In this document: in pieces, positions 1 through 58,854 of the stretch
How the letters are laid out: each line of letters opens with the position of its first letter
Position numbering within the stretch: the stretch's first letter is position 1
Source of the DNA: an uncultured Bacilli bacterium
GTDB lineage: Bacteria > Bacillota_I > Bacilli_A > RF39 > UBA660
Assembly (NCBI GenBank): GCA_944358775.1
Contig: CALVRU010000005.1
Location: 1 to 58,854 of the forward strand
Reading direction: 5' to 3'
Length of the DNA: 58,854 nucleotides
Translations under genes and position numbers: made by a program
The notes under the pieces: model-generated
What the model saw: only the letters and a program-made list of their open reading frames with translations
Database searches by the model: none
Told to the model about the DNA's origin: nothing

Positions 1-47
1 AACATCATCCTCCTAGATTAATTATACCAAATTTTGTATTTTTTAAC

Positions 48-428
48 TTATCTAGTCTTTATTATAAGAGTCTTTCTTTTTTGATTGATATAGTAGCAGG
101 CTTCTTCTTTCGTAAATCCTAATTTTTGCATTGCCTCATAATAGAAGTCGACTTGTTCCTGAGCCAATTTTTCTTTTCGGGCTTGCAACAAATTTCGATT
201 ATCCGTTACAAATTTACCGGACGTTCGACGCGTTTCCACCAATTGATTATTTTCTAACTCTTGCAAAGCGCGTTGCATCGTATTCGGATTCACTTGTGTT
301 TCCATTGCCAGATCGCGAACGGATGGCAATTTTTCACCACTCGGATAAACCCCTGTTATAATTCGATATTCTAATTGTTCGACTAACTGTCGATAGATTG
401 GTCTTTCATTATCAAAATTCCACGGCAT
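48..428 (-). CDS. GntR (YtrA-subfamily) transcriptional regulator
   Basis: PIYRQL...GEKLPSVRDLA...VNPNTMQRAL winged-helix signature; start moved to ATG at 428 behind an AGAGGTG RBS. Confidence 0.9.
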   Translation of the reverse strand: MPWNFDNERPIYRQLVEQLEYRIITGVYPSGEKLPSVRDLAMETQVNPNTMQRALQELENNQLVETRRTSGKFVTDNRNLLQARKEKLAQEQVDFYYEAMQKLGFTKEEACYYINQKRKTLIIKTR

Positions 429-551
429 CTCATCACCTCTTTTTGTATTAATCAATTAATACAATAGTACACTTCTTTTTTGGGTTTGTCAATCATTTTT
501 ACAATTTCGATAGACATTTTGATTCGGATATGTTAGAATGAATTTGTTCTT

Positions 552-625
552 GCCGATTTAGTTTAGTGGTAAAACAAGTCATTGGTAATGACTAGAGGCC
601 AGTTCAATCCCGGCATTCGGCACCA
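552..625 (+). tRNA. tRNA-Thr(GGT)
   Basis: Cloverleaf with anticodon arm AGTCA-TTGGTAA-TGACT, TTCAAT T-loop, encoded CCA; one mismatch each in acceptor and T stems. Confidence 0.88.
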
Positions 626-635
626 TGATAGTAGG

Positions 636-663
636 AAAAACTTGTATCATACAAGTTTTTTTT
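636..663 (+). terminator. Intrinsic terminator after tRNA-Thr
   Basis: AAAAACTTGT-ATCAT-ACAAGTTTTT hairpin plus T run. Confidence 0.8.
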
Positions 664-680
664 CACCTTAAATTAAGGAA

Positions 681-1463
681 ATGGAGATATCTATGAAAAA
701 ATGTGATTATTATGCGAATCCAAACTACAAAATCACGCAAGAAGACTTATTGGAACGGCTAAAGTATTATAAAATGGTCTATCACTCGGATGATAGATTG
801 TATCTTTTATCCTTTATTCTTTTACAAGACTCTGTATTTCAACCAAAAGGATTTTTCGATAAATTTGAAAAAAACACTTTATTAAATGATATTATCAAAT
901 ACAACATTTGTCATCGGGCAATTCAAGTGATCGAACAGCTAGATGAACTTGAACACTCACAACTCCTTGCTCACTTTTACAATAATGACTTATCCATTCG
1001 ATATTGCTTTGATGAAGAAGATAGTTTCGAAGTCTTTCACGCTTCGTTTCCAGCTCCATTTTCTGTTTTGACGGAGCGACCTCATGTCGTCTTATACGAC
1101 ATTGATGCAACTTGGCAAAGACCGATGGCTTGTTCGCCGGAACTTTCCCAGAAATTAGTTAGTTATTATCAAGATCCCCTTCCCTCCATCTTTCAAAATG
1201 GAAAACCCCATCATGATTTCTTAACAGATCTTTCTCTACAAATTCATGCCTTTCATGAAAGGCAAAAGCAACAAATAATGGATCGTCTTGAAAAAGAAAG
1301 AATGTTCTATGAGCAATATGGTGACAAACAATGGGAAACAAGAAATACGATTGCTCTTGCTTTGCTCGATGACTGGGGTATTCCAACTTTCGAATTAGAT
1401 TCTTCCAAATATTTGATGAAAAAACTTTCTTGGATTGATCTTTATCAAAATAAAACGAGGTAG
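681..1463 (+). CDS. Hypothetical protein
   Basis: 260-aa ORF with RBS-like upstream sequence (true start may be the ATG at 693) and a downstream terminator; no motif recognised. Confidence 0.7.
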   Translation: MEISMKKCDYYANPNYKITQEDLLERLKYYKMVYHSDDRLYLLSFILLQDSVFQPKGFFDKFEKNTLLNDIIKYNICHRAIQVIEQLDELEHSQLLAHFYNNDLSIRYCFDEEDSFEVFHASFPAPFSVLTERPHVVLYDIDATWQRPMACSPELSQKLVSYYQDPLPSIFQNGKPHHDFLTDLSLQIHAFHERQKQQIMDRLEKERMFYEQYGDKQWETRNTIALALLDDWGIPTFELDSSKYLMKKLSWIDLYQNKTR

Positions 1464-1480
1464 AAATTTACCTCGTTTTT
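1452..1480. terminator. Bidirectional terminator between convergent genes
   Basis: AAAACGAGGT...ACCTCGTTTT inverted repeat. Confidence 0.75.
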
Positions 1481-3442
1481 TTAAAATTGAATATATTCTT
1501 TCGTATTATATATCTTACCGTCGATTTCTAAATAAATAGAATACTTACCAGATAGTCCTTCTTGATTGATATATCGTGTAATAACAATTCCATTTTCATT
1601 TTCTTCTTCGGTAAAAATATCCAAACATAAAGCAGTATACGGACGTTTCGTAATTCGAATCTCGTAATAATTGGCCATCAAATTTTGATACAAAATAATC
1701 TTCACATCGTTTTCTCGTTTGAATTGCCCCGTAAATACGAGACGATCTTCTTCCTTGGTAAACTTTATTTGATGACTCTGGTAATTGTCATCCGGATCCA
1801 CGGCATTATGAATCGGCCCAAATGTCCGCTTTGTAATATCTGTTTTTCCTAGGTTTCCTAATCTTTTTGCGCGACCCATCGAATAAGTGCTATCGTTATA
1901 TAAACTCATCTTCTCTACGCGATAATTATTGGTTGGTAACACAAGTTCAAAAATAACTTCATCCTGAAGAAGTTCAACCGTATCGGATACTAATCGATCA
2001 GCGCCACCAAGACCAGCCGGTTGATTGGAGTTTTTGCCATCGACATATACAATTCCACCTGAGTGAACAATATAATGCCCAGCTTCTAAATAATCGACGT
2101 CGGAAATATATGGCGAATAAAATTCACTACCCCGTTCTTTTCCATATTGCCATATTTGTTCAATCGTTTTATTTTCAGTATCGATTTTATACATTACGCC
2201 ACGCGTATAACTGCTTTCGGCAGGAACATATTCTTCTTTTTTCTTCGATTTATTGTTACCGTTATCTAAAACGAAAACATATCCTTCTGGCGTAATCATT
2301 GCCGCATGTTGACTCCATTGCCATTCAAAATCATCACCGATTGGGGTAAAGAAATATTTTTGATATTCCTCACTCCAATTGGTCGGATCCCCAATAATCC
2401 AATTTAAACTGCCATCCTCATAATTTAAATTAATCACGGCATCTTGATGCCGACCCGATAACGTAATCGAATTCGTTTTCTCGTCGTACCAAACGGAATT
2501 ATTATGAAACCAATCATAACTAGACCAGTTTTCACTTTGTCCATCTTCCATGTTTAATACGTCTTTTAAATCAAAAGTTTTTACAATTTTACCAGTATTA
2601 CGATCTAGTTCGACTATATAGTCTTCGACTGTCCCATCTTCATTATTAAAATCGTTACTTGCCACTAAAAGATTACCATTTGGTAATTCATCATAATCAT
2701 GGTGATATCCACCTGGCAAACTATATTCGACGTATATTTTACCAAGTAAATCGATTTCATATAATCCCGTCATATAATAAGGATTATTCACTAGTCTTTC
2801 GGTACTAATTAACATATGCCCGTTTGCAAGACGAGTATTATCCCATAGTGCATAATTGGATAAATACCACCGGACATCTCCATTTACGTCATACGCACAA
2901 GTATATCCTTGACTCGATGGTGTAAAAAAGTATAAATCATTCCCCAATTTTTCTTTTTGGGCCACTACTTTCGTCGGTAAAATAAAATCTTCTGGGAGGG
3001 ATTCTGTTTGAATCGAAATTGTTTTACTATGCTCCTCTCCAGATTCTGTCCGATAAGAGATGGTGATTTTATTTTCTTCTCCCGGATATAATCCATAAAT
3101 TGGCAGATAATGTTTTGTCCCTCGATCAAAGGTATTCGTATACGTTGTATTTTCATCTTTACCAGGAATAATGACCGTCGGACTTATCTCTTCTTCTGTT
3201 TCAAATAAGACAAGCGCAGTCAAAGGGGAATTATGATACGGATCTAAAATCACATTCGGTTGATCAAAGGTATATCCTTCTACTTTAAAATCCTTTTCGT
3301 ATTCTTGTTGGATCGTCACTAAACTTTTGGTTTCTATCAATTCTTTTTTATTACTCGAGTTATAATTAAGTACTCCTAAAATAACGAGTCCTGTAATTAG
3401 GATAACGCCAATAATAATCATTACTTTTTTCTTCATCTGCAA
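1481..3442 (-). CDS. Aryl-sulfate sulfotransferase (ASST family), N-terminally anchored
   Basis: N-terminal TM, PY..SPLTAL N-domain motif, YHHD..ELPNGN, DWFHNNS, SGRHQ and QHAA beta-propeller motifs. Confidence 0.88.
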   Translation of the reverse strand: MQMKKKVMIIIGVILITGLVILGVLNYNSSNKKELIETKSLVTIQQEYEKDFKVEGYTFDQPNVILDPYHNSPLTALVLFETEEEISPTVIIPGKDENTTYTNTFDRGTKHYLPIYGLYPGEENKITISYRTESGEEHSKTISIQTESLPEDFILPTKVVAQKEKLGNDLYFFTPSSQGYTCAYDVNGDVRWYLSNYALWDNTRLANGHMLISTERLVNNPYYMTGLYEIDLLGKIYVEYSLPGGYHHDYDELPNGNLLVASNDFNNEDGTVEDYIVELDRNTGKIVKTFDLKDVLNMEDGQSENWSSYDWFHNNSVWYDEKTNSITLSGRHQDAVINLNYEDGSLNWIIGDPTNWSEEYQKYFFTPIGDDFEWQWSQHAAMITPEGYVFVLDNGNNKSKKKEEYVPAESSYTRGVMYKIDTENKTIEQIWQYGKERGSEFYSPYISDVDYLEAGHYIVHSGGIVYVDGKNSNQPAGLGGADRLVSDTVELLQDEVIFELVLPTNNYRVEKMSLYNDSTYSMGRAKRLGNLGKTDITKRTFGPIHNAVDPDDNYQSHQIKFTKEEDRLVFTGQFKRENDVKIILYQNLMANYYEIRITKRPYTALCLDIFTEEENENGIVITRYINQEGLSGKYSIYLEIDGKIYNTKEYIQF

Positions 3443-3626
3443 ACTCTCCTTCTCGTTTCTATTATGATTGAATGATCAAAAAAAGCATAGCGAGAACAAG
3501 TTGTAGAAACTCAACTTATGGTTGAGTTTCACATTTTTCAAAAAATAAAACAGTGCTATACGTTATCGATGAAATTAAAAAATATGGAATTTAGCCATGC
3601 TTTTTATAATATTAAGTTTATAGTTA

Positions 3627-3743
3627 TTACGTACCGGAAAACAATATTGCCCGCGACGCATAGACTCTATTTCTGCTATCGCTACCACCACAAATGAATC
3701 AAGAATCACTTGATGCTACAAGCCATGGGATATCATCATACCA
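3627..3743 (-). pseudogene. Decayed C-terminal fragment of a C-type-lectin-fold surface protein, homologous to the end of 7453..9267
   Basis: Translates WYDDIPWLVASSDS*FICGG...VYASRAILF, in register with WYQDYQSFVNQNGPWVVRGG...YSASRATLV of the 604-aa protein. Confidence 0.6.
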
Positions 3744-3804
3744 CCTTCCTAAGTGGTTTTAGTAATCCTAAATTCGAGGGCTATTCTAACATTTTAGCAT
3801 AAAA

Positions 3805-3832
3805 AAATAACTTCCCTTACAGGAAGTTATTT
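3805..3832 (-). terminator. valS terminator
   Basis: AATAACTTCC...GGAAGTTATT hairpin with a T run on the minus strand. Confidence 0.8.
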
Positions 3833-3851
3833 CCGTTTCTCGACAAATCGA

Positions 3852-6395
3852 TTAATTTATCTGACCTTTTAATTTTTCTAATTTTTCTTTTTCTTCTTGT
3901 AACTTGACGCGATCCATTTCTACTACATGACTTGGTGCTTTTTTCACGTAATTTTCATTTTGAAGTAATTTTTCACGACGCATAATACTAGCTTCTAATT
4001 GGGCAATTTCTTTTGCAATCGCTTCTTTGATTACGGTTTCACCTTCATAATAATAAGTGATATCTACATATGTTGATTGATAATGAACGGATAATAGATC
4101 TGGAACGGCATCTTCGACTTTATTTTCTTCTTTTATTTTCAATTGTGATTCATAAACCGATAGGACATCCGAAAGGGCATGAATTAGTACTTTTGCATCT
4201 TTTCCAATATGATTATCCAATTTTAAAGAACGAATCGAAATAATATCTTTAATAACTGCATCCATTTGATTCATTTCGTTTTTAAAGATGAACTCTTCTC
4301 GTACTTTTGGATAAGTACTAATCATAATCGATTCGGCATCTTTCCATGGAAGCGCTTGATATATTTCTTCTGTCACATATGGCATAAACGGATGAAGCAT
4401 TTTTAAAATATTTACTAATACATGATACAAGACACTTTTCGTCGTTTCATTCATATTACTTTTGGAAAGTTCGATGTACCAATCACAAAAATCATCCCAA
4501 ATAAAACGATATAATAGATTTCCGACATTATGGAATTCATAATGATCCATATTTTTACGTACTTCGCGAATGACAGAATGGAGTTTCGTTAAAATCCAAC
4601 GATCGGCAAGAGTCAAATCATCGAATGTTTCTTGGACTTGCGAAAATCCTTCTAGATTCATAAGTACAAATCGTGAAGCATTCCAAAGTTTGTTGACGAA
4701 GTTCCATGTTGATTTTACTTTTTCTTCATCATAACGTAAATCCATACCTGGCGCTGTATTCGTCGTTAAGAAGAAACGAAGGGAATCGGCACCATACGTA
4801 TCGATGACATCCATTGGATCGACACCATTACCAAGCGATTTACTCATCTTTCGACCTTGACTATCCCGAACTAAGCCATGAATCAAGCAATCTTTAAATG
4901 GTCGTTTGCCCATAAATTCGACGCTTTGAATTGCCATTCGACAAACCCAGAAGAAGATAATATCATAACCGGTTACTAGCACATCGTTTGGAAAATAACG
5001 ATCTAATAATTTTTGATCCTCTGGCCAGCCAAGGGTACTAAATGGCCATAGCGCACTTGAAAACCACGTATCTAAAACATCTTCATCTTGTACCCAGCCA
5101 TCTCCTTTTGGGGCTTCCATTCCAACATACACTTCATCATTTCGATACCATGCGGGAATACGGTGACCCCACCAGAGCTGTCTTGAAATACACCAATCAT
5201 GGGCAATTTCCATCCAATGAAGAAGAATTTTTTCAAAACGTTTAGGAACAAAATGAATTTTTGTTTCTTTACTTTTCTGATTTTCCAATACTTGTTTTGC
5301 TAGTTCATCCATTTTCACAAACCATTGTTTCGATAGATAAGGTTCTACCATTACATTCGTTCGTTCCGAATGACCGACAGAATGGACCATCGGAACAATT
5401 TTAATTAAGATTCCTTCTTTTTGTAAATCTTCGACTAACTGTTTGCGACATTCAAATCGATCCATTCCACAATATTTTCCAGCATTTTCATTCATTGTTC
5501 CGTTAGGATTCATGACAATAACACGCTCTAGGTTATGACGAAGTCCTACTTCAAAATCGTTTGGATCATGCGCGGGCGTGATTTTAACGACACCGGTTCC
5601 AAATTCTGGATCGGCATGAGGATCACCGACAATTGGGATCAATTTATGAACCACTGGCAAAACAACTTTTTTTCCAATGTATTTGGCGTACCGTGGATCG
5701 TCTGGATTGACTGCTACTGCCGTATCGCCGAACAATGTTTCAGGACGAGTAGTGGCCACTTCCAAATATTCATCGCTATCTTCGATAAAATATTTCAAAT
5801 GATAAAAAGCTCCTTCTACATCCTTATAAATAACTTCTTCATTCGATAAGGCAGTCATCGCTACTGGATCCCAGTTGATGATTCTCTCTCCTCGATAAAT
5901 CCAGCCTTTTTCGTACAATTTTACAAATACTGTCCGGACTGCTTTTGATAAACCATCATCTAATGTAAAACGCTCTTTCGAGTAATCGAGACTAAGACCA
6001 AGTTTCGCCCATTGCTTGTGAATATTTTCCGCATATTCTTTTTTCCAAGCCCACGCGTGTTCTAGCCACTCTTCCCGATCCATTTTACGTGGTTCGATTC
6101 CCATTTCTTTTAATTTTTTATCTACTTTTGCCTGAGTTGCAATACCAGCATGATCCATTCCTGGAAGCCATAGAGCGTCGTATCCATCCATTCTTTTATA
6201 ACGAATGATAATATCTTGTAAAGTCGTATCCCACGCATGTCCGATATGTAATTTTCCGGTTACATTCGGAGGTGGAATTACAACACAGAACGGTTTCTTG
6301 GATAAATCTTGACCAGCTTTAAAAAAATCTCTTTCTAACCAGTAGGAATAACGGTCCTTCTCTACTTCTAAATGGTTGTATTTTTTATCTAACAT
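3852..6395 (-). CDS. valS: Valine--tRNA ligase
   Basis: [13 protein letters not shown] (HIGH), KMSKS, editing domain ATTRPET and [13 protein letters not shown]-terminal coiled coil. Confidence 0.98.
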
Positions 6396-7140
6396 CTAAA
6401 ACACCTCTTTCTATTTTATCAAGACAAATCTTTTTATATTCTTTGAAACTTTCTTCTGCCTCTTTTGGCACCTCAATACACGAAAGATATAAATTAAAGG
6501 AATCTTCTTCAAATAGTAAATCAAAACTTTCTTCGTAATATAAGTCAAATAAATATCCAAAATAATAGATCACCGTATCGGCTTTGGTTTGCACATCTTC
6601 GAAACGAATCGGTTTTTCTTCCAAGAAATCCTTTCTTACTTTTGGTGAGACATTTCCATCAAACGTTTGCGCAAACGAAAAGGCCATTTGTTCATAGATA
6701 CCAATTTTATTCGCATCCCGAATTAAGTAAACCAACTCTAGACTATCTTTTTCGATATGATCCGGAAGCTCCAATTTGTTATGATACAGTATCGCTTGAC
6801 GAATCATCTCATCATACTTCGTATCTGTTATAAAATCACGGATATGTCCTTGTTCAAACAAGTAATCGACACCATAAGAAGCGTGATCGAATTTTTCATC
6901 TAAAAAAGAGGAAGTCTTCTTGATTTGTTCAAAGCGACCAATATCATGTAATAATCCGATGAGTTCAGCTAATAAAACTTGTTCGGTCGTATAATACAAT
7001 TCAAGTGCTAATTTACGCGCTAATTCGGCCACTCGATAACTATGACGATATTTCATTTTGATCAATGTATCTTTTAAATCGTATTGATTCACATAAGAAT
7101 CAAAAGCTAGATATGCTTGTTTTAAATCTTTTTGTTCCAT
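6385..7140 (-). CDS. HD-domain phosphohydrolase-family protein
   Basis: [25 protein letters not shown] motifs; overlaps the valS start. Confidence 0.85.
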
Positions 7141-7366
7141 AAAAAAATTCCTCCTTCATATCATAAGGACGAATTTTTTCCGCGGTACCACCTTAATTCA
7201 CAAATAAACTCTGTGCTCTTCATTCTTGTAACGTCAAGGTAAACGTGACTTTCTACTGAATTCAAAAGTCCAGCTCAACTGCGACCTTCCTTTTTCTTTT
7301 GTGCTCGTTTCCACCAACCACGAGTTCTCTATGACAAAGTAAAAAGTACTCCTCAGTCTCATCGCT
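7141..7366 (-). promoter_or_regulatory. T-box riboswitch, Val specifier GTC
   Basis: T-box AAGGTGGTACCGCG (7181-7194); stem I with AGTA/GAA loop-E motif and GGTGGAA apical motif; specifier GTC at 7283-7285; terminator hairpin 7141-7178. Confidence 0.9.
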
Positions 7367-7452
7367 TTTCTTTTTTAAATTATAACGCACTTAATCGGAA
7401 AAGTAAACCCTATTTTTATCTATCAATCTACGATTCAACGAGCAATTTTTAT

Positions 7453-9267
7453 CTAGAACAATACAAGTGTTGCACGTGACGCACTGTAGGTATCCGCGTT
7501 ACCACGTCCGGTGGCAAAGTGGAAGACGCCAGCATTCGCAGTACTACCCCAGTAACCACCGCGGACAACCCAAGGACCATTTTGATTAACAAAAGACTGA
7601 TAATCTTGATACCATCCTGCCATCTCACTTAAAGCATGTCCATAACAAACTCCACCACTACATGCTGTAGTAGCATCCTCTGTTGTATACAAATTATAAT
7701 ATTGTGCAGCCGGAAATGGTATTCCAGAGGAGTAAGTACCTTCACTTAGCGCACCATTAAATCCCGAATTAAAAGTAGTACTACCACCACTTCGTGGATT
7801 TCCATTTGGATCCATTAAAACTCCCATAACGTATTCCCAAGAACCGCCACTCGTATCATAGATTCCATAGATTGTTCCAGTAGTGGATGCTCCATATCCA
7901 GTATTAGGCGTGTCATATGTAACTTGGGTATTCACAGTATCTGTACTCGGTGTTCCATTACTCATTCCTGTTATATATTCACTCGATTTATTTTGATAAA
8001 TTTCTTTATTCGCACCAGTATAATTCGGATTTCCATATTTTCCATATTTACTTTGGGATAAATAGGCAACGGAACTCCATTCACTATTTTTGCTCATGTG
8101 AACATTTCCTGAAGTACTACGAAATCCATATGGATTACTACTATTCATTTGCATACTTCGCGCAGTATAAAAGAAACTACTTACATTTTGATTTCTTAAG
8201 GAACTCACATTTGGTTTAATTACTATATTTGAAATATCACAACTTTCATTCGTACAAGCACTTGCTAAAGTTCCACCAGTTTCAAATTTGCCAACCCAGA
8301 TTCCACTTAACTCTGTTCCTCCAAAGTTGAAAGCAGGATGTACTTTATATTCCCCACTACTTGGACTTGTCGTCTCTTTTGTTATAAAATTGATCTCGAT
8401 CTCTCCTGGTTGTTCTTTGGTTCCACCCGCATATTGATCTCCTAAATTGGTATACATGTATTCATATCTTGGAATCCACACCCACATCGTGTTAATATCA
8501 TCCATCGGGATTACGGTGCCTGCTTCCGCACTCATGTACGTAGCCCGATTCTCCTCCGTTACCGTCACTGCATTCGCCCATTCTTGATTGTTATAATCGT
8601 ACCACTTACTAGAAGTATCCGCTTTGACCCAGTTCGTTCCATTATGGGTTACGGGAATCATCCCGTCGACTAATTCTGGTGGATTCGCTCCACTTTCATC
8701 TCGATACACAAACTCTCCCTGGATTCCTTCTACTACTACTTTTCCATGAAAGTGCGTTCCTAGGATCTCGTTTCCACTTGCTTCATCGATCCACACCTTC
8801 ACAACATGCGTTACACTATCCCCTGGTTGTAAATTGCCCGTCGTAATCATATAATTACTTTCTTCGATACTACTTAGTAAAAATGGCGTTCCTCCATCGA
8901 CACTGATTTTAATATTTGCTTTCGGCATTAAATGATCACTACAACCATCCGCTTGGATCATCGCTTCATCGTCCTGGATCATTACTTTATAATCACTCGG
9001 TAGTGTTCCAATATTACGAACCGTAAAGGTATACCCGTCTCCGGTCATTCCTTCCACATCCGATACAGGATATAAATTACTCAAACTAAGTGACTGCGTA
9101 TCTTCATACGACAACTGAAGAGTTCCCGCTGTCACCGTGTTATAATCTCCCTGATCACTGACATCCGAGAAAATAGCATAACTACTTCCTACCAATACAG
9201 CGACTAGTCCGAATACACAAAATGCCATAACCAAAAACTGTACTTTCCATTTTCCACTTTTCTTCAT
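7453..9267 (-). CDS. SipW/TasA-type signal-peptide surface protein with C-terminal C-type-lectin (FGE-like) domain
   Basis: Hydrophobic leader ending SSYAIFSD, TasA-like GTLQL..N.GT.P..Y domain, then MWVWIPRY, HPAF, IWVGKFE, GIYD.SGG.WEYV, RGG...SR motifs. Confidence 0.75.
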   Translation of the reverse strand: MKKSGKWKVQFLVMAFCVFGLVAVLVGSSYAIFSDVSDQGDYNTVTAGTLQLSYEDTQSLSLSNLYPVSDVEGMTGDGYTFTVRNIGTLPSDYKVMIQDDEAMIQADGCSDHLMPKANIKISVDGGTPFLLSSIEESNYMITTGNLQPGDSVTHVVKVWIDEASGNEILGTHFHGKVVVEGIQGEFVYRDESGANPPELVDGMIPVTHNGTNWVKADTSSKWYDYNNQEWANAVTVTEENRATYMSAEAGTVIPMDDINTMWVWIPRYEYMYTNLGDQYAGGTKEQPGEIEINFITKETTSPSSGEYKVHPAFNFGGTELSGIWVGKFETGGTLASACTNESCDISNIVIKPNVSSLRNQNVSSFFYTARSMQMNSSNPYGFRSTSGNVHMSKNSEWSSVAYLSQSKYGKYGNPNYTGANKEIYQNKSSEYITGMSNGTPSTDTVNTQVTYDTPNTGYGASTTGTIYGIYDTSGGSWEYVMGVLMDPNGNPRSGGSTTFNSGFNGALSEGTYSSGIPFPAAQYYNLYTTEDATTACSGGVCYGHALSEMAGWYQDYQSFVNQNGPWVVRGGYWGSTANAGVFHFATGRGNADTYSASRATLVLF

Positions 9268-9385
9268 TGGATCTCACCCTCTATTCTAATAATATTAGAT
9301 CAAAAAGGATAAAATTTGCAATCGAAGAAATTTTATGACACATTTTGTTATTCCCATATTTTTCCAAAAACTACTTTTTAAACTA

Positions 9386-10642
9386 TTATACTTCTTCCTT
9401 CATAACCGGTAATTGAATCGTTACTTTCGTTCCTTGTCCTAAAATCGATTGATACTTCAATTCTCCTTGATGAAGTTCGATAATTTCTTTCGATAACGTT
9501 ACTCCTAACCCTGTTCCTTGTTTTTTGGTCGTATAAAACATTTCCCCGATTCTTTCCAATGTCTCTTCATCCATTCCGATTCCATCATCTTCTAAAGTAA
9601 TCGTACACATTCCATCTTTTTGTTCCGCCCGTAGTTTTAAATGCAATGTTTTTTTCTCTTTTTTCGCTTCTTTTGCGTTCTTAAATAGATTGATGAAGAC
9701 TTGCTTTAATCGATTATAATCGCCATAACAGTACAATTCATCATCTGGGATTTTAAAATCTGTTTTAATTCCACGTTGTTCCAATAATGGTTTTAACTGT
9801 GAGACAGTATCTTCTAGTAAATAATATAGATCCATCGGTTCTTTTTCTACTTTTACTTTCGTATAATCTAGAAAATCGTCCATTAAAGTTAAGGTGCGCG
9901 CAATTTCTTTTTGAATAATCGGAATATACTGATGTACTTTTGGAGAATCATTCAGATCTAACATATCTAAATAGCCTTTGCATACGGCAATCGGATTTTT
10001 TATTTCATGAGTGATCTTGAACAAAGCAGAGCGAAGACTTTTTTCTTTTTCTAAACTGCGCATTGCTTGGTTTAAATCCATGATCTCTTCACCTTTTTCC
10101 AATAGATAGAATGCCGCATATGAGATAAAGTATAGTAATAGTACACCGATCAATATATTGCGGAAATTAATCCAGAACGGATCCATAACATTCGTAAAAT
10201 AATAGGTTTGAAGAGATAATAAAAACGCTTTAATAATGACGAACGTGTGGATGACAAAATTTCTTGTTAATTTCTGATGATCGACTAAAGCGAATAAAAT
10301 ATAATATAACGTATATTCTAATAACACGCCATAAAAATTGTATTTTAAAGCAAATGTGCTATAAAGTACTAATAAAATCGATAAGAAAATCGAAGTAAAA
10401 TTTCTTTTTTTATAGTAACTGATCAATAATGGAATATTAAATAATACTGTAATGTAAACATTTTCCTCATTTAGCATTCCATAGCGCATCGTAATATAAA
10501 GTGACGAAATGAGTGCTAAACTCAAAAACAAATTATTTTCCTTTTCATTTATATTTTCTCGATATGCCACATACACCAAATAAATCAATAATGGTGAAGC
10601 GACGAGAATCGAATTAATGATAACTGAATCTAAAAACGACAT
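9386..10642 (-). CDS. Membrane sensor histidine kinase (KinB-like, orphan)
   Basis: Multi-TM N-terminus, H-box THEIKNP, N-box NLFKNA, DDGIG, FYTTK, GTGLG; start moved to ATG behind GAAGGAAGGG. Confidence 0.9.
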   Translation of the reverse strand: MSFLDSVIINSILVASPLLIYLVYVAYRENINEKENNLFLSLALISSLYITMRYGMLNEENVYITVLFNIPLLISYYKKRNFTSIFLSILLVLYSTFALKYNFYGVLLEYTLYYILFALVDHQKLTRNFVIHTFVIIKAFLLSLQTYYFTNVMDPFWINFRNILIGVLLLYFISYAAFYLLEKGEEIMDLNQAMRSLEKEKSLRSALFKITHEIKNPIAVCKGYLDMLDLNDSPKVHQYIPIIQKEIARTLTLMDDFLDYTKVKVEKEPMDLYYLLEDTVSQLKPLLEQRGIKTDFKIPDDELYCYGDYNRLKQVFINLFKNAKEAKKEKKTLHLKLRAEQKDGMCTITLEDDGIGMDEETLERIGEMFYTTKKQGTGLGVTLSKEIIELHQGELKYQSILGQGTKVTIQLPVMKEEV

Positions 10643-10732
10643 ATAATCCCTTCCTTCTACAATTTTCACTTTCATTATATGTCGTTTTTCTGTCATAAAT
10701 TGTCGAAAAAAGAAAAAAAGTGATGAAATTCA

Positions 10733-11047
10733 TCACTTTAAGTCGTTGATATATTTTTTCAACTGTTTACTTTCTGGTCCTAAAATAATCTTCAATTGAT
10801 TATCGATTTCGACAATCCCTTTTGCGCCTAGTTTTTGAATGGCATCTTTATTGACAATACTGACATCTTTTAAAGTTACTTTGAAACGTGACAAGTTTAC
10901 TTCTGTACTAAGAATGTTTTCTTTGCCTCCTAGATATTCTACTAATTTGTTCATCTGTAAATGGGCATCTTTTTTATTTGCTTTCAAAATTGCTAGTACG
11001 ACAATTAGGAAAACTACTAAAATTATAATATATTGATAATTGTTCAC
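10733..11047 (-). CDS. Membrane-anchored PTS EIIB-like domain protein lacking the catalytic Cys
   Basis: LGGKENI...SRFKVTLKD...LGAKG...IILG glucose-family EIIB pattern with an N-terminal TM. Confidence 0.8.
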   Translation of the reverse strand: MNNYQYIIILVVFLIVVLAILKANKKDAHLQMNKLVEYLGGKENILSTEVNLSRFKVTLKDVSIVNKDAIQKLGAKGIVEIDNQLKIILGPESKQLKKYINDLK

Positions 11048-11083
11048 TTTCTATCACCAATGTTATTATACTATATCTAACGG

Positions 11084-11419
11084 TTACTTTTCAATGTGAA
11101 ATGTAAGAATATCATCGATATTCACTTCTTCTTCGTCTCTTGTCAAAATATAATTTCCGGCTTTGCCAATTAGTTTTGTATGATATGTTTTCTCTTTTGT
11201 CGTAAAGGTTACGGGAATATTAAAACTATGTCTCGTGGAATGAAACACACGATCGATTTCCTCTTGGACACTGTTTTCTTCTTTGCCGAAGACTTCCCTA
11301 GTTGGTGCTAAATTTTGATTTTGTTCTTTTGAAGATCGAAAAGAATAAAATACATCTTTGTTATGATCCACTTTTTTATTTAAGGGTGCCTGATAGATTC
11401 CTGGTAATTTTTTTCTCAC
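11084..11419 (-). CDS. Hypothetical protein
   Basis: 111-aa ORF, GTG start with AGGAGG RBS. Confidence 0.7.
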   Translation of the reverse strand: MRKKLPGIYQAPLNKKVDHNKDVFYSFRSSKEQNQNLAPTREVFGKEENSVQEEIDRVFHSTRHSFNIPVTFTTKEKTYHTKLIGKAGNYILTRDEEEVNIDDILTFHIEK

Positions 11420-11501
11420 TGTGATTACCTCCTATCTCATTTTATGATTTGAGCAAATAAAACTTGCTAAAAAATACCATAATAATATTGGGTGAAGTGA
11501 G

Positions 11502-12626
11502 ATGAAGAAAAAAATAGGATCACTCGATATCGGTTTATGTATTTTCTTATTACTATTCTTTGGAATTAGCCTCGTTACGATTTATAGTGCTTCAACGTAT
11601 TTACCAGATTACTTAGGAAATTTGCCATTAAAACAGGCTATTTGGTATGCGATTGGTTGTATCGTTATTTTGGTGATGTTAAAGGTTGGAAATGATCGAA
11701 TTTTAAGTTGGGCTTGGTATCTTTATATCATCGGTGTTTTTTTATTGGTTTTAGTTCTTTTTTTAGGAAAACCTTATAATGGGAGTCGTTGTTGGTTTAG
11801 TCTACCGGGAATTGGGACTTTTCAACCTAGTGAATTTATGAAAATTATATTGATCGTTACGTTGGCTCGTTCTATTCATGATTTTCAAGAGTCAAAAGAA
11901 AAAATCGGATGGAAAGAGGAATTTTTCTTTTTAATCAAAGTCGCTCTTATTTATCTCATTCCAACCGTTCTTACTTTTCTAGAACCGGATACTGGTGCCA
12001 TTTTTATTTATACGATTATTACGATTGTCATGTTATTCGTTTCTGGTATTCATTGGCGATGGTTTGTCATCCTTTTTGGAGGTATTTTCGCTATCGGAGT
12101 TTTATTTTTCTATTTTTATTTTTTTCACCAAGAGATGTTAATTCAGCTTTTTGGCAGCAATCTATTTTATCGCATCGATCGAATTTTAGACTGGCAACAA
12201 GGAAGTGGAATGCAACTTGAAAATGCACTCGCTGCGATCGGATCCAGTGGCCTTTTTGGACACGGATTTAATCGGACTCCTATTTATTTTCCAGAATCCG
12301 GAACCGATTTTATCTTTGCTGTCTTTGCTTCTAATTTTGGCCTGGTCGGATCCTTATTATTTCTTGGTCTTATTTTCGGCTTCGATCTTTATCTACTTCA
12401 TATTGCCAAGGGTCAGAAAAAGAAACCGGTGAATCAATATCTCATCGCTGGTATTTTGGGAATGTTACTTTATCAGCAAATTCAAAATATCGGGATGACT
12501 TTAGGCTTGTTACCGATTACGGGAATCACCCTTCCTTTTATCAGCTATGGTGGTAGTAGTTTGATTTCTTATATGATCATGTTGGGCATCATCTTTAATA
12601 TCACACGCGAAAAAACAATCAATTAA
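11502..12626 (+). CDS. SEDS-family peptidoglycan polymerase (RodA/FtsW/SpoVE)
   Basis: FQPSEFMK, EPDTG, PESGTDFIFA, GITLPFISYGGSS. Confidence 0.93.
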   Translation: MKKKIGSLDIGLCIFLLLFFGISLVTIYSASTYLPDYLGNLPLKQAIWYAIGCIVILVMLKVGNDRILSWAWYLYIIGVFLLVLVLFLGKPYNGSRCWFSLPGIGTFQPSEFMKIILIVTLARSIHDFQESKEKIGWKEEFFFLIKVALIYLIPTVLTFLEPDTGAIFIYTIITIVMLFVSGIHWRWFVILFGGIFAIGVLFFYFYFFHQEMLIQLFGSNLFYRIDRILDWQQGSGMQLENALAAIGSSGLFGHGFNRTPIYFPESGTDFIFAVFASNFGLVGSLLFLGLIFGFDLYLLHIAKGQKKKPVNQYLIAGILGMLLYQQIQNIGMTLGLLPITGITLPFISYGGSSLISYMIMLGIIFNITREKTIN

Positions 12627-12634
12627 AAAGGCGA

Positions 12635-13645
12635 CTACTCGCCTTTTTTTCTTAGTATCTCACGATAAACTTGTTCTAATTGTCTGCCGATTTCTTTGAT
12701 ATCTCGATCTTTTGCTACTTGATAAGCCGCTTGGGTTAAATCAGGTAATTCATGATTCAATATCTTTTTGATTTTTATTTCAAATTCGTCGACATCTTTT
12801 GCTTTGTAGACATTTTTGCCATCTTCTAGCCACTCTTCAAACACTGGAATATCCCGAATTAACGCAGGCGTTTTCATGGCACAGGCTTCGACAATGGGAA
12901 TTCCTTCGGTTTCTTCTAAAGTTGGAAAAAGATATAAGTCACAGCCCGTCAACGCAGCTTTAATTGTTTCTTTCGGAACGTATCCTGCAAATGTTAAATT
13001 TGGCAATTTGGTATTGACAGCATCGCGTATTTTTTTGGGAATCACGGAAGGATTCGTATACCCGAACCAAATAAATTGGTATTCTTTCAAACGTTTGGCT
13101 AATTCGACGAAATCTAAAATACCTTTTCTTTCCAAATATAAGCCGATTCCCACAATTACTTTATCATCTTTTTTGTATTGATACTCTTTTCGAAATTTCT
13201 CACCATCTTTTTCGCGACGATGCCAAAAATCGAGTTCAATTCCATTGCTGATCGCCGTAATGGGACGATCAAGATGATAGCTTTCTAATAACTTTTTTGA
13301 ATATGGCGTCGGTGTAACGATATGATCCCCAAGACGATAGCAGGTGCAAATCCATTTCTTAAAAAGCGGGGCAATCTGATTGGAGAAGATAAAACTGTTT
13401 CGAAAATCTTCTTCGGTAGAATGGGCATGATAACAAATCGGAATCCCCTTCTTTTTTAATTTACGGGCTAACCGATAGGATTTTAATAAATAAAAATTAA
13501 TGTGCGCCAAATCATAATCATCTTTCGGATCCGTTGTGTATTCGATTCCTCTTGATGTAAGCGCTTGTTTTTGATGTTCGATCGCCTTTCCTAAACCACT
13601 TTTACTAATACTTTTATAGCCTTCGGTATAAAGTAATACTTTCAT
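12635..13645 (-). CDS. Glycosyltransferase family 4 (glycolipid synthesis, CpoA-like)
   Basis: KSGLG.A, HST.EDFRNSF, RKG..DF, EETEGIPIVEA. Confidence 0.9.
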   Translation of the reverse strand: MKVLLYTEGYKSISKSGLGKAIEHQKQALTSRGIEYTTDPKDDYDLAHINFYLLKSYRLARKLKKKGIPICYHAHSTEEDFRNSFIFSNQIAPLFKKWICTCYRLGDHIVTPTPYSKKLLESYHLDRPITAISNGIELDFWHRREKDGEKFRKEYQYKKDDKVIVGIGLYLERKGILDFVELAKRLKEYQFIWFGYTNPSVIPKKIRDAVNTKLPNLTFAGYVPKETIKAALTGCDLYLFPTLEETEGIPIVEACAMKTPALIRDIPVFEEWLEDGKNVYKAKDVDEFEIKIKKILNHELPDLTQAAYQVAKDRDIKEIGRQLEQVYREILRKKGE

Positions 13646-13655
13646 TTGATTCCTC

Positions 13656-15194
13656 CTACATTAATGGGGCAAAAAATTTAATAATTCCGCGTGCCCAACG
13701 TTGATACCATTTTATTTTTTCTGCTTCTTTTAAAGAGATTAAGATTCCGTCTTCTTCTTGCGTTTTTATAAAATCTTCTTTTAATGAAGCAACCGTTTTT
13801 GTCTTGTACATCCATACTCCACACTCGAAATGATGGACGAGACTGCGATAATCCAAGTTAATGGAACCGATCACGGCGACTTTATCATCACAGACAAAAC
13901 TTTTCGCGTGATTAAAACCACAGTAATACTCATATATTTTGACACCAGCTTTAATCAATGTCGCATAAAAAGAACGGCTAATTAAGTGTACGTACCATTT
14001 ATCTGGAATATGAGGGAGCATCAAACGAACATCGACACCTCTTTTGCTTGCTCGCGCTAATGCATCTAACATATCGTAATCGATAATTAAATAAGGGGTA
14101 TTAATATAAAGATAGTGTTGCGCTTGGTTGATCATATTTAGATATACGGTATTTCCTACTTGTTCGTCGTCGAGGGGACTATCTCCAAATGGTTGAACAA
14201 ACCCGTCGTTTGCTACACGATTGCCTTTGGCTAAGAAGTCAGCAAAATTACTATCTTCCTCTCGATAGAAATCCCACGACTCTAAAAATAAGATAGTCAA
14301 ACTTTGAACAGCCTCCCCTTCTAGACGGATGGCGGTATCTTTCCAATGACCGTGTTTTTCGATTTTATTGATATATTCATCGGCTAAATTGATTCCACCG
14401 GTGTATCCGACTTCTCCATCGATAACCATGATCTTACGGTGATCACGATTATTATGAAACAAAGAGACAACAGGAATAAAACGATTAAACGGAATACATT
14501 TTATGCCCATCTTGTCGAGTTGTTTATAATAGTCACTTGGTAGCAAAGCAATCGAACCAATATCGTCATACATAACCCGAACATCGACACCTTCTTGAAC
14601 TTTTTCTTTCAATATTTCTAAGATATGATCCCAGAAATATCCTTCTTGAATGATGAAATATTCGATAAAAATGAATTTTTTGGCATTTTTTAAATCTCGT
14701 AACATGTCTTCTAGGACATCGTCTCCAAACGGATAATATTTTGTTTTAGTATGTTGATAGATCGGACTTCTAGAAAATTTTTGGATGTAACTGGCCTGTT
14801 GATACATTTCATAATCTTCTTTTTGAAGCTTTTCTTCCACTTGTCTATCTTGAATTTGAATCAAGTAACTTTTCTTATATAAACGTTTCCATTTTTGTGA
14901 TTCTTTTTTACTAATATGATGATGACTGAAGAATAAATATAAGATTCCGCCCAACAATGGAACGATTAAAATAAGAACGATCCACGGCAACTTAAAAGAT
15001 GGACTTTCATTTTTGTTGACAATATACATAATCATCAACAAGCTTAACACCATTAAGGAACCGTAGATATAAATAAACTGATCACTTAACTTCCATAGTA
15101 CTAAAATAAGGAATATTACTTGGATCGCAATAGCGATACCCGTAATCACCATTCGATGAAATAACCAATGGAAAATTTTCGACATAACGATCAC
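13656..15194 (-). CDS. cls: Cardiolipin synthase
   Basis: Two HKD motifs (HRKIMVID, HAKSFVCD) and N-terminal TMs. Confidence 0.95.
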   Translation of the reverse strand: MIVMSKIFHWLFHRMVITGIAIAIQVIFLILVLWKLSDQFIYIYGSLMVLSLLMIMYIVNKNESPSFKLPWIVLILIVPLLGGILYLFFSHHHISKKESQKWKRLYKKSYLIQIQDRQVEEKLQKEDYEMYQQASYIQKFSRSPIYQHTKTKYYPFGDDVLEDMLRDLKNAKKFIFIEYFIIQEGYFWDHILEILKEKVQEGVDVRVMYDDIGSIALLPSDYYKQLDKMGIKCIPFNRFIPVVSLFHNNRDHRKIMVIDGEVGYTGGINLADEYINKIEKHGHWKDTAIRLEGEAVQSLTILFLESWDFYREEDSNFADFLAKGNRVANDGFVQPFGDSPLDDEQVGNTVYLNMINQAQHYLYINTPYLIIDYDMLDALARASKRGVDVRLMLPHIPDKWYVHLISRSFYATLIKAGVKIYEYYCGFNHAKSFVCDDKVAVIGSINLDYRSLVHHFECGVWMYKTKTVASLKEDFIKTQEEDGILISLKEAEKIKWYQRWARGIIKFFAPLM

Positions 15195-15261
15195 CTATAT
15201 TTTGATTATATCATAAAAAGGAAAAACGCATAGAAAAAAGCGGAAAATTCCGCTTTTTGTT

Positions 15262-16509
15262 TTATTTCGTGTAATGTTGATCCGATGATAGTTCTTGAAT
15301 TAATTGTTCTACATAATTGGTTTCCATATAATAGTTTTTATATTCATCTACTTGTTGATGCCATACTGCTCCAGGAGTTGGTTCATAGCAATAAATCGGA
15401 TCGATATTTTGGGCGAGGGTCTTACTATCATCATAATAAAGAACCATGTTTACATCTCCTTTTTGATAAGGATAGCCTTTTTTCATTTTCGTAGCGATAT
15501 TGAAGACACTGCGAATCATCGAGTCAATTCCGGCTTCTGGTGTTGGAAATGTGTACCCTAATACATTACCAGGATTGTTTTTTAAAAGGCAGTTTTTTTG
15601 GAGTGTCGTACCACTACCTAAAGGCCCGATACTTTCGGTTCGAAAAATACCGATGAAAGTAGCAATCAGCTCCGGATCTTCGATTCCATACAATAGGCAG
15701 ACCTTTACAATCGCTTTATCCCATTCTTCCGCAGTAGTAGCTGTAATAGCTGGTGCTTTTTCAGGATGCGACCAATAATATTGTGCAAGAATTCGCGTAT
15801 ATGCATAATTTTCATTTGTATAATTCGCCAATTGATCTTGATTGTTTTCAATAATCGCCCTCGCTTCTTGTTCGTTCATTTGGAAAAAGGAAGCAATTTC
15901 AGCAATCGGATTTAATTCTTGGTCGTTTATTACTTCTGCTTGATCCGGTATTTCCGTCTCAGAAGACTCTATTTGAACTTCTTGTGGAGACGACTGATCA
16001 ATCACTGTATTTTCAAAAGAATCGATTTCTTCTTGTTGAAATTGATGAACTAGTGTGCCAACTATTTTAGCTGTTTGTTCTGTTTGTTTTCTGTTTATCA
16101 AAGTGATACCAGTCGTCATACAAATTCCAACTAAGGCAAATGAAATAAAACGTAACCGAATTTTCTTTTTTCTTTGTTGTTGACGGCGTTGTTCTAACGA
16201 GTGCAAATAATTTGCGTGAAGTCGATTCGGTAACGAATCAAAAAGTGGTTGATTTCTTATTTCGGTATAGTGGTCGAGCACAATTCTAGTAGAAGCTAAA
16301 TTCAAAAACAAACGATCTTTTTCATGATCGTACTTTGATGAGACAATCGGTGTAGTAGCAATTCGATTGGCTAATTCTACAGCTTTCAAGTATGCTTCTT
16401 GAATATTTTGAATTTTTCGCATATAAGTAGTTTGATCTTTTCTTTTGATATATTGTGTCACTTCATAAGTATTATTGTTATGTAAGTGCAATACGTAAGT
16501 ACTAGTCAT
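15262..16509 (-). CDS. Membrane-anchored protein with a probable lysozyme/glucosaminidase-like C-terminal domain
   Basis: Central TM, then IFRTES...NNPG...FPTPEAGI...IYC...W..QV pattern resembling glucosaminidase-like domains. Confidence 0.5.
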   Translation of the reverse strand: MTSTYVLHLHNNNTYEVTQYIKRKDQTTYMRKIQNIQEAYLKAVELANRIATTPIVSSKYDHEKDRLFLNLASTRIVLDHYTEIRNQPLFDSLPNRLHANYLHSLEQRRQQQRKKKIRLRFISFALVGICMTTGITLINRKQTEQTAKIVGTLVHQFQQEEIDSFENTVIDQSSPQEVQIESSETEIPDQAEVINDQELNPIAEIASFFQMNEQEARAIIENNQDQLANYTNENYAYTRILAQYYWSHPEKAPAITATTAEEWDKAIVKVCLLYGIEDPELIATFIGIFRTESIGPLGSGTTLQKNCLLKNNPGNVLGYTFPTPEAGIDSMIRSVFNIATKMKKGYPYQKGDVNMVLYYDDSKTLAQNIDPIYCYEPTPGAVWHQQVDEYKNYYMETNYVEQLIQELSSDQHYTK

Positions 16510-16676
16510 CCCCTATCTCCCCCCTTTTAATATTGGCATATTATAACACTTTTTTGAAATTTTGTCAATTTTTCTCTTTTTAGTATTGACTTTCTTTCTC
16601 CTTTAATGATATGATTAATTCGCTGATGCAGAAGAAGTGATTTGCCTATGTCGCTTTCGACTGTATAAGTATTCGT

Positions 16677-16752
16677 GGGGAATTAGCTCAGCTGGGAGAG
16701 CGCCTGCTTTGCACGCAGGAGGTCAGGAGTTCGATCCTCCTATTCTCCACCA
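16677..16752 (+). tRNA. tRNA-Ala(TGC)
   Basis: GGGGAATTAGCTCAG...CCTGC-TTTGCAC-GCAGG...CCA; G3-U70. Confidence 0.97.
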
Positions 16753-16807
16753 TTTAAAATATAACCCTTATTGATTAAGGGTTTTTCTTTTGATTCATTG
16801 TTTCTAT

Positions 16808-16883
16808 GGGGAATTAGCTCAGTTGGGAGAGCGTTTGCTTCGCATGCAAAAGGTCGGGAGTTCGATTCTCCTATTCTCCACCA
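16808..16883 (+). tRNA. tRNA-Ala(CGC)
   Basis: Anticodon arm TTTGC-TTCGCAT-GCAAA, G3-U70, encoded CCA. Confidence 0.95.
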
Positions 16884-16896
16884 TTGGGAAATCTGT

Positions 16897-16966
16897 TCGA
16901 ACTAGAAATAGTTCGTTTTTATATGTTTTTAAGTGTCCGAAAAGTGTCTAAATATTTTGATGATTT
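16897..16966 (+). repeat. att-like repeat copy 1 (copy 2 at 19463-19537)
   Basis: TCGAACTAGAAATAGTTCGTTTTT identical in both copies, followed by CGAAAAGTGTCT; each lies 13 nt after CACCA. Confidence 0.85.
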
Positions 16967-17178
16967 GGGTATGTCAAGAAATAAAAATTTAAAGACAGTT
17001 AATAAATAATATGGGTATATGATTATATAAAAAAATCAGCATAACCCTTTATAAACAATAGGATAAATGACGATTTTTTACTTAACAACTGCAAAACTTG
17101 GGTTATTCCATATCTTGAAAAAACAGTTGGAATTAAATTAGCAAGAGATGTTAATGGAACACTTAAAGAAAAAATATA

Positions 17179-17643
17179 TCATTTAAGTTCAAATTTTTTA
17201 ACATAGTTGCTGATAATAGGCTTTCTATGATTTAAATAGTTTGAAACATTAGTTTTGATGTTAATAATTCTGGACAAATTGTTTAGAATTTTTTCTTCTT
17301 CTTTATCAGTAATGTTTTTATAATTTGAATATTTTTTATATACATTTGGACTAACTCCCATGTTCTTTTTAAATACCTCCGAGAAATATTCTAATGAATT
17401 AAAACCATTTTTAAGAGCAATACTTAATATATAATTATCATCTTTAAAGTATGTCAAACTATTATATATTCTCATTGTGTTTATATATTCATGTATTGAT
17501 ATATTTAGTTCTTTTTTAAATCTCCTCATTATATATGCTTTATCAAAGCAAAATAACAAACTTAATTCATCAATGGTTATTTCCTTATTTATATTATTGT
17601 TTAAATACTCAATTATGTTGCAAACTAAATCGTTAGAAAACAT
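17179..17643 (-). CDS. AraC-family helix-turn-helix protein (DNA-binding domain only)
   Basis: ITIDELS...YIMRRFKKE...IA..NGFNSLEYFSEVFKK.MGVSP. Confidence 0.88.
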   Translation of the reverse strand: MFSNDLVCNIIEYLNNNINKEITIDELSLLFCFDKAYIMRRFKKELNISIHEYINTMRIYNSLTYFKDDNYILSIALKNGFNSLEYFSEVFKKNMGVSPNVYKKYSNYKNITDKEEEKILNNLSRIINIKTNVSNYLNHRKPIISNYVKKFELK

Positions 17644-17753
17644 AGTATCACCTACATATTTAGTATTATATCATAATTTTATAGAAAAGTCATTTTTGTT
17701 TAAGCCCACGGAAATTATAAATGTTATAATGCTATTGAAAGGAAGTGATATGC

Positions 17754-19103
17754 ATGGCATATTCAAGATGGGCAACAGTTGAAGAATTAAAATCTAAACT
17801 AACCCCAGTCAGTTATGATTCTGAAATTAAAAAATCAGGAATACCAATGATGTATGATGATAATAATCTTTATATTAAAGATGATGAAGCTCACACTTTG
17901 GTTATTGGCTCTACAGGAAGTGGTAAAACTCAATCAACACTGTTACCACAATTAAGACTTGCAATTAAAGCGCAAGAATCATTTATAGTTCACGATGTAA
18001 AAGGAGAAATTTATGATGTCCTATCAGGAGAATTAAAAAAACAAAATTATAACACTATTGTAATTAATTTAGATAATCCTACAGTAGGTAATAATTTCAA
18101 TCCATTAAGTTTACCTTATGAATTATATAAAAATGGTCAAAAAGATAAGGCAATAGAATTATTAGAGAATATTGGTTACTATTTTTGCTGTAATGAAACA
18201 TTTAATACTAGTATTGATCCGTTTTGGAATAATTCTGCCACATCATTGTTCATAGGACTTTCACTATATCTATTTGATAATGCAAAAGAAGAAGAAATTA
18301 CTATTAGCAGTTTATTAAATTTAGTATCTGAATTTGATAAATTATCAGAGGAAGTAAAAAAATATGATAAGACTTCTCCTACATACATTAATCTTTCAAA
18401 CATTATATTAGCACCAAATGAAACAAAAGGTAGTATTCTATCAGTGTTTATTCAAAATATGAGATTATTTGTATCAAGAGAAACATTATTAAAAATGTTA
18501 TCTTCATCTAACTTTGATATGACAAATATTCAAAAAGATAAAACTGCACTATTTATTATAAGTAATAACAAGTCAATTTCTAGGAGATTAATTCCTTTAA
18601 TAATTGAAGAATGTTATTATGCAGCAATTAATACTAATGATAAAACTCGTAGATTAAATGTTGTAATTGATGATTTCGAAAACTTAATTCCTATTAAAGA
18701 TTTCAATAATATGCTTACACTTGCAAGAGGCTTTAATATTAAATTTACTATATTCATAAGAAGTATATTAGAATTAAGAAACATTTATGGTCCAGAAGGA
18801 ACTGAAATATTAATAATGGTGTTTGGAAATATTGTTTATTTGTTAGCAAATGATACTGAAACATTAGAAGATATATCTAAACTATGTGGAAATCAACAAA
18901 CTGAAAAAGGAATTGAGCCACTAATTACTGTCGAAGATTTAAAATTATTAAATAATTTTGAATCAGTTATTTTAATTCCTAGAATTTACCCTATCAAATC
19001 TAAATTGCTACCTGATTATCGAATTGATTGGAAATTTAGTGATGAAAAGGTTGCTTTAAAAGAATTAGAAAACAAAGAAATAAAAATATTCAATATAAAA
19101 TAA
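17754..19103 (+). CDS. VirD4/TraG-like type IV coupling ATPase, no N-terminal TM
   Basis: Walker A GSTGSGKT, DVKGE, FNPL, DPFW, degenerate Walker B VVIDDFEN, ISKLCG. Confidence 0.85.
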   Translation: MAYSRWATVEELKSKLTPVSYDSEIKKSGIPMMYDDNNLYIKDDEAHTLVIGSTGSGKTQSTLLPQLRLAIKAQESFIVHDVKGEIYDVLSGELKKQNYNTIVINLDNPTVGNNFNPLSLPYELYKNGQKDKAIELLENIGYYFCCNETFNTSIDPFWNNSATSLFIGLSLYLFDNAKEEEITISSLLNLVSEFDKLSEEVKKYDKTSPTYINLSNIILAPNETKGSILSVFIQNMRLFVSRETLLKMLSSSNFDMTNIQKDKTALFIISNNKSISRRLIPLIIEECYYAAINTNDKTRRLNVVIDDFENLIPIKDFNNMLTLARGFNIKFTIFIRSILELRNIYGPEGTEILIMVFGNIVYLLANDTETLEDISKLCGNQQTEKGIEPLITVEDLKLLNNFESVILIPRIYPIKSKLLPDYRIDWKFSDEKVALKELENKEIKIFNIK

Positions 19104-19144
19104 TGATATTTTTTAATTATTTGATATGACATAATACATTTGTA

Positions 19145-19242
19145 GATGGGATACTTGTGGAGGATTAATGATGTGTTGGCAATGCCAGTAAGCATATTTT
19201 ATATGTGAGCATTCATTCGCCTGGGGTATCCCATCATTTTTT
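19145..19242 (+). ncRNA. Putative structured small RNA (unknown class)
   Basis: Closing stem GATGGGATAC/GTATCCCATC, inner helix and two hairpins, 3' T run, upstream TGACATAAT extended -10-like element. Confidence 0.4.
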
Positions 19243-19313
19243 ATGTAATAATAAGAAGATAGCGTTTTATCAAAAGTATTTCATTTTATCAATAAATAAT
19301 GTATATTATTTAT

Positions 19314-19355
19314 CGAGACGTGCCTAGGAAACTTTTGAAGCCCTAGGCCTTTTTC
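19314..19355 (+). ncRNA. Putative short hairpin RNA or orphan terminator
   Basis: GCCTAGG...CCTAGGC stem plus T run, shortly after a TATATT -10-like box. Confidence 0.3.
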
Positions 19356-19462
19356 ATTTTTATAAAAATAATTTATAAAAATTGTTATAATGGTTATAGA
19401 AATAAATTGTTTATTTATTTGTTGTGATGGTATCTTAACTATCGCACCAGATTGATCATTAC

Positions 19463-19537
19463 TCGAACTAGAAATAGTTCGTTTTTTTATGAGTTTAAAT
19501 TGTGTGGTCGAAAAGTGTCTGAATACATTGATAATTT
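19463..19537 (+). repeat. att-like repeat copy 2
   Basis: Matches 16897-16966; preceded by GCACCA plus a 13-nt spacer. Confidence 0.85.
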
Positions 19538-19645
19538 TAATTTATAAATATAAATAACATCTGTTTATTAGTAAATTATATGGTAAAATAATATTAAGGT
19601 TTTAAGATTTTCAGATGTGGCTGAAGAATTTGGAAAGGAGCCATT

Positions 19646-20624
19646 ATGTTAGAAAAAAATAATATACAAATGATTAAAGAAATTAAAGATATAATTATTA
19701 GTAGTAGAAATAAAATTGCTTATGAAGTAAATAATACAATGTTACTAGCTTATTGGAATGTTGGTAGAATTATTGTTGAGAACGAGCAAAATGGAAATAT
19801 TAAAGCTGAATATGGTAAACAAGTCTTAAAGGAGCTTTCAAAAGAATTAAGAAAAATTTTAGGCTCTGGTTTTATACCCAAAACAACAGACACTGTCTGT
19901 TAAATTGAGCTGGTCACATTATTGTGAATTATTAAGTATTGAAAATGATGATGAAAGAAGTTTTTACGAAAAAGAATGTGTTAATTCAAATTGGAGTGTT
20001 AGAGAGTTAAAAAGACAATTAGAAACTTCATTATATGAAAGATTATTGTTATCTGATGGACAAAATAATAAAGAAAAAGTATATGAATTATCAAAAGTTG
20101 GGCAAACATTAGCCAAACCTGATGACATTTTGAAAGAGCCATATGTTTTTGAATTTTTAGATATTAAAGAACCAAAACCTATTTTGGAGAAAGATTTAGA
20201 AAGAAAATTAGTTCATCATATGGAAGAATTTTTACTTGAATTAGGTAAAGGATTTATGTTTGTGGGGACACAGCAAAGAATAACTTTAGGAAATATTCAT
20301 TATTATGTAGATATGGTTTTCTATAATAAAATATTAAAATGTTATGTTTTGATAGATTTGAAAATTGGTACTATGAAACCAGAATATGCGGGGCAAATGA
20401 ATATGTATTTAAACTACTATAATGCTGAAGTAAATGATGAATATGATAATAAACCAATAGGAATTATTCTTTGTAAGAGTAAAAAAGAAGTAGCTATGGA
20501 ATATGCTTTAGGTGGTTTATCTAATCATATTTTTGCTTCTACTTATACTTATTATATTCCTAATAAAGAACAATTAATTAGTGAAGTTGAAAAAGTATTA
20601 AATGAAACAGAGGCTAAAGACTAA
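19646..20624 (+). pseudogene. DUF1016/YhcG PD-(D/E)XK nuclease-family gene, frameshifted
   Basis: N-half (AYWNVG..IVE.EQ.G..KAEYG) and C-half (LSWSHY, KEPY.FEFL, FLLELGKGF.F, DMVFYN, IDLK, GQMNMY) in different frames; break near 19870. Confidence 0.88.
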
Positions 20625-20832
20625 TCATTGTATTAGGAAAATTGAAAGAAACTAACTAATTACAATAAAATTTATAATGATTTATTTTAAAGCATATTTG
20701 TGTTAAAATGTATATAGTGATTGATTTATATGTCAATTACCTTTGGTAAAAGTTGTAGATAACTTCCTCAACGGCACCAAATTGCAATTCGTTCGCTTGA
20801 ACTTAATAAAAATCAACCTAATGGTTGATTTC

Positions 20833-21851
20833 CTAAATTGAAATTTCAACCGCACCACATGGTGCGGCTTTTTTGATACAATAAAAGAGCCAACCCGGCA
20901 AGGAGGCTCTATATGAATTATACCCAATTAACGAAAGAAAAGAAAGCACAAATTGATATTTTACTAGAACAAGGATTGTCGATGAGAAAAGTTGCTTCTA
21001 TTCTCTCAATTAGCCATTCTACTATTTCTAGATATAAAGCGGGCATCTATAAAAAAAGAAAAATAAACATAGAAGAAAAATATGATATCTTTCTAAGATA
21101 TTTATATTCCCATTATGACTATAAAGTATGCTCAATAGAAATATGCGTATTTAAGTTTAAAAGAAATTATTGGAATGCAAAGTGTCCCTCTGTAAAACAA
21201 GTGTATAATTGGATCAATGAAGTCAAAGTAAAACTTTTGAAAAAAGACTTATGTTATAAAAAACATAGAAGTAGTAGAAGTAATATGATGAGTCATACGA
21301 AGTGGAATTTAGATAACAAAACAGTCCTTCCTATCCGTCTTAGACCCAAGTATATCAACAAACGAGATGAAATTGGGCATTTAGAGATCGACTCTATTCT
21401 GGGCAAAAGAAATGAGTATGGATCCATTCTCTCTATAGTGGATCGATGTTCCAGAAAAGTATGGTTAATTAAAGCAGAGTACAAAAATGAATATTATATC
21501 AATAAAACAATTTATGATTTTATGATAAGAAATGAAATTTTAGTAAAATCGATTACGGTGGATAATGGAATCGAATTTAGTGCACTAGGAATTACAGCCA
21601 AGAAGTTAGGAGTAAAACTTTATAAATGCGATCCATATTGTTCCTTTCAACGAGGAACGAATGAAAGAACAAACGCATTGGTAAGAAGATTCATACCAAA
21701 AGGAAGTTCAATGAAGTATGTTAGTCAATATTATCTTGATAATATCTGTTTTGAAATAAATAGTATGCCGAGAAAATTATTTGACTATAAATGTGCTTAT
21801 GATATAGAATTAAAATATAATTAAAGTGGTGCGGTTGAAATTACAATAAAG
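20833..21851 (+). mobile_element. IS30-family insertion sequence
   Basis: 26-bp imperfect terminal IRs (20833-20858 and 21826-21851, core AATTTCAACCGCACCAC); flanking 24-bp direct repeats 20808-20831 and 21852-21875. Confidence 0.92.
20913..21824 (+). CDS. IS30-family transposase
   Basis: YTQLT N-terminal HTH; GHLEIDS, DNGIEF, QRGTNERTN.LVRRFIPKG DDE motifs. Confidence 0.95.
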   Translation: MNYTQLTKEKKAQIDILLEQGLSMRKVASILSISHSTISRYKAGIYKKRKINIEEKYDIFLRYLYSHYDYKVCSIEICVFKFKRNYWNAKCPSVKQVYNWINEVKVKLLKKDLCYKKHRSSRSNMMSHTKWNLDNKTVLPIRLRPKYINKRDEIGHLEIDSILGKRNEYGSILSIVDRCSRKVWLIKAEYKNEYYINKTIYDFMIRNEILVKSITVDNGIEFSALGITAKKLGVKLYKCDPYCSFQRGTNERTNALVRRFIPKGSSMKYVSQYYLDNICFEINSMPRKLFDYKCAYDIELKYN

Positions 21852-21882
21852 AAAAATCAACCTAATGGTTGATTTTTTGCTT

Positions 21883-23127
21883 TTATAAAGTTAAATATTT
21901 AAAGTGGAAACACTTCTTTATTTTTATTATCATCCAAGAAACTAGATGTGTTATGATTAATACCATTAAAATATTGATATACGGATGATTACTAATAGTT
22001 GGAAATAATGATGCAACAATAAATATTATCATCGGATGAACTAAATAATAATATTTGGATAAATTACGGAATGGAAAATGATAATCTTGTTTCTTACTAA
22101 AATAGACAACAGAGATGAACAAATAATATGTAAGTGGGACACAAGATAACAATATATTGCTGTTTAAACGATTTGTGTCATGTAATAAAATCGCTTCAAA
22201 TACTAATAGAAAAATACAGATGACTAGTTTTTCAAAACAATATTTCGAATATAAATCTTTCTTTTTGCCCATCTGATAACCTAATACAACATAGAATAAG
22301 CCGAAAAACAAAAAGTTTCGGGTTGTGAAAAAGAAATGATAATAGAGCGATAATAATTGTTTTATACTGACCGGTAATACTCCATAATAAGTCTCAGTCG
22401 CACCAAATAATAGTAAAACAAAAGAAATTACGAGAAGATATTTTACATTCCATTTCTTCTTCCATTTTGCTAACACGACAAGTGACAAAATCAAGGCTGG
22501 AAAATACCATAGATGATAATACACGCCTGTATAAACAAGAGCGATCACAAGGGCAATTGGAATTAGCAGCACGATAATAGGAATCAAGAAATAAAAAGGA
22601 ATGTTGACATTGACGAGATAACTATTGATCAGTTCTACATTTTGAAGTACTGTTCCCAATAAGACCGGCAGATAAAGAGCACTCCATGTTAAATACAATG
22701 GTATTGTTTTTTTTATATATTCTTTTATATAATTCTCATGATCTTTTTCTTTTTTGGCGACAAAGTATCCAGTTATCAAAAAAAACATCGGTACGCATAT
22801 CCGAGTAATAATGTTATTAAAAGCAAGATCTAATTCATTCGAAAAATTTTGAAATGGTCTTAAGTGTAATGCGATAATTAATATGGCACAGATATATTTT
22901 AAAATATCGATATTTTTATAATTAAGTTGCTGATTTTGGTGATTTTTATCTATTTTGTTTTGAATAAAGATGGCAAAGAAACTGAATATTATAATGAGAC
23001 ATATTAACACAAGTGGACGACCGAGATTATTTTCTGGTTGTAAAACATTGATTGCTTTTAAGAATAAGATCAATATTGCAACAATCATTATGATCATAAT
23101 CTCTTTTTTCCGCTTCATACCTATCAC
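21883..23127 (-). CDS. Acyltransferase-3 family membrane protein
   Basis: NIDILKYICAILII.LH, R.CVP.FF.ITGYF, YHLWYFPAL, S..YYLVHP. Confidence 0.85.
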   Translation of the reverse strand: MIGMKRKKEIMIIMIVAILILFLKAINVLQPENNLGRPLVLICLIIIFSFFAIFIQNKIDKNHQNQQLNYKNIDILKYICAILIIALHLRPFQNFSNELDLAFNNIITRICVPMFFLITGYFVAKKEKDHENYIKEYIKKTIPLYLTWSALYLPVLLGTVLQNVELINSYLVNVNIPFYFLIPIIVLLIPIALVIALVYTGVYYHLWYFPALILSLVVLAKWKKKWNVKYLLVISFVLLLFGATETYYGVLPVSIKQLLSLYYHFFFTTRNFLFFGLFYVVLGYQMGKKKDLYSKYCFEKLVICIFLLVFEAILLHDTNRLNSNILLSCVPLTYYLFISVVYFSKKQDYHFPFRNLSKYYYLVHPMIIFIVASLFPTISNHPYINILMVLIITHLVSWMIIKIKKCFHFKYLTL

Positions 23128-23762
23128 TCATTCTTTTATTTTTTATTATTTTATTATATCACGTATTTGAGTAAAGCTGTACAGAAATCACGATTGTGTG
23201 GTCTTCTTTTTCTTCTTTATAAAATAATATGCTGCCGCCCCACCGCCTCCTAATAGAACGATGGTGCCTAATAGATTTCCATTTTCTTCTTCGTATCTAC
23301 AACTATTATTATCCACAGTAGCAAGTTTGTTATAATTGATCGCTTGCTTATCCGTGCATCCATATATGATGTTAGGGGTTGGTGTAACTTGCGGAGTCTT
23401 CGTTGGTGTTGGTGTAGGCGTCGGTGTTGGAGTTGGGGCTGGTGTCGATGGAACGACTGGCTTTTTGGTTGGTGATGTTCCTTGATTATTTCCAGTTGGG
23501 TTATAACCACGACATTTATCCATCGATTGATAAGTACAAGATGATCCCAACCAACCATCATTACAGACGACTCTCCCATCTTGCTGAATTCTAGTGCAGT
23601 CTACCCCACCGTGACCAGAACAACATCCTTTTGCGGCCAAAACATTCATCGGTGCAAAAAAAAGAATCAAAATACTTCCTAGTAAATAACTGTACTTCAT
23701 AAATACCTCCAAAAAGGGCTTGCATCAAAAACGAAAGTCTGATACAAGCCCTTTTGTTAAAT
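23080..23762. repeat. 683-bp direct repeat, copy 1 (copy 2 at 25610-26292)
   Basis: Offset 2530 bp; four transitions within the first 70 bp, remainder identical by eye. Confidence 0.95.
23188..23700 (-). CDS. Secreted Cys-rich protein with PT linker and C-terminal TM, copy 1
   Basis: Signal peptide, GCCSGHGGV.C...CNDG motif, (PT)n linker, GCTD..A.NY..A..DN.SC module, TM plus Lys tail; start at ATG after GGAGG. Confidence 0.85.
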   Translation of the reverse strand: MKYSYLLGSILILFFAPMNVLAAKGCCSGHGGVDCTRIQQDGRVVCNDGWLGSSCTYQSMDKCRGYNPTGNNQGTSPTKKPVVPSTPAPTPTPTPTPTPTKTPQVTPTPNIIYGCTDKQAINYNKLATVDNNSCRYEEENGNLLGTIVLLGGGGAAAYYFIKKKKKTTQS

Positions 23763-24140
23763 TTATTTTAATACAAGTTGTTTGTATGTATCTCTTACAA
23801 GCATTTCTTCAGAAGTATGAACATAATTTTCTGATGAAAATTCTAAAAGTTTTTTTAACTCTTCTAAAGCTAAACCGTCTAATGCTGCTAATGTTAAATC
23901 ATATCCGTTTCCATACCAACGACGATTAATACTCTTTGGATCATCTTTATCTCTCTCATAAGATGGATTATCGTTTAAAAAATCTTCGTAACTATCATAA
24001 GCCTTGTCACCATGTCCAGCTTTAATGTCATCAGGCTTAGTATATTCATAACGTCTAACAGTACCGTCATCTTTAATTTCTGTTTTTGCTACTACTTCTC
24101 CAGTTTCATCATCTGCACTAAACCAAAAACTTTTTGCCAT
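23763..24140 (-). CDS. Hypothetical acidic protein
   Basis: 125-aa ORF with GGGAGG RBS, coupled to the upstream ORF. Confidence 0.7.
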   Translation of the reverse strand: MAKSFWFSADDETGEVVAKTEIKDDGTVRRYEYTKPDDIKAGHGDKAYDSYEDFLNDNPSYERDKDDPKSINRRWYGNGYDLTLAALDGLALEELKKLLEFSSENYVHTSEEMLVRDTYKQLVLK

Positions 24141-24141
24141 T

Positions 24142-24414
24142 CTATTTCACCTCCCTTACATCTATATAATCAATGACATTGTTTGAAGTATCATCGATTA
24201 TTTCAATTCGATAAAATTCAGGTATAAAACCTTTGTAAGCTCGAACTGCTAATTCTAATATTTTTTTTGTTGTCATGTTTTTCTCGCTTAATTTATCAAA
24301 TTCATCCCAGTCTAATAAACCATCAAAATCATTATAAAGTGCTGTTGGACGAACAGCATGTCCACCACTTAAAACATTTGTCCCGTCTTTATAATAAAAT
24401 TTAAACCTGTACAT
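24142..24414 (-). CDS. Hypothetical protein
   Basis: 90-aa ORF with AAGGAG RBS. Confidence 0.7.
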   Translation of the reverse strand: MYRFKFYYKDGTNVLSGGHAVRPTALYNDFDGLLDWDEFDKLSEKNMTTKKILELAVRAYKGFIPEFYRIEIIDDTSNNVIDYIDVREVK

Positions 24415-24455
24415 ATAAACATCTCCTTCTATTTTAATTATATATTGATTTGTTA

Positions 24456-25355
24456 TTAAAGCATACTGGTTATTTTCCTTTTGATTAATTGTCTATCTTG
24501 ACAATTATCCATAGTTATTTCAGTTTCTCTTAATAAATTTTCAATTTGTATCTTACCTAATAATACTTCGTTACTTCTTGAAATAATATTATTTTTATCA
24601 TTACTAGATCCACATAGATATCTATCAAATAATTTTTCGGCCTCTAAAATAGAAATAATCCCCATTGATAATTTAGTTTTATTGTATAAAGATAATGTTT
24701 TATCTTTATAATTGTTTATTGCTTTAAATAGTCTTATAAATCTTAATTTCTCATTAGTTTTTAGAGTTTCGTAATTATCATTCATATATAAAGCAGTTAA
24801 TTTATCAAAAAATATGGGTAATACTTCGCTGTGAATATAATTATTTACTCCATTATTATACTCTAACTGCAAATGAACTATTTCATGAGCATATATACCA
24901 GGTGTTAATATAGACAATTTACTAGTCAATACAAACTCAGTAAAAACGATTTCTTTTATTTCTTCGGCATTTCCTAAAAAAATCGGGTTGCAATAACCTC
25001 CCTCAAAATCCAACTTATTATCAAACAATATGGGAACATTAAATGGTTTAATATTATCTATATATTTTTTAACTAAATTTATAAATGAATTTAAATCTAA
25101 TTCTTGAATTTTACTTATAAACTCAAGTTTTTGTAATAGATCATAATTGATAAATGGGATTGGGGTCAAATTAAAAGAATTGTCTAAAAATGGGAGTTTA
25201 CCTTTATATAGTAGATCGCTAATATTGCTATCTGTTAATTGTGATATTCTAGGTTTTTTTAAATCTTTTAACATATCAGCAATATCTAGCAAATCAGAAG
25301 TTAAAGATATCGGCTGAACAGTATAATATGTTTTACTTTTAAAACTATTTTCCAT
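24456..25355 (-). CDS. Hypothetical protein with HEXXH motif (possible zinc metallopeptidase fold)
   Basis: YAHEIVH followed by a downstream Glu (HSEVLP); GGGAG RBS. Confidence 0.6.
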   Translation of the reverse strand: MENSFKSKTYYTVQPISLTSDLLDIADMLKDLKKPRISQLTDSNISDLLYKGKLPFLDNSFNLTPIPFINYDLLQKLEFISKIQELDLNSFINLVKKYIDNIKPFNVPILFDNKLDFEGGYCNPIFLGNAEEIKEIVFTEFVLTSKLSILTPGIYAHEIVHLQLEYNNGVNNYIHSEVLPIFFDKLTALYMNDNYETLKTNEKLRFIRLFKAINNYKDKTLSLYNKTKLSMGIISILEAEKLFDRYLCGSSNDKNNIISRSNEVLLGKIQIENLLRETEITMDNCQDRQLIKRKITSML

Positions 25356-25609
25356 AACATAATTCTCCCATTATTTAAAATACTATTTTATATGCTATCA
25401 CCACAAGTTAATATTTTCAAATTCTTTATAATTTTACCCAAGAAATCACCATTTTTTATTCAAGTATGGCATTTTAGTTAGTTTATAAGCTCCCTTTTGT
25501 ATTTTATCTACTTGCGATTTTTTTGTTTTATATCTTTATTTAGGATGAATTATTGATAGAAAAAGTATTTAATTAAAAACTAATTTATGGAGAACATATG
25601 GATTCACCG

Positions 25610-26292
25610 AACAATCATTATGATCGTAATCTCTTTTTTCCACTTCATACCTATCACTCATTTTTTTATTTTTTATTACTTTATTATATCACGTATTTGA
25701 GTAAAGCTGTACAGAAATCACGATTGTGTGGTCTTCTTTTTCTTCTTTATAAAATAATATGCTGCCGCCCCACCGCCTCCTAATAGAACGATGGTGCCTA
25801 ATAGATTTCCATTTTCTTCTTCGTATCTACAACTATTATTATCCACAGTAGCAAGTTTGTTATAATTGATCGCTTGCTTATCCGTGCATCCATATATGAT
25901 GTTAGGGGTTGGTGTAACTTGCGGAGTCTTCGTTGGTGTTGGTGTAGGCGTCGGTGTTGGAGTTGGGGCTGGTGTCGATGGAACGACTGGCTTTTTGGTT
26001 GGTGATGTTCCTTGATTATTTCCAGTTGGGTTATAACCACGACATTTATCCATCGATTGATAAGTACAAGATGATCCCAACCAACCATCATTACAGACGA
26101 CTCTCCCATCTTGCTGAATTCTAGTGCAGTCTACCCCACCGTGACCAGAACAACATCCTTTTGCGGCCAAAACATTCATCGGTGCAAAAAAAAGAATCAA
26201 AATACTTCCTAGTAAATAACTGTACTTCATAAATACCTCCAAAAAGGGCTTGCATCAAAAACGAAAGTCTGATACAAGCCCTTTTGTTAAAT
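25610..26292. repeat. 683-bp direct repeat, copy 2
   Basis: Includes the leader hairpin, the secreted-protein gene and the mutated 5' end of the acyltransferase gene. Confidence 0.95.
25718..26230 (-). CDS. Secreted Cys-rich protein with PT linker, copy 2
   Basis: Protein identical to 23188..23700. Confidence 0.85.
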   Translation of the reverse strand: MKYSYLLGSILILFFAPMNVLAAKGCCSGHGGVDCTRIQQDGRVVCNDGWLGSSCTYQSMDKCRGYNPTGNNQGTSPTKKPVVPSTPAPTPTPTPTPTPTKTPQVTPTPNIIYGCTDKQAINYNKLATVDNNSCRYEEENGNLLGTIVLLGGGGAAAYYFIKKKKKTTQS

Positions 26293-26355
26293 CCATTTTA
26301 ACATAAATTACCAAAATTTACCATTTTTTGACAAAAAAAGGAGAATTCTCCTTTT

Positions 26356-27789
26356 TTATAAAATATTTTTCAATACGATTGTCTTCGTGTGCGACATTTC
26401 TTTTAATGTCGTCAAGACGCCTTCATTTCCGATACCGGAATGTTTCCAGCCACCGAATGGCATCTCAAATGAACGATAGAAACTAGAACCATTGATTACT
26501 GCTCCTCCTACTTCTAATTTCCGAGCAACTTCAAATGCCTTTTTCATATCCTTCGTAATCACGTTTCCACATAAACCATAATGAGATTGGTTGGCAATTC
26601 GAATCGCATCTTCGACATCATCAAAACCAATTACGGAAATAACTGGACCGAAGATTTCCATATCTTTCGCTACTTCCATCGTTTCATTGACATCATCTAA
26701 AATAGTCGGTTCATAAAATGCACCATTTCGTTTACCACCAATAATGATCTTAGCACCTTCTGAAACGGTTTGGTTTACTTGTTCTTCGACTCGAATCGCT
26801 GCATTTTCATTAATCAAACAACCGATTTTCGTCGTTGGGTCCATCGGATTTCCTTGTTTTAGCGTTTTTATTTTTTCGACCATTCGATCGATAAACTCTT
26901 GTTTTCTCGAATTGTGAATTAAGAAACGTTTGCTAGCACAACATACTTGTCCTGTATTGTAAAGTCTACCCCATACGGTTTCTTCTACCGCAAGATCCAT
27001 ATCGCCATCTTCTAAGAAAATGAATGCATCATTTCCCCCTAACTCGAGCATAACATGCGTTAAGTTTTTACTGCAGGTTGCCATCGTTTCCATACCCGCA
27101 GCAGTCGATCCCGTTAAACTGACAAGATCTACTCCTTCATGAGCAGCAAGTCCTTGACCGACCGTTTTACCATCGCCATGAAGAACTTCGGCAGCACCAA
27201 TTGACACGCCGGCTTTAATCAACAAATACACTAGTTTGGTCAAAGTCAATGGATTATATGTCGACGGTTTTACAATGACCGCATTTCCCATCATAAGTGC
27301 ACTTGGTACTTTTTGACCAAATAGATCACATGGGAAATTAAATGGAATAATTGCAGCGACGACGCCAAGTGGTTCTTGGACTGTTATTTGAATCGTTTTT
27401 TCCTGTCCTATTTCTTGACCGGCTGGGATCGCTTCGCCATATAAATGCTTTGCTCTTTCGACAAAGGCTGGAACACTGATTTGTAAATTGGCAATTTCCG
27501 CAATTGCTTCGGTAATTGGTTTTCCCGTTTCTTGGCATAAAAGTTGAGCAAGACTATCTTTTTCTTCTTCAACTAACTTAGCAAAATTCATTAAAATCTT
27601 GCCTCGTTCATGAATTGGTTTTTTGGCCCATTCTTTTTGGCCTTCACGAGCAGCAATTACTGCTGCATCGACATCTTCTAATGTCGAATTAGGAATGGTA
27701 TCGATCAATACACCTGTAGCCGGATTGATGACATCAATCGTTTTTCCATCTGAAGCGTTAAGCCATTTATTTCCGATTAAATTTTTCAT
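26356..27789 (-). CDS. NAD(P)-dependent aldehyde dehydrogenase (lactaldehyde dehydrogenase-like)
   Basis: PFNFP, KPS, TGSTAAG, LELGGND, GQVCCA, EIFGPV, PFGG.K.SG.G.EG. Confidence 0.93.
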   Translation of the reverse strand: MKNLIGNKWLNASDGKTIDVINPATGVLIDTIPNSTLEDVDAAVIAAREGQKEWAKKPIHERGKILMNFAKLVEEEKDSLAQLLCQETGKPITEAIAEIANLQISVPAFVERAKHLYGEAIPAGQEIGQEKTIQITVQEPLGVVAAIIPFNFPCDLFGQKVPSALMMGNAVIVKPSTYNPLTLTKLVYLLIKAGVSIGAAEVLHGDGKTVGQGLAAHEGVDLVSLTGSTAAGMETMATCSKNLTHVMLELGGNDAFIFLEDGDMDLAVEETVWGRLYNTGQVCCASKRFLIHNSRKQEFIDRMVEKIKTLKQGNPMDPTTKIGCLINENAAIRVEEQVNQTVSEGAKIIIGGKRNGAFYEPTILDDVNETMEVAKDMEIFGPVISVIGFDDVEDAIRIANQSHYGLCGNVITKDMKKAFEVARKLEVGGAVINGSSFYRSFEMPFGGWKHSGIGNEGVLTTLKEMSHTKTIVLKNIL

Positions 27790-27799
27790 GAATTTCCTC

Positions 27800-28999
27800 C
27801 TATTCTGAGAATCCTGTAAAGGATAACATCAAACCACCGCATGTATTAGCAGAATGTTCTTTATAACCATATTCTCCAAATGTAAAGGCAACAAGGAACG
27901 GTTTATCTTTCGCCACTTTACAGATTTCATTGTAAATTTCATTTTCTCTATGTTCCATAGCAATTCCCAAACGTCTACCACCACAATGAACTAAGAAATA
28001 GCCAACTGGTTCTTTTTTCATCATGTTATTTAAATCACTCAATGCTTTGCTGTTTGAGGCAATTAGTTCATCGACAGTAGCTTCCATTTGAATGACGGTC
28101 GTTTTGGTAACTAGATTGTTTCCTAAATTCATTACATCATCATCTGTAACAATCGTATTCATGTCATCACCGAACATAGGATGACGAATTACCGTTAAAT
28201 TACCGATTGGATCTTTCATTCCTAAGGGTTTTGTAATCGATGCTGTTAGTAGATTTGACCCCTTTAATTCTTCTGGAGTACTATGAATCCATTCTGCATA
28301 TTTCTTTAAAGCAGAAACACCGTCGATTTTTACTAAAGTTCTATGATCTCTTACTTCTGTAATTGTTCCAAAGTTTTCGGTTTCTCGATATTCGCCGGTG
28401 TAATTTGTCTTACATTCGTTGTTGGCATAGAAGAAAGCGACTGCACAACCATCACTAAATACTTTGTCATTGGTAATGATCGACCACTTACCTTCAACAG
28501 TATTATCGGCACAGCTTCCACCAAACATCGGAACGCGACCAATGACATCTTGAATTCCTTTTAAATATTCTTCTTCCTCTTTTGGACTTGCAATCATGCA
28601 AAAATAATTTGGAACTTTTTTCACACCAGCATTTTTAATTGCTTCCCGAGCAAGTTTTTTACCTACTTCACGTGGGTTATCTACTCTTTCGGAAGCAGCA
28701 GTACCAACAATTAGGTCATTTCCTTCGAAACTCATCATACCAGAATAACCAGTTTCGTTTCCTAAATAACCTGCCCCACTTACAACAATTGCTGCAGAAG
28801 AAGTACAACCGATAAATGGCATGTTACCGCTTACTTCTTTCACTCCTTCTATAATTGCATGTTGATCCTGAACACATGATGTAAATAATAATCCTAACTT
28901 CGTATTGGCAGTAGTTGCCATCCGAGCTGTCTCTACCCCTGATAATTTTGCATCTTGATTGGTACTATATCCAACTTTTGTTTGAAACATATTTTTCAC
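27800..28999 (-). CDS. FIST N/C domain protein
   Basis: GCTSS, GGSCAD, HCGGRR, FTFGEYG and terminal N.CGG motifs. Confidence 0.85.
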   Translation of the reverse strand: MKNMFQTKVGYSTNQDAKLSGVETARMATTANTKLGLLFTSCVQDQHAIIEGVKEVSGNMPFIGCTSSAAIVVSGAGYLGNETGYSGMMSFEGNDLIVGTAASERVDNPREVGKKLAREAIKNAGVKKVPNYFCMIASPKEEEEYLKGIQDVIGRVPMFGGSCADNTVEGKWSIITNDKVFSDGCAVAFFYANNECKTNYTGEYRETENFGTITEVRDHRTLVKIDGVSALKKYAEWIHSTPEELKGSNLLTASITKPLGMKDPIGNLTVIRHPMFGDDMNTIVTDDDVMNLGNNLVTKTTVIQMEATVDELIASNSKALSDLNNMMKKEPVGYFLVHCGGRRLGIAMEHRENEIYNEICKVAKDKPFLVAFTFGEYGYKEHSANTCGGLMLSFTGFSE

Positions 29000-29022
29000 T
29001 CCTTTTTCTTCTTTTCTTTTTT

Positions 29023-30177
29023 TTACATTGCCTCTTGATATATTTTTAAAATGTCTTCTTGGGAAGTCTCCCGTGGATTGCCGCCCGTGCAGACATCTTG
29101 CAATGCTTTTTCACTTAATAACATTAAGTCTTCTTCTTTGACTCCAATTTCTTTTAAATGACGAGGAATTCCTAGTTGATCATTTAATTCGAAAACAGCA
29201 TTTACGATTTTTGCAATCGTTTCTTCGATTGTTAAGGCATTCATATCAAGTCCAAATGCCTCACCCATTTTAGCAAACTTTTCGGTACATACTTGACCAT
29301 TGTATTTTAATACATATGGTAATAGTACGGCATTGGCTAAACCATGTGGGGTATCATAAACCGCCCCTAATTGGTGAGCCATCGAATGAACGATTCCAAG
29401 TCCTACATTGGAAAATCCCATTCCGGCCGTATATTGGGCAATTCCCATATTATTGATCGCTTCATCGTCTTTTAAAAGAACTGCTTTGGTAATATTATGG
29501 TAAATTAAACGCATCGCTTCTAAGTGAAACATGTCACTCATCGACCATGCTGCTTTCGTAATGTATCCTTCCATTGCATGAGTTAGTGCATCCATACCCG
29601 TCCACGCAGCAATGTTTTTGGGCATTCCCTTCATAAGATCCGTATCGATAATCGCAAGTACCGGGATATCATGAGGATCCACACATACCATTTTTTTCGT
29701 ACGTTCTGGATCTGTTATCACATAGTTGATTGTTACTTCTGCAGCAGTACCGGCCGTTGTCGGTAAGGCAATAATGGGAAGTGATTTATTCTTGGTCGCA
29801 ACGACTCCATCTAGTGAAACGACATCACTATGTTCCGGATTCGTCATGATTATTCCGATCGCCTTTGCAGTATCGATTACACTGCCGCCACCGACCGCAA
29901 TAATACAATCCGCCAATGATTCCTGACATTTCATGATTCCTTCTTTTACTTCTTGAACAACCGGATTTGGTTTAACATTGGAAAAGATCTCATAAGGAAT
30001 TTGGTGCTTTTCTAATTCTTCGATTACTTTTGTCGCAACTTGTGCTTCGATTAAAGAACGATCTGTTACAACAAAAGCTTTCTTGTACTTTCGTATTTCA
30101 AATTCTTGACTAATTACTTCACGGGCATTTGGTCCAAAGTAGCTTGTCTCATTTAAAATCATTCTTTGTACACTCAT
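29023..30177 (-). CDS. fucO: Lactaldehyde reductase (Fe-containing alcohol dehydrogenase)
   Basis: RMILNETSYFG, GGGSVIDTAK, PTTAGTAAEVTINYVITD, DALTHA, HSMAH, PHG, DVCTGGNPR. Confidence 0.9.
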   Translation of the reverse strand: MSVQRMILNETSYFGPNAREVISQEFEIRKYKKAFVVTDRSLIEAQVATKVIEELEKHQIPYEIFSNVKPNPVVQEVKEGIMKCQESLADCIIAVGGGSVIDTAKAIGIIMTNPEHSDVVSLDGVVATKNKSLPIIALPTTAGTAAEVTINYVITDPERTKKMVCVDPHDIPVLAIIDTDLMKGMPKNIAAWTGMDALTHAMEGYITKAAWSMSDMFHLEAMRLIYHNITKAVLLKDDEAINNMGIAQYTAGMGFSNVGLGIVHSMAHQLGAVYDTPHGLANAVLLPYVLKYNGQVCTEKFAKMGEAFGLDMNALTIEETIAKIVNAVFELNDQLGIPRHLKEIGVKEEDLMLLSEKALQDVCTGGNPRETSQEDILKIYQEAM

Positions 30178-30289
30178 CTATCTAATCCTCCTATTATGAA
30201 ATAAGTATACCACTTTTTTGGATCATTCTAAAAGAAAATTCGATTAATTTACACAAATTTCGACAATTTATCAAAAAAAACGGCATTGT

Positions 30290-30487
30290 TTATATGCCGT
30301 TTAAATCTGTTTCCGATAGACCCGTATATTTGGTAATTAATTGAAAAGGAAATCCATCTTCTTTCATCTTTTTCGCCGTCTCTAATTTTCCTTGTTCCAG
30401 ACCTTCTTCTTTTCCTTGTTGTAAGCCTTCCTCTCGCGCCATCTTTAATTCATACCGTTTGATCGCTCGCTCTTCCGCTTCCTTCAT
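30290..30487 (-). pseudogene. Rpn/PD-(D/E)XK-transposase-family C-terminal fragment
   Basis: EEGLQQGKEEGLEQGK.ETAKKM...I.KYTGLS tail with no nuclease domain upstream. Confidence 0.7.
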
Positions 30488-30692
30488 TTGTTCTCTTTCG
30501 TATTCCGTAAATAACTCTCCATTCGATAAGTTGCAAACGAAAAACGGAAAGAGGTTCTATTCTCTTTCCATTTTAGCACAGATAAATTACTTCCTTCACT
30601 AGAAGTTATTTCCATTTTTCAATATGATGTCATTTTCATCGAATCTAATAAAATTAATTTATTATTTATCAAATAGTCAGGCACGGGAATTT

Positions 30693-31904
30693 TTATTTTA
30701 GCTTATTTATTATTTCTTGATGTTCTTCTGTCCCAATGTTCTCCTTTGAAAAAACTTGTTCTTGATCTAATTTATTTTTATATTTCAAAGTTAAAATTCG
30801 TTTTACCGATGTGTTAATTTGTTCTTCCTGAATAGTTCCTTCGGAAAGGGCTTCTTTGATTACCTTTAACGCATCTTTTGATTCCGGTGGCATTAGAATG
30901 ATATCGACTCCAGCATTGATTGCCATTGTACAAATTTCTTTTAGACTATAACGTTCACTTAAGGCTTTCATATCAATGGCATCGGTGATAACGATATTTT
31001 GATAATTTAATTCTTTTCTAAGAAAGTCGGTTACTATTTCTTTGGAAAGAGATGCCGGAATCATATTACCTGTTACATTTGGAAGAGCAATATGAGCTAC
31101 CATTACCATTTCGATTCCATCATCAATCGCCGCTTGAAATGGTAGAATTTCTTGTTGCCATAACTCTTCTTTCGTTTTTGTTACAACGGGAAGATCGTAA
31201 TGAGAATCCGTCATCGTATCTCCATGTCCTGGAAAATGTTTGACAACTGGAATCACGTGATTTTCCTTTAAGCCGCGCGCAAACGGAAGTGCCATCTTAA
31301 CAACGGTTGCCGCATCACTTCCAAAAGCACGATTTCCAATGACTGTATTTTCGGGATTGGAAAATATATCGACGCTTGGTGCAAAATCTAAATTAATACC
31401 AAATGGCGTTAGTTCTTCGGCTACTACTTTGCCCACTTGATACGATAATTCTTCATCATTTGTCTTTCCGACTTCATACATTGGAGGAATTTCTAATACG
31501 TTGGCATCTTCTAAATTCTTGATTCGCTGGACTTTTCCACCCTCTTGATCGATTCCAATTAGCATTGGAATATCAGCAGTTTTTTTCACTTGATCGACAA
31601 ATGCTTTTGTTTTTTCAAAAGTTGTCACATTCTCTTTAAATAAAATAAATCCACCTGGTTTTACTGCTTCTAAGTTGTTTTGAATCGTTTGATCAAAATT
31701 CGGATAACGATAAGAAATCATCAACATCTGACCTATTTTTTCATCGATGGTCATCTTTTCGAACGTTTCATTGACTTTTTTGGTAATTCGTTCCTCTTCG
31801 CTTAAACTACTCTCGTTATTCTCTTTATCTTCCGATGATTTGAAAGATAAAGAACACCCTGTAATACACAATAGTAACAACCCAAATAATAATATTTTTT
31901 TCAT
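30693..31904 (-). CDS. GH3 beta-N-acetylhexosaminidase (NagZ-like) lipoprotein
   Basis: Lipobox ITGC, DQEGG.VQR, KHFPGHGDT.TDSH, ITDA. Confidence 0.9.
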   Translation of the reverse strand: MKKILLFGLLLLCITGCSLSFKSSEDKENNESSLSEEERITKKVNETFEKMTIDEKIGQMLMISYRYPNFDQTIQNNLEAVKPGGFILFKENVTTFEKTKAFVDQVKKTADIPMLIGIDQEGGKVQRIKNLEDANVLEIPPMYEVGKTNDEELSYQVGKVVAEELTPFGINLDFAPSVDIFSNPENTVIGNRAFGSDAATVVKMALPFARGLKENHVIPVVKHFPGHGDTMTDSHYDLPVVTKTKEELWQQEILPFQAAIDDGIEMVMVAHIALPNVTGNMIPASLSKEIVTDFLRKELNYQNIVITDAIDMKALSERYSLKEICTMAINAGVDIILMPPESKDALKVIKEALSEGTIQEEQINTSVKRILTLKYKNKLDQEQVFSKENIGTEEHQEIINKLK

Positions 31905-32009
31905 ACTCTTATTCCTTTCGTAGCAAATAAAAAAGCTCCAAGAGAACTTCTTAGGCTCTCTTAAAGTATATCAAAGAATGATGATAATGGAAAGAACATC
32001 GACAACATT

Positions 32010-32732
32010 TTACATCTTATTCATAATTCTACCTAGTCGACTATGAAAAACTAAATCGGCTTTCTTATCATAAGGTGTCTTCTCTTGATTGATTAATACG
32101 ATATGGTCACCTTGAAAAAAATCAATCAAAGTACAGGCAGGATATACACTTAAAGATGTTCCCGCAATGATAAGTAGATCTGCTTCTTGCATTTTTTGAA
32201 TCGCTAATGCGACTACTTTTTCATCCAGTGCTTCTTCATAAAGAACGACATTTGGCTTGATGATTCCACCACAGGAGCAAGTAGGAATCCTCTCGGCACA
32301 ATCAAACACTTTTTCACAGGGATAAGTTCGTTGACATTTTCCACAATTATTTTGATAAATGCTTCCGTGTAGCTCCAATACCATAGTACTTCCTGCTTTC
32401 TGATGCAGGCCATCGATGTTTTGCGTAATAATCGTTACGTCTTTTTCTTTTTCCCATTCTTTCAATTTCCGATGTGTTTCATTACAAGAGGCATTACGGC
32501 TATCCATCTTTTCCTTATAAAACTGAAAAAATTGATACGGATGTAACTGAAAAAAGGAATGCGATAAGATTCGTTCTGGGGGAAAATTTCCCTTTTCTTG
32601 ATAAATTCCATCTTTACTCCGAAAATCTTTGATGCCACTTTCGGTCGAAACACCGGCGCCTCCAAAAAAGACAATCTTTTTCGCTTGTCGATAATAATCT
32701 TGAAAAACTTTTATTTTTTCATTCTCCGTCAT
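32010..32732 (-). CDS. cobB: NAD-dependent protein deacylase (sirtuin)
   Basis: GAGVSTESGI.DFRS, TQNIDGLH, HGS, Zn-binding Cys, GTSL.VYP. Confidence 0.93.
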   Translation of the reverse strand: MTENEKIKVFQDYYRQAKKIVFFGGAGVSTESGIKDFRSKDGIYQEKGNFPPERILSHSFFQLHPYQFFQFYKEKMDSRNASCNETHRKLKEWEKEKDVTIITQNIDGLHQKAGSTMVLELHGSIYQNNCGKCQRTYPCEKVFDCAERIPTCSCGGIIKPNVVLYEEALDEKVVALAIQKMQEADLLIIAGTSLSVYPACTLIDFFQGDHIVLINQEKTPYDKKADLVFHSRLGRIMNKM

Positions 32733-33549
32733 TTTGATCGTAGTCCTCTAAAAAGTGATGGTACTTCTCTTTTTTATGATAAGAGATTAACGTATCTAAA
32801 TTGACATTTTCGACACTGCGGAAAATATTCATTTCAATATAGGAACTTTTCTTTTTTAAATCCTTAATTAATTGCTTGATCTCCGCACGTTTCGATTCTA
32901 TTTGATTCTTATCCACTGCTTCGGTAAAACGACAGGCGCAATTTAAAAATTTCAAATCGTATGCTTTTTGCCAAGATATAATGTCTTCTTCGTGAACTAA
33001 ATACATCGGGCGAATCAGCTCCATACCTTCAAAATTTTCACTATGTAGTTTCGGCATCATCGTTCGGAATTCACCACCATACAACGTACTCATCAAAATG
33101 GTTTCAATGACATCATTGAAGTGATGGCCTAGAGCAATTTTATTACAACCTAAATCTTTCGCGCGATGATATAAATGGCCTCTTCGCATGCGGGCACACA
33201 AGTAACATGGCGAATCTTTTACTTGGGTAACGGAAGCGAAAATATTAGTCTGAAAGACTTCTAAAGGAATCTCTAGTTTCTTAGCATTTTCTAAAATCAA
33301 TTGATAATTTTCTTCTTTATAGCCAGGATCCATCGTCAAAAAAACTAAATCGAATTTTACTTTGCCATGCTTTTGAATTTCTTGCATGCATTTTGCCATT
33401 AAAAAGGAATCTTTTCCGCCGGAAATACAGACGGCAATCTTATCGTTTTCTTGAATCAATTCATAATCGCGAACCGCCTTGGCAAAGGGAGACCAAATTC
33501 TTTTACGAAAACGGGTAATTAAATCGTGTTCTATCTCTTTATTTTGCAT
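32719..33549 (-). CDS. ttcA: TtcA-family tRNA 2-thiocytidine biosynthesis protein
   Basis: PP-loop SGGKDS, PCYLCARMRRG.LY, ALGHH..D, IRPM. Confidence 0.85.
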   Translation of the reverse strand: MQNKEIEHDLITRFRKRIWSPFAKAVRDYELIQENDKIAVCISGGKDSFLMAKCMQEIQKHGKVKFDLVFLTMDPGYKEENYQLILENAKKLEIPLEVFQTNIFASVTQVKDSPCYLCARMRRGHLYHRAKDLGCNKIALGHHFNDVIETILMSTLYGGEFRTMMPKLHSENFEGMELIRPMYLVHEEDIISWQKAYDLKFLNCACRFTEAVDKNQIESKRAEIKQLIKDLKKKSSYIEMNIFRSVENVNLDTLISYHKKEKYHHFLEDYDQNDGE

Positions 33550-34138
33550 AGGTTTTTTTTCTTTCCTTTACTGATAAGAAAATAATAATTCCAATAATCA
33601 CCACTAAGATTCCTAACAACGTATAAGTGATTACTTGTTTTTGATCTTGATTGGAAGCACTCTCACCCGCACCACCAGCAGTATAGGCATTTTCTTCTTC
33701 CGTAGTGGGATCCATCGTCGCAGTTGGGGTTGGACTTGACGTTGAGACTGGCGTTTCACTTTGATTGATATCGATCAAAGTAGATGTTACATCTGGTCCC
33801 GGATTTTGAATAGCCGCTTCGATATCTTCTTGAATCGACGTACTAAAACCTAAAAATGCTTGATCTCCGACGACCGTAAAAGGAACTCCTCCTTTACTGT
33901 TGAAATGTTCTTTAACAATTTCCATCTTACGATTATTTTCCGTATTATACCATACTTCATACATATGAATATTGACGCTATATTTCGTTTTTATTTCTTC
34001 TAAAAACTCCATCTCTTCACTACAATGAGGACATCCATCACCATGAAAAAAATAGATATCGACTACTTCTTCGGCTTTGGCATGAAGTGGAATAAATAAC
34101 AATAATGCTACACTTAAAATAAAGACCAATTTTTTCAT
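33539..34138 (-). CDS. Membrane-anchored thioredoxin/glutaredoxin-like protein
   Basis: Signal peptide, CPHC, GVPF, S/T/P linker, C-terminal TM. Confidence 0.85.
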   Translation of the reverse strand: MKKLVFILSVALLLFIPLHAKAEEVVDIYFFHGDGCPHCSEEMEFLEEIKTKYSVNIHMYEVWYNTENNRKMEIVKEHFNSKGGVPFTVVGDQAFLGFSTSIQEDIEAAIQNPGPDVTSTLIDINQSETPVSTSSPTPTATMDPTTEEENAYTAGGAGESASNQDQKQVITYTLLGILVVIIGIIIFLSVKERKKTYAK

Positions 34139-34218
34139 TTTATCACCACTTTTTTATTATAACATAGACTGTTCTTTTCTAAAATGAAAAATCCTTTTGC
34201 AAGGATTTTACTTATCAA

Positions 34219-34295
34219 TGGTCGGAAGGACGAGATTTGAACTCGCAACCTCTTGGACCCGAACCAAGTGCTCTACCAAGTTAAGCTACCTTCCG
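34219..34295 (-). tRNA. tRNA-Pro(CGG)
   Basis: Anticodon arm CTTGG-TTCGGGT-CCAAG, CCA end. Confidence 0.95.
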
Positions 34296-34332
34296 AAGCA
34301 AAAATAAAAGCTGAAATTATTATATCACGTTT

Positions 34333-35571
34333 TTATTTAATTTCCACTTCTTTATGCTCAATTTTTTCCCAAACTCGTTCTTTCATGAATAATGCCCGAA
34401 TTGCACAAGAAATATAAGTTACTAAGAAAAAGGGATGTAATAGTAATGCTTTCCATTTGGCATAATCTTTTAAATTCAGTTTTTTCTCTTTGATGATAAT
34501 CACCAATGTTACCAAATATAGAATCACATAAGCGAATAAACACATTCCGATTAGGTTGATTACAAATAACCATTTTAATTGGGTCGAAGGATTTACGAAT
34601 ACTTCGATGACATTGATTAGTAACCATAGAATAAGACCTATTACCATCAAAATATAAGGAATTACTCCTAACACTTCTGCTTTCTTCGAACCGATATTTC
34701 GATCGTTTTGGTGAATCGAGTGCCGGATTTGAGGAACGTAAATTTTCCTGGCATCGAAGTATCCTCGAATCCAACGGGTTCGTTGAACACGCGATTGATG
34801 ATAGGTCGTCGGCTGTTCATCGTAATAACAGGCTTCTTCATTATAATAGGTTTTATAACCATTTAAAATAGAATAGAGCGTCAATTCATAGTCTTCGGTC
34901 AACGTATGGAAAGGAAAGCCTTGCCATTTCGATACGATATCACCTTTAATAAAATAACCCGTTCCCGAAATAATTACATTCGCTTGATATTTGATTCTTT
35001 TCCGATTCATAATCGTATTTAATAAAGAAAAAGTCAACGTAGAACAACTGGCAATCCAATTGCTATTTCCATTTTTACAGTTGCGATAACCGATACCGAT
35101 ATCGTACCCTTGACGATATGTTTTTTCCATTTCCATTATAAAATTTTTATCTAAGATATTATCGGCATCAAAAATGAAATACGCATCATACTTTTGATGA
35201 TTGGCAAAAATGGCTGTAAGTGCTTCTTGTAATGCATATCCTTTTCCTTTCTGATCGAGGTGCCTGCGCACGATTACTTGTGCCTGATATTTCTTTGCAA
35301 TAGCAATCGTCGGATCGTTTTCTTGTTCGACAATTACATAGACGTCTTGCATCGATACCGAACGGGTTTGTCCAGCGATGCTTTCTAATAATCCGGAAAT
35401 GACCCGCGACTCATCCCGAGCTGGAATCAATACCGCAAAACGAGGATGGTCGTTCGAAATGGGAATTGTTGGATTATTGTTTTTCTTCGTATAATGAATT
35501 CCAAACAAAAACACAATAAAACCACTGATTAAAAATAAGAGACTAATACTACTAGCAATGAAAAACAACAT
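34333..35571 (-). CDS. Glycosyltransferase family 2, membrane-bound
   Basis: IPARDE, GKG.AL, FDAD, TED, QRTRW. Confidence 0.92.
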   Translation of the reverse strand: MLFFIASSISLLFLISGFIVFLFGIHYTKKNNNPTIPISNDHPRFAVLIPARDESRVISGLLESIAGQTRSVSMQDVYVIVEQENDPTIAIAKKYQAQVIVRRHLDQKGKGYALQEALTAIFANHQKYDAYFIFDADNILDKNFIMEMEKTYRQGYDIGIGYRNCKNGNSNWIASCSTLTFSLLNTIMNRKRIKYQANVIISGTGYFIKGDIVSKWQGFPFHTLTEDYELTLYSILNGYKTYYNEEACYYDEQPTTYHQSRVQRTRWIRGYFDARKIYVPQIRHSIHQNDRNIGSKKAEVLGVIPYILMVIGLILWLLINVIEVFVNPSTQLKWLFVINLIGMCLFAYVILYLVTLVIIIKEKKLNLKDYAKWKALLLHPFFLVTYISCAIRALFMKERVWEKIEHKEVEIK

Positions 35572-35582
35572 ACTTTCTCCTC

Positions 35583-36254
35583 CTATTTAGCAACCATATT
35601 CGGATAAAACTTTTCTAAGAATTCATCCGGATAATGACGATCGAAAAATTCACCGACAACGGTATAAGCAGGCACATTATTTCGTCTTAAATTTTGACGA
35701 ATGAGAGCCGACCATGAAATCAACATATCGAAACTCAATAAAATAGCACAAATGATTGTCACGGTCACCCCAATATGATATGGTGTTTTTTCGATCCATT
35801 TCGATAACCACGGATAAATCCATTGAATAAATACAAGGGTCAAAATTCCCCAAAAAATCATAATGGGAATCGTCGTACGACCATTAATATTTAAAAATTG
35901 TTTCGAATAATCCCATGAAATCGTTCCGATAAATGTTTCTTGTAAGAAACTAATTAAATATTCAAAACCTCCTCCTAATAAAGCACCATACAAAAATGTT
36001 TTTGACCACGGTCTCGACTTTCTTGCTAATAAAGCGGTTAAAAGAACTGCTCCTGCCCCATAAATTGGACTAAATGGCCCATATACTACACCACGTCGAA
36101 GCTCCCAAATAAATGTTCCCGTTTTTAAAAACACTTTGACACAATTTAAAATTTCCTCATAATATGCTCCGAAGACACACCCAATTACGAAAATCCAAAA
36201 TAATTTATAAAAACAAATACCTTGGGCAAATACTTTGGTATTTTTCTTTTTCAT
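35583..36254 (-). CDS. Putative ABC-transporter-permease-like membrane protein (CmpB/TMEM229 type)
   Basis: RG..YGPF.PIYG.G, EY, WDYS...NINGR. Confidence 0.82.
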   Translation of the reverse strand: MKKKNTKVFAQGICFYKLFWIFVIGCVFGAYYEEILNCVKVFLKTGTFIWELRRGVVYGPFSPIYGAGAVLLTALLARKSRPWSKTFLYGALLGGGFEYLISFLQETFIGTISWDYSKQFLNINGRTTIPIMIFWGILTLVFIQWIYPWLSKWIEKTPYHIGVTVTIICAILLSFDMLISWSALIRQNLRRNNVPAYTVVGEFFDRHYPDEFLEKFYPNMVAK

Positions 36255-36414
36255 ACTACATACTCCCATTTTTAGTTTGATAATCCTATTATACCTTTAT
36301 TTACAAATTTCTACAATAGGTTATGTTCGGACCTTTCGAGAAGTGTCATATTTTCGTCTTTTTTCTTTTTCCTTTCATATAATAAATTGTACTGATATAT
36401 ACGGGAGGAACATT

Positions 36415-37539
36415 ATGGATATTTATGTCGTGAAAAAAGGAGATACTCTTTATCGAATCGCACGGGAATTCGGGCTTTCAGTCAATCAGTTGATCGAAAT
36501 TAATCAACTGTCTAATCCGGATCGGTTGATAGTCGGGCAATCATTAATTATCCCTGTACGTAGACAGCCTGATATTTTAGTAAATGGCTATACTTATCCC
36601 AATATCAATCGTACTACTCTTCGTAATACTTTACCCTATTTAACTTATCTTAGTATCTTTAGTTATCAAGTGACACCCCGTGGAACGTTACGTCCGATTA
36701 ATGATGAAGCCTTGATCGAAGAAGCTTTAAATCAGCAAGTTGCACCGATGTTAGTAGTCACGAATATCGGTGAGAGTGGTCGTTTTGAAAGTGATTTGGC
36801 ACATCTTATTTTTAATGATATGGCGGTTCAAGATCAATTAGTTGAGTCGATTTTAAAGGTTCTACAAGAAAAAAATTATTATGGCGTGGACTTGGATTTC
36901 GAATATGTCTATCCGATGGATCGAGCTTTATACAATCGGTTTCTGAAACGCATGGCTGATACCCTTCATCCCCTCGGTTACACTTTAACGACTGCTTTAG
37001 CACCCAAAGTTCGCTATGATCAGCCTGGCATTTTATATGAAGCACATGATTACTATGCCCATGGTAAATATGCCGATCATGTAATATTAATGACTTATGA
37101 ATGGGGATATCGATATGGACCACCGATGGCAGTAGCCCCTATCAACCAAGTCGAGCGAGTTTTAAATTATGCCCTTACTGTTATTCCAAGTGAAAAAATT
37201 TTAATGGGCATTCCAAACTATGGATACGATTGGACACTCCCTTATCAAGAAGGAACGGCCGCGAATTCGATCTCCAATACCCAAGCTTTGGAACTAGCAA
37301 TTCAAAAAGGCGCCGAAATTCAATTTGATTCCGTCAGTCAATCTCCTTATTTTTATTATAAAGACAACGACCAGAATTTGCACGTTGTCTGGTTTGAAGA
37401 TGCCAGAAGTATTCAGGCAAAGCTTAATCTAGTCGACAAATATAAACTCGGTGGGATTAGTTTCTGGACGATCATGAATTATTTTCCACAAGGATATTGG
37501 ATACTAGATCATCAATTTACCGTTCAAAAATTAGTTTAA
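36415..37539 (+). CDS. LysM + GH18 spore cortex/germination hydrolase (YaaH/SleL-like)
   Basis: LysM YVVKKGDTL, DLDFE, LMTYEWG, GIPNYGYDW; start moved to ATG after GGGAGG. Confidence 0.9.
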   Translation: MDIYVVKKGDTLYRIAREFGLSVNQLIEINQLSNPDRLIVGQSLIIPVRRQPDILVNGYTYPNINRTTLRNTLPYLTYLSIFSYQVTPRGTLRPINDEALIEEALNQQVAPMLVVTNIGESGRFESDLAHLIFNDMAVQDQLVESILKVLQEKNYYGVDLDFEYVYPMDRALYNRFLKRMADTLHPLGYTLTTALAPKVRYDQPGILYEAHDYYAHGKYADHVILMTYEWGYRYGPPMAVAPINQVERVLNYALTVIPSEKILMGIPNYGYDWTLPYQEGTAANSISNTQALELAIQKGAEIQFDSVSQSPYFYYKDNDQNLHVVWFEDARSIQAKLNLVDKYKLGGISFWTIMNYFPQGYWILDHQFTVQKLV

Positions 37540-37571
37540 AAAAGTTTACTTTGAAAAGTAAACTTTTTTCA

Positions 37572-38588
37572 TTATTTCATTTTTTTATAAAATTGACTAC
37601 CTACTTCTTCGGTTTGTCGTTGCATTGATCCTTCATAAGTCGTAGTAATCTCACCTTCCGGAGTAAAATAATAAATTTGACAGCATTTCATGTTGGGAAA
37701 GATGCGAATTGGAATACTAGTACGAATTCCCATATGCCAATATCCTTCGTAGCCGATAGATCCCATTCCTCCAGAACAGTGAACATGATATCCTAAGCGT
37801 CCTAACGAACTACGACCACTTAACATCGGAATCAAATTTTGGGTAGTAGTCCATTCATTGGTTCTGGCAACATACATTTTATCTGGATATAAGATGGTAC
37901 CTTGATCTGAGATGGTCATTGTCTCCATTGGGTTCTTTCGCTTTAAATCCAAAATCGGTTCTTTGTAATAACTAATCTCTTTGTATAACGTGAGATTTAC
38001 AGAGTTTGGATTGATTACCACTTGATCCAGTGGGGTAATCGAAATGTCCTTTTGTTGAATTCGTCGTTTGATTTCTTCGCCACTTAACATACCGATCGTA
38101 TCGCTTTTGGTATCGAGGCTACGAAAAAAAGTGAGATTTCCGATTTCGATATTGGGGTAAATAATCGTCGGTTTGGTAGCGACAATACTTAATAATAAAT
38201 TCCCTTCAAAATGATCTTCCAAGTATCCACTCGTCAATTCGATACTGATGCCTAATAAAGATAAGGAAGTGCGACCATTGATCACTGGCACATAACCGTC
38301 TGTCATGATATGTTCTTTTGTCTTGGCAAGGTATACTTTTCTGGGCTCGAGTAACAATCCGGAAGATGGAATCGAAACTTTATGTAATGTTTGTAATTTA
38401 TCTGAAGTCAATTCACGTAAATAAGCATTTTTGTGTTTGGTATCGACAATCGTATAGTCAAAGGTATAAAGATCGCTGCCAATGCTTACGGTGGCACTAT
38501 TGGGTTTTGTTAGGGTATTTTCATTACAGGGATCGATTAAAATAGTTCCCTCTTTGATTTGTCTTTGAATTTCGTGAAGTGTAAGCAT
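37572..38588 (-). CDS. Tandem two-domain dCTP deaminase-like protein
   Basis: Two Dcd-fold repeats, the second starting MLSGEEI at 38090; domain 2 has NPNSVNL, GRSSLGRLG, CQIYY; start at ATG 38588 after AAGGAG. Confidence 0.85.
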   Translation of the reverse strand: MLTLHEIQRQIKEGTILIDPCNENTLTKPNSATVSIGSDLYTFDYTIVDTKHKNAYLRELTSDKLQTLHKVSIPSSGLLLEPRKVYLAKTKEHIMTDGYVPVINGRTSLSLLGISIELTSGYLEDHFEGNLLLSIVATKPTIIYPNIEIGNLTFFRSLDTKSDTIGMLSGEEIKRRIQQKDISITPLDQVVINPNSVNLTLYKEISYYKEPILDLKRKNPMETMTISDQGTILYPDKMYVARTNEWTTTQNLIPMLSGRSSLGRLGYHVHCSGGMGSIGYEGYWHMGIRTSIPIRIFPNMKCCQIYYFTPEGEITTTYEGSMQRQTEEVGSQFYKKMK

Positions 38589-38589
38589 A

Positions 38590-39117
38590 TTATTTCTCCT
38601 TCCTTTTGACGTATTCTTTGGCAAGACGTGATTCGGTTGGATCGATCTGACCAAAGTATTTACCGCGATATTTGATCTTATCATCGCCGATCAATGGATA
38701 ATAATAAACACGGCCGATTTCCATATTTGGATAGATGACCGTCGGATTTGAGCAAATAATTTCGAGAGTCCATGTTCCTTCAAAACCGTTATCTCCAAAA
38801 CCGGCAGTAATATGAATTTCCATTCCGAGGGTGGCGAGTTCTAATAGACCCGATAAAACTGGTACATATCCATCTGTTTTGGTATATTCATTCGTACTAC
38901 CTAAATATAATTTATTGGGTTCCAAAATGAAGCCTGTTTCGGGAATTAAAATAGTTTGACTGGGATTGGGACTGGTCGTCTCTAACAACGGTGTTTCATA
39001 TGTTTTTAACATGTTACTTAGGGTAACTGTAATATAGTTTTCGCCTATTTTGTCTTGACTCGAATCGACATAGATTCCTTGTGAAAGCCCTTCTTTTATT
39101 CCGTTTTTATTTAGCAT
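38590..39117 (-). CDS. dCTP deaminase-like protein (single domain)
   Basis: LEPNKLYLG.T.E, HITAGFGD.GFEG.WTLEI, YRGKY; the RSS motif is absent. Confidence 0.88.
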   Translation of the reverse strand: MLNKNGIKEGLSQGIYVDSSQDKIGENYITVTLSNMLKTYETPLLETTSPNPSQTILIPETGFILEPNKLYLGSTNEYTKTDGYVPVLSGLLELATLGMEIHITAGFGDNGFEGTWTLEIICSNPTVIYPNMEIGRVYYYPLIGDDKIKYRGKYFGQIDPTESRLAKEYVKRKEK

Positions 39118-39178
39118 ACTACTTCTCCTTTTTTATCCAAAAAAATAACCCCCATAAAAAGGGGGGGTAATTAATCGA

Positions 39179-39255
39179 TGGTCGGGAAGACAGGATTTGA
39201 ACCTGCAACCACCTGGTCCCAAACCAGGTGCTCTACCAAGTTGAGCCACTTCCCG
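39179..39255 (-). tRNA. tRNA-Pro(TGG)
   Basis: CCTGG-TTTGGGA-CCAGG anticodon arm. Confidence 0.97.
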
Positions 39256-39261
39256 AAAAAA

Positions 39262-39338
39262 TGGTGCGTCCGAAGGGATTCGAACCCCTGACCTTTTGGT
39301 TCGTAGCCAAACACTCTATCCAGCTGAGCTACGGACGC
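39262..39338 (-). tRNA. tRNA-Arg(ACG)
   Basis: TTTGG-CTACGAA-CCAAA anticodon arm. Confidence 0.97.
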
Positions 39339-39439
39339 AGTTATTAGGCTATTACACTTTTGGGTCAACTTTTATTGTCTCAAAGATAGCATCGTCATAA
39401 CTAGACCGTTCACTATCAATATAATATTAAAAAAATATA

Positions 39440-39515
<76 letters not shown>

Positions 39516-39520
39516 AAATA

Positions 39521-39597
39521 TGGCGGTCTCAACGAGGCTCGAACTCGCGATCTTCTGCGTGACAGGCAGACGTGTTAACCAACTGCACCATGAGACC
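39521..39597 (-). tRNA. tRNA-Asp(GTC)
   Basis: TCTGC-CTGTCAC-GCAGA anticodon arm. Confidence 0.97.
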
Positions 39598-39602
39598 AAT
39601 TT

Positions 39603-39679
39603 TGGTTGCGGGAGGAGGATTTGAACCTCCGACCTCTGGGTTATGAGCCCAACGAGCTACCGAGCTGCTCTATCCCGCG
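39603..39679 (-). tRNA. tRNA-fMet(CAT)
   Basis: C1-A72 mismatch, three G-C pairs in the anticodon stem, CAT anticodon. Confidence 0.96.
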
Positions 39680-39697
39680 ATATAATTTAAAATTAAA

Positions 39698-39789
39698 TGG
39701 CGGAGGAAAAGGGATTCGAACCCCTGCGCCGCTTACACGACCTCTCAGTTTTCAAGACTGATCCCTTCAACCGACTTGGGTATTCCTCC
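39698..39789 (-). tRNA. tRNA-Ser(TGA)
   Basis: TCAGT-CTTGAAA-ACTGA arm and long variable arm. Confidence 0.96.
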
Positions 39790-39987
39790 ATCACGTTGAT
39801 TATTATTGCCATCTTGCGACGACATATTGATTATATCATCACCTTTTTAGCAAAGTCAACCCCATAATCGAGGTTTTTTCTAATAATCTAATTATATTAT
39901 ATGTGACTTCCGTGGAATTATCATTTTCTTTCCGATTTTCGCCATTTTTTTACAAAAAAATCCTTTTACAAGGATTCTTTTCAAAGT

Positions 39988-40076
39988 TGGTGCCTAAGGC
40001 CGGACTTGAACCGGCACGGGTTTTAACACCCGCAGGATTTTAAGTCCTGTGCGTCTACCTGTTCCGCCACTCAGGC
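39988..40076 (-). tRNA. tRNA-Leu(TAA)
   Basis: CAGGA-CTTAAAA-TCCTG arm and long variable arm. Confidence 0.96.
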
Positions 40077-40080
40077 AACA

Positions 40081-40156
40081 TGGTGTCCTGTTGGAGATTC
40101 GAACTCCAGACCCTCTGATTAAAAGTCAGATGCTCTACCGACTGAGCTAACAGAAC
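40081..40156 (-). tRNA. tRNA-Lys(TTT)
   Basis: TCTGA-CTTTTAA-TCAGA anticodon arm. Confidence 0.97.
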
Positions 40157-40163
40157 ATATAAG

Positions 40164-40238
40164 TGGCTGCCTCGGCTAGATTCGAACTAGCGCATGTCAG
40201 AGTCAAAGTCTGATGCCTTACCACTTGGCTACGAGGCA
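40164..40238 (-). tRNA. tRNA-Gln(TTG)
   Basis: TCAGA-CTTTGAC-TCTGA anticodon arm. Confidence 0.97.
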
Positions 40239-40241
40239 ACG

Positions 40242-40326
40242 TGGTGGAGAGAGATGGTTTCGAACCATCGAACCCATAGGGAGCAGATTTACAGTCTGCC
40301 GCGTTTAGCCTCTTCGCTATCTCTCC
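40242..40326 (-). tRNA. tRNA-Tyr(GTA)
   Basis: GCAGA-CTGTAAA-TCTGC arm with variable arm. Confidence 0.97.
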
Positions 40327-40332
40327 AAAAAA

Positions 40333-40408
40333 TGGTGCCGAAAACAGGAATCGAACCCGTAACCTATTGATTACAAATCAATTGCTCTACCAATTGAGCT
40401 ATTTCGGC
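40333..40408 (-). tRNA. tRNA-Thr(TGT)
   Basis: ATTGA-TTTGTAA-TCAAT anticodon arm. Confidence 0.97.
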
Positions 40409-40411
40409 ACA

Positions 40412-40488
40412 TGGTGGGCGATATAGGACTCGAACCTATGACCCCCTGCTTGTAAGGCAGGTGCTCTAACCAACTGAGCTAATCGCCC
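40412..40488 (-). tRNA. tRNA-Val(TAC)
   Basis: CCTGC-CTTACAA-GCAGG anticodon arm. Confidence 0.97.
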
Positions 40489-40514
40489 AAAATATAATTT
40501 GTGTTTGGACGATA

Positions 40515-40547
40515 TTAAATATACCATCTTCTTCCCAGGTTTGTCAA
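40515..40547 (-). promoter_or_regulatory. Sigma-A type promoter of the Val-Thr-Tyr-Gln-Lys-Leu tRNA operon
   Basis: TTGACA ... TGGTATATT on the minus strand. Confidence 0.65.
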
Positions 40548-40565
40548 TACTGAAATCCTTTTTTT

Positions 40566-40952
40566 CTAGTTTTTTCCTGGATCCTCTATACTTTTCTTTA
40601 CAATCTCTTTCTTTTTTTCTTGGATCCATTCTTCAAGATGTTCTTGTAATGGTAAAAATCCATGTTCTGTCTCTTCAATTTTCGTTCTTTTTCGTTTGCC
40701 AATTCGATAATCAATATCTTTAATGCTTAATTTTACTTGGCAGGCCTCATCGTCACTCTCCACTACCTTAACTCGAATGGTTTCTCCGACATTGACATAG
40801 TCATTAATATTTTTTACAAAACTATTCGATATTTCCGATATGTGAATCAAACCGCTATAATATTCATCCAATCCTACAAAAATACCATATTTTTCGATTC
40901 CTGTAACGCAACCTGTCACTATTTTTCCTTTTTCATATTTTGACATTTGCAT
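40566..40952 (-). CDS. S1-domain RNA-binding protein (YugI/GSP13 family)
   Basis: G.VTGIEKYGIFV...GLIHISEIS..FV...LSIK and GF.PL...L..W tail. Confidence 0.9.
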   Translation of the reverse strand: MQMSKYEKGKIVTGCVTGIEKYGIFVGLDEYYSGLIHISEISNSFVKNINDYVNVGETIRVKVVESDDEACQVKLSIKDIDYRIGKRKRTKIEETEHGFLPLQEHLEEWIQEKKKEIVKKSIEDPGKN

Positions 40953-41035
40953 ACACCTTCCGTTTTATTATAACACAGAAAATTCATTTACAAAATCATT
41001 TTCTTTCTACTCATTTTATTGTATAATATCGGCAG

Positions 41036-41278
41036 GTGATAAAAATGGAAGAAATCGAAACTAGAATTCGGGCCGTAATCGATCGATTAAAACCGTTTTT
41101 GATGAGTGATGGTGGAATGATCGAATTCGTCAAATACGAAGATGGAATCGCTTATGTTCGCATGTTGGGCGCTTGTGCGGGATGTGATTTATTAGAATTC
41201 ACCTTGAAAGATGGCGTCGAATTAGCAATTACAAGCGAAGTTCCAGAGGTAGTCGAAGTAAGAAATGTAACCGATTAA
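41036..41278 (+). CDS. NifU C-terminal (Nfu/YutI) Fe-S carrier
   Basis: PFL.SDGG, GACAGC, TLKDGVE. Confidence 0.92.
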   Translation: MIKMEEIETRIRAVIDRLKPFLMSDGGMIEFVKYEDGIAYVRMLGACAGCDLLEFTLKDGVELAITSEVPEVVEVRNVTD

Positions 41279-41281
41279 CGG

Positions 41282-42202
41282 TTACATTTTTTTATTTAGC
41301 CACTCTATTTCTGGTAGCGAATGATCTTCTTTTAAAATACGGTATATCATCATTAAAAATTGCTCGTATTCGTCTGTTCTCGTAGTAATTTCTAATATTC
41401 GTTTTTCTTCGATTTGGTGATCGATAATCTTTTCGTATTGATCAAAGAAAAAACTTGGAAATAATAATCGGCCGAATAACAGACGAGCTTCAAAGTTGGA
41501 TAATGGATTCGTTCGTAGCCACGGTTCGATCTCTTCTATTTTGTATTGATCGAACCAAAATAAACTTTTTAGATATTCACTGACATCTCTTACCGGATAA
41601 TCAAGGACAAGATTCAACGGATTATAGAAAGTAAATGTCGTATCTTTTATCGATATGCGGCGGTGACAAATCGTAATTCGATCTTCCCAACTTGGTCTTT
41701 CTTCGAGAAACGTATTTCGAATATAACTGATTGCATTTTCACCAAGTCCTATAAAATAGATTACATTTTCACGTAGTAATGGAAATTCTAGTTCCATGTG
41801 CCCCATTTGTTCTTCAAAGTAATCCAATTTATTGGACCATAGTTGGACCCAGTTGGACCGATCCAATAAAGATAGTTGTTTGGAAAGCGTAACCGGCATT
41901 TTGACAAGATTTTCGCTTGTAATAGGTCGATCGATCGGAACATTTATTTTTAATAAAACATATGGGATATTTTCGATGATCGTGATCGCTTGACGATCTT
42001 TATTTAAGATAATTTGGTGGAAATTAGAATTATATTTTATAATCTCGAAATCCAAGGCAACAATGGCATCGATTTCGTCAAAGGGACGATAATATGTCAT
42101 TAAAATATAGAGTTGATTCTCTATTTTAAAATAGTATTGTTGAGCAGAAAAATGAACTTCATCGACTGGTAGATTGTAATAGTAGTTGATGGCATTTTTC
42201 AT
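41282..42202 (-). CDS. Spore coat kinase-fold protein, YutH-like
   Basis: W..LW..KLDYFE, YFIGLGENAI.Y, HRR, RDVSEY.K, RLLFP; yut-region synteny. Confidence 0.8.
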   Translation of the reverse strand: MKNAINYYYNLPVDEVHFSAQQYYFKIENQLYILMTYYRPFDEIDAIVALDFEIIKYNSNFHQIILNKDRQAITIIENIPYVLLKINVPIDRPITSENLVKMPVTLSKQLSLLDRSNWVQLWSNKLDYFEEQMGHMELEFPLLRENVIYFIGLGENAISYIRNTFLEERPSWEDRITICHRRISIKDTTFTFYNPLNLVLDYPVRDVSEYLKSLFWFDQYKIEEIEPWLRTNPLSNFEARLLFGRLLFPSFFFDQYEKIIDHQIEEKRILEITTRTDEYEQFLMMIYRILKEDHSLPEIEWLNKKM

Positions 42203-42332
42203 TATCCCACCCCATTAACAGTTTATGAGAAACAAGGTAGGATTATACGTAGGAACAAGAGTTCTGTTGCCAGTATCTGCGTTATCTTTTAAAGCTAAAA
42301 AAAATGTAAATCATTACGATTTACATTTTTCT

Positions 42333-44024
42333 CTATCTTGTTCTTCCTTTTCCTTGTTCGTCTACTTCAGTAGAAGAATGACCTGGAAGAGTGAATCCTG
42401 CTAATGGATCATTCTCCATCGGTGTAGGTGTTACTTCTAGTGGACTAGTAGGAAGTGAAATATTATATTTTTTGAATTCGGCAAGAAGCTGTTGATAACT
42501 TGCTGTTGCCTGTTCATTTCTCAAGCGTTCTTTATCACGATCGCCAGTTGCTGCAACAACAGATTGTTGTGCTGCTTGACGTTCTTGTTTCGCCACTTCG
42601 ACATCTTGTTGACGGCTATTGATCAAACCGGCTAGTTGTTCATTTTCAGTTGTTAAAGCTTTCTTTTCTTCGTGAAGATCATGAATTCTCATTTGTAATA
42701 TCTCTTGCATTTGGCTGAGATTTTTCATTTGGGCATCCGCTGCTTTACGATATCTTTCTGCCTCTTCGCGAATTTTCGCTTCTTCCGCTTGTTTCTCGGC
42801 AATTTCTTTCTTCAAGTTATCTTCTTCTTGTTTTAAACTATCCGACTTTTGTTTTAAATCTTCATTTTCTTTCTTAATTCCAGAATTCGAAACGGTTTCT
42901 TCGTTTACTTGGCTAAGCAATTGTCTTACTTCTGCTTCTTTCTTTTGAAGTTCTCTTTGTGTTTCGTCAACTGGTTCCGAAGGATTCGTTTCCGGTTGTG
43001 AAGTTGAAACTGGTTCTGCCCCAGATGAAGAATGATTTGGAAGTGTGAAACTTTGTAGTGGATCATTCTCGACTGGTTCGTGGTCCATTACTGGTTCTTC
43101 TGGGATATCTGGGAACTCATCGTGATCTAATTCTGCATTGCTAAAAGCATTTGAAGCGACTTCTTCTTTTCTTTCTCTTAAATTTTCAAGACTTTCTTGA
43201 GCTTCAAGATTTTGTTGATCAATCTCCTCTGCTTTCGCCATTAATTTTCTCTTCTTACCAGAAGCTCTAAGGCTGGCATCGACAATATCTCGAAGATTAT
43301 CTTGGGCATTCTCATGGAAAAATTGATCGAGTCTTGCCATTTTGGCATTTTGTGACATCTCATTTTTCTCTCTTATTTTTTGATCTGCCTGTTCTAATTC
43401 TTCCTCGTCTAAATCTTTAAAGGCTTTCCGCATTTTATATTCTTCTTTATATGCTTTTTTCTTCTGTGAATTTCGCGATAATTTAGCCTTCCAGAATGCA
43501 CTCCATCTTGCAATTTTACTACTTGCTGCTTTTAATGGACGCACCAACGTTTTCCTATTATCTAATGGAACATAGCGATTCACTGGCAAATCTAACAAGC
43601 GATCGATATCAGCCCGAATTTCAATTAATTCTTCTAATTTGCGATATGCTCTATCCACTGCCACATTGGAAGTAGCTCGACTGTTTTCGACTTTCTCCAA
43701 TTTTTTGGTCGTCTTCTCAACTAATCTTTCGCTCCGTTCTTGAATATCCTCTTCATCCAAGTTTTCGTTGTTCATAATTCTTTCTTGGGCTTCTGACATT
43801 CTATCTTGAATTTTTGCAGTTCGTCTATCCCACTCTTCGTTCTTTTTATCATAGGAATCCAAAGCTTTCGTCATTTGTTTCAACGTCTTTTCGTATTCCC
43901 TCAATCTTCTTTTTAACACCTTATAACGTCTCGCCGTAAGTAAAGCTGGTCTAGACGGACTATTCAAAATAGCCTGAGTAACTGGGCCAAGATCCTTTAT
44001 TGTATATGCTGTATCAGTTGGCAT
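42333..44024 (-). CDS. Hypothetical long coiled-coil protein
   Basis: 563 aa, E/K/Q/R-rich heptads, repeated ENDPL..FTLP.HSS motif. Confidence 0.75.
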   Translation of the reverse strand: MPTDTAYTIKDLGPVTQAILNSPSRPALLTARRYKVLKRRLREYEKTLKQMTKALDSYDKKNEEWDRRTAKIQDRMSEAQERIMNNENLDEEDIQERSERLVEKTTKKLEKVENSRATSNVAVDRAYRKLEELIEIRADIDRLLDLPVNRYVPLDNRKTLVRPLKAASSKIARWSAFWKAKLSRNSQKKKAYKEEYKMRKAFKDLDEEELEQADQKIREKNEMSQNAKMARLDQFFHENAQDNLRDIVDASLRASGKKRKLMAKAEEIDQQNLEAQESLENLRERKEEVASNAFSNAELDHDEFPDIPEEPVMDHEPVENDPLQSFTLPNHSSSGAEPVSTSQPETNPSEPVDETQRELQKKEAEVRQLLSQVNEETVSNSGIKKENEDLKQKSDSLKQEEDNLKKEIAEKQAEEAKIREEAERYRKAADAQMKNLSQMQEILQMRIHDLHEEKKALTTENEQLAGLINSRQQDVEVAKQERQAAQQSVVAATGDRDKERLRNEQATASYQQLLAEFKKYNISLPTSPLEVTPTPMENDPLAGFTLPGHSSTEVDEQGKGRTR

Positions 44025-44037
44025 ATTTCATACCTCC

Positions 44038-44316
44038 TTACTGTTCTTCTTCATCTTTAGATAATTCTCTTAATACATCTTTAATACGAGTCCACTCTTC
44101 ATCCGAATCAACGCCACTTAAACTTAACTTATCATTTTCACCGCGTTGAACAGAGGCAACGTAGATAGTAACATTTCCTTTATCGTCTGTTTCGTTTTTC
44201 GTATAAACCATATATTCTTTGTGATTATCTTTAAATTCAAATACTAATAGTACTTCCACTTCATCGATGGAACCATCTGGTAATGTGATCGACATAATTT
44301 TTTTCTCGTTGTCCAT
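44038..44316 (-). CDS. DUF1292 family protein
   Basis: EVLLVFE...KEY.VYT..E.D...DEEW. Confidence 0.8.
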   Translation of the reverse strand: MDNEKKIMSITLPDGSIDEVEVLLVFEFKDNHKEYMVYTKNETDDKGNVTIYVASVQRGENDKLSLSGVDSDEEWTRIKDVLRELSKDEEEQ

Positions 44317-44380
44317 ACACTAGTCCTCCTTTTATTTTCTTATATATTAATTTTAACACAAATTCTATATATTTCAACAC

Positions 44381-44659
44381 TTATTTCATCTTTTTTAGTA
44401 AAAAGTAGGCACAATCATAGGCACAATAGTTTTTAATATACTCCTCTAAATAAGCAATATCATTCCATTTTTCTTTTTTCGAAGAGTTCGTATTGTAAAA
44501 GCCTTTTAAACGTAATTTGTTATATGCGATGTCTCCTAGAATATAGTCGTAATCGCAAAAATGCTCCGTCAATTTTGATTGGACAGTCTCTATGTCAAAT
44601 GCGTTTTTATAATCTTTTTCTACTTCGTAAGTAATTCCATTGACTTCTATTTTTTTCAT
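44381..44659 (-). CDS. YutD family protein (DUF1027)
   Basis: YDYILGD.AY.KLRLKGF...YCAYDCAYF. Confidence 0.9.
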   Translation of the reverse strand: MKKIEVNGITYEVEKDYKNAFDIETVQSKLTEHFCDYDYILGDIAYNKLRLKGFYNTNSSKKEKWNDIAYLEEYIKNYCAYDCAYFLLKKMK

Positions 44660-44660
44660 T

Positions 44661-46349
44661 TTAATACTCCTTTTGATATGCTGCTTTTTGTTCTTTGTAT
44701 TTGTTAAGATTCGATCCTGAATTCCAAGTCATATAGCCACCTGTTAAACCGGCATCATATAGTCCTTGGATTTCTTTCATAACTTCGTTACTGCCATACG
44801 TAACTTTTGGCTTTTTAATACTATCGTACGCTTGAATCCACGTTCTCGTAATAGCAGGAGTTGGAATTTCACTTTGGCGTTTCATCACATAATTCTTTCC
44901 CCAGTAATTCATGATATCGTAAGGAACCGTCCATACTGGTACTTTAAACCCGTATTCGTAAGTACCGAAATGATCGGGATATGGCATTGCACTGATAACA
45001 TCGACGACGTTACTGATTGCTGGAAAATACTGACCGTAGGCAGTGACATAAGTATGCGCGCTTTCACCAAAGACATCTGCCGATACATAGACATTCAATT
45101 TATGTAGTTCGTCGGTCGCATACATTAAAAAGCGTTGTACCGCTTGGGCTTTTTCTTCATGATACATATTTCGAAAATCCATCCAGCCATTTTTTTCAAT
45201 GGTTATGGTCCGATCAGGAAAACGAACGTAATCGAATTGAATTTCATTGAATCCAATATCCGTGACGGTTTCTTTGGCCAAATCGACATTAAATTTCCAA
45301 ACGTCTCTTGAATAGGCCGATGGCCAATAACTGTTCGCAAGATAATACGGTTGGTTACTTCGCGTATCTAAGATGGCATCTTCCGGATGATCTTGAGCAT
45401 AATAGCTATCTTTAAAAGTCGTAATCCGACCGATTACATAGAAACCAGCATCCTTTAGTTTTTGTACCGCATTTTTGTATTCTTCTTTACTTTGAAAAGC
45501 ATGACTGTAGTTCGTCGGCGATACTTCTTTCATCACTTCGGATTGAAAACACGGAGCTCCTTCATCTTTGATATCGACAACAAAAGCATTGATGTTCGTC
45601 TCTTTGGCAAATGCAATATATTCATCGACATTGGCCATGACGCTTTTACTCCCATTTAAATATAGCGCTCTTACTTCGTCCGGCATGACGTTGTTTGCGA
45701 ATTTGGGTTTCGTAACGGGATAATAGTCTAAATTAGAAGCACTTCCACCGCCATAAACATTACCGCGGTTGGCATGAATCTGATATGTATTTTCTTCGTC
45801 ATAGTTTTTTATAGCATCGGATTCTGTCATAACCGTATATTTGCTTGCAAAATAACCGGTTTGTCCATCTATGTTCGTCTCGTAGTAATCTACTGTTCCA
45901 TCTTCTTGCAACAAATGATATCCTGTTACAGGGATCTTGGTTCCTTTTTCCACTAGCGTTAAAATCGATCCATCTAAATTTTTATCCATTAAATGATTGG
46001 CTGTCCGAACATAGACTTCTTTTTCTAGCACAGTATCTTCGATACGGGATGCTAGATTGCTTTCTTTGATATACACAGTTTTATCATCAATCATTGCTCG
46101 ATAACAGGGTTCATCGTCTTTTTGAATTGGATCTTTTTTATCGTATGCCACTTTTCGACCACGTACTAATGTTTGTTGTTCATTGCCATTTTCATCATAA
46201 ACACTAACTTGTGGGGTGTCAGCCTTTAGATAACCAACTTCTGTACGGGGAAAAGATTGCCCAACAAAATAGCAGCAAAACCCAAGTAAAAAGCCACTTC
46301 CTAACAATAGAAAAACATTTTTCCATTTTACTTTTCGCATATCCTTCAC
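44661..46349 (-). CDS. Putative glycoside hydrolase (DUF4015-like) with N-terminal SH3-like repeats
   Basis: NAFVVDIKD, IGRI.TFKD, GFNEIQFDYVRFP, SADVFG, MPYPDH, WIQAY, WN. Confidence 0.82.
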   Translation of the reverse strand: MKDMRKVKWKNVFLLLGSGFLLGFCCYFVGQSFPRTEVGYLKADTPQVSVYDENGNEQQTLVRGRKVAYDKKDPIQKDDEPCYRAMIDDKTVYIKESNLASRIEDTVLEKEVYVRTANHLMDKNLDGSILTLVEKGTKIPVTGYHLLQEDGTVDYYETNIDGQTGYFASKYTVMTESDAIKNYDEENTYQIHANRGNVYGGGSASNLDYYPVTKPKFANNVMPDEVRALYLNGSKSVMANVDEYIAFAKETNINAFVVDIKDEGAPCFQSEVMKEVSPTNYSHAFQSKEEYKNAVQKLKDAGFYVIGRITTFKDSYYAQDHPEDAILDTRSNQPYYLANSYWPSAYSRDVWKFNVDLAKETVTDIGFNEIQFDYVRFPDRTITIEKNGWMDFRNMYHEEKAQAVQRFLMYATDELHKLNVYVSADVFGESAHTYVTAYGQYFPAISNVVDVISAMPYPDHFGTYEYGFKVPVWTVPYDIMNYWGKNYVMKRQSEIPTPAITRTWIQAYDSIKKPKVTYGSNEVMKEIQGLYDAGLTGGYMTWNSGSNLNKYKEQKAAYQKEY

Positions 46350-46398
46350 CTACTATTTTAGTATACCATAAAATAGCAAGAATATAAAAAGAGTATTT

Positions 46399-47160
46399 CT
46401 ACTCTTGAATCGGTAAAGATAGCAAATTCGAATTTGTTCCAAAACCATTTTGATAATAAGTTGGTACTTTTCCTTGAATCATTTTAATCGCGATTGGAAT
46501 TTCAACGGTGATTGGCACTTCTTGGATCGCTAACGGCAATAAAACTTGCACCTTTACTTCTACTTTCATAAATGTTTGCACCATTACATTATTAATTCCA
46601 TAATGATTCATTTCACTATATAAATTACTATTAACACTGCCGACAAAGTGAATAGCAATCGGAATGGATGGCCCAAGATTTGATAACAGTGCATTTTGAG
46701 TAACTAAGCCAATTGGCAATTCACCGATGATTCCCTTTTTTACTTTTTCTAAAAAAACATCGTCCAAAGTGATTCCTGAATTTTTTAAAGTTTCCACATC
46801 TTTATTCTCTAAGGCTTTTAAGATTTCTTGAAGTGATTGATTCGTCATCGATAACACCTTGTTTACCGTAACCGGATTATAATCGATTGTCTGAATTTCT
46901 CCGGATGTATTTTTCGTCGTTAAAAACAGCTGATCGGTATCCAATTGATTGGTAATTTTAGTATCGATTGTCTGATTGATTATTTCCATCGTGATTTTTT
47001 CCGCTTCTAATTCTGCATAACTCATCAACACGGGCCATATTTTACTACTTAATAGGTAGAGAAAAGCGATCGTTAGGAGAAATACAAAAAACAGCGCCGA
47101 TAGAAAAACCGTACGCTTTGATTTTTTGCGATGATGTTTTAAATGAATTCGTGCCTTCAC
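46399..47160 (-). CDS. yunB: Sporulation protein YunB
   Basis: P.G....N.LLSNLGP.IP, YGINN, IQG.VP.YY. Confidence 0.88.
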   Translation of the reverse strand: MKARIHLKHHRKKSKRTVFLSALFFVFLLTIAFLYLLSSKIWPVLMSYAELEAEKITMEIINQTIDTKITNQLDTDQLFLTTKNTSGEIQTIDYNPVTVNKVLSMTNQSLQEILKALENKDVETLKNSGITLDDVFLEKVKKGIIGELPIGLVTQNALLSNLGPSIPIAIHFVGSVNSNLYSEMNHYGINNVMVQTFMKVEVKVQVLLPLAIQEVPITVEIPIAIKMIQGKVPTYYQNGFGTNSNLLSLPIQE

Positions 47161-47190
47161 TTTTCATCCCTCTTGTTTCAGTATATGAAT

Positions 47191-47577
47191 TTAAGGATGT
47201 AAAAATTCAACTCCCGGAAGATTGCGAATGACACCAAATAAAATCGTAATGATTAATAATGTAAAAACAACTCGATTGGGTACTTTCCATAGTGGTTGTT
47301 TTTTTATATATCGATAAGAATTTATCAAAAAATAGATCAGCAACAATGGTCCAAATAGATAAATTAAAGCATTTTGTTGAAAGGCCATTTTAAAATCAAA
47401 CTGTAAAATGGATTGGATCGCTCTTGTCATTCCACAACCTGGACAATAAAGATTGGTCGACAGATGAAACAAACATGGAACTCCTAAAGTTGTCTTTTGC
47501 AAAAAAAGAAAGATTCCTAATATCATTATTAGGAATACCGTCCATAACAAAATAATAGAGACGACACGTTTTCTCAT
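47191..47577 (-). CDS. DUF2752 membrane protein
   Basis: PCLFH..T.LYCPGCGMTRA. Confidence 0.88.
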   Translation of the reverse strand: MRKRVVSIILLWTVFLIMILGIFLFLQKTTLGVPCLFHLSTNLYCPGCGMTRAIQSILQFDFKMAFQQNALIYLFGPLLLIYFLINSYRYIKKQPLWKVPNRVVFTLLIITILFGVIRNLPGVEFLHP

Positions 47578-47579
47578 AC

Positions 47580-47927
47580 TTATTTATCGCTTTCAATTAA
47601 GCGGTTGAGATCTCCTTGCAAAATACAATAAGATACAATATCAAGTCGAAAAATCGATAAAATAAGACAAACTACGGCATTATCACTTGCATAAATTCCA
47701 CGTTCTTGCATCTCTTGATAAATGCTTTTAGCCATTTTATAGTTCCAATAGATTCCATAAATACCACAAGTGACAATCGTTAAGAGTAAGGCCGTTCCAC
47801 CTGTAATACTATGATCTTCGGTTTGATAAGCCGTATCATCGGTAATCGTGACCATCCAGTAAAGCCCATATAGACCACATGTGATGATCGTCAATAATAA
47901 ATTGGTAACAATATTTCTCGTTTGCAT
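47580..47927 (-). CDS. DUF4234 membrane protein
   Basis: Duplicated LLTI.TCG.YG.YW motif. Confidence 0.85.
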   Translation of the reverse strand: MQTRNIVTNLLLTIITCGLYGLYWMVTITDDTAYQTEDHSITGGTALLLTIVTCGIYGIYWNYKMAKSIYQEMQERGIYASDNAVVCLILSIFRLDIVSYCILQGDLNRLIESDK

Positions 47928-47939
47928 AAATCCTCCCTA

Positions 47940-48806
47940 TTATAATTTATTCATGAGATAAAAAACTAAAATTGCAATTCCGACCACTAGAATGATCGCA
48001 ATTAAGATTTTGAAAAAGACGATAACAGAACCATTTTTTTCTTTTTCGACAAACTCGTCATCCATCTCGAAATCTTTATCACTGAGATCCATCGATTTCG
48101 TGTAAAATGAACGGTCAATTTCGTCTTCTTTTGGTTGTTCAAGAGACATCGTCTTGGTTTTTTCTTGTTCGCGGGCCAAAATTTCTTTACTAATCGATTC
48201 GGTGATAATTGTTTCGTTTTGATCTTTTGGCAACAAATCACTTAATAGTTCATTATTATCATCCGACGATTGCAATTTGTCAATGTCTTTGCGCATAGAT
48301 TTCGAAGTAATCGTATTAATTAGTTCCTGTAAAGAGTCTGTTTCCTCTTCCAACTCTTGTTTCTTTCCCATGATTTTTTGTTTATATTCTTCTACTTCGT
48401 TTGGTTTTAAATTTGCTAAAATATTGTACTCGGTATTACGAAGGCGTCGTTTTTTTTCTAATTCGTCAATTTCTTCGCGATTTTTTTTTGCTTCTAATAA
48501 AATGCTATTAATATCGTATACTTTATTTTCATCTTCTTGAAAAAAAACAGATAAATCATCTTTCTTTTTTTGGGGTTCGCGAACAATTAAGTCTTCAAAC
48601 TCTTTTAATTTGTGATAATTCTCACGAGTCTGTTTCTTCATTTCTAGCTGCGATAAATCGATTACTGGTCGTTCATCTAATTCCTTAACTTCCGTAAAAC
48701 GTGTTTTGTTATAAAAATCTTGATAGAGATTTTGGTTTTTCTCACGACGTGATGTCACCCGTGGTTTCTCTTTGGTATCTTGATAGCGATCCATACGACT
48801 CGTCAT
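47940..48806 (-). CDS. Hypothetical protein with C-terminal TM anchor
   Basis: Charged ORF starting MTSRMDRY after AGAGGTG; hydrophobic C-terminus. Confidence 0.75.
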   Translation of the reverse strand: MTSRMDRYQDTKEKPRVTSRREKNQNLYQDFYNKTRFTEVKELDERPVIDLSQLEMKKQTRENYHKLKEFEDLIVREPQKKKDDLSVFFQEDENKVYDINSILLEAKKNREEIDELEKKRRLRNTEYNILANLKPNEVEEYKQKIMGKKQELEEETDSLQELINTITSKSMRKDIDKLQSSDDNNELLSDLLPKDQNETIITESISKEILAREQEKTKTMSLEQPKEDEIDRSFYTKSMDLSDKDFEMDDEFVEKEKNGSVIVFFKILIAIILVVGIAILVFYLMNKL

Positions 48807-48926
48807 GTTATCACCTCTTATTATCATTAACATCATATCATATAATGTCAAAAAACAAAATATGAAAGTAAAAAAAGATTGTTATTTTGAAGTGTTTTTT
48901 ATATAATGATATTAGGAGTTGAGAAA

Positions 48927-49133
48927 ATGAAAGTTAAAGTAAATAGTAATTGTATCGGCTGTGGTGCCTGCCAATCGATTTGTGAGGAAGTATTCGAAAT
49001 TGGAGACGATGGATTTGCTCATGTAAAAGAGGAAATGCAAGGAGATATCCCTGAAAACTTGCAAGATGATGTTCAAGATGCTCTTGAAAGTTGTCCTGTA
49101 AGCGCAATCGAAACACAAGAAGATGGTGAATAA
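48927..49133 (+). CDS. Monocluster ferredoxin
   Basis: CIGCGAC...CPVSAI; AGGAG RBS. Confidence 0.92.
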   Translation: MKVKVNSNCIGCGACQSICEEVFEIGDDGFAHVKEEMQGDIPENLQDDVQDALESCPVSAIETQEDGE

Positions 49134-49158
49134 CTTTTTCGAAAAACACTTGTACTTG

Positions 49159-49905
49159 CTACAAGTGTTTTTTGTTTGTTTTGTGCTTTTTCGACTGCGC
49201 CAGTTCATATAGTCTTTTTACTTCTTTCGGATTTAATTTGCGGTAATTTCCGGAAGTTAAGCCATCTAATGTCAAAAAGGCAAAACGAATTCTCGTCAAT
49301 TTTAAAACATCCAGTCCGACTGCTTGCATCATTTTTTTGACTTGATGATTTCGTCCTTCATGAATTGTAATTTCGATCATCGAAGTATTTTTCGACGGAT
49401 CGGTTTTGCGTAATTTTACCTTGGCCGGAGCGGTTTTCACACCATCGATCACGACCCCTTCTTGTAATGGAATGATCTGCTCTGCTTTGGCAATTCCTTT
49501 TACTTTAACGCGATATACTTTATCAATCTTGTTTTTTGGATGAGTCAGTAAATTTGTCAAAGTGCCATCGTTTGTCAACAATAAAACCCCTGTTGTGTCG
49601 TAGTCAAGTCGACCGACCGGATAAATGCGCATATCCGTCGGAATCAAATCAACTACGGTCTTCCGCTTTTTATCATCACTCGCAGTCGTCACTACCCCAC
49701 GCGGTTTATAAAGTAAAAAATAAACCGGTTCTTCTTTGCTAAGACGAACTCCATCTACTTCGATCGGTTGATTTTTTTCTACTTTTGTTCCGAGCTCTGT
49801 CACTACGGTGCCATTCACTTTCACGCGCCCACTTTTTATTAATTCCTCCGCATGTCTTCTTGAAGCAATCCCACTTTGGGCAATGATTTTTTGTAAACGT
49901 TCCAT
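49159..49905 (-). CDS. rluB: 23S rRNA pseudouridine synthase (RluB/RsuA family)
   Basis: S4 domain ERLQK, GRLDYDTTG, EGRNHQVK; position downstream of spmAB. Confidence 0.9.
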   Translation of the reverse strand: MERLQKIIAQSGIASRRHAEELIKSGRVKVNGTVVTELGTKVEKNQPIEVDGVRLSKEEPVYFLLYKPRGVVTTASDDKKRKTVVDLIPTDMRIYPVGRLDYDTTGVLLLTNDGTLTNLLTHPKNKIDKVYRVKVKGIAKAEQIIPLQEGVVIDGVKTAPAKVKLRKTDPSKNTSMIEITIHEGRNHQVKKMMQAVGLDVLKLTRIRFAFLTLDGLTSGNYRKLNPKEVKRLYELAQSKKHKTNKKHL

Positions 49906-49986
49906 TTCACTTCACCTTTTGTTATTATATCGAAAAGAACAGAAAAAGACAAATTTTTTCTTTGCCTTTTCTGTCCTAAAAGATAT

Positions 49987-50652
49987 TTATTTCTTCTTTT
50001 CTTGCCCATGAAACGAATCCTGGTTTTCTCTTCGGGCTTTCACTAATTGATATCCTTTTTCTAACGTCGTTGTTATTTCTTTTGGTTCTTTTATTTCTTC
50101 CAAGATTTCTGTTTTCGTACTTTCCATCAATTTGTCTTGTAACTTCGACAATTCTTCTAATTGTTTTTTTATTTCGTCGATTAATACTTCTAATTCGATG
50201 GTTCTTTTGCGAGCGTATTCCAATTCTTTTTCTTCTTCCGTTTTTTCATATAATGGTATTACATAATTTTCTTGTTCTAATTCATTTCGTAATTGATCTA
50301 TCCTATGTGAATTTCGATTGGCAAAATAGAGCGAGATAGAAGAGATGGCAATATTCCCAATCCTTTCTAGTAATGAAAATGTTTCCATTCGAAATAAGGT
50401 ATAAATCACAAAAACGATTGATATCAACCAGAAGATCATCGTTTTACGAATTTGGCGATTGTATCTTCTTTCTCGATCTTCTTGGGTTGGAATAGGATGC
50501 TGCTGTTGTATTTTTTCTTGTTGAACGTACCTTTTTTGCCATTCTTGGTATTCTTTTTGAGCTTCTTGTAATTCCTGTTGTAATTTCGTTTGTAACTGTG
50601 TGATTTGCCGATTTCGTTCCATTATTTGGTGACGAATATTTTCTTCGTTCAT
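49987..50652 (-). CDS. Hypothetical coiled-coil membrane protein
   Basis: 221 aa, two central hydrophobic segments, AGGAG RBS. Confidence 0.7.
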   Translation of the reverse strand: MNEENIRHQIMERNRQITQLQTKLQQELQEAQKEYQEWQKRYVQQEKIQQQHPIPTQEDRERRYNRQIRKTMIFWLISIVFVIYTLFRMETFSLLERIGNIAISSISLYFANRNSHRIDQLRNELEQENYVIPLYEKTEEEKELEYARKRTIELEVLIDEIKKQLEELSKLQDKLMESTKTEILEEIKEPKEITTTLEKGYQLVKARRENQDSFHGQEKKK

Positions 50653-50715
50653 ATGATCTCTCCTATTTGTTTTTCTGGATTTTTATTTTATTGTTTTTCC
50701 CCATTTTTGTCAAGA

Positions 50716-51240
50716 TCAGAAGAAAATAGAAGTAAGTAAGATACTAGCAATAATCGCCATTGCATCCGCCATTAAGCCTGCTTTTAAAGCGTATTTGCTA
50801 TTTTTAATGCCAATGCTTCCAAAATATAATGTCAGTACATAGATTGTCGTATCGGTACTTCCTTGCAATACTGAGGCAAGCCGCCCTAAAAAGGTATCGA
50901 CTCCATGCTTTTTGATCAGATCGATCATTACGGCAAAAGAAGCATTTCCAGAAATCGGTCGAACAAGAGCCATCGGCAATACTTCAATCGGTATTTTCAA
51001 AAATTGAAACACCGGTTTTAAAAAGAGAAATAATTGATCTAAAATACCACTTTTCAATAAGATATTCACCCCGAAAATCATGCCGATGAAACAGGGAAAA
51101 ATAGAAAATGCAAGTTCCATTCCCTCTTTGGCCCCCTTGGTGAAACTATCATATAATGGTACTTTTTTATAAAATCCATATAAAATTATCCCTAATACAA
51201 TAATCGGAATAAAATAACTGCTAATTTTAATGAGTGCCAT
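50716..51240 (-). CDS. spmB: Spore maturation protein B
   Basis: F.KGAKEG, RPISG, GSTDTT.YV..LYFG. Confidence 0.92.
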   Translation of the reverse strand: MALIKISSYFIPIIVLGIILYGFYKKVPLYDSFTKGAKEGMELAFSIFPCFIGMIFGVNILLKSGILDQLFLFLKPVFQFLKIPIEVLPMALVRPISGNASFAVMIDLIKKHGVDTFLGRLASVLQGSTDTTIYVLTLYFGSIGIKNSKYALKAGLMADAMAIIASILLTSIFF

Positions 51241-51823
51241 GTTTCCTCCGATCTCGGTAATAGAAAATCCGATCCATACATAATCCAAAAATAGTACTAG
51301 ATAGCGTTGCTAAAATGGTGATCGGTACAATTTCCGTTGGATTCGCACTACCATATAGACTTCGCATTGCTAAAATGTCCGTAGCAATTAGAGTGACACC
51401 ACCCGTATTCAATACTAAAAATGTTATCATACTACGAGTTGCTGTTTTTTTATCTTTATTTTTTTCTTGTAAACATTTCATCGCTTTTAAGCCGAATGGA
51501 GTCGAAGCATTGTGAATCCCTAACATATTGATCGTAATATTACTGGCAATATAGCCTAGCGCTTCGTCATTTTCATCTAACTCTGGGAATAACACGCGAA
51601 AAAGTGGACGCATCCATTTTGCCATTTTATCTAATAAGCCTGCTTCTTTTGCAATATTCATAATTCCCGACCACAATACCATCAATGGAAACATGCCTAG
51701 AAAAAGATCTAATATCAATTTGGGACCTTCGATAATTTCATTATTAATCGCTTCCATATTGCCAGTAACAATCGAATAGATAATACCGATTACAAAGAAA
51801 ACTCCCCACAATAGATTCATCAT
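51227..51823 (-). CDS. spmA: Spore maturation protein A
   Basis: LWSG.M.IA, NMLG..NA.TP.GLKAM..LQ, FLVLNT. Confidence 0.93.
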   Translation of the reverse strand: MMNLLWGVFFVIGIIYSIVTGNMEAINNEIIEGPKLILDLFLGMFPLMVLWSGIMNIAKEAGLLDKMAKWMRPLFRVLFPELDENDEALGYIASNITINMLGIHNASTPFGLKAMKCLQEKNKDKKTATRSMITFLVLNTGGVTLIATDILAMRSLYGSANPTEIVPITILATLSSTIFGLCMDRIFYYRDRRKHGTH

Positions 51824-51826
51824 ATA

Positions 51827-52894
51827 TTACCACCACGCAAGGGAACGAAGCCATTCCCAAAAACCTTTCTTTTTTGGTACTTCCACATATAATTTTTCTT
51901 CGTGAATGACATCATCTTTTAAAAATACTTTGGCAACTCCTACTTCGTCTCCGTCTTGATAATGATCTAATTTATTTAACTCGACTAGCACTTTTATTTC
52001 TTCTTTTTCTGGTTCTGATAACGGATATTGAAATCTATTTTTGATGACGATTTTATCGGAATAAAAATTGTTGTCTATTTTGAAATGTTCTGGGTCTAGA
52101 ATAATATAATTTTGATATGTTTGAAACGCTTCTTCATAGAGATCTTGATGGGTTTGATATTGATTGCCGTCATTTAAAGTGACTGCGGTCAAATTTAAGT
52201 TTCCAGAGGATGCTGTCGTCACCAAAGTTTTTCCGGCACGGGGCGTATATCCTGTCTTGCCACCAGTTGCATATTTATATTGAAATAAGAACTGATTCCG
52301 ATTAGTCCAAGAATAAGCCTTTTTTTCACTTTGAACATTGTATTTTTTGGTCCCGACAATTTCTCGATATACCGGATTTTTCATCGCATATTGAGATAGT
52401 AACGCCATATCGTAAGCAGTCGAATAATTTTCGGTTTCTTCGTCAAGGCCATGAGGATTTCGATAGATCGTATGGGTCATTCCAATTTCTTTGGCTTTTT
52501 GGTTCATCATTGCAACAAAGTTTTCTTCGCTACCACCGATATAATTTGCAATTACAACGGCTGCATCATTACCGCTTCGTAACATGAGTCCGTACAAAAG
52601 ATCTTTTAATTTCATCTTTTCATGAAGCTCTAAGTAGATATTACTGCCATACATTTTCAATACTTCTTCATCAACTGTTACAATATCTTCTAACTTGTTG
52701 GCCTCAATGGCGACAATGCAGGTCATAATCTTCGTAATCGAGGCGATGAGACGTTCTTCGTCTTTCTTTTTTTCGAATAAAATACGGCCACTATCCAGAT
52801 CCATTAAGACTGCACTGTGGGCACTGATGGCCTTGGCTGGAAACGGAATCAGCCATAAGATTAAAAACAATATTAGGATTCTTTTTTTCTTCAC
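51827..52894 (-). CDS. dacB: D-alanyl-D-alanine carboxypeptidase (peptidase S11)
   Basis: ASITK, SGN, NPHGL, KTG; dacB-spmA-spmB order. Confidence 0.9.
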   Translation of the reverse strand: MKKKRILILFLILWLIPFPAKAISAHSAVLMDLDSGRILFEKKKDEERLIASITKIMTCIVAIEANKLEDIVTVDEEVLKMYGSNIYLELHEKMKLKDLLYGLMLRSGNDAAVVIANYIGGSEENFVAMMNQKAKEIGMTHTIYRNPHGLDEETENYSTAYDMALLSQYAMKNPVYREIVGTKKYNVQSEKKAYSWTNRNQFLFQYKYATGGKTGYTPRAGKTLVTTASSGNLNLTAVTLNDGNQYQTHQDLYEEAFQTYQNYIILDPEHFKIDNNFYSDKIVIKNRFQYPLSEPEKEEIKVLVELNKLDHYQDGDEVGVAKVFLKDDVIHEEKLYVEVPKKKGFWEWLRSLAWW

Positions 52895-52955
52895 ACACCC
52901 TCACCTAACTCATCCTATGACTGTCCCATAAAAAAAATGAAAAAGGCATGCTTTT

Positions 52956-53558
52956 TCATTCTTCTTTTTGACGGGCGACGGCGATACCATCTCCTACTTT
53001 ATAAAAGGTCACTTCATAATGTTCATTTTCTTTTAGAAATTGAATATAATTTTTTATTTTACGAACCAGTCCACGAACATTACGACTTTCGATTTTGCTT
53101 TCCTCTTGCTCTACTAATCCGTGGAAACTAATATTGTCGGTAAGAATAAATCCACGCGGATTTAAGTTTTTTTCGAATTGTTCGAAAAATGCAATGTTTT
53201 GTGCCTTGGCGGCATCCAAAAAAATGAGATCGAATTTCTCGTCCAAATGGACTTCTTTGGCATCACGAAAAATCAGTGTAATCCGATCTTCTAAGTTTAA
53301 CTGTTTGATATTTTTTAAAGCTTGCAAATATCGTTCGTGATCTCGTTCGATGCTAGTCACTTTTACCGTTGGCGATGTAAGAACCATTTGAATGGCGGAA
53401 TAACCAATCGCCGTTCCAACTTCTAGAACAGAGGTAATTTGGTGCTTTATGATGAAATTCGTCAGAAAATTAATCCCATCGTCTTGCATGATTGGCACTT
53501 TGTGTTCTTTGGCATATTCCTTTATTTCTTTGATATAACGAAATTGATCTATTCCCAT
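52956..53558 (-). CDS. O-methyltransferase (YrrM/TrmR-like)
   Basis: LEVGTAIGYSA, FLDAAK, TDN, GDG; follows mltG. Confidence 0.88.
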   Translation of the reverse strand: MGIDQFRYIKEIKEYAKEHKVPIMQDDGINFLTNFIIKHQITSVLEVGTAIGYSAIQMVLTSPTVKVTSIERDHERYLQALKNIKQLNLEDRITLIFRDAKEVHLDEKFDLIFLDAAKAQNIAFFEQFEKNLNPRGFILTDNISFHGLVEQEESKIESRNVRGLVRKIKNYIQFLKENEHYEVTFYKVGDGIAVARQKEE

Positions 53559-54637
53559 GTAATCCAGTCGCCTCGATCTTTAATCTCTTGAATCATTTTT
53601 TGATGTTCTTGATAAGTTTTGGTAAAATATACTTTCTTGTATTTGTCCGCGACAAAATAGAAATAATCGTTCTTTTTCGCATTCAATACAGCTTGAATAC
53701 TTTGTTCACTTGGCAATGCAATTGGTCCTATCGGTAATTTTCCTTCCATGCCGACATTTGCTCGTGTATTATAACCATTGTTTTCTTGTAATTCGGCTTT
53801 CGTCAAGTCCCGTTCACTCATATCGACTTTCGCACCATAATAAGTAGTGACATCACTACCCAAACTCATGTTATTTTGAAGGCGATTTTCAAATACTCCA
53901 ACAATATTCTCACGGTCTTCTAAACTAGCGCCTTCTAACTCGACAATCGATGCATACGTTAAAATTTCGTGAACAGAGTAACGACTACTCTCCACTTGTG
54001 TTTTATACTTTGTCAATATTTTATCCATCTGATTCAACATTTTTTCAAAAATTGTCTCAATACGGACCTCTTTATTTTCAAATTGGTACGTATCTGGGAA
54101 TAAATATCCTTCTAACTTATAATAGATATCTTTGTCTTTGATGTCTTCGCTCAAAAACCAATATTTACTAATTAAAGAATCAAGATAGCTGTCGTCATTG
54201 ACCAGTGTCAATACTTCTTGTTCGGTATGATTGGTATTAGCAGCAATTTGCTTTGCCACTTTACGCATATTGATACCCTCTTTAAAGGTGATCGTGACGG
54301 TGTCTGGGTTATAATCGTTTCCTTTTTGTAACTGTTCAACGATGTTAGCAACACCCATATTAGGGCTCAATTCATAAGTGGTTGCTTTTAAGTTGTTGAC
54401 ATCATATATTTTTAAATAAAGTAAGAAAAACGTTTCACTCCGAATTAATCCTTTTTCTTTTAGTGTTTTGGCAATTTCCTTACTCGTTGCACCTTGTGAT
54501 ACTTCAACTGTTATTTTTTCATCGCTGTTGCTAACTGGTCCCATTTGATAATTATAAATACAACATAAGGTAATTAAAAAGATAGCAGTTAAAATTAATA
54601 TCACTAAAGCGATGTTACGAAATTTTTTCATCTTCAT
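53549..54637 (-). CDS. mltG: Endolytic transglycosylase MltG
   Basis: LEGYLFPDTY, ASIVE.E, VFENRL, LGSDVT, YNT, LP.GPI. Confidence 0.93.
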   Translation of the reverse strand: MKMKKFRNIALVILILTAIFLITLCCIYNYQMGPVSNSDEKITVEVSQGATSKEIAKTLKEKGLIRSETFFLLYLKIYDVNNLKATTYELSPNMGVANIVEQLQKGNDYNPDTVTITFKEGINMRKVAKQIAANTNHTEQEVLTLVNDDSYLDSLISKYWFLSEDIKDKDIYYKLEGYLFPDTYQFENKEVRIETIFEKMLNQMDKILTKYKTQVESSRYSVHEILTYASIVELEGASLEDRENIVGVFENRLQNNMSLGSDVTTYYGAKVDMSERDLTKAELQENNGYNTRANVGMEGKLPIGPIALPSEQSIQAVLNAKKNDYFYFVADKYKKVYFTKTYQEHQKMIQEIKDRGDWITWE

Positions 54638-54674
54638 ACTGCGTTCCTTCCTTCTGCAAAAGAAAAGAGCTTTC

Positions 54675-55007
54675 TTACTGCTCTTGTGGCGTTTGATTGT
54701 CGCCTTCTTTATTTCCGTCTTGAACAGCAGCTAATTGTCGTTTTGCTTCATCTTGAAGTTCTTTTAGGACAATTTCAATAATCTTCCACTCTTTTTCGGT
54801 TTCGATTGGTTCCAATTTTGTCGTTTCTTTGGTAGGATCAAAGATCGATGCAAATACTTGTGTATTGCCTTCGGCATCTTTTGAATTATCGGTATAACAA
54901 ATATAGCTTTTACCGGTTTCCTCACTATCAAATGTAAATAGAACATTACAGGTAATTTCTTTTCCTTCATCATTGATTACTTTAAATGTATTTTTATCCA
55001 TATTCAA
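54675..55007 (-). CDS. DUF1292 family protein (YrzB-like)
   Basis: VLFTF..EE.GKSY..YT, L.PIET.KEW; lies between ruvX and mltG. Confidence 0.88.
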   Translation of the reverse strand: MNMDKNTFKVINDEGKEITCNVLFTFDSEETGKSYICYTDNSKDAEGNTQVFASIFDPTKETTKLEPIETEKEWKIIEIVLKELQDEAKRQLAAVQDGNKEGDNQTPQEQ

Positions 55008-55420
55008 TTTCCTTTCCTATCTAAATAGCTTTGTAATATTATAGTTGCTGCTACTTCATCGATCACTTGTTTTCTTTTTTTGCGCGAAGCATCCTGTTTT
55101 AATAAAATATTTTGCGCTTCGACTGTAGTCAAACGTTCATCTTGAAGATGTACTGGTATTTTTAAAAGATCCTCTAACTGGCTTTTAAATAAAAGACTTA
55201 GGTTTCCTTTTTCGCCAATGGTATTATTCATATTTTTCGGAAGTCCTAATACGATTTCCTGAACGTTTTTTTCTTCGACGACGCGTTTGACTTCGGATAG
55301 CAATTGTTCATAATTTTCATTGTGACGAATTACTTGATATGGGCTAGCAATCAAACCGGAAGCATCCGATAAAGCCATTCCTAAAGTTTTGGATCCTAAA
55401 TCTAGTCCTAAGTAACGCAT
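55004..55420 (-). CDS. ruvX: YqgF/RuvX pre-16S rRNA nuclease
   Basis: LGLDLGSKT.G.ALSD, GLPKNM, DERLTT, AA.IILQSYL. Confidence 0.95.
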   Translation of the reverse strand: MRYLGLDLGSKTLGMALSDASGLIASPYQVIRHNENYEQLLSEVKRVVEEKNVQEIVLGLPKNMNNTIGEKGNLSLLFKSQLEDLLKIPVHLQDERLTTVEAQNILLKQDASRKKRKQVIDEVAATIILQSYLDRKGN

Positions 55421-55668
55421 TATTTTTCGAGATATTCCTTTAACAATACTTCCAAAATTTGATTACGATCTAATTTGCTAATCTTTTGACGCGCACCATT
55501 ATGAGAAGAAATGTAACCTGGATCACCGCTGATCAGATAGCCCACTAACTGATTAATCGGTTGATATCCTCTCTCTTGTAAAGACATATACACTTCTTTC
55601 AATGTTTGACTGATTAATTCACGGTTTAGATCTTCTAGAGAATATAATGTTGTTTTACTCGCTTCCAA
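55420..55668 (-). CDS. ireB: IreB/ReoM regulatory phosphoprotein (DUF965)
   Basis: [27 protein letters not shown]. Confidence 0.93.
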
Positions 55669-55788
55669 TCTATCACCTCACTATAATATCTTGACTTTAT
55701 TTTAACATGGATTTGATATGGAAGCAAGGTAAAACAAGTATTTTCTGTTTTAAAAAAAGGATCTACTTCAAAGTAAATCCTTTTTAAA

Positions 55789-58161
55789 TTATCGATTTAA
55801 AACGATTTTATCGACATACATGGTATTAAAATATTCAGGACCGGCATGGGCATCATTCCACTGGCGAATTTTAAATTGCGCACTTGTCGACTTATTTGAC
55901 AAATAAACGGTCAAGGTTGAGGATGGATAGTCTCCACTACTTGTCAATAATACTCGATTATTGTTATTCCCGACATATGCATAGAAAAATACATTTCCAT
56001 AGAATCCCGGTACTGGTAAATAGTGTCCTGTGGCATGAAAGGTGAAAACAGCAGTTCTAAAGTTGGTAATGTCGTAGGAGTTATAGCAAACAGCATCGCG
56101 ATAGTTCGATGGTTGGTAGTCCGCCGAAGTGAGTGAACCTCCCACATGACAATTGACGCTTAAAGTAACCGTTGTTTGTTCCCAGTAGACATAAGCATTT
56201 ACGTTGTCTTGAATCGAATAGGTCGCATTGGCACCATATACCGTTCCCGTTCCATTGATACGGTATCCTTTGAAGACAAAACCGGCAAGAGATCGACTCG
56301 GACCAAAGCTAGCGGTAAAACTACTGTGATTGCCACTTGCACTGGAATATACAGTACCGGCTGAATCTTTTACTAAAGTACTTCCATCATAACTATATAA
56401 GTGAACGGTTTTTGACCAGATTGCATACAAAGTCGTACTATTACTAAACGTCTGAGTACTACTGCTTCCATAGGTTGCTGCCGCCGCTTGCGTATCTGTT
56501 CTCCAGCCAGAGACATTATAGCCACTTTTTCCATTTACGCCATACAATGTAATATTGCAATTACTCGTATTATTATATACGGTACAACTATTCGTCCGAG
56601 TAGTTGTATCAATATAAGTAATTGTAATCACTTTACGATAAATAGCGTATAAGGTAACATCATTCGCTGGCATTTGATAACTCGATAAACCGGTCGTCGC
56701 ATTCGGATCTGTGTTCCAGCCGACAAATTCGTAGCCATTTTTACTCGCTGTCACACTTAAATCCACATTCGTCTGATACGCGACTTGAGCGTTTGGCTTA
56801 GTGACAGAGCTTCCACCATTTTGTTGATAATTATACGTTACATTGAAGATAGCATATTCCCAAGACGCTGTTATCGTACTGTTTTTTTGGCCAGTCGTAA
56901 AACTACTATTATTTTCAATTGGCGCTCCGTCTTTCGTAATTGTAGGCCCCATATAACCATCATTCGTAGTTGCCTTTACCGTTAATTTATCATCTAATTT
57001 TACTGCCATCGTTCGCGGTTGTTCATTAGAAGCGACGGTAATCTCTTTGTTTTGACTCTCATTTTTCAAAGTAATCGAGCCACCGATGCCACCGGATACT
57101 TGAACACTATAATCTTTTTTATCGATCCGAACGATAAATTGTTCACTGAAAGAAGAGATGCCAGATCCGGTTGTAACCATAACTCGATAGCGTTTTTCCC
57201 CTTCGATATCGGCGGTATAATTTTGCTCAGAAGCATTTGTCATATTATAGCAACTATTATTGTCGGCGGTCGCACATTCTTGCCACTGATAAGTAACTCC
57301 GCTCGGTACATTATTGGTATTGGCCGTCATTGTCACGGCACTACTACTCCACTCACCACTGGCAATACTATCACCATTTGCTTTTTTAGCAGTGATCGTA
57401 GCAGTTGGTTCCGTCCGATCGATTTTTAAATAAGTATTTTCCACCTGACTCATATTATCGGCATTATCAATCGCTCTTACTTGTAATTTCGTTACTCCTT
57501 CTGTCGACCAAGTAATCGGACCATTATAAGTCGTCCAGTTTTCTTGATCATTCGTTGCATATTCGATTCGTTTGATTCCAAATTGATATGGATCACCACT
57601 GGTGATTTCAATCCAGATGTTCTTGTCAGTCCATTCCGAATGATATGCTGATCCGCTACTATTTTCTAATTTCATATTGATGTTGATATTAAAATCTTTT
57701 CCTGGATCAAGATCAAATTCACAACCTTCGGTTTGATATCGTGAACAATATAAACAGCTTTTATAAGTTAAATTAATATTATTGGATCCTTCGACTGGTT
57801 CTTGACCATAGGTTAAAACATAGGATTTCGTTGCATCGCAATAAGCATTTTCTTTATAAGGATCACTGATCGGGCGAATATAGCCACCTTCAATCAAATC
57901 CTGTAGCGTAACAATGCGAGATTCATCTGGTTCTGGCGGTTGATAAATATTACATAAAAAATTGGCCTGAGGCGATATACCACAATCGACATACATCCCT
58001 TCGGCAGCTTCTTTCATACTGTTTTCGGCAATTTCAAATGCTTTTTTTCTAGTCGACGAAATATAGGAATTATAGCCTAAAATGGCAAGACTTGTTAGAA
58101 TTCCTAGAATTACAATGACGGCAAGTAATTCCGTCAATGTAAATCCCTTTTTGCTTTTCAT
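55789..58161 (-). CDS. Large type IV prepilin-like surface protein with Ig-like and InlB-B-type repeats
   Basis: KKG-FTLTELLAVI class III signal; RAID.A.N.S Ig-like unit; K.GY.F.GW...TLYA repeats. Confidence 0.85.
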   Translation of the reverse strand: MKSKKGFTLTELLAVIVILGILTSLAILGYNSYISSTRKKAFEIAENSMKEAAEGMYVDCGISPQANFLCNIYQPPEPDESRIVTLQDLIEGGYIRPISDPYKENAYCDATKSYVLTYGQEPVEGSNNINLTYKSCLYCSRYQTEGCEFDLDPGKDFNININMKLENSSGSAYHSEWTDKNIWIEITSGDPYQFGIKRIEYATNDQENWTTYNGPITWSTEGVTKLQVRAIDNADNMSQVENTYLKIDRTEPTATITAKKANGDSIASGEWSSSAVTMTANTNNVPSGVTYQWQECATADNNSCYNMTNASEQNYTADIEGEKRYRVMVTTGSGISSFSEQFIVRIDKKDYSVQVSGGIGGSITLKNESQNKEITVASNEQPRTMAVKLDDKLTVKATTNDGYMGPTITKDGAPIENNSSFTTGQKNSTITASWEYAIFNVTYNYQQNGGSSVTKPNAQVAYQTNVDLSVTASKNGYEFVGWNTDPNATTGLSSYQMPANDVTLYAIYRKVITITYIDTTTRTNSCTVYNNTSNCNITLYGVNGKSGYNVSGWRTDTQAAAATYGSSSTQTFSNSTTLYAIWSKTVHLYSYDGSTLVKDSAGTVYSSASGNHSSFTASFGPSRSLAGFVFKGYRINGTGTVYGANATYSIQDNVNAYVYWEQTTVTLSVNCHVGGSLTSADYQPSNYRDAVCYNSYDITNFRTAVFTFHATGHYLPVPGFYGNVFFYAYVGNNNNRVLLTSSGDYPSSTLTVYLSNKSTSAQFKIRQWNDAHAGPEYFNTMYVDKIVLNR

Positions 58162-58186
58162 ACAACCCTCTCCTATTCTTTTTCTT

Positions 58187-58699
58187 TTATTCTTGGGTTC
58201 CCATTTGATCTTCCTGATCAGGGGTCGGTAAAATAATTCCGTCTATAGCAGCCTCTCTTACCATGGTTTCATATTTTCCCATGAATAACAATGTCAAGGG
58301 TTCTAAGTCAATACCCCTTGCCTGATATCCCAAAATACAGTAGTTCATAATACTTTTTTGAGTTTCTTCGTCAATATGCTCGATGTCCTCTTGATTTAAA
58401 TTCATCGTTTTAATTACCAACATCGAGATCAGTTCGGTATGTTCCGATAAACTCGTTCGATCATTAATATCTACTTGGTTTACGACATTTTGATACGCTT
58501 CCATCACTTCGTCTTTCGTATAAGACTGATAATACATATCGTCGTATTGATGCTCGATTTCATAATCGTTGTTTTCTTGTTTTTTTTCTTCATCCGGTTT
58601 AATAATTTGCGTTAATATAATGACAATAAAAGCAACGATTAAAATAGATAAAATAACGATGACTCCGATTCGCCATGATGTTAGTTTTGTTTTTTTCAT
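58187..58699 (-). CDS. Hypothetical membrane-anchored protein
   Basis: N-terminal TM and acidic external domain; AGGTG RBS. Confidence 0.7.
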   Translation of the reverse strand: MKKTKLTSWRIGVIVILSILIVAFIVIILTQIIKPDEEKKQENNDYEIEHQYDDMYYQSYTKDEVMEAYQNVVNQVDINDRTSLSEHTELISMLVIKTMNLNQEDIEHIDEETQKSIMNYCILGYQARGIDLEPLTLLFMGKYETMVREAAIDGIILPTPDQEDQMGTQE

Positions 58700-58854
58700 A
58701 TTCTCACCTACTCTAAGATCCATTATAATAAATTATCAAAAAAAAAGAAAGATGTTTTTACATCTATCTCGCGTATACGTAGATTTTCATTTGGAATTCC
58801 GTTTTTTAAAAATAACGGAATTAAATTTGTTTATAGTATAATATATCTTATGTT

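Follow-up and report, generated by a model that had tools for sequence, protein, structure and literature searches.

A two-gene locus predicted to encode an asymmetric dCTP deaminase ring with one active site shared between two proteins

All known members of the dCTP deaminase (Dcd) family form, to our knowledge, rings built from three copies of one subunit. In a 58,854-nt stretch of DNA from the genome of an uncultured gut bacterium (hereafter the window), two adjacent genes encode three Dcd-fold domains that differ from one another, and the locus raises the question of whether such a set could build an active enzyme and, if so, where in it the active site would lie. The initial annotation of the locus had proposed two coupled genes that give three Dcd-fold domains. 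This was borne out by computation: the open reading frames are separated by 1 nt, and the profile PF22769 (DCD; curated cut-off 27 bits) matched the product of the first gene, A, above the cut-off and that of the second, BC, in two stretches, namely B (38121-38585, 69.7 bits) and C (37665-38090, 108.8 bits) in a whole-genome six-frame search. The features of the locus, in window coordinates, are:

38590..39117, minus strand: gene A, a single Dcd-fold domain of 175 aa (PF22769, 69.1 bits)
37572..38588, minus strand: gene BC, two Dcd-fold domains on one chain of 338 aa
38091..38588, minus strand: domain B, BC residues 1-166, a putative catalytically dead scaffold
37572..38090, minus strand: domain C, BC residues 167-338 plus the stop codon
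38586..38604, minus strand: the A/BC junction, read directly in the DNA
39124..39130, minus strand: AAGGAGA, a ribosome-binding stretch 6 nt before the ATG of A (39117-39115), read directly
39149..39166, minus strand: a terminator-like hairpin with a T run, between the upstream tRNA array and gene A
39179-40488, minus strand: an array of 12 tRNA genes upstream of gene A

The longest open frame of BC extends from 37572 to 38684, but conservation points to the ATG at 38588 as the start, which yields the 338-aa product; its M1 and L2 are invariant in all 33 homologues of the alignment (33/33). At the junction, the sequence AGGAAGGAGA (38604-38595), a ribosome-binding stretch, lies within the 3' end of gene A, followed by the stop codon of A (TAA, 38592-38590), a single T and the ATG of BC (38588-38586). 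This layout suggests translational coupling of the two genes. Spacing is equally tight at two related loci, L010 and L009, where A and BC are also separated by a 1-nt gap or share a 1-nt overlap. A sigma-70-like promoter was not found between the terminator-like hairpin and gene A, and the promoter search was uninformative for this region, with 5 promoter-like sites against 6.8 expected. RNA-library contigs from chicken-gut and faecal samples match parts of both A and BC at an identity of at least 99%, and one of them, 229 nt long (38494-38722), spans the junction; these contigs give a weak hint that the pair is transcribed, and prove neither transcription nor a single transcript, and gaps in their coverage carry no information.

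Scores against more specific profiles differed between the two proteins. Against TIGR02274, the NCBIfam equivalog for dCTP deaminase (cut-off 92.8 bits), A scored 56 bits, under the cut-off, and BC scored 135 bits, which is a sum over two stretches. The two-domain family PF06559 (DCD) gave 21.2 bits on BC (E 2.9e-4), below its cut-off of 21.4, which denotes fold likeness only. A reading of the pair as a trimeric dUTPase (PF00692) was rejected: the score was 15.5 bits on BC, A gave no match, and the C-termini are lids of the Dcd type. Annotation pipelines will label both A and BC ‘dCTP deaminase’, though neither alone would be expected to be active.

This expectation comes from the distribution of motifs. 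In E. coli Dcd, we take Ser111, Arg115, Asp128 and Glu138, together with Tyr171, Lys178 and Gln182 of the lid, to be the residues with catalytic roles. Alignment to the E. coli K-12 protein places Ser111/Arg115/Glu138 at L92/T96/E119 in A, at T107/L111/S134 in B and at S260/R264/G287 in C. Conservation was counted among the best 120 matches of each search, from which a length filter left 116 rows for A (including 12 near-identical copies of the window's own A) and 112 rows for BC. A retains motif 3 (H102-I120, with D109 and E119) and the C-terminal lid (Y150, K153, Y154 and Q157), and its motifs 1, 2 and 4 are degenerate. Among these length-filtered best matches, the catalytic Glu, E119, is present in 116/116 homologues, the motif-3 Asp, D109, in 115/116 and each of the four lid residues in 116/116. 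At the position equivalent to Ser111, the five commonest residues (E 37, D 29, L 14, T 10, P 8) do not include Ser, and the Arg115 equivalent is A, T, S, I or V, so the Ser/Arg motif is gone from A.

Domain C has the reverse pattern. Its live residues are N193-S196 and N198 of motif 1, R259, S260, S261 and R264 of motif 2, and Q304 of motif 4; N193-P-N-S196, N198, R259, S260, S261, R264 and Q304 are each found in 112/112 of the length-filtered best matches. Motif 3 of C is remodelled, with S277 and G287 in place of the Asp and Glu, and the lid Lys is gone; none of the 112 rows has Glu at the Glu-equivalent position (G 101, A 6, S 4, P 1). The remodelled motif is more conserved than C overall (0.89 vs 0.73). 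Domain B is without equivalents of both Arg115 and Glu138, the latter position being S in 94, T in 9, N in 6 and C in 3 of the 112 BC rows. It had been described as having lost most of both motif sets, which is right by alignment, but it keeps KPNS (28-31, invariant in 112/112 of the length-filtered best matches), K/R106 and N151; it has no C-terminal lid whatsoever, and it carries an additional helix at about residues 50-62. The motif strings quoted in the initial annotation all exist as quoted, in A (GENYITV, GLLELAT, HITAGFGDNGFEG, WTLE, GRVYY and YRGKY) and in C (NPNSVNL, GRSSLGRLG, GMGSIG, WHMG, CQIYY and YEGSM). Thus no single domain has the full catalytic set, i.e., the equivalents of Ser111, Arg115, Asp128, Glu138 and the lid, and C and A are jointly complete. 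Whether motif loss in homologues is complementary or random can be answered from the same rows: it is complementary and invariant (116 A rows, 112 BC rows), and the pattern is unchanged in P0242 and P0244, the most distant representatives of BC.

A search for the same gene pair and motif split in related genomes, as had been suggested at the outset, found both. A lies directly upstream of BC in seven of eight related loci, the eighth being cut by a contig end. In addition, natural single-chain A-B-C fusions occur in P0021, P0079, P0082 and an ORF of genome G478, and three further single chains (P0088, P0040 and P0247) are incomplete; the fusions all retain the motif pattern of A and BC, with A-B linkers of approximately 17 to 65 residues. 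Fusion is found in three or more lineages, among them one that is represented by a species-representative genome of the window's own family, and at least three changes between the fused and the split state are forced by the starred branches of a quick tree built from a subsample. In a domain tree, also from a quick search of a subsample, A, B and C each form a single clade (SH-aLRT 98, 100 and 100, respectively), nested among single-domain Dcds that have all motifs, and the stem branch of B is the longest in the tree (1.52). In a family sample of 301 genomes, full-length BC was detected in 9; it was not detected in either of the two further genomes of the window's genus, and the three-domain layout is present in only 3 of the 401 genomes of the class sample. 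A phylum-level sample, composed mostly of the same families again, yielded no additional carrier. The pair is rare and patchy in these samples, and is therefore no universal housekeeping solution in this lineage.

The AlphaFold2 model of BC had a pLDDT of 91.4 and a pTM of 0.88, and its single domains matched homotrimeric Dcd chains with target-normalised TM-scores of 0.75-0.86. By sequence, the best match among solved structures was 2qxx for A (E 9.5e-12) and 4xjc for C. When BC was modelled together with A, each with its own alignment, the ipSAE was 0.92 (0.91, 0.92 and 0.93 in the individual runs) and the best control reached 0.00; the runs had a contact agreement of at least 92% and a partner pLDDT of at least 87. 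Of 80 solved complexes, 58 reach the mark used for complex models, as do 2 of 110 mismatched pairs; these counts hold only roughly here because own alignments were used, and a pass may reflect resemblance to solved homotrimers. The modelled interface comprises residues 192-196, 255-269, 300, 306, 308-309 and 117-126 of BC, and residues 25-28, 89-112, 117, 119, 121, 140-150 and 153-154 of A. Hence motifs 1, 2 and 4 of C (192-196, 255-269, 300-309) and motif 3 of B (117-126) touch A, and motifs 1 and 2 of B and nearly all of motif 3 of C do not. The 1:1 model thereby reproduces the cyclic order that had been predicted, and the list of interface segments supports an arrangement in which the half sites of C and A face each other. 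The natural fusion P0079, modelled by AlphaFold2 from a 7-row alignment, gave a pTM of 0.80 and a pLDDT of 76.0, with the A-B linker (190-204) below 50.

The sequence thus gives three differing domains rather than identical subunits with three equivalent sites, and the model is a ring of one A and one BC. We regard it as likely that A and BC form a 1:1 pseudo-heterotrimeric dCTP deaminase whose sole live site is at the C/A cleft, and that it was born by triplication followed by complementary loss. An asymmetric trimer of A and B-C with one composite C/A site was the central proposal of the initial annotation, and it is supported by three independent computational lines: the invariant motif split, synteny and fusions, and the complex model. 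The ring would have the architecture of homotrimeric dCTP deaminases, with the cyclic order C to A to B to C, and the C/A cleft would be its only complete active site. There, C would provide the nucleotide- and phosphate-binding half, through NPNS of motif 1, R259-S260-S261 and R264 of motif 2 and Q304 of motif 4, and A would provide the catalytic half, through D109 and E119 of motif 3, with its lid (Y150/K153/Y154/Q157) shutting over the substrate in the cleft. The A/B and B/C clefts would be catalytically dead because they lack the Glu, and the role of B would chiefly be closure of the ring. In origin, a canonical Firmicute-type Dcd would have been triplicated and its copies would then have undergone complementary motif losses, which would make A and BC mutually dependent. 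Domain content, motif split, synteny, fusions, predicted interface and genome context are computed results; from them we infer catalysis, the cellular stoichiometry and the absence of three-site cooperativity.

Could A and BC instead function apart, the former perhaps as a homotrimer and the latter as an oligomer, with adjacency reflecting only a common pathway? Characterised members of the family are all homo-oligomers, and BC alone resembles a solved two-domain protein (2r9q, TM 0.72). However, a trimer of A alone would have the Glu, the Asp and the lid without the Ser/Arg/NPNS half, and an assembly of C or BC alone would be equipped the opposite way. A complete site would be missing from either, even though each half is invariant. 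Since the repeated natural fusion of A to BC and the passing of the complex-model controls also speak against separate function, we consider it very improbable.

How the proposed A/BC ring relates to known enzymes was assessed by fold and by the literature. It has its fold and catalytic residues in common with homotrimeric Dcd and Dcd-dUTPase (E. coli 1xs1; M. tuberculosis 2qxx/2qlp; B. halodurans 4xjc; M. jannaschii 1ogh), which are built from one gene, three identical subunits and three equivalent sites, whereas A/BC has two genes, three differing domains and one possible active cleft. The top fold match to BC across both domains is a two-domain ‘dCTP deaminase’ of Agrobacterium tumefaciens (2r9q, PF06559; TM 0.72/0.71, E 5.5e-15), which is, like BC, a single chain with two Dcd-like domains. 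The two share only 15% sequence identity, PF06559 on BC falls just under its cut-off, and sequence searches did not match 2r9q, neither from P0287 at E <= 10 nor from BC at E <= 0.01. We know of no third-domain partner gene for 2r9q, and no paper on this two-domain protein was found in the literature searched. Similarly, the claim that such an arrangement is undescribed for bacterial Dcd agrees with the literature searched, in which no paper on a heteromeric Dcd was found.

The evolutionary logic resembles that of the monomeric dUTPase of herpesviruses (EBV 2bsy; pseudorabies virus 8zwq), in which, according to the review PMC12524310, the trimer subunit was duplicated and fused, motifs were lost from each copy and one site is left between the two domains. 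That enzyme is no deaminase, however; it consists of two domains and leaves the third position vacant, is encoded by one gene of eukaryotic viruses and matches the fold of BC weakly (TM 0.25). A parallel in chain layout to the natural A-B-C fusions is the single-chain pseudo-heterotrimeric dUTPase of Drosophila virilis (PMC12524310), whose ring is made of three domains of this fold, described as nearly identical. Covalent hybrids of human dUTPase have been engineered with one or two sites deliberately switched off (PMC12524310 and PMC4827122). The D. virilis enzyme and the man-made hybrids are dUTPases, whereas A/BC is a Dcd, is naturally and conservedly asymmetric and is usually split 1+2 over two genes. 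In Dcd homotrimers the sites communicate for cooperative inhibition by dTTP, and one dTTP silences the whole trimer (PMC4827122); for the related dUTPase, covalent asymmetric trimers had to be engineered in order to study communication between sites. A/BC offers a natural asymmetric Dcd ring with one predicted live site, available in a two-chain and in a single-chain form. This would allow a direct test of whether cooperativity and feedback inhibition require three sites, and would let the purpose of the retained dead clefts be tested; it is also a clean bacterial case of the interdependence of paralogues through complementary loss.

The genome context bears on what the enzyme would make. In the window's own genome (1.33 Mb in 65 contigs), PF22769 matches nothing besides A and BC. 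The genome has ThyA and NrdD, and ThyX was not found in this assembly, which is 91.65% complete. Proteins matching PF00383 are only a TadA-like protein and a cytidine deaminase, and ComEB was thus not found in this genome. Deamination of dCTP would feed thymidylate synthesis along the path NrdD to dCTP to dUTP or dUMP to ThyA. Competing only with a monofunctional version of the proposed enzyme is a bifunctional dCTP deaminase-dUTPase, which would make dUMP directly and leave a separate dUTPase unneeded. A dUTPase (PF00692) was not found in the 91.65% complete assembly, although a gene for 150 aa could be absent from it; the solved structure nearest to A in sequence is that of the bifunctional enzyme from M. 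tuberculosis (2qxx), the one nearest to C (4xjc) has the fold-library title ‘dCTP deaminase-dUTPase from Bacillus halodurans’, and the motif-3 Asp of A is nearly invariant, as counted above. On the other hand, two genomes with the same split enzyme, G238 and G378, each have a separate dUTPase, and the missing dUTPase is therefore no sustained basis for bifunctionality. We consider bifunctionality plausible but lean somewhat against it. At locus L010, a 150-aa ORF upstream of A was examined as a candidate dUTPase and rejected, as it matches no Pfam family.

A further rival accepts the complex but takes it for a pseudoenzyme, which would sense nucleotides or regulate without catalysis, or for an enzyme whose substrate is not dCTP. 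In favour of this, only one of the three clefts is not clearly dead, the Asp of motif 1 in E. coli Dcd is replaced by Asn, the distribution of the pair is patchy and the dead motif 3 of C is unusually conserved. Yet the equivalents of Ser111, Arg115, Glu138, Asp128 and the Tyr, Lys and Gln of the lid are invariant at exactly one cleft, the NPNS.N form of motif 1 is shared by single-domain relatives with all motifs, and searches of this ThyA-bearing genome gave no further deaminase for dCTP or dCMP. Such a role is accordingly improbable in our assessment, and a catalytic A/BC ring is preferred. Within that ring, the B/C cleft, in which the invariant KPNS and N151 of B would face the conserved remodelled motif 3 of C, might serve as a dedicated allosteric nucleotide pocket, e.g., for dTTP, in place of three-site cooperativity, and the complementary losses might represent a constructive-neutral-evolution ratchet into an obligate heteromer that was later split and re-fused several times. 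We offer this as speculation that we would sooner doubt than accept; the single hint of regulation through a dead pocket is the conservation of motif 3 of C (0.89 vs 0.73) together with the invariance of KPNS in B.

A reading of the locus as anti-phage defence was set aside: neither A nor BC matched a PADLOC family at E <= 0.01, and the neighbours of the pair are housekeeping genes, namely the tRNA array and genes for an S1-domain protein, a NifU-like protein, a LysM-GH18 protein and a glycosyltransferase. In the same-genus genome G259 (locus L014), the ORF that comes after the LysM-GH18 orthologue is a different one, of 252 aa, and there the contig ends.

The two proteins encoded by the adjacent genes A and BC carry three dCTP deaminase (Dcd)-like domains: A itself, and domains B (residues 1-166) and C (residues 167-338) of BC. 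With the Pfam model PF22769 (cut-off 27 bits), a protein search gave one match in A (69.1 bits) and two in BC, and a six-frame search of the window's own genome (1.33 Mb, 65 contigs, 91.65% complete) scored C at 108.8, B at 69.7 and A at 69.2 bits, with no further match. By sequence, the best solved relative of A is the M. tuberculosis enzyme 2qxx (E 9.5e-12) and that of the C half of BC is B. halodurans 4xjc (E 5.3e-14); the AlphaFold2 model of BC has a pLDDT of 91.4 and a pTM of 0.88. The motif strings quoted for these domains in the initial annotation were all found exactly as given. The three domains were aligned to E. coli K-12 Dcd, the sequence being taken from the annotated genome. We take Ser111, Arg115, Asp128, Glu138 and the lid residues to have catalytic roles in that enzyme, and the PDB titles 'E138A' and 'E138D variant' agree with these roles.

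Residues of A, B and C at catalytic positions of E. coli Dcd
E. coli Dcd; A; B; C
Ser111; L92; T107; S260
Arg115; T96; L111; R264
Asp128; D109; E124; S277
Glu138; E119; S134; G287
Lid Tyr171, Lys178, Gln182; Y150, K153, Q157; chain terminates before any lid; Tyr alone retained

The same split recurs among homologues. A word-index search gave 131 BC relatives and 473 A relatives, of which the 120 best in each case were used; once five long forms had been taken out, length filters of 320-370 aa for BC and 165-200 aa for A left 112 BC rows and 116 A rows, the window's own proteins counted in and 12 near-identical copies of the window's A included in the A set. Among these best-ranked rows, the live residues of A are E119 (116/116) and D109 (115/116), and its lid residues Y150, K153, Y154 and Q157 are each present in all 116, while the five most frequent residues at the Ser111-equivalent position are E (37), D (29), L (14), T (10) and P (8), and the Arg115-equivalent position has A (46), T (42), S (10), I (6) or V (4). 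In C, motif 1 (N193, P194, N195, S196 and N198) and motifs 2 and 4 (R259, S260, S261, R264 and Q304) are each found in 112/112 of the best-ranked rows, and the Glu-equivalent position is G in 101, A in 6, S in 4 and P in 1. Domain B keeps KPNS and N151 (112/112 each), K/R106 (109/112) and L111 (102/112), with S (94), T (9), N (6) or C (3) at the Glu-equivalent position. The mean top-residue fraction was 0.90-0.98 for live motifs, 0.71-0.76 for the dead motifs of A vs 0.73 for A overall, 0.66-0.78 for the motifs of B vs 0.67 for B overall, and 0.89 for the dead motif 3 of C vs 0.73 for C overall. A profile search of 1.84 billion representatives recovered few full-length BC-type clusters (P0021, P0079, P0094, P0242 and P0244, plus fragments), ordinary single-domain Dcds ranking below them; P0242 and P0244, the two most distant of these clusters, have KPNS in their B domain, NPNS, GRSS and Gln in their C domain, and no Glu. 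Across the 112 BC and 116 A rows, the complementary motif loss proposed at the outset is conserved rather than random.

The two genes and their upstream surroundings are arranged as follows.

39179-40488, reverse strand: 12 tRNA genes upstream of A (tRNA gene calls)
39166-39149, reverse strand: terminator-like hairpin and T run upstream of A (terminator scan)
38590-39117, reverse strand: gene A ORF, 175 aa
Inside A, just upstream of the BC ATG, reverse strand: AGGAAGGAGA stretch (read from sequence)
37572-38588, reverse strand: gene BC ORF, directly after A, 338 aa

The longest BC frame begins at 38684, within A, but the start was placed at 38588, because the Met-Leu encoded there is the N-terminus in 33/33 aligned homologues. 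A single base lies between the TAA of A and the ATG of BC and, together with the AGGAAGGAGA stretch inside A, this layout suggests translational coupling. The tRNA array (Pro, Arg, Phe, Asp, Met, Ser, Leu, Lys, Gln, Tyr, Thr, Val) immediately precedes gene A on the same strand, the hairpin and T run being the sole separation, and no promoter-like site was called between the two. Other neighbours encode an S1-domain protein, a NifU-like protein, a LysM-GH18 protein, a membrane protein and a family-2 glycosyltransferase. BC and the LysM-GH18 gene are convergent, and the gap between the stop of the former and the end of the latter holds an AT-rich inverted repeat (AAAAAAGTTTACTTT ... AAGTAAACTTTTTT, 37538-37569) that could be a two-way terminator; it has too few G-C pairs and was not called by the terminator scan. 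RNA libraries of chicken-gut and faecal origin contain contigs that match A and BC in part at ≥99% identity, one of 229 nt spanning the junction, which shows the presence of A/BC in those libraries rather than proving transcription.

Several lines of evidence link A and BC as one unit. In 7 of 8 related loci (L005, L006, L008, L009, L010, L012 and L013) BC is immediately preceded by an A orthologue; in the eighth, L007, the contig begins inside BC. Single-chain A-B-C proteins also occur (P0021, 532 aa; P0079, 549 aa; P0082, 550 aa), as do truncated fusions (P0088, P0040 and P0247), and all retain the live motif 3 and lid of A and the live motifs of C. In G478, a species-representative genome of the window's family, the fusion is one 553-aa ORF. 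At least three fused/split changes are forced by starred branches of a quick tree of 63 BC parts, in which the 'split' state was called from protein length alone. AlphaFold2 on the natural fusion P0079 gave a pTM of 0.80 and a pLDDT of 76.0 from 7 aligned rows only, with the A-B linker (190-204) below 50. A complex model of BC and A, each with its own custom alignment, scored 0.92 vs 0.00 for the best of three controls, against a mark reached by 58/80 solved complexes and 2/110 mismatched pairs that is only roughly valid with custom alignments; at least 92% of contacts agreed between runs and partner pLDDT was at least 87. The model supports, and does not show, binding of A to BC, and the pass may be due in part to likeness to homotrimers of the Dcd family, since such homotrimers are solved.

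In this model, A is touched on the C side by BC residues 192-196 (motif 1), 255-269 (motif 2) and 300, 306 and 308-309 (around motif 4), and on the B side by 117-126 and 132/134/136 (motif 3), as well as by terminal strands. Motifs 1 and 2 of B (28-31 and 104-113) are absent from the predicted interface with A, and of motif 3 of C (272-287) residue 274 alone is present. The segments of A touching BC are its dead motifs 1 and 2 (25-28 and 89-98), its live motif 3 (102-112, 117, 119 and 121, E119 included) and its lid (140-150 and 153-154). Because of these contacts, the only consistent cyclic order in the model is C(1,2,4)-A(3, lid), A(1,2,4)-B(3) and B(1,2,4)-C(3). The order predicted earlier from motif strings, in which the intact half of C faces the intact half of A, is thereby recovered in the model at the level of interface segments. 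The motif split is real, and its reading as an asymmetric trimer of A and BC with one composite C/A site is well supported by computation.

Single-domain relatives, P0252, P0256, P0261 and P0264 among them, have every motif in the same dialect (NPNS.N, GRSS..RLG, TAGFGD.GF.G.WTLE, CQIYY or AQL, GKYQ). In a maximum-likelihood tree inferred by a quick search from 85 rows (A, 22; B, 24; C, 24; single-domain rows drawn from 27 motif-complete proteins, 14; and an E. coli outgroup), A, B and C each form one clade (SH-aLRT 98, 100 and 100). Since these clades nest among motif-complete single-domain enzymes, the tree fits a scenario in which a canonical Dcd gene was triplicated and its copies then underwent complementary losses. 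The longest stem is that of B (1.52), and the pairing of A with B (unstarred support 94) may be long-branch attraction.

The three-domain layout was found in 3 of 401 genomes in a class-wide sample (the window's own, G238 and G378), all from the window's family, and full-length BC in 9 of 301 genomes sampled from that family, each from a different genus; a phylum-level sample of 399 scored genomes held no further carriers. Where the pair occurs in named records, these are MAGs that bear the label 'uncultured Bacilli' or 'uncultured Muribaculaceae'. The window's genus is otherwise represented by G259 and G642, neither of which gave a BC match at E ≤ 1e-40, and G259 had no PF22769 match at E ≤ 0.001; the pair may have been gained or lost at species level. 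In G259 (locus L014), the LysM-GH18 orthologue is followed by a different 252-aa ORF, where the contig ends.

The window's own genome encodes ThyA and the anaerobic ribonucleotide reductase NrdD, and ThyX was not found in it. The NrdD match, outside the window (contig C8, 877-2916, reverse strand), holds one in-frame TAG, for which sequencing error, gene splitting or read-through could account. Of the two PF00383 proteins of this genome, one is TadA-like (137.4 bits, under its model's cut-off of 150) and the other is a cytidine deaminase. A ComEB-type dCMP deaminase was thus not found, and the predicted enzyme A/BC would therefore be the only dCTP/dCMP-level deaminase found there en route to dUMP. 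A dUTPase was not found in this genome either, which would suggest that A/BC is bifunctional, acting as deaminase and dUTPase; however, a dUTPase is present in both G238 and G378, which share the three-domain layout, and the window's own assembly is incomplete (91.65%).

The composite C/A arrangement was compared with known enzymes. Structurally, the BC model best matches 2r9q, an A. tumefaciens two-domain 'dCTP deaminase' (TM 0.72/0.71, 15% identity), so that a two-domain Dcd-like chain, alike in fold, is already solved; a literature search turned up no publication about it. Next in rank are single-domain Dcd and DCD-DUT chains, and the match to EBV dUTPase is weak (TM 0.25). The closest precedents in logic are the monomeric dUTPases of herpesviruses, with two domains, motif loss and a single site, and the dUTPase of D. 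virilis, which is a single chain (PMC12524310); the closest in design are covalent hybrids of human dUTPase, engineered so that selected sites are dead (PMC4827122). In keeping with the initial annotation, a full-text literature search found no account of a Dcd that is heteromeric or split, subscription-only papers and supplements lying outside its range.

Other asymmetric Dcd-like proteins were also seen. At L011 (G074:C1:1561500-1566500), in a genome that belongs to a different family of this class, two overlapping single-domain Dcd-like genes are adjacent (ORFs 2295-2837 and 1805-2320, reverse strand; 180 and 171 aa), the downstream copy having Gln at the catalytic Glu position (FTLQL) and the upstream copy a remodelled motif 3 with WTLE retained. 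The gene run also encodes a nucleoside diphosphate kinase, an AIR-synthase-related protein and an FGE-sulfatase-like protein, and the pair may represent another kind of heteromeric Dcd, or else an operon for nucleotide modification. The two-domain protein P0287 (347 aa) has an N-domain with motifs 1, 2 and 4 and without motif 3, then a C-domain with a motif-3-like segment and lid and without motifs 1/2, i.e., a C-like then A-like order with no B, and P0259 (175 aa) consists of a single free-standing C-like domain in which motif 3 has been lost; both came from the profile search. Dcds with complementary half sites may extend beyond the A/BC family.
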